From the IMG/VR virus record IMGVR_UViG_3300032257_000076, positions 1 through 32,867 of that record: a stretch of DNA of 32,867 bases; one strand, 5' to 3'. The DNA comes from a virus (Duplodnaviria; Caudoviricetes). The stretch's first letter is position 1. Each line of letters starts with the position of its first letter. The translations under genes were made by a program, and so were the position numbers. Positions 1-32,867 of the stretch are shown in pieces. Under the pieces are notes generated by a model. The model saw only the letters and a list, made by a program, of their open reading frames with translations, made no database searches and was not told the origin of the DNA.

Positions 1-10
1 AAGGATTATC

Positions 11-160
11 ATGTACGAAATAGAAAAACTAAACGGACGTTACATAGTATGGAGATTAGCAGGCAAACGGAAACTACGACAGGGAAGCTACTCAACGGAG
101 GACAAGGCACTAGAGCGAATCGAGCAGTCACGGGAACTTATGGGAGCAGATAATTATTAA
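11..160 (+). CDS. small hypothetical protein (49 aa, MYEIEKLNGRYIVWRL...)
   Basis: Hand-translated ORF, ATG 11 to TAA 160, preceded by an AAGGA RBS at 1-5; below the ORF-track size cutoff. Confidence 0.65.
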   Translation: MYEIEKLNGRYIVWRLAGKRKLRQGSYSTEDKALERIEQSRELMGADNY

Positions 161-184
161 ATGTAAAAGAATTTAACAAAAAGC

Positions 185-213
185 TTGACATTGTTAAATA
201 TTTGTACTATAAT
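185..213 (+). promoter_or_regulatory. consensus sigma70-family promoter TTGACA-N17-TATAAT
   Basis: TTGACA 185-190, 17-nt spacer, TATAAT 208-213; intergenic, about 30 nt upstream of ATG 244. Confidence 0.9.
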
Positions 214-243
214 TACTACATATAAAAAATAAAGGGTTCAAAA

Positions 244-423
244 ATGACAAACTTAGAAATGGAAGCTTACGGAAAACAACTTATCGAATGTGCTACAAGA
301 AACAACTTGGATATAAACGATATTAAAAATGTTGCAAATGTTTTATATAAAGAGCAATTAGCATTTACTGAATTATTAAACTCTGACAGTGGAAAAGAGA
401 TAGTTAAGTTCTTAGGAGCTTAA
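244..423 (+). CDS. small hypothetical early protein (59 aa, MTNLEMEAYGKQ...)
   Basis: Hand-translated ORF directly after the consensus promoter; RBS region AAAGGGTTCA at 231-240. Confidence 0.75.
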   Translation: MTNLEMEAYGKQLIECATRNNLDINDIKNVANVLYKEQLAFTELLNSDSGKEIVKFLGA

Positions 424-425
424 CT

Positions 426-647
426 ATGGAAAGAAAATTAATAGTGTCTTTGTATTATTTAAGCGATCAGCAATTTATAGAAATAGATGTTCCTAAAGAT
501 GGTGATATTTTAGACTTAGACTTTAATGGTAAATATTTAGTTCAGTGCAAACTAAACAAAGGTGCATTTATATTAACAGGAAATGGAATTGATGGTGGCG
601 GGAATTCACTAAGTAGTAATTTTTATGAAAATGCGATATTAGAATAA
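426..647 (+). CDS. hypothetical protein (73 aa)
   Basis: ORF track; GGAG RBS in the end of the previous gene; tight packing. Confidence 0.7.
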   Translation: MERKLIVSLYYLSDQQFIEIDVPKDGDILDLDFNGKYLVQCKLNKGAFILTGNGIDGGGNSLSSNFYENAILE

Positions 648-648
648 T

Positions 649-771
649 ATGCAGTTTAATAAAAAATTACTTTGTAAAATAGGTATTCATAAGTGGAGAT
701 ATAGTGGTGGACGAACTCACCCTTTAACTAATGGTAGATGGTGTTGTGTGAGATGCTGGGGATATTCATGA
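649..771 (+). CDS. small Cys/His (putative Zn-binding) phage protein, DUF1660-like (40 aa)
   Basis: MQFNKKLLCKIGIHKW...CCVRCWGYS: C-x2-G-x-H-K-W and C-x-R-C pattern; ATGA overlap with the next gene. Confidence 0.6.
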   Translation: MQFNKKLLCKIGIHKWRYSGGRTHPLTNGRWCCVRCWGYS

Positions 772-902
772 AACCAACTAACACAAACATAGCCCACTTC
801 TACGGCTTAACTCGCCAAACCATAGCCACATATAAGAAAGAAAAGCCTAGAACGTATGAAGCGTTAAAAAAGTATTTTATGGAGTGTACTAATGCCGTAT
901 GA
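768..902 (+). CDS. small helix-turn-helix (Cro-like) DNA-binding protein (44 aa)
   Basis: MKPTNTNIAHFYGLTRQTIATYKKEK...: IA-x-x-x-G-x-T-R-Q-T-I HTH pattern. Confidence 0.65.
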   Translation: MKPTNTNIAHFYGLTRQTIATYKKEKPRTYEALKKYFMECTNAV

Positions 903-930
903 GTTAAGTTAGTTTTTATAGTGGGTGGTA

Positions 931-936
931 TATACT
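931..936 (+). promoter_or_regulatory. -10 box (TATACT) for the antirepressor leader
   Basis: Predicted +1 at ~943 coincides with the first base of the long leader hairpin. Confidence 0.55.
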
Positions 937-942
937 GCCCTT

Positions 943-1071
943 ATAAGTTTTTAAAAAGTAGCAGTTTTCCGTCTAGGCTTCTGCTACGTTTTAAGGGCTT
1001 ATCTTCGGATGAGTAAAAAGCCTAGACAACTTCTTTACTTCCCTTAAAATTATCAGTCTGAAAGAAATGTT
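943..1071 (+). ncRNA. structured leader RNA copy 1 (C4/CI-like antisense/kissing-loop architecture)
   Basis: 22-position stem 943-964/981-1002 with one mismatch; second hairpin 1011-1040; loop GTCTAGG 971-977 complementary to loop CCTAGAC 1021-1027; same architecture at 30585-30719. Confidence 0.7.
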
Positions 1072-1734
1072 ATGAAACACATAGCAATCATAAAGCAAAA
1101 CATAGAAGGTGTTGAGATTAACTCAATTAGTGCTAAGGATTTACACAAGTATCTAGAAGTAAAAAAAGATTTTAGCGATTGGATTAAAACGCAGCTAGAA
1201 CTAGATAAGAGAACACAGTCTACTTTCAAAGAAGATGTTGACTATCTTAAAAACCCCTTAAAAGTTGGTAAGCAAATAGACTATATACTAACACTAGAGA
1301 CCGCAAAACATATAGCTATGATGTCAAAAGTAAAAAAAGGGCAAGAGGTAAGGCAATATTTTATAGATGTTGAAAAGGAATACAACAAAGAGTTAATTAA
1401 ATCCTTATCAGATCAACAACATAAGACACTAGCCTTATTCAATACACAAGAAGTTATGGGTGAAGTTATCACAGATCATGATAAGCGATTAAAGAACCTA
1501 GAAAACAATTCACGCCTGGAAGCATGGCAAGAGAAAAACCTGCAAGATGCGAAGAACCGTAAAGTGTATGAACTTGCAAACGGTAATGATAAATTAGCAA
1601 GCAAGCTCCACAGAAACGTATGGCGAGAGTTTAAGAAAGTGTTTCATCTTCCAAGATACAATGAAATCAGAGTAGGCAGATACGAAGACGGGCTTATGTG
1701 GCTTAATAGCGTGCAACTGCATGAGGTTGTTTAG
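1072..1734 (+). CDS. phage antirepressor, AntA/AntB N-terminal domain plus ORF6C-like C-terminal domain
   Basis: SAKDLHKYLEVKKDFSDWIK...DYILTLETAKHIAMM...GQEVRQYFIDVEK (AntA pattern); C-terminal VWREFKKVF...YNEI..GRYEDGLMWL (ORF6C-like). Confidence 0.85.
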   Translation: MKHIAIIKQNIEGVEINSISAKDLHKYLEVKKDFSDWIKTQLELDKRTQSTFKEDVDYLKNPLKVGKQIDYILTLETAKHIAMMSKVKKGQEVRQYFIDVEKEYNKELIKSLSDQQHKTLALFNTQEVMGEVITDHDKRLKNLENNSRLEAWQEKNLQDAKNRKVYELANGNDKLASKLHRNVWREFKKVFHLPRYNEIRVGRYEDGLMWLNSVQLHEVV

Positions 1735-1956
1735 ATGCTGTCAAATGAAGAATTTAAAGAAGAAATAAATAGAGTGCAAGGATTAAAAAATCAGATTTCA
1801 TCATATAAGACATATAACTATAGAGGTAGTGACTTGATTGATTTTATGGATGAAATGATAGAAGCTTTAAAAATGCTTCACGAAACAAGAACGGAGTTAG
1901 AAGAACTAAAGAAAAAGAAACATCATCAGCGAATAGTATACAAGGCAAGAAAATGA
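1735..1956 (+). CDS. hypothetical coiled-coil protein
   Basis: ORF track; abuts the previous stop; GAGG RBS. Confidence 0.65.
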   Translation: MLSNEEFKEEINRVQGLKNQISSYKTYNYRGSDLIDFMDEMIEALKMLHETRTELEELKKKKHHQRIVYKARK

Positions 1957-2138
1957 AAGTACAATACTCAATGCTAACAGGAATTATTTACGCAACAACA
2001 AAGAAAGATAAATATGACATTACGTCAGATGCAATAAATGCGGTTACCATAAAGATGATAGAAGGGTATGAACCTGATGGTTTTATAGAGTCAAAAATTG
2101 ATGGCAAAAAGTATCAGTTATGCTTGAAGGAATTATAA
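1953..2138 (+). CDS. hypothetical protein
   Basis: ORF track; ATGA overlap with the upstream gene. Confidence 0.65.
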   Translation: MKVQYSMLTGIIYATTKKDKYDITSDAINAVTIKMIEGYEPDGFIESKIDGKKYQLCLKEL

Positions 2139-2534
2139 ATGAAACCTGCACTAGAGTCAGAACAGATGCAAGTAATATTCTTTGAAGTAAAGACAGGGAA
2201 AAACCCTGTACCATACAAAAGGACTACACAAAAGCAGAAGTTTGTTGATACTGAATATAAAAAGTATTTAGAATACAAAAACTTAATCGTTGCAGAGTTC
2301 ACAAAGACTATGGGAAAACTGCCAAGCGGAATACTTAAAAAAGATAAAAAGTATTTTGTAGACGTGGTATGCTACTACAAAGATAAAACGCATGGCGATA
2401 CAGATAACGTAGCAAAAGGTGTTAATGATGCTTTATTTCAAAAACCATTAAGCGACAAGTACATAGCAGGGACTTATGATTATTACTATGATAAGGAAAA
2501 CCCTCGCCTATGTGTACGGATAAGGGATGAGTAG
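2139..2534 (+). CDS. rusA: RusA-family Holliday junction resolvase
   Basis: Catalytic motif D-x-D-N-x-x-K-x-x-x-D-A-L (GDTDNVAKGVNDALF), N-terminal PVP..R and C-terminal ENPR. Confidence 0.85.
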   Translation: MKPALESEQMQVIFFEVKTGKNPVPYKRTTQKQKFVDTEYKKYLEYKNLIVAEFTKTMGKLPSGILKKDKKYFVDVVCYYKDKTHGDTDNVAKGVNDALFQKPLSDKYIAGTYDYYYDKENPRLCVRIRDE

Positions 2535-2867
2535 ATGTATAAAATCCAACAAAAGAAATGCAAACTAAGAGACGACACACCTGTCCGCTTCAACAAAGCA
2601 GAATACCAAAGACGGCAAGAGATAATCTATTCAAAAGGATTATGCCAAGTGTGTGAAGAGTCTACCAACTTAGACGCTCCTCATCACGCGGTTGGAGGAA
2701 TAGGTACAAAGGACGACAGAACGCTTATTTGTATCTGCCAAGATTGTCACAGGCACATACACGCACAAGGCGGTTATAGTGCATTAAAGAAGACTAAAGC
2801 AGAGATCATAGCTATTGGATGGGCTAATAATGAGGAGATAGAAGATGAAAATATTGGTAGCATGTGA
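2535..2867 (+). CDS. HNH endonuclease-like protein
   Basis: CQVC...HH...LICICQDCHRHIH: Zn-binding CxxC pairs plus an HNH-type His pattern. Confidence 0.75.
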   Translation: MYKIQQKKCKLRDDTPVRFNKAEYQRRQEIIYSKGLCQVCEESTNLDAPHHAVGGIGTKDDRTLICICQDCHRHIHAQGGYSALKKTKAEIIAIGWANNEEIEDENIGSM

Positions 2868-3492
2868 AGAAAGCCAGGCGGTAACGATAGAGTTAAGAAA
2901 GTTAGGGCATGAGGCTTATAGTTGTGATTTACAAGAATGTAGCGGTGGCTATCCGGAATGGCATATACAAGGTGATGTTACTGAGCTATTAAAAGAGAAG
3001 TGGGATATGATTTTAGCTTTCCCTACTTGTACGTATTTAACAAATGCAGGGACAAGGCATTATAGTAGAAGGATTAACCCAGAATGGAAAGTTGTTGAGA
3101 GAGAGAAAAAACGAGAAGAGGCCGCTGAATTCTTTATGCTATTTGCAAATGCAGACTGTGATAAGATAGCTATTGAAAATCCAGTAGGATATATGAATAG
3201 TTCATACAGGAAACCAGACCAAATAATACATCCTTATTATTTTGGGGATAATTTTAAAAAAAGAACTTGTCTTTGGCTTAAAGGATTGCCAAAACTAGAG
3301 CATACTGATCTACTTGTAGAGCCTGAACCAATGTATATATGCCAGGGCGAACTATCAAAAGGAAAAAAAATAGGATGGTGTGAGGGCATAAAAGGAACGA
3401 GTGGAGGGCAAGAAGGAAGGGCAAAAGCAAGAAGCAAAACGTTTCCAGGAATAGCAAAAGCAATGGCTGAACAATGGGCAGGAAAAGCATAG
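2845..3492 (+). CDS. short phage DNA cytosine-5 methyltransferase-like protein
   Basis: MKILVACEES (SAM-binding start), AFPTCT (motif IV-like Cys), IAIENPV (motif VI), KRTCLWL (motif VIII-like), RSKTFPGIAKAMAEQW. Confidence 0.75.
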   Translation: MKILVACEESQAVTIELRKLGHEAYSCDLQECSGGYPEWHIQGDVTELLKEKWDMILAFPTCTYLTNAGTRHYSRRINPEWKVVEREKKREEAAEFFMLFANADCDKIAIENPVGYMNSSYRKPDQIIHPYYFGDNFKKRTCLWLKGLPKLEHTDLLVEPEPMYICQGELSKGKKIGWCEGIKGTSGGQEGRAKARSKTFPGIAKAMAEQWAGKA

Positions 3493-3713
3493 TGATAACC
3501 GATAAAACATGGAAATTCTACTGGTGTCACGTCCACCTAATACAGCAGCTAACAAAAACCGAACTACATAAGTACGCAGAGCTTATATCACTAAGCAATC
3601 TGCCTTCCACGCCAAACAGTAAAATCCTAAAAGCAATATCCATAAGACAAGACGAACTACGCAGCAACACACACGATGCTTTAGCCGTATCTTCAAGTAT
3701 ATCTATAGACTAA
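3492..3713 (+). CDS. hypothetical protein (probable GTG start at 3492)
   Basis: ORF track 3474-3713; an in-frame GTG overlaps the upstream stop and follows an AGGA. Confidence 0.55.
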   Translation: MITDKTWKFYWCHVHLIQQLTKTELHKYAELISLSNLPSTPNSKILKAISIRQDELRSNTHDALAVSSSISID

Positions 3714-3720
3714 GTATATA

Positions 3721-3754
3721 TTAAGATATATATTAGTATCATTGTATATCTTAA
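3721..3754 (+). promoter_or_regulatory. promoter (-10 TATCAT 3737-3742) flanked by a perfect 10-bp inverted repeat TTAAGATATA/TATATCTTAA (putative operator)
   Basis: Arms 3721-3730 and 3745-3754; intergenic, upstream of the recombination operon. Confidence 0.6.
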
Positions 3755-3770
3755 AAAAAAGAGGTTCAAA

Positions 3771-4103
3771 ATGTATTACACACACACAAGATACAAAGTA
3801 ATGGAAGGCGAGCCACACTTAGGCTACATCACAGAGTCAGAACTAATCGAAGCAGATGGCGAAGCTGAAGCACTTTGGCTTACTGAAGTGGTAGACAATC
3901 AATGTCCTTCACGATACTTTTCAGCTATTGACTGGGTATCAGAAGATCAAATCCATTTAGACATAACGGACTACATCGGTGAAAAAAACTACACAAGCTT
4001 TGAAGGCATCATCTATAACATGGATGAAGACGAATCGTTTAGCATGGTACGTGCAGACAGTATGTTAAAAGCGTGTATTGCGCACAATAAAAGGAAAAGA
4101 TAA
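3771..4103 (+). CDS. hypothetical acidic protein, first gene of the recombination operon
   Basis: ORF track; RBS region AAAAGAGGTTCAAA. Confidence 0.75.
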   Translation: MYYTHTRYKVMEGEPHLGYITESELIEADGEAEALWLTEVVDNQCPSRYFSAIDWVSEDQIHLDITDYIGEKNYTSFEGIIYNMDEDESFSMVRADSMLKACIAHNKRKR

Positions 4104-4717
4104 TGAAAGAGTTATTAAAAGCTAAAAGTGAATTCAGAAAAAAAGGAGTTGTACTTGTTGCCGATAAGCAGAAAAGCGGAGGCGGTGGAAGTTGGAAATT
4201 TGCAGGCGAAGATAATCTAATCAGAACCATACAAGAGCCTCTAACGGAATGTGGGCTTGAATTGATAGTTACTATGGAGTATCTAAAAGAACTTGGCACA
4301 GACACTATTAAGGCCACTCTGTTTCATATTGATAGCGGTCAGAATATCTCAACTCAAATATCAATGCCACCAGTTGAGCCAAGAGTTGATAAGAACGGAA
4401 ACAAGATGTATTTAGATGCAGAGATCGAAAGAGGTAAGCAGTTCGGCTATTGGAGCAGAATGTTATCTATCCGTATCTTAGGACTAAGCGACATTGACCC
4501 AGAAGACATGCGGAACGCGCCACAAGACATTACAGACGAAGCAAAAGACGAAGCCATTGCGCGGCTTGAAGTCCTTATCAATGCTTCAACTAAAAAAGAT
4601 GAGACTATCGCATGGATAAATAAAAGATACGCTACAGACGATTATAAAAAAATCAAGGTGCAACAAGCACATGAAGCATGTAATATGTTAGCGAGCAAAC
4701 AAAATGCGAATAGTTAA
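4103..4717 (+). CDS. ERF-family ssDNA annealing protein (divergent)
   Basis: PLTECGL...LFHIDSGQ...GKQFGYWSRMLSIRILGLSDIDPED resembles the ERF motif GS..TY.RRY.L....GI...DDD; adjacent to an exonuclease. Confidence 0.65.
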   Translation: MKELLKAKSEFRKKGVVLVADKQKSGGGGSWKFAGEDNLIRTIQEPLTECGLELIVTMEYLKELGTDTIKATLFHIDSGQNISTQISMPPVEPRVDKNGNKMYLDAEIERGKQFGYWSRMLSIRILGLSDIDPEDMRNAPQDITDEAKDEAIARLEVLINASTKKDETIAWINKRYATDDYKKIKVQQAHEACNMLASKQNANS

Positions 4718-5318
4718 CATTGAGCAAGGTTCTGACGCTTGGTTACAAACTAGGAAGGGCTTAGTGACAGGCTCACGGTTTAAAGACGTTATTACTCCTG
4801 CAAAAGGTGAACTGTCCAAATCAAGCAAGAGTTACATGTATGAACTGGTAGCCGAAAGAATGGGAGCTACTGTAAATTTTTATCAGAACGAACACATGCA
4901 ACGTGGTAACGAATTAGAGCCTGATGCACGTACAGCTTATGAGTTTGTGAAGGATGCGGTAGTTGAACAGGTTGGCATCTGTATACACGATAACGGTATG
5001 GTAGGCGTTAGCCCTGATGGGTTGGTAGGTGAAGATGGTGGCCTAGAGATTAAATGCCCGAAAGAAACAACGCATATATCATACTTAGAAAGTGGAGATA
5101 TGCCTTTAATATACAAGCCACAAGTTCAAGGCTGTATGTGGGTTACTGGTAGAAAATGGTGGGATTTCATGAGCTATCACCCTGATTTACCGCCTTTGAT
5201 TGTAAGAGTATTTAGAGATGAAGATTATATCAGTTCGATGGAAGCTGGGATAACAAAATTTGCTGAAGATGTTCTTGATCTTGAAAAAAGACTTGTTAAA
5301 AAGTACATAGGAGATTAA
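4704..5318 (+). CDS. YqaJ / lambda-exonuclease family recombination nuclease
   Basis: QGSDAWLQTRKGLVTGS, RGNELEPDAR, SPDGL, LEIKCP, QVQGCMWVTG. Confidence 0.92.
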   Translation: MRIVNIEQGSDAWLQTRKGLVTGSRFKDVITPAKGELSKSSKSYMYELVAERMGATVNFYQNEHMQRGNELEPDARTAYEFVKDAVVEQVGICIHDNGMVGVSPDGLVGEDGGLEIKCPKETTHISYLESGDMPLIYKPQVQGCMWVTGRKWWDFMSYHPDLPPLIVRVFRDEDYISSMEAGITKFAEDVLDLEKRLVKKYIGD

Positions 5319-5320
5319 TC

Positions 5321-5407
5321 ATGGAATCCTTAATCGGAACACTAATCATCATTCTAACAGGATGGGGGATGACAGGCGATGTCACAACGGACGACTCAGC
5401 AGAATAA
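5321..5407 (+). CDS. putative small membrane peptide (28 aa)
   Basis: AGGAG RBS; MESLIGTLIIILTGWG hydrophobic N-terminus. Confidence 0.4.
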   Translation: MESLIGTLIIILTGWGMTGDVTTDDSAE

Positions 5408-5672
5408 ACTGTACCACGAACTAGCAGGAAAGCTTCACAAGCAGAGAAAAGTTATTGTTTATGATGGCAGGTTCGGGCACAGAAACCCTGTAGTGTTTAT
5501 GCCGTGTGTGTTTAGCTACGATGAGTTCCGGGTATGGATGGCTGAGTTAGACTTGGACTATCCAAGAGACGAAGAAGGCAAGCCAATATCAAGCACTAAG
5601 TTAGATATTGACCAAATGACAAGCCACATATTCTTTTTAAAAGTCTTATGTGATGAAATAATAGGAGAATAA
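5379..5672 (+). CDS. NinB-like protein
   Basis: RTTQQNKLYH and SSTKLDIDQMTSHI resemble NinB RS..QN and STS.M...EM...I motifs; recombination-operon context. Confidence 0.55.
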   Translation: MSQRTTQQNKLYHELAGKLHKQRKVIVYDGRFGHRNPVVFMPCVFSYDEFRVWMAELDLDYPRDEEGKPISSTKLDIDQMTSHIFFLKVLCDEIIGE

Positions 5673-5674
5673 AA

Positions 5675-6184
5675 ATGTTCAATAAAGTAGTTTTAGTCGG
5701 AAATCTAACTAGAGATATTGAGTTGCGTTATGCAAGCAGTGGTTCAGCTATTGCAAATACAGCTATTGCAACAAGCCGTAAGTTCACACAGAGTGGAGAG
5801 CGTAAAGAGGAAGTGTGCTTTATTGACATTACTTTCTTTGGAAAGTCAGCAGAGATAGCAAACCAGTACCTACGCAAAGGATCAAAGATTTTAGTCGAAG
5901 GCCGTATCAAGTTCGATCAATGGCAAGCGCAGGATGGAAGCAAGCGAAGTAAGCACAGCGTAATAGTCGAGACCATGCAGATGCTAGACAGTAAGCAGGG
6001 TAATGAGAATAGAGGCAATGGAGAAAACAACTATCAGGACGATGGAAGTTATGACCCTAACCCAAAAAGCGGACAGCAAAGCCACACCGACTACCAAACA
6101 CAGCAGGGCTACGGAAATCAAAATAAGCAGATGCCGCCGCAGCAGTCAAGCATTGACATCGACGAGGACGAGATACCCTTCTAA
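5675..6184 (+). CDS. ssb: single-stranded DNA-binding protein
   Basis: MFNKVVLVGNLTRDIELRY...YLRKGSKILVEGR OB fold; acidic tail IDIDEDEIPF in Campylobacterota style. Confidence 0.97.
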   Translation: MFNKVVLVGNLTRDIELRYASSGSAIANTAIATSRKFTQSGERKEEVCFIDITFFGKSAEIANQYLRKGSKILVEGRIKFDQWQAQDGSKRSKHSVIVETMQMLDSKQGNENRGNGENNYQDDGSYDPNPKSGQQSHTDYQTQQGYGNQNKQMPPQQSSIDIDEDEIPF

Positions 6185-6265
6185 CTGGGGTTATCCATGC
6201 TCCAGTAAAGGTTGTAGCGCACACTGCAATATATGTGATAGAAGCAAAAGATACAAGGAAACTAA

Positions 6266-6430
6266 ATGAAAGTAGATGAAAGAGTAACAGGCTTTTCTTT
6301 AAACGTAAAAAAGGATAAAATAAGGGCTATGAAGAAAATAGCCAAAGCAAAAAGCACAACGGTATCAGATATGCTTAGAGCATACATGGACAGAGCAATC
6401 AAGGCAAACGATAAATACTTGGAGGACTAG
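6266..6430 (+). CDS. ribbon-helix-helix (CopG/Arc-like) DNA-binding protein (54 aa)
   Basis: Hand-translated MKVDERVTGFSLNVKKDKIRAMKKIAKAKSTTVSDMLRAYMDRAI: beta-strand, helix, SxSxxxR-like second helix; AAGGA RBS. Confidence 0.75.
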   Translation: MKVDERVTGFSLNVKKDKIRAMKKIAKAKSTTVSDMLRAYMDRAIKANDKYLED

Positions 6431-6550
6431 ATGTATTATGCAGTAATACTTTTACTATGTGTGGCATGGTATTGTTTAATCACGAGCGAGATCAAGTACC
6501 GGAAGCGACAAAAGAAACATAATCGAGGGGAGTTTTTAAAATGGCTATAA
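6431..6550 (+). CDS. small single-TM protein (39 aa)
   Basis: GGAGG RBS; MYYAVILLLCVAWYCLI followed by a basic tail. Confidence 0.55.
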   Translation: MYYAVILLLCVAWYCLITSEIKYRKRQKKHNRGEFLKWL

Positions 6551-6909
6551 GAGAGATTAAATTTAGAGCATGGGGATACCATGATGCAGATTTTGACTAT
6601 AATGGGGAAGTTGTGCTTGGTAAAAAATCTATGCTTTTTGATATTGGAATAATTAATGGGCTAGATGAAATGGCTTATGAACCAAGCAAACATATTTATA
6701 TGCAATACACAGGACTTAAAGACAAGAACGGTGTTGAGATTTATGAGGGGGATATAGTAAGGTTTTTGGAAATAGATGGAGTTGACAGCGTTACAGAAGT
6801 CGAGTTTAGGGAAGGTGGGTTTTATCCGTTCGCCCCAGATTTTATACATTGGGGCAATGTTGAAGTAATCGGAAACATATACGAAAATAAAGAGTTACTA
6901 GAGCGATGA
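6541..6909 (+). CDS. YopX family protein
   Basis: REIKFRAW, MQYTGLKDKNGVEIYEGDIV, EVIGNIYENKELL. Confidence 0.93.
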   Translation: MAIREIKFRAWGYHDADFDYNGEVVLGKKSMLFDIGIINGLDEMAYEPSKHIYMQYTGLKDKNGVEIYEGDIVRFLEIDGVDSVTEVEFREGGFYPFAPDFIHWGNVEVIGNIYENKELLER

Positions 6910-7121
6910 GCCGATACCTACCCGACCTAACAAAAGCTGAACTAACAGCACTACACGGCTTTCTAAAAGGACGGGCACGAGTAACTGAGGAGGAGGTGGA
7001 TAACTTTATGAGGGAGAACTACGAAAAGTTTGGACTGTTTGAGAACTGCATAGCGCACGTTACTCAGAAGGACTTAATCATTAAACGACCTATAGGATGG
7101 GCAAATGAAGATAAGCAGTAG
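6906..7121 (+). CDS. hypothetical protein
   Basis: ORF track; ATGA overlap. Confidence 0.65.
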   Translation: MSRYLPDLTKAELTALHGFLKGRARVTEEEVDNFMRENYEKFGLFENCIAHVTQKDLIIKRPIGWANEDKQ

Positions 7122-7200
7122 AGGCTATATTTTTATAGCAGGCGTAGTATTTACAGTTGCCTTCTGGGGCGTAGTTTTAAATCAAATATTAAAAGGATAG
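7105..7200 (+). CDS. small single-TM peptide (31 aa)
   Basis: AGGA RBS; MKISSRGYIFIAGVVFTVAFWGVVLNQILKG fills the gap before the OMP gene. Confidence 0.5.
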   Translation: MKISSRGYIFIAGVVFTVAFWGVVLNQILKG

Positions 7201-7203
7201 ACA

Positions 7204-7746
7204 ATGAAAAAAATTATTTTAGCAATCATGTTGAGTGTATCAGCACTTATGGCAGACGGTGTAGTAGTAGGAGCAGAATTGCTTTACGGAAAAGTTGACT
7301 CAGACCTTACAGCTTCAGCAGGTGGAGCATCAGCTTCAGTAAGTGATGATACCAAGACAGTTGCATTCTCAGCTAAAGCCGGCTATCAGTTCGATGCTGT
7401 ACGTGTAATGGGTGTACTCACTTCAGAGAAGTACAAAGATGACATGATGGTAGACAACGAGGGCAGCCTAGTATCACTTGGTGTAGAAGCCGACTATCTA
7501 ATCAATAACTTGTTTATCGGAGCTGTAGCAGCTAAAGGGCAAAAAGACTTTGATGGTACTGATATTGATTTTGTAGACTATGGAGCGAGAGTGGGTGGTA
7601 TCTTTGAACTTGGAACAGATGTGAACCTTGAAGCAGGTATACAGTACAAAGTGAGAGACTACGACAACTACAACTACATGGGCGTTGATCTTAAACTTGA
7701 CGATAAGATTGTAGGCGTATTTGTGGGTGTTTCGTTCAATTTATGA
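7204..7746 (+). CDS. outer-membrane beta-barrel protein (approx. 8 strands, OmpA/OmpX/Lom-like size)
   Basis: Sec signal MKKIILAIMLSVSALMA; alternating amphipathic strands (KAGYQF, LGVEADY, YGARVGG, LEAGIQY); C-terminal VFVGVSFNL beta-signal-like end. Confidence 0.85.
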   Translation: MKKIILAIMLSVSALMADGVVVGAELLYGKVDSDLTASAGGASASVSDDTKTVAFSAKAGYQFDAVRVMGVLTSEKYKDDMMVDNEGSLVSLGVEADYLINNLFIGAVAAKGQKDFDGTDIDFVDYGARVGGIFELGTDVNLEAGIQYKVRDYDNYNYMGVDLKLDDKIVGVFVGVSFNL

Positions 7747-7752
7747 TATAAT
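7744..7752 (+). promoter_or_regulatory. extended -10 promoter TGATATAAT
   Basis: TGnTATAAT overlapping the OMP stop codon, upstream of the 7824/terminase unit. Confidence 0.65.
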
Positions 7753-7764
7753 ATACGCCTAACC

Positions 7765-7808
7765 TTGATTTATAGAGCCTCATAACGTGTGGGGTTCTAG
7801 TAAGTCAA
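7765..7808 (+). other. long intergenic hairpin without U-tract (possible RNase III / stability element)
   Basis: TTGATTTA-TAGAGCCTCATA / TGTGGGGTTCTA-G-TAAGTCAA, about 20 bp with G-U pairs and one bulge. Confidence 0.6.
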
Positions 7809-7823
7809 TAAGAAAGGGTTCAC

Positions 7824-8039
7824 GTGGTAAAAGATAAATTCACAAAAGCAGAACGCACATACCAAAACAGCAAACCATACGACTTTAGAGATTTAGAGTT
7901 AAGCCTAGTAGTAAAGCGCAACGAGGTAGAGACACTAAAGAAAGAAGTAAAGCGACTCACAGAAGAGAACGCAGGGCTGAGGTATGATGTAAAGAAGTAT
8001 GAGAAGCTGTTTGCAGATAAGGCAGAAGCTAATGGCTAG
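7824..8039 (+). CDS. hypothetical coiled-coil protein
   Basis: GTG start after AAAGGGTTCA; heptad pattern VETLKKEVKRLTEENAGL. Confidence 0.7.
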   Translation: MVKDKFTKAERTYQNSKPYDFRDLELSLVVKRNEVETLKKEVKRLTEENAGLRYDVKKYEKLFADKAEANG

Positions 8040-8529
8040 AAGCTTAATAGCACCCGATCAATGGGAGAAGGCTAAAGAGTATTTTGAGCATGGGTTAAGC
8101 CTTAGTGATATATCAGATAGAACAGGTATAAGTAGAGGGGCAATAAGCAAAAAGAGTAAGAGCGAAGAATGGGGCAAAGAAACACCAAAGAAACAGTTGC
8201 TTTCCCAAGCTATCGATGTTACGAAGGGTAAAAATGTGCTGAAAGAAACACCTGTTGCTTTAGAAGTGCATAATGAATTGCATAATGAAGCTATAAGAAG
8301 AGAGGGTTTAATCTTTGGCAATGCAGAGAAGTTAGCAAAGAAACTAGGCACAATGTCAGACCAAATAGATACGCCTAATGACTTAAAGACACTTGCAGAA
8401 GCAAATGATAAACTAGCTATTACTCTAAGGGTAGCAGACAGACATGCACCAAAGATAGATGTAACACAGGTGCAGCAAGCAACAGCAGGAGAGACTACCA
8501 TACTCATACAAGAGGACAAGGTAGAATGA
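8032..8529 (+). CDS. terS: terminase small subunit (probable start ATG 8032)
   Basis: N-terminal HTH (WEKAKEYFEHGLSLSDISDRTGISRGAISKK...W); immediately upstream of TerL. Confidence 0.8.
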   Translation: MARSLIAPDQWEKAKEYFEHGLSLSDISDRTGISRGAISKKSKSEEWGKETPKKQLLSQAIDVTKGKNVLKETPVALEVHNELHNEAIRREGLIFGNAEKLAKKLGTMSDQIDTPNDLKTLAEANDKLAITLRVADRHAPKIDVTQVQQATAGETTILIQEDKVE

Positions 8530-9815
8530 CTAAAAGCCTGAAGCTACTACCTCATCAGTTTTCACTTATACAAGATGAACAGACAGAGGTATTAGGCTTA
8601 GTATCAGGGTTCGGTGCAGGAAAGACATTCGCAGTTGCAAGAAAGGCCGTACTGCTAGCAAAAGCTAACCCAGGCTGTGACGGTATAGTAACAGAGCCAA
8701 ACTTCCCACTACTCACACAGATACTTATCCCAGAGATCAAAGCAGCACTAGACTTCTTTCAATACAAATACGAGTTCAAAGCAGGCGAGTCAATCTTCTA
8801 TGTGATGATACAAGGCCAAGAGACACGTATTATCTGTAAGTCAATGGAAGGATACGAGCGACTAATCGGTATCAATGCCGCATGGGTTATCATGGATGAG
8901 TTCGACACAGCAAAGCCTGAACTTGCATACAACGCTTATATCAAGCTCCTAGGTCGTATGCGTGTGGGTAATGTCCGACAGATGGTCATAGTATCAACAC
9001 CTGAAGGCTACCGGTCGATGTATCGCATATTTGTAGAGGAAGGCGATAAAGGAAACAAGCGGTTAATCAGAGCAAAGACTACTGACAACTACCACTTGCC
9101 ACAAGACTACGTTGATCGTATGCGCTCACAGTACCCGGCTGAACTAATCGATGCTTATCTTAATGGGGAATTCACAAACTTAACATCAGGAACGGTATAC
9201 ACACAATATGACAGAACACTTAATGACACGAGCAGAGAAGATGATAAGCTTAGTGATATTCATATCGGTATTGACTTTAATGTTAGCGCTATGTCTGCTG
9301 TGGCTTGTCTCGTTAAAGATGGTTGTGTCTATGCTGTAGATGAGTTCATAGGCCTGTTTGATACACCTGAACTCATACAGACACTAGAAGCTAAGTATGC
9401 AGGACGTAGAGTAACAGTCTACCCTGATGCGGCTGGTGATGCAAGAAAGAGTGTGCAGGCTAACACTTCAGACATTAAACTACTTAAACAAGCAGGCTTC
9501 AGCGTAAAGGCAGACAGCAAGAACCCTGCGATTATGGATAGAGTCAATGGGCTTAACACACTATTCTGCAATGCAGACGGGCTAAGAAGATGCTTTGTGA
9601 ATACTACTAAATGTCAGAAGCTCACTAAAGCACTAGAGCAACAAAGCTATGACGAGAACACTAAGATGCCTGATAAGAAGAACGGACATGACAACAACGG
9701 TATCGATGCACTTGGTTATCTCACATCTAAACTATTCCCACTAAGAGTAAGAAGAAACGCACCATTAAAGAGAGAAGACCCTATGCCTTCACAGAATAAC
9801 TGGAACGTGTTTTGA
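8526..9815 (+). CDS. terL: terminase large subunit
   Basis: LLPHQ Q-motif, Walker A GFGAGKT, Walker B VIMDE, STPEG, nuclease GIDFN and DALGY. Confidence 0.96.
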   Translation: MTKSLKLLPHQFSLIQDEQTEVLGLVSGFGAGKTFAVARKAVLLAKANPGCDGIVTEPNFPLLTQILIPEIKAALDFFQYKYEFKAGESIFYVMIQGQETRIICKSMEGYERLIGINAAWVIMDEFDTAKPELAYNAYIKLLGRMRVGNVRQMVIVSTPEGYRSMYRIFVEEGDKGNKRLIRAKTTDNYHLPQDYVDRMRSQYPAELIDAYLNGEFTNLTSGTVYTQYDRTLNDTSREDDKLSDIHIGIDFNVSAMSAVACLVKDGCVYAVDEFIGLFDTPELIQTLEAKYAGRRVTVYPDAAGDARKSVQANTSDIKLLKQAGFSVKADSKNPAIMDRVNGLNTLFCNADGLRRCFVNTTKCQKLTKALEQQSYDENTKMPDKKNGHDNNGIDALGYLTSKLFPLRVRRNAPLKREDPMPSQNNWNVF

Positions 9816-10198
9816 ATTCTTACATAAGAGAGGATGACTGCTTATCATTCGTACAAGACAAGATGATGGGCAATATGCGTTTAGAGGACGGCTTCACAGA
9901 AGAAGACGAAATGCTTATGTATAAGAACACAAATCATGTAAACTATTTCATACCTTCAGGTAATGGCTTCTTATGTGTGTCTATCTATGAGGAGTTCGTG
10001 GTTATCCCATTTGCATGGCACATAGGCAAGCATGGCACGCTTAAAGAGATGGTACGACTAGGCAAGGACCTGTATAAGCACTACACAATAGAGAGATGCA
10101 AGCCGATATACTACACCGGGCTTAAAAACCTATACGGTCACAACTCTGTAGAGATAGCCGAGAACCTATGGATGTTTGAGCCTAAACGCTATGATTAG
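9812..10198 (+). CDS. hypothetical protein
   Basis: ORF track (TTG start overlapping the terL stop); sits between terL and the head genes. Confidence 0.65.
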   Translation: MNSYIREDDCLSFVQDKMMGNMRLEDGFTEEDEMLMYKNTNHVNYFIPSGNGFLCVSIYEEFVVIPFAWHIGKHGTLKEMVRLGKDLYKHYTIERCKPIYYTGLKNLYGHNSVEIAENLWMFEPKRYD

Positions 10199-10202
10199 TT
10201 TA

Positions 10203-10211
10203 TGGTATAAT
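10203..10211 (+). promoter_or_regulatory. extended -10 promoter TGGTATAAT (structural operon)
   Basis: TGnTATAAT in the intergenic gap, followed by AAGGAG RBS and ATG 10243. Confidence 0.7.
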
Positions 10212-10242
10212 GAGTGATTAAATTTTATACAAGGAGTTGCCT

Positions 10243-10632
10243 ATGGGTGGTGGTGGTTTTATAGGAAGCATAACAAAAGCAGTTAAGAAGGTGGTTAAAG
10301 ACCCAGGTAAAGCATTACTTAGTGCGTCTACTATGGGCTTGGGTACAGGGTTAGTAGGTGCGGCAGAACGTGAAGCGACAGGCGGTGTCGGTGCTGAAAT
10401 ACTATCAGGCGGTGCAATCGAGTCCAAGCAGACCAAAGCACTTAAAGATGCACAGTCTCAATCAGAGGCTAAACAAGCAGGCATTGTCAAAAAGCAAGCC
10501 GATGAGCAGGCAGCTAAAGACAAGGCACGTGAGTTAAGACGTACACAACAGGCACTTGGTAAGAGATCACTACTGTTCCAAGGTCAAGGCGGTAGCGAAC
10601 TCGGAGTCCAAAGAAAAACAACACTAGGATAA
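10243..10632 (+). CDS. virion protein preceding the portal (T7 gp7.3-like position and composition)
   Basis: Gly/Ala-rich N-terminus MGGGG, C-terminal KRSLL...KTTLG typical of podovirus pre-portal proteins; AAGGAG RBS favours ATG 10243. Confidence 0.6.
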   Translation: MGGGGFIGSITKAVKKVVKDPGKALLSASTMGLGTGLVGAAEREATGGVGAEILSGGAIESKQTKALKDAQSQSEAKQAGIVKKQADEQAAKDKARELRRTQQALGKRSLLFQGQGGSELGVQRKTTLG

Positions 10633-10635
10633 CAC

Positions 10636-10824
10636 ATGGCATTAATCGTAAAAAGTTTCACATTCGTTCAATGTAGCGAGTGCCACCAAAACATCAAGTT
10701 GGAAGTGGGCAAAGACATTGAAGGGTTCAAGTGTGAGTGTAAGCAAGCAACAGAAATTGTAGAAGAAGCACCAAAAAAGCGTACAATACGCAGAAAAGTA
10801 GAGGCAGAGGCAGATGCAACCTAA
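10636..10824 (+). CDS. small Zn-ribbon protein
   Basis: CSEC...CEC motif and basic C-terminus; AGGA RBS. Confidence 0.6.
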   Translation: MALIVKSFTFVQCSECHQNIKLEVGKDIEGFKCECKQATEIVEEAPKKRTIRRKVEAEADAT

Positions 10825-12340
10825 ACTATTCAACATGGACGGTATGCTAAAGCGTATCAAGACGGCCAAGGCCAACAAACAGAAGTGGGAACAGCATTTG
10901 AAAGAGTGCTACGAATACGCAATGCCTGAGCGTGAGACAGTAGACAGTCACAGCCCTGGACAGAAGAAGAACCAAAAGCGTTTTGACTCAACAGCGGTTA
11001 TGGCACTTGAAGACTTCTCTGCACGCATGGAGTCACAGTTAGTTCCTGCATGGCGCAAATGGTTCAAACTTGAAGTAGGTAGTGAGATACCCGAAGAGAA
11101 CGAACAAGAGGTAGAAGAGTACCTAGAAGAAGCGACTGATATTATCTTTGACCATATCAATCATTCAAACTTCAATGCTCAGATAAAAGAAACATTCCTT
11201 GATCTTGGAGTATCTACCGGTTGTATCATCGTTGAAGAAGGTGACGGTATAAACACATCCCTTAACTTCAGAAGCGTATCTTTATCAGAAGTGATACTAG
11301 AGCGTTCAGCACGTGGCATACCTGAAACTGTATGGCGTGAAGTTAAAGTACCTGTTGCAGACATTCAGCAGATATGGCCAAAAGCAGAACTCACACAGTC
11401 TATCAAAGACAAGATAAGTTCAGACCCTACACAAGAGATTAAGTTAATTGAAGGTGTAGCACAAGACCATAAGACTAGAGATAACATCTCTATGTTGTTA
11501 GATATGGACGGAAAAGAGGCATTATATGAGGAAAAATTAGACATTTCTCCTTGGATAATCTTCCGTGAAGCTACAATACCGGGCGAAGTGTACGGGCGTG
11601 GGCGTGTTATGAAGTGCTTAGATCAAATCAAAGTGCTTAACAAGATGGTAGAGAACTACCTAAGAGCCTTAGAGTGGCAAGCTCACCCATTATTCACAGC
11701 TACAGATGATTCAGTGCGAAACCCTTACAATATGTCATTGCGCCCTGGTTCAATCACAGTAGTAGATTCCAACGACAGAGGCAACCCTTCAATCGCACCT
11801 ATGCCTGTAGGTGGTAACCCACAACTGTTAGAGTTTGCAGTAGTCAAGTGGCAGGACTTTATACGTCAAGCTATGATGAGCAAACCATTTGGTAATGTGG
11901 AAGATACGCCAGTCAGGTCCGCTACTGAGATGAGTATGCGTAATGCAGACCTGCAGAGTGTTCAGGGTTCAGCAGCAGGCCGATTGCAGACAGAACTAAT
12001 AGAAAGACTTATTAACAACGTGGCAGAGATACTTATGCGTGCCGGTAAACTACAGCCTATGAAGATAGACGGCAAGATGGTTACTATCAAGTTTACTTCA
12101 CCTATTGCACGACAGCAAGACGCAGACGAACTAATGGTACTTATGCAGGGTATGGAAATGCTTGCAGGGTTAGACCCTAATGAAGTGAAGCGTGAACTTA
12201 AGACTGAAGAAGTGCCTGAGTTCATCATTTACAAATTAGGTCTACCTTCATACTTCAAGCGTAACGATATGGAAAAAAAAGAGTACGACCAAAAGATGCA
12301 ACAGCAGATGCAGGCCATGATGGAGCAGCAGAATGGCTGA
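10814..12340 (+). CDS. portal protein (head-tail connector, T7 gp8 / BPP-1 type)
   Basis: FDSTA, WFKL, SNF, DLGVSTG, GEVYGRG, RSATE, SPIARQQ; 508 aa with a Gln-rich C-terminus. Confidence 0.93.
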   Translation: MQPKLFNMDGMLKRIKTAKANKQKWEQHLKECYEYAMPERETVDSHSPGQKKNQKRFDSTAVMALEDFSARMESQLVPAWRKWFKLEVGSEIPEENEQEVEEYLEEATDIIFDHINHSNFNAQIKETFLDLGVSTGCIIVEEGDGINTSLNFRSVSLSEVILERSARGIPETVWREVKVPVADIQQIWPKAELTQSIKDKISSDPTQEIKLIEGVAQDHKTRDNISMLLDMDGKEALYEEKLDISPWIIFREATIPGEVYGRGRVMKCLDQIKVLNKMVENYLRALEWQAHPLFTATDDSVRNPYNMSLRPGSITVVDSNDRGNPSIAPMPVGGNPQLLEFAVVKWQDFIRQAMMSKPFGNVEDTPVRSATEMSMRNADLQSVQGSAAGRLQTELIERLINNVAEILMRAGKLQPMKIDGKMVTIKFTSPIARQQDADELMVLMQGMEMLAGLDPNEVKRELKTEEVPEFIIYKLGLPSYFKRNDMEKKEYDQKMQQQMQAMMEQQNG

Positions 12341-12596
12341 GTATCTAGGATGGGAAACCGAAGAGGTAGAAGTACCTAAAGAGCAAAGCAATAAGCAGGC
12401 AGAGTATGATGCAATATTCAAGCCTCTTGCTACTCCTAAAGCTGTGGAAGCGTTGGAGATGATAAAGAACAAGTTGGTTAAGCGTGGTATCGCTAACCCT
12501 CACGATACACAGATACAAGTAGGCCTAAGACAAGGCCGTCTTGATATGATTATGGACTTGCTAGACATAGCAGAAAGGCTGAACAATGGCAACTGA
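12333..12596 (+). CDS. small post-portal protein (Bbp19-like)
   Basis: Position after the portal; LRQGRLDMI resembles the (N)EG.R motif. Confidence 0.55.
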   Translation: MAEYLGWETEEVEVPKEQSNKQAEYDAIFKPLATPKAVEALEMIKNKLVKRGIANPHDTQIQVGLRQGRLDMIMDLLDIAERLNNGN

Positions 12597-13203
12597 TCGA
12601 GAACTTCAGAACATACTAAACTCAGGTGAGATAGCTACTATCTTTATGGGCGGTGCTACTACTGCCGACAAACTACTAAAGCGTTCAGAGATAGAGGCTA
12701 TAACAGACCCTCTTGACACAAGGGTAACAACCTTAGAAGCAAGTCATACGCTACTATTAGTCGCTACAAGCGTGGCAACAACACAAGAGCCTAGTGTTAC
12801 AGACACAGCGTTACAGATAGAGTTCGGACCACTACAAACCACTACTGATATTGACATTTCAGCAGCAGGTGCGATAACATTCAAGACAGCAGGGAAGTAC
12901 ATCATCTCTCCATTCTTTCAATATGGGCGTGCAGGTGCTTCAGGAACTTCAATACTTCTGAATCGATACCTACGTAATGGCGTACAAGAAGGCAACTCTT
13001 TAGCTGCAAAAGTAGATAACGCAGAGGTCCTAGTACCTTGGTCTAGTTCTATTCAATTCACAGCAGTAATAAATGATGTGCTTACAATCGAACTTATCAG
13101 AGACAGCGCAGGCAGTAATTCAGGTGGTCTATTCGCATTGACATCTACAGCCGGTTGGAACACAGCGCCATGTGCATCTATCCAGATATACAAAGCTACA
13201 TAG
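12586..13203 (+). CDS. putative trimeric head fibre / decoration protein with C1q/TNF-like C-terminal domain
   Basis: Short coiled coil LDTRVTTLEA followed by a beta-rich domain with ITFKTAGKYII and NDVLTIEL. Confidence 0.5.
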   Translation: MATDRELQNILNSGEIATIFMGGATTADKLLKRSEIEAITDPLDTRVTTLEASHTLLLVATSVATTQEPSVTDTALQIEFGPLQTTTDIDISAAGAITFKTAGKYIISPFFQYGRAGASGTSILLNRYLRNGVQEGNSLAAKVDNAEVLVPWSSSIQFTAVINDVLTIELIRDSAGSNSGGLFALTSTAGWNTAPCASIQIYKAT

Positions 13204-13206
13204 CAT

Positions 13207-13237
13207 AAGTAGTGTCCTATTCGTAGGGCATTATCTT
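13207..13237 (+). other. intergenic hairpin with TTCG loop
   Basis: TAGTGTCCTA-TTCG-TAGGGCATTA (13210-13233); no strong U-tract. Confidence 0.6.
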
Positions 13238-13271
13238 GTACTAACGTACAAATAAACACAAAAGGATACGC

Positions 13272-13976
13272 ATGGAAAACATGGAAACAAATGCCCCTTC
13301 AGAAGTAACAACTGAGGGTAGTACAGAACAAGGCGAGACAAAGACAACAGGGTTCTATAACGGTAAATACAACTCAATATCTGACTTTGAGAAGTCACAC
13401 GATGAACTGCAAAAGTCTTACAGCCAAAAGACAGCTGAGTACAAAGAGCGCATGGGAGCGTTTACTGGCGCACCGGAAGCTTATGAAGCAGGCGAAGGCA
13501 TAGAAGTAAGCGAAGATAACCCGTTATTCGGTAAACTTCAGGAACTAGGCAAAGAGATCAACCTTGATAATGAAGGTTATAACAAACTCGTTCAGATGTA
13601 TAACGACACCATGGCAGAGCAAGAAGCGCAATACGAAGAGACTATGAAGCAAGAACTTGAAAAACTTGGTGGAAGCGCACAAGAGCGTATCCAAAACATC
13701 AACGACTGGTCAAAAGCAAACTTATCTGAAGATGAACAAGCCGTTATCAATCGTATTGCAACCGATGCAGAGTCAGTACAATTCATTGAAAGCATGATTG
13801 CACGTACTAAACCACAAGGTATGGCACAGTCTCACCAAGTCAAAGCAAATCCTACTTACAGCAAAGAAGAGATAAGACAAATGCAGATGGCTAAAGATGA
13901 AAATGGCAACAGAAAAATGTCCACAGATCACGAATACTACAAGAAAGTGATGTCATTAATGGCACAAACTGCCTAA
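13272..13976 (+). CDS. capsid scaffolding protein
   Basis: Acidic and helical; GKY.S..D.EKS..EL motif, GAPEAY, ELEKLG..AQERI; lies between portal and MCP. Confidence 0.85.
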   Translation: MENMETNAPSEVTTEGSTEQGETKTTGFYNGKYNSISDFEKSHDELQKSYSQKTAEYKERMGAFTGAPEAYEAGEGIEVSEDNPLFGKLQELGKEINLDNEGYNKLVQMYNDTMAEQEAQYEETMKQELEKLGGSAQERIQNINDWSKANLSEDEQAVINRIATDAESVQFIESMIARTKPQGMAQSHQVKANPTYSKEEIRQMQMAKDENGNRKMSTDHEYYKKVMSLMAQTA

Positions 13977-14011
13977 ATATTAACCATACATTTGATTAAT
14001 TGATAGTTTTG

Positions 14012-14020
14012 TGGTATGAT
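14012..14020 (+). promoter_or_regulatory. extended -10 promoter TGGTATGAT for the capsid gene
   Basis: Intergenic; flanked by inverted repeat GATAGTTTT (14002-14010) / AAAACTATC (14032-14040). Confidence 0.6.
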
Positions 14021-14043
14021 TATTGTATTGTAAAACTATCCAT

Positions 14044-14147
14044 CCGTTAGGATACCTTCAACGAAGCCCAAAACGGTAGGAGAGTTATAGCTGAGAAGTT
14101 ATGACCCCTACTTGTTAGGGACACCCAAAACTACAAGCGACAATAAC
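14044..14147 (+). promoter_or_regulatory. structured 5' leader of the major capsid gene
   Basis: CCGTT/AACGG enclosing GATAC-CTTC-AAC-GAAG-CCC; second arm enclosing GAC-CCCTA-CTTGT-TAGGG-ACACCC. Confidence 0.5.
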
Positions 14148-14173
14148 ACTTAAAAAAACACAAAGGAAAACTT

Positions 14174-15037
14174 ATGTCAAGAGAACTAAGTGCTGTTGAA
14201 TCAGAGTTATTTGACAGCGAAGTAAAAAACGCATACCAAGGTGACTCTAAACTGCGTATGTGTGTACGTATTCGCAACAACGTAGAAGGTGGAACATACA
14301 AGTTCCGTAGAAAAGGCAAAGGTCTAGCAACTGAGCGTAACGCACCAAGTGCTGATGTTAACCCTATGAACATTGACCATGCTCTTATCCCTGTAACGCT
14401 TTCAGATTGGGATGCTTCAGAGTATACAGACATCTACAACAACAAAGCGGTAAACTTTGATGAGGTAGTAGAACTTGCAGAAGTTATTTCAGGCGCACTT
14501 GGCCGTAGAGATGACCAACTTATTATCGATGCAATGGCAGGCGGTACATTCTCAGCTACTCCAACAGCTACAGAAGGTGGTCTTGTAGGTACAGATGTAG
14601 GTGGTGTTGGTACAGGTCTTAATGTGGCCAAGCTACGTGCAGGTCAGAAGTTCCTAAACAAGCGTGGTGTTCCTATGATGGACCGTTACTGTGCGGTTGA
14701 TGCTGAAGGGCTTGATGATTTACTTGCTTCTACAGAAGTTACAAGTTCAGACTACAATGCTGTTAAAGCGTTGGTACAAGGTGAAGTTAATACTTTCCTA
14801 GGTTTCAAATTCATCATGATTGAAGACCGTGCAGAAGGTGGTCTAAACCTTACTGGTTCACTTCAAGATTCGTTTATGTGGCATAAAGATGCCGTTGGTT
14901 CTGCTGTAGGTATTGACATGGAAACTCGTGTTGATTACTCTGTGGATAAAAAGTCTTGGTTGTCTACTGGTTCACATAAAGCCGGTTCAGGTCTTATTGA
15001 CAACGAAGGCGTTGTTAAACTTCAATACACAGTCTAA
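14174..15037 (+). CDS. major capsid protein
   Basis: FDSEVKNAYQ, ALGRRDDQLII, VTSSDYNAVKALVQGEVNTFLGFKFI typical of podovirus MCPs; position after the scaffold; AAAGGA RBS. Confidence 0.92.
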   Translation: MSRELSAVESELFDSEVKNAYQGDSKLRMCVRIRNNVEGGTYKFRRKGKGLATERNAPSADVNPMNIDHALIPVTLSDWDASEYTDIYNNKAVNFDEVVELAEVISGALGRRDDQLIIDAMAGGTFSATPTATEGGLVGTDVGGVGTGLNVAKLRAGQKFLNKRGVPMMDRYCAVDAEGLDDLLASTEVTSSDYNAVKALVQGEVNTFLGFKFIMIEDRAEGGLNLTGSLQDSFMWHKDAVGSAVGIDMETRVDYSVDKKSWLSTGSHKAGSGLIDNEGVVKLQYTV

Positions 15038-15047
15038 GGAGAAATAG

Positions 15048-15302
15048 ATGGCTTTTGATCGCACAAATCTATCAGGTAATGTAGGGGCAGGTTCTAACGC
15101 CCCTAAGTTTCACACGTTCAAGGATGCTTCAAGCACAAAGGCACAAGTTGCCGCTGCTGATTACTTCTTGACTGTGACAGACTCACTAGAAGCAGGTGAT
15201 GCAATTCTATGTGGTTGTTCGGATGGTACTATCATCCTAATCGTTACTGCTGCAACTGCTGCAACTGTAACTACTGAACTGTTAGAAGTTACTACAGTTT
15301 AA
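15048..15302 (+). CDS. small capsid decoration / cement-like protein
   Basis: Directly after the MCP with an AAGGAG RBS; VAAADYF...LEAGDAI pattern. Confidence 0.6.
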   Translation: MAFDRTNLSGNVGAGSNAPKFHTFKDASSTKAQVAAADYFLTVTDSLEAGDAILCGCSDGTIILIVTAATAATVTTELLEVTTV

Positions 15303-15342
15303 TTTTAATGCCCCCTTATACATTCAGGGGGTATAATAAATT
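15301..15342 (+). other. intergenic hairpin after the capsid genes (terminator or processing site)
   Basis: ATGCCCCCT (15308-15316) / AGGGGGTAT (15326-15334) plus outer AATTT/AAATT. Confidence 0.5.
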
Positions 15343-15362
15343 AATACTTTCAAGGGGCTAAC

Positions 15363-15923
15363 ATGGCAGGAAACACCTCAGCAATTCAGATGGCTTCAAA
15401 CGCTTTAGTCCTATTAGGGCATCCACCTATTTCTAGTTTTAATGAACCAGGCGCAGGGGCAAGAGCTTCATCTAACTTATATGAGTCTACATACAGAGAT
15501 GTACTTTCAGGAACAAGATGGCGTTTTGCTACAAAGAAGGCCAACTTATCTAGGTTCGCTTCAGCTCCATTAAACGAGTACAAATATCAATACCAACTAC
15601 CAAGCGACTTTCTGTACGTTATCAGAGTAATAGACAATAGTGACTATGAGATATACCAAGACCGGCTATACTCAGATATCCCTGCATTGTCTATCGATTA
15701 CATATACAGAGTTGATGAGTCATACCTTCCCCCTTATTTTGCAGTGCTTATGGAGTATCAGTTGGCTGCTAAACTTGCAATCCCTGTTACGGCTAACAGC
15801 ACAAGGGCTGCACTTTACGATGATATGGCAAACAAGCAACTAAAAAAGGCGAGATACTTAGACTCTTCACAAAGACCTGCTGATGAAGTAGTAGGATCAA
15901 TCTATGTAGATGCGAGACACTAA
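15363..15923 (+). CDS. tail adaptor (tail tubular protein A, gp11-like)
   Basis: SNALVLLG..PISSF, WRFATKKA.L, YQYQLPSD, LPPYF...LAAKLA. Confidence 0.88.
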   Translation: MAGNTSAIQMASNALVLLGHPPISSFNEPGAGARASSNLYESTYRDVLSGTRWRFATKKANLSRFASAPLNEYKYQYQLPSDFLYVIRVIDNSDYEIYQDRLYSDIPALSIDYIYRVDESYLPPYFAVLMEYQLAAKLAIPVTANSTRAALYDDMANKQLKKARYLDSSQRPADEVVGSIYVDARH

Positions 15924-17713
15924 TGGCTAAGTCAAGACTTATTCAGTCCAACTTCACAACGGGTGAGATAGCACCAACGCTTAGAGCTAGAATAGATATT
16001 GAAAAATACTATAACGGTTGCACAAGAGCTGAGAATGTAACTATCCTTCCGCATGGTGGACTAAAGCGAAGACCTGGGCTAGCCAAAGCTACAGACTCAC
16101 ACCAAGCCGATGCAATACGCATAGAAGCTTTTGAGTTCAGCACAACACAAGAGTATCTTATTTTGTTTGAACCGAGTGCTATTAAGATATTCAAAGACGG
16201 TGCTTTGCAGTCAACAGAGGTATCTCCATACACAACAGAAGCTGAGATAAAAGCACTTGATGTTATACAGTCTGCTGACACAATGATTATCGTACATGAA
16301 GACCATGCTCCACAACAACTGCAAAGACAAGGAAGTGATACAAACTGGGCATTGTCCGCAATCACTTTGTTAAACATCCCTACTTATGATTTTGGAACAG
16401 GGCTAGAAGCAGTATGGAGTGTTATAAGAGGATGGCCTAGAACAGCTACATTTCATGGTGGGCGTTTATGGTTCGGTGGTTCTAAGCAGAAGATCAACTC
16501 AATTTGGGGCTCAGTAGTCAATGTGTTCTTTGACTTTAATGTTGGAACGGGGCTTGCTGATGATGCAATCTTTGATACGCTTGACACAGACCAATACAAT
16601 GCTGTTCAGGGTATATTCTCAGGCCGACATCTTCAGGTATTCACTTCAGGCGGTGAGTTCTATAATTCAAGTTCGGTTATCACCCCTACGACAAGTTCAT
16701 GGAAAAGACAAACATCATACGGTTCTTCAAGAGAAAGACCTGTATCTGTAGATGGCGCAACTCTCTTTGTGGACCGTTCAGCACGCACAGTAAGACAGTT
16801 TATATGGTCATTCAATGAGGACAGTTACATAGCTACTAACATCACACTAATAAGTTCACACATAGTAAACGATATTCAGGCTATTGCTACTATACGTGGA
16901 AGTGAAACCGATGTATCAGACTTTGTGTACGTAGTCAACGGAGACGGCACAGTAGCAGTTATGAACACTATGCGATTAGAGCAGATACAAGGGTGGACAA
17001 AATGGACTACTGACGGCCTATTCAAAGATGTTGCTGTAGTTGGAAAGACTGTTTACTTCTTGGTCACAAGAGACGGAATCAACTTTATTGAGTACCTGAG
17101 AGAAGGAACATACACAGATCATAACGTGGCAGTATTCGGTACAAGACCTACAACAGACAACGTAGTACATAGCGGTGACAATGTGGTAAACGGTGGAGGT
17201 ACAAATATAAACCATACCGACCTTACAACCGGTGTTCTAATAAGCGAAGTGGATACAGATTATATCGATGCACTTATCACAAGAGAATTTAAAGTCACTA
17301 CTGATAATTCAATCCAAGATGATTCACTTGTCACAGTAATAGGTGTAAACGATAATAAAATGGTGTTGCCACGTGATGCTTATTCTGCTGAGGTAGGCAT
17401 AGGCTATGAAGTATTCGTAAAGACTTTGCCTTTAAACGTAGGAACACAAGCAGACGGGCAGATAGTTAACCTTGAAAAGAGGGTAAATCGTGTTATACTT
17501 AATCTATACGAAAGCCTTGGTGTTTATGTTGAGTCGGAGTTCCTAGGGGATAAAGTGTTTCCTGTTGTTTTAAACGAGGCGGCAGAACCATTTACCGGGA
17601 TAAAAGAGATGTACTTATTTGGGTACATTAACAGATTAGTGGAAGTGGAAGTATCGCAAACAGATGCTTTACCATTCACACTACTTAGCATTGATTCAGA
17701 GATAGAAGGATAG
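15923..17713 (+). CDS. tail nozzle (tail tubular protein B, gp12-like)
   Basis: QSNFTTGEIAP, GGLKRRPG, QSADTMII, GWPRTATFHGGRLWFGG; beta-propeller-like composition. Confidence 0.9.
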   Translation: MAKSRLIQSNFTTGEIAPTLRARIDIEKYYNGCTRAENVTILPHGGLKRRPGLAKATDSHQADAIRIEAFEFSTTQEYLILFEPSAIKIFKDGALQSTEVSPYTTEAEIKALDVIQSADTMIIVHEDHAPQQLQRQGSDTNWALSAITLLNIPTYDFGTGLEAVWSVIRGWPRTATFHGGRLWFGGSKQKINSIWGSVVNVFFDFNVGTGLADDAIFDTLDTDQYNAVQGIFSGRHLQVFTSGGEFYNSSSVITPTTSSWKRQTSYGSSRERPVSVDGATLFVDRSARTVRQFIWSFNEDSYIATNITLISSHIVNDIQAIATIRGSETDVSDFVYVVNGDGTVAVMNTMRLEQIQGWTKWTTDGLFKDVAVVGKTVYFLVTRDGINFIEYLREGTYTDHNVAVFGTRPTTDNVVHSGDNVVNGGGTNINHTDLTTGVLISEVDTDYIDALITREFKVTTDNSIQDDSLVTVIGVNDNKMVLPRDAYSAEVGIGYEVFVKTLPLNVGTQADGQIVNLEKRVNRVILNLYESLGVYVESEFLGDKVFPVVLNEAAEPFTGIKEMYLFGYINRLVEVEVSQTDALPFTLLSIDSEIEG

Positions 17714-17715
17714 AC

Positions 17716-18153
17716 ATGGGTGGCATAGCAGCAGCAACCGGCATTTTAGGAATGGCAAGCAGTTATTCAAAAGGCAGAGCAGAAAAACGTGCTTATGAGG
17801 CAGAAGCCAACCAAGCAGCACTACAAGCTGAGATGGATACTATCAGCAGAAAGCGAGAACTTGAAGATGCTTTATCTATGCAGGCGGTAATGTTTGCTTC
17901 ACAAGGCAGACAAGCAGGTGTTGGTTCAGCTCAGGCAATCCAAGAAGAAGACATCAAGCGTGCAGGCCAAGACATAGATATGATTAAAGCCGGTGCTAAA
18001 GTAAAATCAACTTCAAGCAAAGTAGCAGGCCGATACGCTCAACAATCTGCAATCACTTCAGGGCTTATAAATGGTGGTCAATCATTAATGAACTTCAGTA
18101 GAGCAGGCGGTAAAGAATGGCTAATGAAAGATGATTGGAAGGGTGGCAAATAA
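17716..18153 (+). CDS. internal virion (ejection) protein, gp14-like
   Basis: Ala/Gln/Gly-rich with hydrophobic ends; position after the nozzle. Confidence 0.7.
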   Translation: MGGIAAATGILGMASSYSKGRAEKRAYEAEANQAALQAEMDTISRKRELEDALSMQAVMFASQGRQAGVGSAQAIQEEDIKRAGQDIDMIKAGAKVKSTSSKVAGRYAQQSAITSGLINGGQSLMNFSRAGGKEWLMKDDWKGGK

Positions 18154-20168
18154 TGGCTGAACTACCTAGATACAGAGGCGTTACTGCACAAGTACAAAGC
18201 GGTGCAAAAGCACACATGGCACAGGCAAGGTCTATTGATTCATTCATACAAGGCGTTAAGGGTATCGAGCGTGGTGCTACTGATATGCTTGCTACACAGT
18301 CTATTGAACAAGCTAAAGTGGATGCACAGACAGCATTTACCACAGAAGGCAAGAACGCAGAAATAAGCGATAGTATGTCGGTATACGGTCAACAATACAG
18401 ACAGTCTTTACAAAACCTACAGAAGAAGCAAGTATCTATTGACACTACAAAAAAGTTCAATGATCTCTACACAGCAAATAAAGATAACCCTGCACTATTC
18501 GAGGAAGTCACAAACGCATACAGAGACAAAGCCCTGAAAGATATGCCTGAACATCAAAAGGCAGATTTTGTAATAGACTACGAAGCAAACAAAGCGCAGT
18601 TCGGTGCTAGAATAAAAGAGAATCGCATCAACGCTGATAAAGAAAAGGCTTATGCAACCGGCGTTGAGTTCCACACGCAGAAAGTAGAGAAGGCTTCACA
18701 GGCGTTTAGAGATGGTTCTTACAATAGAGGAATAGCTGAGGCTAACATGGCTAAAGCAAACATTCAAGACTTAGTAGATGGTGGCCTAATAAAAGAGCCA
18801 AAAGCTGTAGAGTTACGAAACTCGCTTGACAAAAAGATAACATGGTCCAACTTCAAAGGCATCAACGACAGACACATAAACGATGGTGACTTAGAAGGCG
18901 CACAGAAAGCTATCGAAAAGTTCAGAAAGACAAATATTCCAGGCATTGACGATATGGGCAGGGAACAACTTGCAGACTCTATGCAGGCAGACTTAAACAG
19001 AGAGGTGGCAAGACTCAAAGCTGAGAACAGCTACAACTCTAAGTATGACAACAAAGAGGCCAAGAAACTGACTAAATTGCTTAACGATGGTGAAGATGTA
19101 GAAGATGATGTTATCAATGCTACACTTGAAAGTAATGTGAGTGCAACAGTAGCGGAAGACCTGATACTAGCCAAACTTGATAATGCTAAAATCAAGAAGT
19201 TTTCAAGCATGGACATAGCGGACCAAGAAGCTGATATTAAAGAGTCAAGAAGCAAGACCGGCAAGACAGCTGACGAACTAAGACTTATCAACAAAAAAGA
19301 AAAAGCCTTAGAACAGCAAGTAATGCTTAGAGATGAAGACCCTTTAGTATATTCACAAGGTAAACACTTTGATGGCGAACTAGAGTACATAAGCCTTAAT
19401 GATGTAGACTTTGCAGACAAGATATTCACAAGAGAAGAACAAACTGCAAGATCAAACCATTCAACCGGTAAGCGTAGCGGTATCTTCACAAAAGAAGAGA
19501 TAAAAGAGAACAAGCAGGTGTTTAAAACAATGTCACTACAGGATAAGATGGGTTTTATAGACAACATAAACAGCCTTGAAGACTTTGACGTAGCCGAGAA
19601 CACATTTACTCAACTTGGTGGTGAGGCTTTATTTGCAGGCATGATGGTGCAAACTGGCAACAGAGAAGCTGCTGAAATGTCATTACTTGGTAAAGGCGCT
19701 GATGTTCAACTAGAAGAAGCGTTTACAAAGAACCTAAAGACGAAAATGGCAGGTGTTTACTCTGGGTACGGCCAAGAGTTTATCAATTCAAACATAGACG
19801 GTATTACAAACTATGCAAAAGGCATGATCGCAAACGGTGAAGATGTTGGTTATATAGATGCTATAGAAAACAGCATAGGCGGTGTGGTAACTTATAGCGG
19901 TCAAAAAACTGTACTACCTTATGGGGTAGATAAAGGGCAATTTGAAGATTGGTTAGATAATATCACAATCAAAGGCAAGCCTGCACTTACTAAGGCATTA
20001 AACAACCTTACAGACCTATGGAGTCCTGATAGCGAGTTTCAGTTACGTTACGCAGGCCAAGGCAAGTATTATGTGATAGACCCTAACGATGGAAACCCGG
20101 CAGCGGTAAGAGGCGATGACGGCAAGCCGTTTATCCTTGACTACAACAAAAAAGAGGAATACAGATAA
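18153..20168 (+). CDS. internal virion (ejection) protein, gp15-like (probable start ATG 18153)
   Basis: Large helical protein beginning MAELPRY; TAATG coupling with the upstream gene. Confidence 0.7.
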   Translation: MAELPRYRGVTAQVQSGAKAHMAQARSIDSFIQGVKGIERGATDMLATQSIEQAKVDAQTAFTTEGKNAEISDSMSVYGQQYRQSLQNLQKKQVSIDTTKKFNDLYTANKDNPALFEEVTNAYRDKALKDMPEHQKADFVIDYEANKAQFGARIKENRINADKEKAYATGVEFHTQKVEKASQAFRDGSYNRGIAEANMAKANIQDLVDGGLIKEPKAVELRNSLDKKITWSNFKGINDRHINDGDLEGAQKAIEKFRKTNIPGIDDMGREQLADSMQADLNREVARLKAENSYNSKYDNKEAKKLTKLLNDGEDVEDDVINATLESNVSATVAEDLILAKLDNAKIKKFSSMDIADQEADIKESRSKTGKTADELRLINKKEKALEQQVMLRDEDPLVYSQGKHFDGELEYISLNDVDFADKIFTREEQTARSNHSTGKRSGIFTKEEIKENKQVFKTMSLQDKMGFIDNINSLEDFDVAENTFTQLGGEALFAGMMVQTGNREAAEMSLLGKGADVQLEEAFTKNLKTKMAGVYSGYGQEFINSNIDGITNYAKGMIANGEDVGYIDAIENSIGGVVTYSGQKTVLPYGVDKGQFEDWLDNITIKGKPALTKALNNLTDLWSPDSEFQLRYAGQGKYYVIDPNDGNPAAVRGDDGKPFILDYNKKEEYR

Positions 20169-22876
20169 TGCCTAAGATGGAACTTGATCTACCCGTAAAG
20201 GACATAGAGAAAGATTATCAGCCTTCAGGTTTTATGGCAGGCGTTGATTCTAATAGGCTTAGGTATGGTGAAAACATATTGCCACAGGCATACTCAAATA
20301 TCGTAACAAGTTATGATGACTACAACGACAACAAAGAAGCCTACGATGCTTTCACTAACGTAGATACCTTTACTAACTTCATGGGTGATGACGATATAAA
20401 AAGAAAAACAACTTATGAGATGGCTATAGAAAATGGTAGATATATGCTTGATGATGACGGAAGGTTATCACCAGGCCCAAATCATTTTATGGGAGCTGAT
20501 CTTCTTTACAACACAAAAGCAATTCATGGTGCACTACTAGCAAAAAGAAATGGCTTTAACAATGATGTTCTAAACAATGAATACGGAAACATAACAGAAC
20601 TTAAAGCTGAAGAACTTGCAGAGATACAGGCGAACAGTTCCGGGCTCACTTTTGCACTTGGATATTTAGGGCAAGAACTTTTCAGAAAAGAAACCATTGT
20701 AGATGTTATGTCACCACAAAAGATAATGGGTAGCACAGTATTAAAAGGAGCTGCAAAAGCATTTGGTGTTGAAGCAATGTATGCCACTACAAGTGAAGTA
20801 ATGCGCGAGAGACAAGCGCAGGAACACATGGAAAAAGCAGGCTTAGATTATACACTATGGGATAGTGTAGAAAACATCCTTATAGGCGCAGGTCTAGCAG
20901 GCGCAATTCGTGGTATAGGTTCTTCAGTACAGGATATTTTTACTCTAAGAAAGATAAATTCAAAAATAAGAAACGTAGAAGATAAAGCATTATTTGAACG
21001 TTATACAAGAAGAGAAAATTTCAAGCTCACAAGAGACTCACGAAAACATCTAGCCCTTGAAGAAAAAGCTGTACGTGACATAGACGAAGGCCGTGCAGCA
21101 GATGTTGCGGACCATACCGACATTGACATAAACACAAAGACTGATGAAGCAATAGAAGCAGTAAATATTAACGATGAGGTTGCAAAAGCAAACCCTGTAA
21201 ACCATGATGACATAAAAGCATTTGAGCGCGAACTTGATGAAGTGGCAGAAGTTAAAGACCCTACAGAAGCAGACCCATATGGAGGGATGGTAGAGCCTAA
21301 AGTAGCTGATGAGACTATCAACGAAGTCATAGATGACCCTGAGATAAAAGCACTATACGATGAGATAGAAGCTGAGAAGAAAGCATTAAGCGGTCAAGCA
21401 CAGGCAGTAAAAGAAGCAGGCGAGATTCCTGTAGGCGGTAGCGAAGATCAAGCAAACCAAGCTGTAAAAGATATGTTCAAGCGCGCAAAGACAGAGGACG
21501 ATTTCTATAAAAGCATGAGCCAAGAACAAATCGATGAACTTGACCGTATCAAAATGGAAGACCCAGACCTTCAGGTAAAACAAAAAGAAATTGAAGACGA
21601 ACTAAACGCTTTCGCTTCAGAGCAGGCAGGCGTAGGTGGCACTTCAGTATTCACACAGTTCGGCCCTGAGTTATTCGGTGGCGCGTGGAACGGAATAACA
21701 TACGATTCAGAAACAAACAGTTTTGAGTTTGACCCACTACGATTTATGTTCGGCTTCTTAGGCGGTCATTTAGCTAAAAAAATTGCAACTAACCCTAAAC
21801 TAAACGCAGTAGCAAAGAGAGAAGCACTAGCGTATGCACAGCGTATGCACGACAAACTTGAAGACACTAGGTACTTTCAGTATGTAACAGGTGTGCAGAA
21901 GGCAATAGATGATAGAGGTGTTAAAGCAATACCTGAAGCTTCAGAAGCTATTAATAAGACTACAAGAGATGCTAACTTTAAAGAATGGTTTAGTGACTCA
22001 AAAGTAGTAGATTATAACGGAGAACCTGAAGTAGTTTATCATGGTACAACTCATAACATTGGTGAATTTTCAATGGATAGAGCAAACCCTGAAAATTGGC
22101 ATGGAAAAGGTTTTTATTTCTCAGACTCAATAGAAGATGTGAATAGGAATTATGGGACTATGGAGGGTGCAGACCTTACAGGAAGAATAGAACAGATTGC
22201 AGAGCGTAGGGCTGATGATATTATGGACGAACAAGATATTGATGATTGGGATGAAGCATACGAGATAGCAAAAAAAGAAGCTACTAAAGAAATATCAGGA
22301 GAAAGACCTAACGTAATGCCTGTATATGTAAAAGCTAAAAACCCATTAGAATTAGATGCTTATGGTGGTACTGAATTTGAAATAAAATTATTTGATGATG
22401 AGGGTGAATATCTATATGAAGCAGAAGGTGATGGTGCAGAATTACTGCAAGCTCTTAGAGATAAAATAGATGAGTATGGCGGCGAAAGTGATACAATCGT
22501 AGGCCAATTATACGAGATGTTCCAAGATGCAGAAACTTTCACAGCTAAAGAATTCGAAGATGCACTAAGAGGGATAGAGGAATTCTCATACATAGAGGGT
22601 CCTGAAGGAGAACTTATTAATCATCAAATCATTGCTGATGTTTATCAAGAGATGGGATTTGATGGAATCATAATGAGAAATGCGGAAGACCAATTTTCTA
22701 ATATGGGCATGAACCCTGATACCACTCATTATATTGTATTCGAGCCTAATCAAATCAAGTCAGTAAACAACAAAGGTGCTTTCAGTAAAGATGGAAATAT
22801 ACTAAAATCTGCTATGATTGTACCAGCAGTAGGTGCAGGTGGTTTAGCCACAGCACAGCAAAGTGAGGGTATATAA
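20168..22876 (+). CDS. large internal virion protein with a C-terminal ART-PolyVal-like ADP-ribosyltransferase domain
   Basis: NFKEWFSDSKVVDYNGEPEVVYHGT, GKGFYFS, NVMPVYVKAKNPL, GFDGII, YIVFEPNQIKS; Gly-rich hydrophobic segments; located in the ejection-protein cluster. Confidence 0.8.
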   Translation: MPKMELDLPVKDIEKDYQPSGFMAGVDSNRLRYGENILPQAYSNIVTSYDDYNDNKEAYDAFTNVDTFTNFMGDDDIKRKTTYEMAIENGRYMLDDDGRLSPGPNHFMGADLLYNTKAIHGALLAKRNGFNNDVLNNEYGNITELKAEELAEIQANSSGLTFALGYLGQELFRKETIVDVMSPQKIMGSTVLKGAAKAFGVEAMYATTSEVMRERQAQEHMEKAGLDYTLWDSVENILIGAGLAGAIRGIGSSVQDIFTLRKINSKIRNVEDKALFERYTRRENFKLTRDSRKHLALEEKAVRDIDEGRAADVADHTDIDINTKTDEAIEAVNINDEVAKANPVNHDDIKAFERELDEVAEVKDPTEADPYGGMVEPKVADETINEVIDDPEIKALYDEIEAEKKALSGQAQAVKEAGEIPVGGSEDQANQAVKDMFKRAKTEDDFYKSMSQEQIDELDRIKMEDPDLQVKQKEIEDELNAFASEQAGVGGTSVFTQFGPELFGGAWNGITYDSETNSFEFDPLRFMFGFLGGHLAKKIATNPKLNAVAKREALAYAQRMHDKLEDTRYFQYVTGVQKAIDDRGVKAIPEASEAINKTTRDANFKEWFSDSKVVDYNGEPEVVYHGTTHNIGEFSMDRANPENWHGKGFYFSDSIEDVNRNYGTMEGADLTGRIEQIAERRADDIMDEQDIDDWDEAYEIAKKEATKEISGERPNVMPVYVKAKNPLELDAYGGTEFEIKLFDDEGEYLYEAEGDGAELLQALRDKIDEYGGESDTIVGQLYEMFQDAETFTAKEFEDALRGIEEFSYIEGPEGELINHQIIADVYQEMGFDGIIMRNAEDQFSNMGMNPDTTHYIVFEPNQIKSVNNKGAFSKDGNILKSAMIVPAVGAGGLATAQQSEGI

Positions 22877-25386
22877 TGGCAATAGGTAAACCGGTAAAAG
22901 AGTTCATTCAGACCATAACAGAAGAAGCACCAAAACGTGCTCCACGGCGTAAAGCAAAAGAGTTTGAAACACCTGAAGATTTTACACAAGGCCGAGTTGA
23001 AGACATTGCAAGAGATGAAGCAGCAACTTATGCAGAGCAAGCCAAACAGCAAGCCAAGATAGATGAAGTAAAAGCAAGAGAAATACAAGAGGTAGAACGC
23101 ACACCTTTTCCTGATAGAGAAACATTTATCAAAGAAGAACAACTACAAGCTAAAGCAGAGTCAAGGGCAGAATCAGATGCAGTTAGACTTCAGCAACTCC
23201 AAGAGAAACAGCGTGATCTTTACCTAAGAGCTAATGACCTGAAGATAGAACGAGACACAGCAAGACTTATTCAAGAACAAAAACCTGAAGGAAGAACTGC
23301 ATTTAACGTACTGATGGATAGAATCTCACAGACCCCAGGAGTAGGTAAGACTTTCTCAAATATCGAAGCAAGAACCGAGGCCATTTACAAGCGTATCAAC
23401 TCAGAGATGTTTGAACTAAAAGAAGGCATGAGGACTAAATACTTAGGTCTTAGACAAGATACAGAGCTTGCAAACGAAGTTATCAGATACCTAAAAGACG
23501 GTGTTGTGAAAAATAAAGCAAGAGCCAAAGAAGTAGAGCAGATAGCTAAACAATGGGAAGGCGCAGCCACTAAGATAAAGAACCTTAGAAACAAAGCAGG
23601 CGCAAGAATAGGCAAACTTGAAGACTGGATTTTACCACAAAGTCATGATGCTATGAAGATACGCAAAGCAGGCAAGGAAGAGTGGAAGAAAAGAATCACC
23701 CCTAAACTTGACAAGGCCCGTATCGAGAAAGAACAAGGCGCAAACCTAGATGACATATTAGACAAAGCCTATGTAAACATCACATCTCCTAGGGTAGAGA
23801 CAAGAGGCGGTAAAGGCACAAGCAAGGTTGCAAAGCGTGGCGAAGAATCAAGAGTTCTGCACTTCAAGAACGCTGATGACATGATAACCTACAAAGACGA
23901 GTTCGGGAATCCTGATGTATTCGCTACTATGGATGCGCATATCCGTCAACAGTCAAACGAGATAGCAGCTATGCAATTATTCGGCTCAAACCCTGAAGCT
24001 ACATTTAACAAGTTGAAAGAGTTGGCACGCAATGAGGGCATGGGTTCAAACGCAGAGGCGCACTTAGATCAAAACTGGAGACTATCAACCGGTCAAGTAG
24101 ATGGAGATGATATTGTCTCTAAACTAGATGGATGGATAGCAACAGTAGGCGGCACACATAGAGCAATATCTGTAGCAGGCAAACTTGGTTCAGCTATGGT
24201 ATCTTCACTAGCAGATGTATCAAGTATCGTTATGGGTTCAGGATACCGTGGTCTAAGTTCAGTGAACATCTTAGGTAAGGCGTTACACACACTACTGCAA
24301 GAGGCCACAACAATAGGCAAAGTTGCAGATAATGTTAGAGTAGCAAACCGTATAGGCGTGGTATCTGAATTTGCAAGTGCTTCACTAGCTAACAGCCGTT
24401 ATGCTGAAGTAGGAGCAGGCGTAGCTCAAAGAGCAGCAGAAACAGTCATACGTGCAAGTGGTCTAGGTTCATATACAAACTCAATGAGGGCGGCAATGGG
24501 CTTAGAATTAGCTGGGAACTTTGCAGAGAACTTCAGTAAAAAGATTGATGATACACCATTCAGCGGACTACTAAAAGAGTACGGTATAACTGCTGATGAA
24601 TGGGATATGATACGCAAAACAGAGACCTATAAGGCTAAAGGTGCTGAATTTATGGATACTAATAAAATCTATGAGATAGATGAACAGCTTGGTTATAAAG
24701 TAAACGAAATGATTACTAATGAAATGGATGCTTTTGTTATTATGCCTACAAATCGCACAAGAATATGGACAACATGGGGTGAAAAAAAAGGCACACTAAA
24801 AGGTGAGATGGCAAGAAATATGATGCTTTTTAAATCATTCCCTATTGCTTCAACGCTTATGCACTTTAAACGCATAGGAAGAATAGACAGCACAGCAGGT
24901 AAACTTGCCTATGGTGCTAAACTTGTAGGAGTAAATACGGTTATGGGCGGTATCACGCTATGGGCTTATGATATTGCAACAGGGAAAACTCCAAGATCAA
25001 TAGACAGACCTGCTTTTATTGGTGAGGCACTTACTAAGTCAGGTGGCCTTGGTATATTCGGTGACTTCTTCCTAGGTCTTGCAGACAACGTATACGGGCA
25101 TAGTTTCAGCGATACAGTAATGGGAGTTCCTGCAAGTACGCTTGATGACATCATTAAAACATCACAAGACCTTTTAACAAAAGAAGGAGAGGATAAATAC
25201 AAGAATGTGTATAATAGAGCCAAGGCATACATACCAGGTCAGAATCTTTGGTACACACGTTACGCTGTAGAGAAAACACTAGGTGAATTTATGGGCGAGA
25301 TGCTAGACCCTGACTATGAAGCAAGAAAACGCAGAAGACAAAAGGCCATGAGACTTAGAGGCCAAAAAGAATTGATAGAAGATTAG
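22876..25386 (+). CDS. large internal virion (ejection) protein, gp16-like
   Basis: 836 aa; LPQSHD, SRVLHFK, FKSFPI, SGGLGIFGDF, PGQNLWY motifs; last gene before the tail fibre. Confidence 0.75.
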   Translation: MAIGKPVKEFIQTITEEAPKRAPRRKAKEFETPEDFTQGRVEDIARDEAATYAEQAKQQAKIDEVKAREIQEVERTPFPDRETFIKEEQLQAKAESRAESDAVRLQQLQEKQRDLYLRANDLKIERDTARLIQEQKPEGRTAFNVLMDRISQTPGVGKTFSNIEARTEAIYKRINSEMFELKEGMRTKYLGLRQDTELANEVIRYLKDGVVKNKARAKEVEQIAKQWEGAATKIKNLRNKAGARIGKLEDWILPQSHDAMKIRKAGKEEWKKRITPKLDKARIEKEQGANLDDILDKAYVNITSPRVETRGGKGTSKVAKRGEESRVLHFKNADDMITYKDEFGNPDVFATMDAHIRQQSNEIAAMQLFGSNPEATFNKLKELARNEGMGSNAEAHLDQNWRLSTGQVDGDDIVSKLDGWIATVGGTHRAISVAGKLGSAMVSSLADVSSIVMGSGYRGLSSVNILGKALHTLLQEATTIGKVADNVRVANRIGVVSEFASASLANSRYAEVGAGVAQRAAETVIRASGLGSYTNSMRAAMGLELAGNFAENFSKKIDDTPFSGLLKEYGITADEWDMIRKTETYKAKGAEFMDTNKIYEIDEQLGYKVNEMITNEMDAFVIMPTNRTRIWTTWGEKKGTLKGEMARNMMLFKSFPIASTLMHFKRIGRIDSTAGKLAYGAKLVGVNTVMGGITLWAYDIATGKTPRSIDRPAFIGEALTKSGGLGIFGDFFLGLADNVYGHSFSDTVMGVPASTLDDIIKTSQDLLTKEGEDKYKNVYNRAKAYIPGQNLWYTRYAVEKTLGEFMGEMLDPDYEARKRRRQKAMRLRGQKELIED

Positions 25387-25387
25387 G

Positions 25388-25393
25388 TATAAT
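25388..25393 (+). promoter_or_regulatory. -10 box TATAAT upstream of the tail fibre gene
   Basis: Short intergenic gap, followed by AAAGGAG RBS and ATG 25414. Confidence 0.45.
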
Positions 25394-25413
25394 AGCACAA
25401 CAAAGGAGAGTAA

Positions 25414-26670
25414 ATGGCATTTAACACAGCGGAAGGCCGGGCTGAATATTCGGCTTCATCAGGCCAAACCTTATTCACGTTCAACTTCAAGATTTACAAA
25501 ACATCAGATATTGAAGTTTATCTAACACCGGCAGGCACAACGCCTGACGATACAACAGACATACTGACCGAAACAATAGACTATACGGTTTCTATTGATG
25601 GGGATAATGGCGGTTCAGTAACGCTTGTGACTCCTGCTACTCTTAATGACTCGGTTACTTTTGTAAGAGTATTGCCAAATACGAGAGATACAGAATATCA
25701 ATCACTAGGTGACTTGTACGCTGATACTCTTAACATGGATCAAAACTATCAAACGTATCTACTGAAAGACAGAGAGACTACGGCAAATCGTCATATCTCT
25801 ATCCCTAAGTCAGCTCAGGGCGTATCAACACAACTTCCTGATGTAAACTCTGACTCCTATTTGAAATGGAACTCAGCCGGGGATGCGTTGGAAAATGACA
25901 GTACTGTTCCTGCAGCGGTTATAGCAGCAGGTGATAGCAACTTAGAAGCTGAATCATGGGCTAACGAGAATGAAGATGTGCCTGTAAAAGAATATACAGC
26001 AGGGATAGGGTCAAATATAACTCCGGCTGCTTATTCTGCCAAACATTGGGCTATCAAGGCACAAGATGCAGTCATAGGAGATGTTGAGTTTAGAGATACT
26101 GAATGGAGAGTATTTGATGATATAGACAATACCAAAAAGATAGCCTTTCAAGTCTCAGGAGTATCAGCAGCAACTACTAGAGTAATTACAATGCCTGATG
26201 CTGATGTAGATTTAGGTGCAATCCCAGACCCTACAGTATTACTTCACACGGTCGGAAATGGTGGTGGAAACCCTGAAGGGTATATAACCACAGAGACAGC
26301 GAAGTTGGATACCGCAGGTGAAGCACTTGTTAAATCTACGGGTGCAAATATACAGAATCAATGTACTGCATGGGTGTTATTTAATGGGTCAGCTGTTACT
26401 ATAACGGATTCGTTTAATGTATCTTCAGTTGTAAGAAGTGCTGCAGGGTTATTTGAGATTAATTTTGCCGAAGCTATGGATGATACTAACTTTGTAATGA
26501 GCGCAATGGCAAGACATGACGCGAATACAGGTCCTTGTATTGTAGGGCAAAGTTCACAAAATGCAGCATCTACTGTAAATACTGCTTACATTAAAGTTAT
26601 TGTTGCGAATACTACAACTTCTTATGATAGTACAGAAATACGTGTAGCATTTTTTGGAGGCAAAGCATAA
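25414..26670 (+). CDS. tail fibre / receptor-binding protein
   Basis: N-terminal T7 gp17-like anchor (QTLFTFNFKIY..SDIEVY...DYTVS...GGSVTL); C-terminal AWVLFNG...DSFNVSSV...G.FEINF domain. Confidence 0.85.
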   Translation: MAFNTAEGRAEYSASSGQTLFTFNFKIYKTSDIEVYLTPAGTTPDDTTDILTETIDYTVSIDGDNGGSVTLVTPATLNDSVTFVRVLPNTRDTEYQSLGDLYADTLNMDQNYQTYLLKDRETTANRHISIPKSAQGVSTQLPDVNSDSYLKWNSAGDALENDSTVPAAVIAAGDSNLEAESWANENEDVPVKEYTAGIGSNITPAAYSAKHWAIKAQDAVIGDVEFRDTEWRVFDDIDNTKKIAFQVSGVSAATTRVITMPDADVDLGAIPDPTVLLHTVGNGGGNPEGYITTETAKLDTAGEALVKSTGANIQNQCTAWVLFNGSAVTITDSFNVSSVVRSAAGLFEINFAEAMDDTNFVMSAMARHDANTGPCIVGQSSQNAASTVNTAYIKVIVANTTTSYDSTEIRVAFFGGKA

Positions 26671-27050
26671 TGAAAACTTTCTACAAGATAGAGAACGGAA
26701 AGCATAGTATAGGCTCAGGCAGTAAAATTCCTGAAGGATTTACAGAATACACAATAGGTCAAGAGCCTTTAGAGTTAAAAGCATTGCTTGAATTAGATAC
26801 ACAAGCTCAAGTAATAACACGCTTAAAATCACTATACTTAGGTGTAGTACAAGACAAGTTAGATGAGTTCGACTACGATTCGCTAGCAACTGTTAAGTTA
26901 TGGGAAGGTGACGCAACATTTGGTGCTGAAGCAACACGTATTCTAACTTGGTATAAAGCTATTATAGCTAAGAACTACGCACTTCTTACAGCAGGTGTTC
27001 CTATGACAGATGAAGAGTATTTGGCGCAGATAAATGCAATCGTATTTTAA
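26670..27050 (+). CDS. tail-fibre-associated protein (possible chaperone)
   Basis: Coupled (TAATG) to the fibre gene; YDSL...W...F.AEA...W pattern. Confidence 0.55.
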   Translation: MKTFYKIENGKHSIGSGSKIPEGFTEYTIGQEPLELKALLELDTQAQVITRLKSLYLGVVQDKLDEFDYDSLATVKLWEGDATFGAEATRILTWYKAIIAKNYALLTAGVPMTDEEYLAQINAIVF

Positions 27051-27065
27051 TGTAAAGGCTCAATA

Positions 27066-27311
27066 ATGGAAAAAAAAGATTGGTGCACTAAGTTCCCAGA
27101 GTATTGGTACTCGTGGAGTTTTAAGAAGATTTACATAGGCGATTGCTGTAAAAAGCATGATGATGTAGATGATGATCGTGGCGGTTGTGACTCAACAGCG
27201 TTTATGAAGTGCTTGCTCAACAAAAGAATCATGGGCGGTTCTATGATATTCGCAATGGCTTCTTTGGCGTGTTGGGTTAAGTATCCGTTCAAAATGAAAA
27301 AAAGGGTTTAG
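27066..27311 (+). CDS. phospholipase A2-like small protein
   Basis: DCCKKHD (CCxxHD catalytic-type motif) and CD...FMKCL helix; hydrophobic C-terminus. Confidence 0.65.
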   Translation: MEKKDWCTKFPEYWYSWSFKKIYIGDCCKKHDDVDDDRGGCDSTAFMKCLLNKRIMGGSMIFAMASLACWVKYPFKMKKRV

Positions 27312-27312
27312 C

Positions 27313-27777
27313 ATGGGAATATTTGATTGGGGCAAAAGTGTTGAAAGCGCAGGAAACGGCTTATCTAATGTAATCGAGTCTACAAGGTTTGCATTAACCG
27401 GTGATATGCCACCTGAAGAAAGAGTGAAGCTTCAAGAACTTTTAGTAAGACTTGAAGAACTTAGAACAAAAGTCAAGACAGGTGTTATCGGTCTTGCAAA
27501 TGTTGATGCTCAAAGTAAAAGTTTCTTTCAGTACGGGTGGAGACCTTGGATTGGTTGGGTGTGTGGAACATCACTTGCTATGTATTTTCTTCCTCAATAC
27601 GCTATGGGCGCCTATGTGTGGATTGATACTATTCAGGCAATGACTCACACGGAGATAATAAAGCATGGCCTTCCTGATTATCCGGTAAGAGCTGATGCGG
27701 TGCTAGAATTGGTTGTTGCGTTAATAGGTATGGGTACACTTAGAACTATTGATAAGAAACTTGGTACAGCCAAATGA
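27313..27777 (+). CDS. holin (GTA-type 3TM holin family)
   Basis: GWRPWIGWVCG and LIGMGTLRTIDK motifs; TM segments; upstream of the endolysin. Confidence 0.88.
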   Translation: MGIFDWGKSVESAGNGLSNVIESTRFALTGDMPPEERVKLQELLVRLEELRTKVKTGVIGLANVDAQSKSFFQYGWRPWIGWVCGTSLAMYFLPQYAMGAYVWIDTIQAMTHTEIIKHGLPDYPVRADAVLELVVALIGMGTLRTIDKKLGTAK

Positions 27778-27816
27778 AATGTGATACAATTAGATAATAC
27801 AACAAAAGGAAGAACA

Positions 27817-28203
27817 ATGCTTGGTCAGCCTAACGGACAGCCATTATCAGAACCACAGATCAAAGAACTTAACGGCCATGTAGAGAAACTGCCTGTAGTG
27901 ATGGAACTAAAAGAAAACAATAGACAGCTTTTAGAAGGTCAGCAAGATATAGAAAAGCGTTTAGACAAGGGCGCAGAACGCATGGACGGAATCGAGGACG
28001 AGTTGAAAAGTTTAAAAGATGCACTTACAAATGGACTTAAAGATGTCATAGCTGAGGTAAGAGATCAAAAACTATCTGAACTAAAGAATGAACTTAAAGA
28101 CAGAAAGTCTAGTGACAACAGCCTTAAAAACGATATGATTAAAATAATTGTAGTATCAATCATAGGTGCAATCGGATACCTTTTTATTAAATCCTATGGC
28201 TAA
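27817..28203 (+). CDS. coiled-coil protein with a C-terminal TM (lysis region; probable start ATG 27817)
   Basis: AAAAGGA RBS and TGATACAAT extended -10 at 27782-27790; KRLDKGAERMDGIE coil; IIVVSIIGAIGYLFI TM. Confidence 0.7.
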   Translation: MLGQPNGQPLSEPQIKELNGHVEKLPVVMELKENNRQLLEGQQDIEKRLDKGAERMDGIEDELKSLKDALTNGLKDVIAEVRDQKLSELKNELKDRKSSDNSLKNDMIKIIVVSIIGAIGYLFIKSYG

Positions 28204-28333
28204 TATCACAGAAGAAGAGAGAGATGCCTTACGAGATATAAACTGCAATGCAGAAGCAAGTGACACGCCTAAAGCTTTGGCGTTCATGGCCTTCATATAC
28301 CTACCTATACTATACTTACTACTAAAGGGATAA
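28196..28333 (+). CDS. small single-TM protein (45 aa)
   Basis: Hand-translated MANITEEERDALRD...ALAFMAFIYLPILYLLLKG; fills the gap before the endolysin. Confidence 0.55.
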   Translation: MANITEEERDALRDINCNAEASDTPKALAFMAFIYLPILYLLLKG

Positions 28334-28334
28334 A

Positions 28335-28892
28335 ATGTCAGACTTCAAAAAAGCTTTTGATGTACTAATGAAACTCGAATTTAGCAACGCTTCAAACTTC
28401 CTGCACAAGAACAAATCAGAGAGAGACTACACAATAGCAGGCATATACAAATACGCACACCCTAACTGGCTTGGATGGTTCATCGTCAGTAACGCATTGC
28501 AAAACAATGATGGCAACATCACGGCTACTTCTAGGGAGCTTTACAGGAACACACACATAAACGAACTTATCATGCAGTTCTACATGGAGCAATTCTGGCT
28601 AAGGCTTAGACTAAACGAACTTCACAGCGATAACACAGCTACCGAGATATTCCTATTTGCAGTCAATTCAGGGTGTAGAAACGCAGTACGTAAAGCGCAG
28701 AAGGTTGTAGGAGCTGACCAAGATGGTCTCATGGGTAAAATCACTATTGGCTTACTAAATAACTTTGATGAAAAAGAATTTGATCTTAAGTTTGATGAAG
28801 TTGAAAAACAGTTCTACCAGGACATAATAGAAAAAAAGCCTTCCTTCGCTGTGTTTAAGAATGGATGGTTTAACCGTGCAGAGTACGTGTAA
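28335..28892 (+). CDS. endolysin, glycosyl hydrolase family 108 with a PG-binding C-terminus
   Basis: TIAGI, FYMEQFW, IFLFAVNSG, AQKVVGADQDGLMGKITI, GWFNR; the usual EGGY is replaced by LEFS. Confidence 0.88.
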   Translation: MSDFKKAFDVLMKLEFSNASNFLHKNKSERDYTIAGIYKYAHPNWLGWFIVSNALQNNDGNITATSRELYRNTHINELIMQFYMEQFWLRLRLNELHSDNTATEIFLFAVNSGCRNAVRKAQKVVGADQDGLMGKITIGLLNNFDEKEFDLKFDEVEKQFYQDIIEKKPSFAVFKNGWFNRAEYV

Positions 28893-29032
28893 TGCACGAT
28901 GAAGAATGGGATATGTTAATCCTGATAGTAGTTCTATTCGCAATAATAATAGGGTTTACAGTATTTATAGCATACGGGATGAAAGGCAACCATAACCTCG
29001 TTGACACTTTGGTCTCTCGCACACTTTCTTAA
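28892..29032 (+). CDS. small single-TM protein (46 aa)
   Basis: TAATG coupling to the endolysin; LILIVVLFAIIIGFTVFIAY. Confidence 0.55.
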   Translation: MHDEEWDMLILIVVLFAIIIGFTVFIAYGMKGNHNLVDTLVSRTLS

Positions 29033-29053
29033 AAGATTATAATTAAACTCTTC

Positions 29054-29075
29054 TTAAGTATATACGATATACAAT
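29054..29075 (+). promoter_or_regulatory. early promoter (TTAAG ... TACAAT)
   Basis: TACAAT 29070-29075; TAAGTATATA shared with the 3711-3720 promoter region; leader ATCTTAA...AAAGGGTTCA. Confidence 0.55.
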
Positions 29076-29103
29076 TACTTATCTTAATAAAAAAGGGTTC
29101 ACA

Positions 29104-29217
29104 ATGGAAACATTAATTATAAGCATAACTTCAATAGCAATACTAATTGCATACACGCTTGACTACGGATGGGCGATAAACAAACTGTTTGATTTAATAG
29201 GTGGATGCAATGAGTAA
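29104..29217 (+). CDS. small membrane peptide (37 aa)
   Basis: ATG after AAAAAAGGGTTCACA; METLIISITSIAILIAY. Confidence 0.6.
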   Translation: METLIISITSIAILIAYTLDYGWAINKLFDLIGGCNE

Positions 29218-29512
29218 TTTACACACAATAAGCGACACTAAACGCCTAGATAAAGACATAGGCACTGCAAACCGCAACCGAGGCTATGAAGTATACAAAA
29301 GCGGAAAATCAAAGCACGAGCAGCATATCGATTTAGCTTTTGAAAAAGTCAGAGAAGAACTACTCGATGATCTATTCGAAGCAGACACGCGAAGCGATGT
29401 TGAAGACCTACTCACGGCAAGCCTTTGGTACACGATAGAACATTACAAACTAAACATAGAGCCTGACGATGTGCTTCCTTTCTTTTGGAAGCGTTACGGG
29501 TTGAAGGACTAA
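29210..29512 (+). CDS. hypothetical protein (probable start ATG 29210)
   Basis: ORF track 29201-29512; in-frame ATG after AGGTGG. Confidence 0.7.
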   Translation: MSNLHTISDTKRLDKDIGTANRNRGYEVYKSGKSKHEQHIDLAFEKVREELLDDLFEADTRSDVEDLLTASLWYTIEHYKLNIEPDDVLPFFWKRYGLKD

Positions 29513-29513
29513 A

Positions 29514-29777
29514 ATGCGTTTCACAATAAGAGACATACGAGACAACAAACCGTTGCGCAACTTCCTGCGCCTAAGATATGTTACATCGGCACGAACAACA
29601 AGAGACGGTGACTTCCATTCACTAATCGAGTACGATACAAAGAAAGCTATCAAGCTAATTGACATAATGATTAAGAAGTACGAGAACACGGCTAAAAGAA
29701 AATACATTCCAAAGTGGGAAAAGCACAGAGAGACTTTAAAGGAGATGGAAAATGCCAACAGCAATGCCAACCACTAA
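29514..29777 (+). CDS. hypothetical basic protein
   Basis: ORF track; AAGGA RBS. Confidence 0.7.
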   Translation: MRFTIRDIRDNKPLRNFLRLRYVTSARTTRDGDFHSLIEYDTKKAIKLIDIMIKKYENTAKRKYIPKWEKHRETLKEMENANSNANH

Positions 29778-29876
29778 AGACTTCCAAGAGACGCTAGAAA
29801 AGTATAAGGGCTACTACGACCCTCAAAAGATTTTAAAAAGGCGTGTGATTAAGGATTCATGCTTTAAATAGGTTGT

Positions 29877-29900
29877 TAGTGTATCTTTAGAGGTACACTA
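29877..29900 (+). other. intergenic hairpin without U-tract
   Basis: TAGTGTATCT-TTAG-AGGTACACTA. Confidence 0.55.
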
Positions 29901-29937
29901 TAGAGCCACAAGCTCAAAAAAACAAAAGGAGTAGCCT

Positions 29938-30147
29938 ATGGGTTATGAAGTAACCGTAGTATATAAGGTCGAAGTAGACAACAACACGGAAGAAACAAAA
30001 GCTGATATTGCAAACGCACTAGCAGATGGCGGTATCTTAAACACAGATACAAACACAAACATTGTTGACATCCAGGCACTTAGTGCAGAAGTCAAAGAAG
30101 TCACGGTAACTGTAAAAGATTATCTAAAAAAAGAAGAAGCTGAATAG
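29938..30147 (+). CDS. hypothetical acidic protein
   Basis: ORF track; strong AAAAGGAG RBS. Confidence 0.75.
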   Translation: MGYEVTVVYKVEVDNNTEETKADIANALADGGILNTDTNTNIVDIQALSAEVKEVTVTVKDYLKKEEAE

Positions 30148-30175
30148 ATCAGCACTTCCATAAAAAGGGTTCAAC

Positions 30176-30292
30176 ATGCAATACACACCATTAGTAAAAG
30201 ATATAATCAAGTTCCTAATCATAGAGATGGGCAACCCTTCAGCAGCAGACTTTGCTAAGTTCCTAAAAGATTGCAAAGGTGTAGTTTTATGA
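30176..30292 (+). CDS. small hypothetical protein (38 aa)
   Basis: ATG after AAAAAGGGTTCAAC; MQYTPLVKDIIKFL...; ATGA overlap with the next gene. Confidence 0.6.
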   Translation: MQYTPLVKDIIKFLIIEMGNPSAADFAKFLKDCKGVVL

Positions 30293-30456
30293 TAACAGTA
30301 GTATTTGAACCTGAGAAGTATAGAGACAACATGGATGCACTTGTAATAGCCGACAAAGTGCAGAAGATATTTTCAGAGTATAATGGAACGGAGTATAACG
30401 ATAAGTTTAAAAAGCTTATGGATGAAATAGACTTCTTTGCAGATAATCAAGAATGA
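30289..30456 (+). CDS. hypothetical protein (probable start ATG 30289)
   Basis: ORF track 30271-30456; ATGA coupling. Confidence 0.6.
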   Translation: MITVVFEPEKYRDNMDALVIADKVQKIFSEYNGTEYNDKFKKLMDEIDFFADNQE

Positions 30457-30459
30457 GTT

Positions 30460-30520
30460 AAAGAGACCCGCCAAAAAAAGGTTCAAGTTAAAAAGGCGGG
30501 TGAGGGCGTGTTATAAACAC
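30460..30520 (-). ncRNA. predicted ~60-nt anti-RBS small RNA
   Basis: Minus-strand promoter TTGCAA-N17-TATAAT; 5' hairpin GTGTT/AACAC; GC-rich stem ACCCGCC/GGCGGGT with a 22-nt loop UUUUUAACUUGAACCUUUUUUU, then CUCUUU. Confidence 0.7.
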
Positions 30521-30526
30521 ATCGTT

Positions 30527-30578
30527 ATTATAACTAAGTAATAAATAATTTGCAATAGCTTTTTAAATAAGCTATAAT
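30527..30578. promoter_or_regulatory. divergent promoter pair sharing one palindromic -35 (TTGCAA 30550-30555)
   Basis: TATAAT on + at 30573-30578 and on - at 30527-30532, each exactly 17 nt from TTGCAA. Confidence 0.8.
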
Positions 30579-30584
30579 ATGTGC

Positions 30585-30719
30585 AAGCTTTTAAAGAAGT
30601 AAGGGCAAAGGGTCAGTCGAATACCTGCTAACCCCTTGCTTCTTTAAGGGCTTAATGAGTTGGCGAAATTCGACACTTCTTCTAACTCCCCTTAAATAAT
30701 AACGTCGGAAAGAAAGCAA
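30585..30719 (+). ncRNA. structured leader RNA copy 2 (C4/CI-like architecture)
   Basis: Uninterrupted 21-bp stem 30585-30605/30633-30653; hairpin 30657-30688; GTCGAAT 30616-30622 complementary to ATTCGAC 30668-30674; GTCGGA near the RBS. Confidence 0.7.
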
Positions 30720-31163
30720 ATGAATAATGCTTTTAGATTTTACGGAAAACCAGTACCACATGTTTTAGAAAAAGAAGCCTTATTAATACAAGGCCTATAT
30801 AATCTCAATGATCTTCAGTTAGCAGGGCTAATGAAAATACATGACTTCTTTAAGCGTGTAACATTATTTGACTGTTCCCCTTACAACCTTGAATTAGTAG
30901 TTTATAGATATGGGTCGGATAGTGGAAAACAAGAAGAGATAAGCAGGAATAAACTTCCGTGGAATACACTGTCTTTTTTTGATGATGCTTATGATAAATG
31001 TAGTGATGGAGCAAAACATTTCAGTGATGATATAGGACATAAGTTCTTCAATAGATTTGCAATCAAAGTTCTAAACGACATAAATAATTTAACTGATTAT
31101 GTAAATGTTGGAGTTATAGAACAGAAAGAAGACGCTCCATCTCGTGTCGTTGAGTTCAAATAA
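30720..31163 (+). CDS. hypothetical protein upstream of the replication initiator
   Basis: ORF track; GLYNLNDL weakly recalls the KilA-N start motif (low confidence). Confidence 0.7.
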   Translation: MNNAFRFYGKPVPHVLEKEALLIQGLYNLNDLQLAGLMKIHDFFKRVTLFDCSPYNLELVVYRYGSDSGKQEEISRNKLPWNTLSFFDDAYDKCSDGAKHFSDDIGHKFFNRFAIKVLNDINNLTDYVNVGVIEQKEDAPSRVVEFK

Positions 31164-31957
31164 TGACTGAGCATTTTACATTTTTTGAAAGCTACTACAA
31201 GTCAGTAAAAGACTTGCCAGATGATATAAAAGCTGAATTTTATGATGTATTATTCAATTATGCGTTATATGATAATGATATTTCAGAGGAAGCAAACCCC
31301 GTAGTTAGGGCTATTTTCTTAATGGCTAAACCAAACTTAGACAAAAGCAAAGCAAGAAGAGATGCAGGCAAGCAAGGTGGAAGCAAACCACAACCAAAAA
31401 GTAAGCAAACGGAAGCAAACGTAAGCAAACCTAAGCAAGTGCCAAGCGATAAGGATAAGGAAGAGGATAAGGATAAGGATAAGGAAGAGGATAAAGAGAA
31501 TGATAAAGAAAAAGAGAATAAAGCTTTTTCGTTTAATCTCTCAAAAGCTATTCAATATAATTCTCTTTCTAAAAGTTATCAAGATAAACTATTGGGATAC
31601 GCTGTTGTAAAAGATGGAGCTTATCAGTTACAAAAGTTCTTAGACCATAACTTAGCCAAGGGCAGCAAATATAAAGACTGGTCAAGAGCATATAACACAT
31701 GGGTAAGCAATTCAATCGAATACAGTAAAGGAGATTATAACCCTAATAACTACATAAAGGTTTTAACTAATCACCCTGATTACGATAACGTATATGTACC
31801 TTACGGGCAAAATAAAGCGTTCAGTGAGGAATATGATTACATTTGTGATTTTGACGTTAAAGAGACACCTAAGATTGTTTCAGGGAACGATCCTGCTTAT
31901 AATCATGACAGAGACATAACAAAAGTAATTAACTCAAAATTAGATGGATGGAAATAA
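31163..31957 (+). CDS. phage replication initiator (DUF6291-like N-terminus)
   Basis: FTFFESYY...LFNYAL...IFLMAKPNLDKSKARRDAGKQGG, DKDK low-complexity linker, C-terminal YKDWSRAYNTW helix; internal iterons. Confidence 0.8.
   Translation: MTEHFTFFESYYKSVKDLPDDIKAEFYDVLFNYALYDNDISEEANPVVRAIFLMAKPNLDKSKARRDAGKQGGSKPQPKSKQTEANVSKPKQVPSDKDKEEDKDKDKEEDKENDKEKENKAFSFNLSKAIQYNSLSKSYQDKLLGYAVVKDGAYQLQKFLDHNLAKGSKYKDWSRAYNTWVSNSIEYSKGDYNPNNYIKVLTNHPDYDNVYVPYGQNKAFSEEYDYICDFDVKETPKIVSGNDPAYNHDRDITKVINSKLDGWK
31370..31520 (+). repeat. putative replication origin: 10-bp iterons plus a purine-rich tract
   Basis: GTAAGCAAAC GGAAGCAAAC GTAAGCAAAC CTAAGCAAGT (31401-31440), another GGAAGCAAAC at 31379-31388, then GATAAG/GAAGAG repeats. 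Confidence 0.7.
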
Positions 31958-31958
31958 A

Positions 31959-32642
31959 ATGAGCAAAACACTAAAAGAAATGGAAGCAGAACTGCAAGAG
32001 CCGATTGAGCCTTTTGATATGGATGACAAGATGGGGATGATACACAACATAGACTGCTTAGAGTTTATGAAACAAGTTCCAGATAATTACTTTGATCTAG
32101 TTTTAACAGACCCGCCTTATGGGATTAATGAAAGTGGTGGAAAATTCAGAGGTAGGAAAGGCGGAGGGCATAGAGTTTTGGAGAAAAAGAATTGGGATAA
32201 AGAAACACCGAGTAAAGAGATATTTGATGAAATATTTAGAATAAGTAAGAATCAAATTATATGGGGTGCTAATTATTTCACAGACAAAGGCATTCCCCCT
32301 TCTATGGGGTGGATATACTGGGATAAAAGGATGGGAGGAGACTTTAGCGATGGGGAACTAGCATTCACATCATTTAATAAGGCATTAAAATCATATTCAA
32401 AATGTAATAAAATGCGTGGCAAAAAGCATCCCACACAAAAGGCACTAGAAATAATAGAGTTCTCTTTAGAATATGCAAAAGTCGAAAAACACCACAAAGT
32501 ATTCGACCCATTTATGGGAAGTGGAACGACCGCTATCGCAGCTGAGTCGTTAGGATTGCAATGGTGTGGATGCGAACTAGAAGCCGATTATGTAGCAATA
32601 GCAAACAAACGCTTAGAAGCGGTACAGGGGAGCTTATTTTAA
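31959..32642 (+). CDS. DNA methyltransferase, beta-class N6-adenine/N4-cytosine (probable start ATG 31959)
   Basis: DLVLTDPPY (motif IV) precedes HPTQK and FDPFMGSGTT (motif I). Confidence 0.92.
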   Translation: MSKTLKEMEAELQEPIEPFDMDDKMGMIHNIDCLEFMKQVPDNYFDLVLTDPPYGINESGGKFRGRKGGGHRVLEKKNWDKETPSKEIFDEIFRISKNQIIWGANYFTDKGIPPSMGWIYWDKRMGGDFSDGELAFTSFNKALKSYSKCNKMRGKKHPTQKALEIIEFSLEYAKVEKHHKVFDPFMGSGTTAIAAESLGLQWCGCELEADYVAIANKRLEAVQGSLF

Positions 32643-32867
32643 TGCCTAAAACATTCCTAGTAAACGACATAGACCATCCACCGCTAAGAAACTGGATAAA
32701 AAGAAAGTGCCATCCAGTATCGCATAAATACAAACAAGGCTGTATAATGGCAGTCTACGAGTCTGAATCAGTGATAAGAACGCTGCACAATACAATCAGG
32801 CAGCACAAGAACACGAGTTCATCTAAATACATCCCGGCATGGGAAAGTCACATTCAAAAAATAAAAG
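32642..32867 (+). CDS. hypothetical protein, open at the window end (closes at TAG 21-23 if the ends are joined)
   Basis: ATG coupled to the MTase stop (TAATG); 75 codons without a stop up to the end of the window. Confidence 0.6.
   Translation, partial: MPKTFLVNDIDHPPLRNWIKRKCHPVSHKYKQGCIMAVYESESVIRTLHNTIRQHKNTSSSKYIPAWESHIQKIK

Follow-up and report, generated by a model that had tools for sequence, protein, structure and literature searches.

The described regulatory RNAs that come closest to the leader analysed here are C4 of P1 and P7 (RF01695) with the c4-a1b1 targets, the seqA-CI-seqC arrangement of P4, IsrK of Gifsy-1 (RF01394) with STnc1160/orf45-anrP, and the repZ/Inc system of IncI-alpha and IncB plasmids. 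C4 and CI are same-strand antisense elements placed between an upstream and a ribosome-site partner; C4 has two antisense loops (a' and b') with paired targets, and a2/b2 elements and icd belong to the same arrangement. IsrK, a hairpin RNA made near the promoter, is complementary to a strand that lies further on, ahead of an antirepressor, and PMC4825925 assigns the pairing in cis that corresponds to x':x below to an inactive fold. The leader would work in a manner like that of the isrK-STnc1160 and seqA-CI-seqC triads (PMC4825925, PMC10111431) and of repZ/Inc, without being a member of any of them. For ColIb-P9, PMC4705826 describes one loop that pairs either with a site directly 5' of the Shine-Dalgarno (SD) sequence, which is activating, or with Inc RNA.

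The window, by which we mean the whole stretch of DNA analysed, is a complete virus record of 32,867 bases whose head, connector and tail genes are of podovirus type and whose closest capsid relatives belong to MEP301 and other phages of 31-37 kb. Before its antirepressor-family gene lies a conserved leader of approximately 130 bases, in which a central loop, x, is complementary both to an upstream loop, x', and to a stretch at the ribosome site, z:

768 to 902, plus strand: 44-aa helix-turn-helix-like open reading frame just 5' of the leader
931 to 936, plus strand: -10-like hexamer TATACT, 6 nt 5' of P1; predicted promoter, start near 943
943 to 1002, plus strand: hairpin P1, with conserved U.G pairs at its base; candidate short regulatory RNA
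971 to 980, plus strand: x', address sequence in the P1 loop, complement of x
989 to 997, plus strand: y', 3' strand of P1, whose partners are the P1 5' strand or y
998 to 1013, plus strand: UUCG mini-hairpin, in an alternative three-way-junction fold only and not universal
1011 to 1040, plus strand: hairpin P2 with a 9-nt loop (1021-1029); 9 of 10 pairs with double changes in close homologs
1018 to 1027, plus strand: x, the hub, pairing with x' (10 bp) or z (5 bp)
1041 to 1049, plus strand: y, perfect 9-pair complement of y'
1056 to 1064, plus strand: z (1056-1060, GTCTG) running into a weak SD-like GAAAG (1060-1064)
1072 to 1734, plus strand: AntA/AntB + ORF6C antirepressor-family gene (220 aa), directly behind the leader

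Architecture of the leader and its relation to described systems

The P1 stem (943-964/981-1002) comprises 21 pairs, three of them U.G, and one A.C mismatch; its stability of -23.7 kcal/mol (z-score -5.6) was matched by none of 200 shuffles, and 11 of the 18 pairs of the main helix show double changes among 13 close homologs. P2 is weak by itself (-3.0 kcal/mol, z-score -0.7, 41/200 shuffles). Because the ten perfect pairs between x' and x cross the helix of y' and y, the two cannot both be nested in cis. Perfect runs of at least 10 bp and at least 9 bp occurred together in only 7 of 3000 dinucleotide shuffles of 943-1071, and in a scan of the genome by 1637 scanning windows they coincided only in the three that cover this locus. 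The segment 989-1049 can also fold as a C4-like three-way junction (GGG, UUCG hairpin, major hairpin, CCC), which has a z-score of -1.3, was equalled by 21/200 shuffles and has a closing stem of 5-9 bp. The UUCG mini-hairpin overlaps both large hairpins and is therefore part of an alternative fold.

The sequence-only reading of this locus had located the stem, the loops, the alternative partners 989-997/1041-1049 and the GTCTG at 1056-1060 correctly. It had counted 7 nt of loop complementarity where there are ten perfect pairs; the mini-hairpin it placed at 1001-1010 exists but extends to 998-1013 and is missing from the window's second leader copy; and the second hairpin (1011-1040) does display the complement in its loop, as 32 of 39 leaders do, yet is weak alone. 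Two other candidate parts, a copy of x at 843-851 as an additional upstream target and a 12-codon open reading frame (1009-1047) as a leader peptide, were rejected as unconserved.

The same reading had called the element C4/CI-like and proposed an Infernal/Rfam check for c4 models. That check came back empty: there was no match in the window at the gathering threshold, none over 700-1200 at E<=10, and no C4, isrK or related match on 20 + 20 homolog loci at E<=10, and in a positive control C4, isrK or sRNA-Xcc1 was found on 8 of 14 proteobacterial ant loci, with isrK on locus L088 among these matches. Judged by its sequence, the leader is not a member of C4/CI or IsrK and matches no family catalogued in Rfam; of the likeness to C4/CI, the three-site topology and the possible C4-like junction hold, and membership does not.

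The resemblances to C4 are that of a same-strand antisense element between two partners, the outline of the alternative junction, and an address variation reminiscent of P1/P7 heteroimmunity. There are also differences, for which the features of C4 were taken from PMC5320573, PMC12197685, PMC5499578 and PMC2864571. According to PMC5320573 the closing stem of C4 opens, on its 5' side, with a GGW site for RNase P, whereas the corresponding stem here starts with a U-run at 989 and lacks GGW (both window copies were checked); the junction overlaps the upstream hairpin; its closing stem of 5-9 bp compares with 17 in the model consensus; and there is one antisense loop instead of two. With IsrK the leader shares the promoter-proximal hairpin complementary to a downstream strand, the position ahead of an antirepressor, and the alternative pairing of that strand at the ribosome site, but it has one long hairpin and not three, a U-tract terminator that is unclear at best, and a z that lies downstream of x directly at the main gene, with no coupled orf45. 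No small coupled frame of the icd or kil type is present either, z being at the start of the main gene, in contrast to C4, CI and IsrK alike.

By analogy, the closest logic to that of the leader is that of repZ/Inc of ColIb-P9. According to PMC4705826, PMC8383071 and PMC8053102, the target loop of IncI-alpha and IncB repZ/Inc engages either a short site immediately 5' of a weak SD or a kissing RNA loop, and that system controls replication genes, as some leaders would. The pairing of x immediately upstream of the SD, predicted from co-variation and spacing, would be a repZ-like feature. Unlike repZ/Inc, the leader brings its own competing loop, which is encoded by the strand of the target and sits in the transcript's 5' hairpin, has no leader peptide and no conserved SD-masking hairpin, and combines a highly variable address with a phage context.

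Co-variation of the three sites and range of the family

The collection of homologs began from relatives of the Ant protein, and the same layout was found, as judged by eye, directly before the gene in 23 of 52 inspected loci, window included. A covariance model built from the P1 pairs only was then used to find further leaders, among them the window's second copy. From 48 candidates, two were dropped (L163, whose 5' end is cut, and L165, a repeat and false positive), leaving 46 leaders, 39 of them below 80% identity; seven leaders found later also possess complementary x' and x plus a z-like site. Since ten divergent leaders were chosen by eye, partly via the x':x helix, the x':x test is partly circular for those ten; x:z and y':y were not used in choosing them, and for leaders that the model found, each of the three helices is an independent test.

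Segments of each of the 39 leaders were paired with the leader's own partner or with that of another leader in 20000 permutations, which only partly remove relatedness between leaders. Cognate pairing was stronger than mismatched pairing for x':x (-17.1 vs -6.2 kcal/mol), for x:z (-4.3 vs -1.9 kcal/mol) and for y':y (-5.2 vs -3.4 kcal/mol), each at p<=0.0001, and the same-sense control of x' against z was flat (p=0.44). The x helices of four leaders (the second window copy, L212, L145 and L162) were re-picked by hand; beforehand the x:z comparison stood at -4.0 vs -1.9 with the same p. The cognate excess persists within each structural subtype (p<=0.0014), namely A, with x' in the apical loop (20 leaders), and B, in which x' overlaps the upper stem (19 leaders), and also persists when each of the 16 address classes is represented by a single leader.

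Loop-loop co-variation, whose absence from homologous leaders had been named as what would speak against the kissing loops, is strong: among the 13 close homologs x':x shows double changes in 10 of 10 columns and is 92.8% paired, a result reached by 0/500 shuffles. The corresponding figures are 2/8 for y':y and 1/5 for x:z, the latter being weak because this subgroup varies little at z. A perfect partner of y' lies inside P1 in 1 of 34 leaders and downstream of x in 28 of 34, and the AAG of y' faces U-runs in P1 but CTT in y, which points to a deliberate alternative pairing and to the plus strand. The loop that holds x in 32/39 leaders is 7-9 nt long with a YUNR-type motif at x in 25 of those 32 (a count for which no background was computed); YUNR-type loop motifs are a feature of kissing systems. 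One loop thus has two mutually exclusive co-varying partners, one of them at the ribosome site, and on this co-variation of its three sites we regard the leader as a real RNA family.

The family appears to be narrow. Of the 106 and 21 loci picked up by two pattern scans, 8 and 9 were retained by the covariance model. An exact palindromic pattern gave 28 matches in viral contigs, of which only L020 (the L001 contig) is a leader element, and a longer exact pattern gave none; among 194 genomes of the genus of G001 a pattern search matched 15, of which only the match in G001 is a known copy, the others looking chance-like by inspection. The model search of genomes found leaders in at least 3 of 151 (phylum), at least 2 of 151 (family) and at least 2 of 151 (order) assemblies, which are lower bounds because about 22 candidates were scored per genome. 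No leader was found at 29 other Campylobacterota ant loci or in the cultured phage NrS-3, and blastn of two leaders against phages and of one against plasmids gave chance matches or none. The absence from the 29 ant loci and the rarity in host assemblies suggest that the leader is confined to phages of Sulfurimonas-like bacteria. For the window itself a host of the Sulfurimonas type is suggested by the fact that two of the three genome loci with a relative are Sulfurimonas assemblies.

Two side observations concern leaders of uncertain or different type. Sulfurimonas phage SNW-1 (L363) has one weak, partial model match on the minus strand (30832-30939), about 240 nt upstream of dnaB, with a short P1 lacking x', a P2 loop with the rUUGGCG motif named for IncI targets, a matching z-like site and no start codon in register; if real, it would be a cultured system. 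Another kind of leader, a long hairpin, stands before ant homologs at L115 (about 2380-2500) and just 5' of the starts in L137 and L138; in these three the inner stem contains a 12-nt complement of the strong SD region.

A second copy and the genes behind the leaders

The window's second leader differs from the first in its address and has a promoter of its own:

30550 to 30578, plus strand: promoter of the second leader (TTGCAA, 17 nt, TATAAT)
30581 to 30722, plus strand: second leader, with P1 at 30585-30653, x' at 30616-30622 and y' at 30643-30650
30668 to 30674, plus strand: x of the second leader
30689 to 30696, plus strand: y of the second leader
30704 to 30709, plus strand: z of the second leader
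30720 to 31957, plus strand: genes behind it, a 147-aa open reading frame of no known function followed by a DUF6291 protein

This promoter is overlain by a 7-bp inverted repeat with a 7-nt spacer (30555-30575), a possible operator. The DUF6291 protein is probably a replication initiator, both of its PHROG families being common to the protein of L112, which also matches a replication-initiation family; its gene contains short tandem purine-rich repeats (31449-31515) that could be iteron-like or merely a low-complexity linker.

Across the family the genes behind leaders encode Ant and Rha regulators, replication initiators, helicase loaders, primase, helicase and an HNH nuclease. Since leaders also precede initiators, primase and helicase, the element is not specific to antirepressors, contrary to what the sequence-only reading had supposed. 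In this phage, moreover, "antirepressor" is a family label only, because neither an integrase nor a CI-type repressor was found among the scanned open reading frames (19 + 19 + 42, some short ones lying outside the scan).

Six records hold two or three leader copies. Distinct leaders within a record have addresses that do not pair with each other, and one duplicated unit shares its address; cross-pairing between co-resident copies is not lower than between unrelated leaders, which also rarely cross-pair, so that insulation is seen, with no sign that it has been selected. In the related phage G519 the RNA of the replication leader is the same as the window's, but the ant leader bears another address at x', x and z.

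Several observations accompany these copies. In L133 (108-202) and L128 (about 450-505) an additional P1-like hairpin with another loop sequence stands in tandem immediately 5' of a complete leader; in L043 (2288-2453) a leader is followed by a frameshifted ant start, and 2.6 kb further on there is another leader with an ant start, both intact; and abiF RNA motif matches, one of them above the gathering score, occur near leaders in L324 (103-139), L118 (2279-2315) and L121 (1820-1856). The 44-aa helix-turn-helix-like frame before the first leader is missing at this place in phage G519; its protein has 11 other close relatives, its nearest atlas clusters are Campylobacterota transcriptional regulators, and it may be a small repressor in a phage without CI. 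Elsewhere in the window, a 180-aa open reading frame (7204-7746) without Pfam or PHROG match has a signal-peptide-like N-terminus and a C-terminal pattern resembling an outer-membrane beta-barrel, and is possibly an exclusion or host-surface protein.

How competition for one loop may set expression

Competition among x', x and z very probably regulates the downstream gene, in one direction or the other. As to the direction, our main reading, to which we give a probability of roughly 0.4, is that a pseudoknot of x with z is the ON state and a kiss of P1 on x the OFF state. Modelled in this way, x:z would form just 5' of a weak ribosome site and permit translation, and x held by x' of the stable 5' hairpin would prevent the pseudoknot. 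P1 would begin at the transcription start and accumulate as a short RNA through leaky termination or processing, and would then kiss x on new transcripts, although x' could also take hold of x within one molecule. The outcome would be strong expression just after entry that declines with the accumulation of P1 RNA, so that the amounts of regulator and replication proteins are kept in check, and an address of 4-7 nt would make control specific to each leader and phage. This net course would equal the burst and shut-off proposed by the sequence-only reading, with the roles of the two RNAs exchanged. Where transcripts read through or are cut, pairing of y with y' probably rearranges the base of P1, and of all the pairings this one has the least clear role.

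The spacing of x and z is that of an H-type pseudoknot, with median loops of 1, 1.5 and 15 nt and a stem of 6 bp, and at 4-8 bp the helix is too short for a target in trans and better suited to a pseudoknot in cis; the x':x helix has the strength to form in either way. The register of x:z is fixed near -11, the helix ending at -13 to -9 in 22 of 28 leaders. The z site of 4-8 nt abuts GAAAG, which we take to be an SD site from its position and from the Campylobacterota 16S tail; most other genes of the phage have sites of the AAGG, GGAG or GAGG type. In 19 of 38 leaders P1 is preceded, at a distance of 3-14 nt, by a -10 box of at least 5/6 matches, as against 110 of 726 background positions, and several leaders without it carry a small hairpin there; a generic promoter scan did not call TATACT at 931-936. 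A generic scan called no terminator after P1, and 1-6 U occur in the 8 nt after y' across leaders. On average over 28 leaders the 5' hairpin is the more stable candidate, at -23.9 kcal/mol against -11.3 for the junction fragment.

Besides the lack of a called terminator, several results count against the main reading. There is no conserved SD-masking helix that a pseudoknot could open (tract against ribosome site, p=0.95), the only one being in the window's first copy (1003-1010 with 1056-1064); no leader peptide is conserved, ATG-started frames in the 39 leaders being absent or unrelated; and blocking x or x' left ribosome-site accessibility unchanged (1.46, 1.41 and 1.58 kcal/mol; p=0.98 and 0.22) in nested folds, which do not include pseudoknots. 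A second antisense element of the C4 kind was looked for as well: no further conserved partner was found in the 300 nt upstream (p=0.20-0.22, 35 leaders), and over the first 150 coding nt the values were p=0.97 for x and p=0.02 for x', uncorrected over four tests.

The sign of the switch could be reversed. A helix over the first one or two SD bases could, by analogy, equally well inhibit, and the preQ1 riboswitch is a precedent for inhibition of this kind. Under an IsrK-like activation, x:z would block the ribosome site and a short P1 RNA would bind x in trans and free it, giving positive feedback or a delay. In its favour, the first SD-like base is overlapped by z in 30 of 36 leaders; but the purine run loses no more than 2 nt to x:z in 33 of 36, most of it being left free. 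The layout of isrK is the same (PMC4825925): a short 5' RNA arises from the same promoter and pairs with a downstream strand which in its absence covers the ribosome site, and an antirepressor follows; against this, no isrK model matches, and positive feedback would be a less usual logic for replication initiators. We consider such activation unlikely.

Somewhat less probable still is a sequence of events like that in P4 and P1, in which x':x in cis would keep the site open on entry and a processed junction RNA (989-1049) would then bind x' and z and shut expression off. The resemblance of the 989-1049 junction to the C4 consensus, the co-variation of y' with y, and the target-antisense-target order, which matches seqA-CI-seqC, all suit it; the junction fold, though, does not exceed its shuffles significantly, the closing stem is short by the standard of C4 and lacks a GGW start, a cut inside P1 would be required, and only 4-8 bp would be available to z. 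The target-antisense-target switch of the sequence-only reading survives in one respect, in that the GTCTG site co-varies with the same loop, and falters in that the middle junction is a weak fold with only 4-8 bp to offer to the ribosome-site copy.

A switch acting in cis only, in which the choice between x' and z would fall to the kinetics of folding, to a binding protein or to a nuclease that cuts P1, with no RNA in trans and addresses that drift neutrally, strikes us as improbable. In its favour are the lack of any sign of selection for orthogonality and the strength of the cis duplex of x' and x, which over the 19 leaders of subtype B averages -21.5 kcal/mol and in many cases is the fold of lowest energy. 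The display of x in a loop of the kissing type argues against it, and a kiss in cis that joins the tip of a 21-bp stem to that of a 10-bp stem would seem strained. A regulator transcribed from a minus-strand promoter between y and z, as with sar or Inc, is very improbable: the minus-strand -10-like box at -40 to -12 of 18/39 leaders (mostly at -19 to -24) and the minus-strand promoter that a generic scan lists at 1076-1049 are offset by such a box in 31% of shuffles, 12/39 other window genes and 7/27 leaderless starts, the conserved U.G pairs function on the plus strand only, and x' would be left unexplained.

The three-way co-variation of one short address makes the mechanism testable by a few point and compensatory changes. 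No published description of the leader was found in openly readable full text, a coverage outside which most subscription papers lie, and the main text of PMC6429828, in the portion available, makes no mention of phage or antisense motifs. The leader would be a form of address-coded antisense control that brings together traits of C4/IsrK and of the IncI pseudoknot, which have been studied separately, and it would widen such control, known at antirepressor loci of Proteobacteria, to phages of Campylobacterota and to genes of replication. Its members also supply a large natural set of what is probably a compact translation switch, with addresses that do not pair with one another. A broader picture, which we offer tentatively and regard as doubtful, is that of an undescribed kind of modular, RNA-only control in phages of the Sulfurimonas type: each early operon would have its own addressed switch, whose transcript would regulate itself by antisense pairing of the 5' hairpin, in competition with a pseudoknot at the ribosome site. 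Several orthogonal switches per genome might set the dose of regulator and replication proteins and distinguish self from non-self in phages that, like this one, show neither a CI repressor nor an integrase among the frames scanned.

What the first reader, a model, noticed from the sequence alone, without database searches (positions are those of the whole stretch)
30585..30719. Second copy of the same leader architecture with a different, compensated specificity code
Seen: the scaffold matches copy 1 (AAGYTTTTAAA...TTTAAGGGCTTA...GAGT...ACTTCTT...CCCTTAAA...GTCnGAAAGAAA..ATG), but the complementary elements are all changed together: GTCGAAT / ATTCGAC / GTCGGA versus GTCTAGG / CCTAGAC / GTCTG. 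The upper stems also differ in sequence yet remain paired (21 bp uninterrupted). This within-genome co-variation is good evidence for functional RNA structure. Inference: two orthogonal RNA switches, this one gating gene 30720 and the translationally coupled replication initiator, possibly as replication timing or copy control.
Basis: partly seen in the sequence, partly recalled or inferred. Interest (0 to 1): 0.82.

Follow-up and report, generated by a model that had tools for sequence, protein, structure and literature searches.

The report
Address-coded RNA switch in phage leaders
This phage carries two copies of a 135-base RNA leader in which one short 'address' sequence can pair with either an upstream loop or a site next to the gene's start; the address differs between copies and across 36 related leaders while the pairing is kept, so each copy likely works as its own self-limiting off-switch for early phage genes, much like the c4 antisense system of phage P1 but matching no catalogued RNA family.

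Summary
Window 30585-30722 and 944-1074 are two copies of one leader: a long 5' hairpin with target T1 in its loop, a central domain carrying the complement A, an AU-rich spacer, and a second target T2 just before GAAAG and the start codon. I found 34 more leaders in related phage contigs. T1 and A stay complementary in every one (mean 9.25 bases cognate, 4.9 cross), with about 20 codes, and T2 follows A. All 8 two-copy records use different codes. Rfam has no match, C4 included. The layout is that of P1 c4 / P4 CI (target-antisense-target), at a compact size. Carriers are probably Campylobacterota phages, and none of 20 records shows an integrase. Best reading: T1:A pairing leaves translation on; accumulated central-domain RNA takes T1, so A pairs with T2 and shuts translation. 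Structure and codes are shown; processing, action in trans and direction of control are inferred. New variant of a known kind.

The parts
30550..30578 (+). sigma-70-type promoter (TTGCAA, 17 nt, TATAAT); predicted start at about 30585, the first base of the hairpin
   Evidence: 10 of 12; 5 sites found against 5.4 in shuffles, so weak alone; family-wide a -10 box lies 5-8 nt before the hairpin in 13 of 31 against 2.3 in shuffles
30556..30574 (.). inverted repeat in the promoter spacer (6-nt arms, 7-nt gap), possible operator
   Evidence: sequence; not tested
30585..30653 (+). P1: 5' hairpin, 21-bp stem, internal loop and small apical stem
30616..30622 (+). T1 code element a1 (GTCGAAT) in the apical loop
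30627..30632 (+). T1 second code element b1 (GCTAAC) in the 3' side of the internal loop
30644..30695 (+). central antisense-carrying domain, closed by P3 (30644-50 with 30689-95), which excludes the base of P1; candidate processed small RNA of about 55 nt
30657..30688 (+). P2 hairpin; its 5' strand holds b' (30659-64) and its loop holds a' (ATTCGAC, 30668-74)
30696..30703 (+). AU-rich spacer (family: 6-15 nt, median 8, 91% A+T)
30704..30712 (+). T2 (GTCGGA) and the conserved GAAAG, 7 nt before the start codon
30720..31163 (+). 147-aa orphan protein, first gated gene; 5 relatives, no family and no clear fold match
31163..31957 (+). DUF6291 protein, likely replication initiator, start overlapping the previous stop
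   Evidence: PF19808, E 1.9e-10; relatives behind other leaders hit replication-initiation PHROGs
31944..32642 (+). N6/N4 DNA methyltransferase in the same operon
944..1074 (+). copy 1 of the leader (subtype A): P1 944-1001, T1 971-980, P3 991-97 with 1041-47, UUCG hairpin 1001-10, A 1018-27, T2 1056-60, GAAAG 1060-64; -10 box TATACT 931-36
1072..1734 (+). AntA/AntB + ORF6C antirepressor-type protein gated by copy 1

Best explanation
This is one of two copies of a compact phage 5' leader in which one antisense segment (A) is complementary to both an upstream loop (T1) and a site beside the start codon (T2), and it likely works as a self-limiting translational off-switch of the c4/CI type. Shown: the hairpin, the covarying T1:A, A:T2, P2 and P3 pairings, the variable codes, and a different code in each copy of a genome. 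Inferred steps: (1) on fresh transcripts P1 folds first, A pairs with T1 in cis (loop contact, then b1 opens P2), T2 and the weak initiation site stay free, and the gene is on; (2) cleavage in the long P1 stem (RNase III is my guess) or decay of the 5' end frees the central domain, which closes through P3 into a stable RNA of about 55-60 nt; (3) as that RNA builds up it occupies T1 of new transcripts, their own A pairs with T2 across the AU-rich spacer, and initiation is blocked. Different codes would let the replication operon and the antirepressor/recombination operon be limited independently, and would restrict the effect to co-infecting phages with the same code.
For: T1:A cognate Watson-Crick run mean 9.25 (6-13) against 4.86 cross in 32 leaders; 0 of 10,000 permutations reach it; no foreign A beats the cognate one in 31 of 32. 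A:T2 cognate 5.5 against 4.2 cross, 0 of 10,000; in the 12-row subtype-B alignment that helix is 96% paired with two-sided changes at 2 of 4 pairs. Second code element: 6.8 against 4.4 in 14 leaders, 0 of 10,000. Four leaders found afterwards fit with new codes (T1:A 8, 6, 10, 8). The strand shared by P1 and P3 pairs with 66 G-U of 224 positions in P1 but 3 of 224 in P3, and P3 changes on both sides in L342, L356, L388, L423: the central domain is under selection to fold alone. All 8 two-copy records have different codes. Leaders carry GAAAG (29 of 31) and mostly lack the AGG/GGA/GAG core (present in 6 of 31) that 37 of 39 other window genes have: a weak initiation site. The same layout is described for P4 (CI pairs with seqA upstream and seqC downstream; PMC4825925).
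Against: No expression data and no experiment. Nested folding gives no gain for central domain plus P1 in trans (0.0 kcal/mol; the program cannot model loop-loop contacts). P3 is not the lowest-energy fold of the intact leader (mean -32.4 with P3 barred against -28.8 with the 5' end barred; P3 forms in only 16 of 32 of the latter), so step 2 needs a processing event I cannot show. A:T2 is short (mean -5.7 kcal/mol). In copy 2 the a1:a' pairing alone (-6.8) is no stronger than A:T2 (-7.5), so the on-state depends on b1. L344 has T1, A and P3 but no T2, and L343 and L071b lack GAAAG. No integrase in 20 carrier records, and no resolvase or S24 repressor in the 17 tested, so the lysogenic-immunity role of c4/CI does not carry over. 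23 of the 32 leaders were found by patterns that demanded parts of P3 and/or GAAAG, which inflates their conservation (not the code covariation). Related sequences count many times in the permutation tests.
Confidence: 0.5

Rival explanations
1. Purely cis switch: the leader moves by itself between T1:A (on) and A:T2 (off), as a folding timer or under a protein or ribosome cue. Codes diverge only so that copies do not mis-pair.
For: All three elements sit within 135 nt; for copy 1 the T1:A fold is the minimum-energy fold of intermediate-length transcripts but not of the full leader; the trans cofold shows no gain.
Against: A cis switch needs neither about 20 codes that change faster than the scaffold (close scaffolds c1, L003, L086 have different codes) nor a separately selected closing helix P3.
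Confidence: 0.25
2. IncI/IncB-like control: the T1:A pseudoknot frees the initiation site and a counter-transcript from the opposite strand blocks T1.
For: The same logic controls ColIb-P9 rep, with a weak initiation signal (PMC4705826, passages). An antisense -10-like hexamer lies in the spacer of 15 of 31 leaders, copy 2 included.
Against: 15 of 31 is close to the sense-strand count (13) and to shuffled spacers (10.8; 213 of 3,000 reach it). The hairpin is less stable on the antisense strand in 31 of 32. No conserved leader peptide (12 of 32 against 7.6 in shuffles, 68 of 1,000).
Confidence: 0.1
3. IsrK-like activation: the default is off (A:T2), and the P1 hairpin released as a short RNA binds A in trans and switches translation on, giving positive feedback.
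For: IsrK, a structural homologue of seqA, activates its own long mRNA in trans (PMC4825925 section 21). P1 starts at the predicted transcription start in 13 of 31 leaders.
Against: No U-tract follows P1 in any of 32 leaders, so no intrinsic terminator makes a short form; T1:A in cis is predicted stronger than A:T2 on average (-13.6 against -5.7).
Confidence: 0.1
4. The pairings serve RNA processing, stability or a protein-binding scaffold, not control of translation.
For: The long P1 stem suits a double-strand nuclease; L344 keeps the fold without T2.
Against: T2 covaries with A and sits at a fixed distance from the start codon.
Confidence: 0.05

Closest known systems
c4 antisense RNA of phages P1/P7 and CI RNA of satellite P4 (Rfam RF01695 C4)
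   Same: Antisense segment encoded in the leader between an upstream and a downstream target (PMC4825925); bipartite upstream target (a1, b1 naming seen in the PMC2864571 supplement); variable codes; control of antirepressor and replication genes; subtype A has an outer helix, a tetraloop hairpin and a second hairpin, as the C4 alignment does.
   Different: No match to RF01695. Central domain about 57 nt against about 85; copy 2 lacks the small hairpin; the closing helix shares a strand with the upstream hairpin; no icd/kil-type small gene before the target gene; likely Campylobacterota hosts; no integrase or classical repressor found in carriers. RNase P processing (PMC5499578) untested.
IsrK / seqA hairpin of Gifsy-1 and P4-like elements
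   Same: A 5' hairpin complementary to a downstream domain of its own transcript, at the head of a phage operon.
   Different: No Rfam match; no intrinsic terminator after the hairpin (0 of 32).
Rep leader of IncI-alpha ColIb-P9 and IncB/IncL/M plasmids
   Same: A loop pairs with a downstream segment that otherwise occludes a weak initiation site; gates a replication initiator.
   Different: No conserved leader peptide, no significant counter-transcript promoter; a separately folding central domain; many non-replication target genes.

Membership tests
C4 / CI antisense RNA (RF01695) | match to the family covariance model | tested here: not met
   window and both copies, E up to 1 or 10; no candidate; the control found none over cut-off in 14 genomes either; 20 homologue loci
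C4 / CI antisense RNA (RF01695) | antisense segment with complementary targets upstream and downstream in the same transcript | tested here: met
C4 / CI antisense RNA (RF01695) | two-part recognition of the upstream target | tested here: met
   (14 subtype-B-like leaders); in subtype A the pairing is one longer run
C4 / CI antisense RNA (RF01695) | two-part recognition of the downstream target (recalled for c4) | tested here: inconclusive
   only a 4-7 base a-type pairing covaries; the GAAAG tail could pair with the junction CTT but both are nearly invariant
C4 / CI antisense RNA (RF01695) | about 85-nt three-way fold with long outer stem and tetraloop hairpin | tested here: not met
   copy 2 central domain is 55 nt with no small hairpin; copy 1 is 59 nt with a UUCG hairpin
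C4 / CI antisense RNA (RF01695) | processed small RNA (RNase P) acting in trans | not testable with these tools
   no RNA data for this stretch
C4 / CI antisense RNA (RF01695) | small icd/kil-type gene between downstream target and antirepressor/replication genes | tested here: not met
   AntA genes start directly after T2 in 8 leaders; the 147-aa gene behind copy 2 has no family
C4 / CI antisense RNA (RF01695) | role in lysogenic immunity of a temperate element | tested here: inconclusive
   no integrase in 0 of 17 and 0 of 3 records, no resolvase or S24 repressor in 17; most records are fragments and a plasmid-like state is not excluded
IsrK / seqA | intrinsic terminator after the 5' hairpin giving a short isoform | tested here: not met
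   0 of 32
IncI/IncB pseudoknot rep leader | loop-to-downstream pairing competing with occlusion of the initiation site | tested here: met
   predicted from covariation
IncI/IncB pseudoknot rep leader | counter-transcribed antisense RNA | tested here: inconclusive
IncI/IncB pseudoknot rep leader | conserved leader peptide ending at the initiation site | tested here: not met
   start, frame and stop are not conserved

The most novel reading that the evidence does not exclude
An independently evolved, undescribed family of 135-nt self-counting RNA switches: each leader makes its own repressor RNA, carries a private address, and is moved as a module in front of dosage-sensitive early genes (antirepressors, homing-type nucleases, initiators) in phages that have no integrase or protein repressor, giving operon-by-operon timing and code-specific sensing of co-infecting kin by RNA alone.
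Probability: 0.25. Interest if true: 0.8.

Novelty: new variant of a known kind. Interest (0 to 1): 0.58.

Why it matters
It extends target-antisense-target RNA control beyond the enterobacterial P1/P4 type to a phage group that likely infects Campylobacterota and shows no sign of integrating, which asks what such 'immunity' RNAs do outside lysogeny. The element is small, has three-way covariation and comes with about 20 natural codes, so the mechanism and the orthogonality can be tested directly with reporters, and the set could serve as orthogonal translation regulators.

Tried and rejected
Rfam: nothing near a gathering score for either copy or 20 homologue loci. blastn of the leaders against named phages and plasmids gave only chance hits. 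The one GTDB pattern scan gave 1 hit that lacks the architecture, so cellular genomes are barely tested. Nitratiruptor phages NrS-2 and NrS-4 have integrases and no leader. Among relatives by SSB, 3 of 15 records matched, 1 of 8 complete ones, so the leader is patchy. RNA runs: none was listed. Conserved antisense promoter, leader peptide and terminator: not supported. The 147-aa protein: no family, no Atlas hit of 0.9 or more, model pLDDT 70, no Foldseek match at E 0.001, best Z 3.9. MAFFT shifts the variable code columns, so column-wise counts understate T1:A (84% paired); I used alignment-free tests. Rows dropped before counting: duplicates, L194 (partial copy of L119), L311, and weak model hits without the architecture (L117, L074, L016:454-542, L083 plus strand). 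L390 is borderline (missed by the second model). Literature: 9 searches answered listed no paper that I could tie to this motif; subscription papers and the supplements of PMC5737381 (c4-2 text and motif table) and PMC2864571 Additional file 1 could not be read and may bear on novelty.

Full report
Setting. The window is a 32,867-base phage record whose recognised genes all lie on the plus strand: recombination and replication genes, terminase, head, tail and lysis genes. The host is likely Campylobacterota. The named homologues among the best 120 SSB hits are from Sulfurimonas and Campylobacterales, and the best named-phage hits for the SSB and the antirepressor are Nitratiruptor phages. This is inference from protein likeness.

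Observation. The scaffold occurs twice, at 944-1074 and 30585-30722. The motifs and the 21-bp stem are as described. Copy 2 begins 6 bases after a TATAAT box with a -35 hexamer 17 bases upstream. It ends at the start of a 147-aa orphan gene whose stop overlaps the start of a DUF6291 protein. Copy 1 precedes an AntA/ORF6C protein. The two copies differ at 3 of 7 code positions and belong to two subtypes.

Family. A covariance model added 9, making 32 with the window's two. Four more were found later in the three complete relatives picked by terminase (3 of 23 viral records matched, 3 of 3 complete) and served as a held-out check. Among SSB relatives only 3 of 15 matched.

Anatomy. Each leader has P1 (18-30 pairs) with target T1 in its loop; a central domain of about 57 nt; an AU-rich spacer; and T2 followed by GAAAG 5-9 bases before the start codon. 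T1 and A are complementary over 6-13 bases (mean 9.25) against 4.86 for cross pairs, and 0 of 10,000 permutations reach this. There are 22 distinct six-base code starts, a few being shifted readings of one core. T2 follows A (5.5 against 4.2; 0 of 10,000), with two-sided changes in a 12-row alignment and poor pairing when slid. In the copy-2 subtype a second element, b1, pairs with the 5' strand of P2 and covaries too. The strand at the base of P1 can instead pair with the 3' arm to close the central domain (P3). It pairs through many G-U in P1 and almost only Watson-Crick in P3, and P3 changes on both sides in four leaders found by the model, not by the pattern. The sense strand is the folding strand (31 of 32). 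Caveats: 23 of 32 leaders were selected on P3 and/or GAAAG motifs, and related rows are not independent; close scaffolds with different codes argue that the codes changed several times.

Context. All 8 records with two leaders use different codes (7, G043). Of 31 leaders with a gene behind them, 8 precede AntA proteins, 5 nucleases, 2 AAA proteins and 2 initiators directly; an initiator-type gene is first or second in 9 (L147's second gene was judged by its identity of start and length to L119's). A -10 box lies 5-8 bases before P1 in 13 of 31 (2.3 expected); the rest seem internal to longer transcripts. No tyrosine integrase was found in 17 + 3 carrier records, 5 of them at least 90% complete; no resolvase or S24 repressor in the 17. 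A Pfam scan of 93 chosen non-structural ORFs of the three complete relatives showed no integrase, partition or repressor family, apart from a weak resolvase score inside a DnaB helicase.

Mechanism. A can pair with T1 or with T2. T1:A is predicted stronger on average (-13.6 against -5.7 kcal/mol), though in copy 2 only when b1 is counted. I therefore read T1:A as the on-state of new transcripts and A:T2, beside a weak initiation site, as the off-state. Something must take T1 away. The best candidate is the leader's own central domain acting in trans, because it is selected to fold alone and private codes matter most for a diffusible partner. RNase III makes small RNAs from intramolecular duplexes in Campylobacter (PMC8687705, abstract), which makes cleavage in P1 plausible but is not evidence for this RNA. 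Against: P3 is not the lowest-energy fold of the intact leader, nested co-folding gives no trans gain, and there are no RNA data. Confidence 0.5; cis-only 0.25; counter-transcript 0.1; IsrK-like activation 0.1; processing only 0.05.

Comparison. It works like c4/CI: P4 CI is processed from the leader and pairs with seqA upstream and seqC downstream (PMC4825925 section 21; PMC3632133 passages); c4 represses Ant synthesis in trans (PMC8546580 and PMC8201110 passages); small immI differences underlie P1/P7 heteroimmunity (PMC6906374 passages). It is not a member by test: no RF01695 match, a smaller and different fold from the C4 alignment (PMC2864571 supplement file 5, one part), no icd/kil gene. 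Details of the a2/b2 sites are recalled, not read. The ColIb-P9 rep pseudoknot shares the competition logic (PMC4705826 passages; PMC10724649 gave only reference titles), but leader peptide and counter-promoter were not supported. Passages of PMC5737381, PMC11531552 and two preprints did not describe this motif. Earlier notes of this scan report ordinary C4/IsrK cassettes in several copies with different codes, so multiplicity of codes is not new in itself.

Verdict. A real, strongly covarying, uncatalogued RNA leader family; a compact variant of the c4/CI kind, in phages with no sign of integration. Interest 0.58.

Noticed in passing
window 30527-30578: Copy-2 promoter overlaps a divergent promoter-like site on the minus strand and holds an inverted repeat in its spacer; possible operator for a protein regulator.
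   Followed up: no
window 768-902: 44-aa ORF just before copy 1 that looks by eye like a small helix-turn-helix protein; no family hit.
   Followed up: partly
window 231-243, 29093-29104, 30165-30176, 3758-3770: A recurring motif (AAAGGGTTCA or a one-base variant) just before the start codons of several small early ORFs.
   Followed up: no
window 31448-31501: 12-nt tandem repeats inside the DUF6291 gene, coding an acidic/basic linker; could double as origin iterons.
   Followed up: no
L344 1501-1606 (G003): Leader variant with T1, A and closing helix but no T2, at the copy-1 position before the resolvase and HNH genes, with no antirepressor gene.
   Followed up: partly
L077 530-566: Sub-threshold match to the abiF motif (32.4 bits, cut-off 37) immediately upstream of a leader.
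   Followed up: no
L343 1501-1633: Lacks GAAAG and the junction CTT together; the replacements could pair, a single hint that the junction contacts the tail of T2.
   Followed up: partly
G000, G001, G008, G033, G040, G043: AntA-type 'antirepressors' or these leaders occur in phages with no detectable integrase or repressor; lifestyle unexplained.
   Followed up: partly
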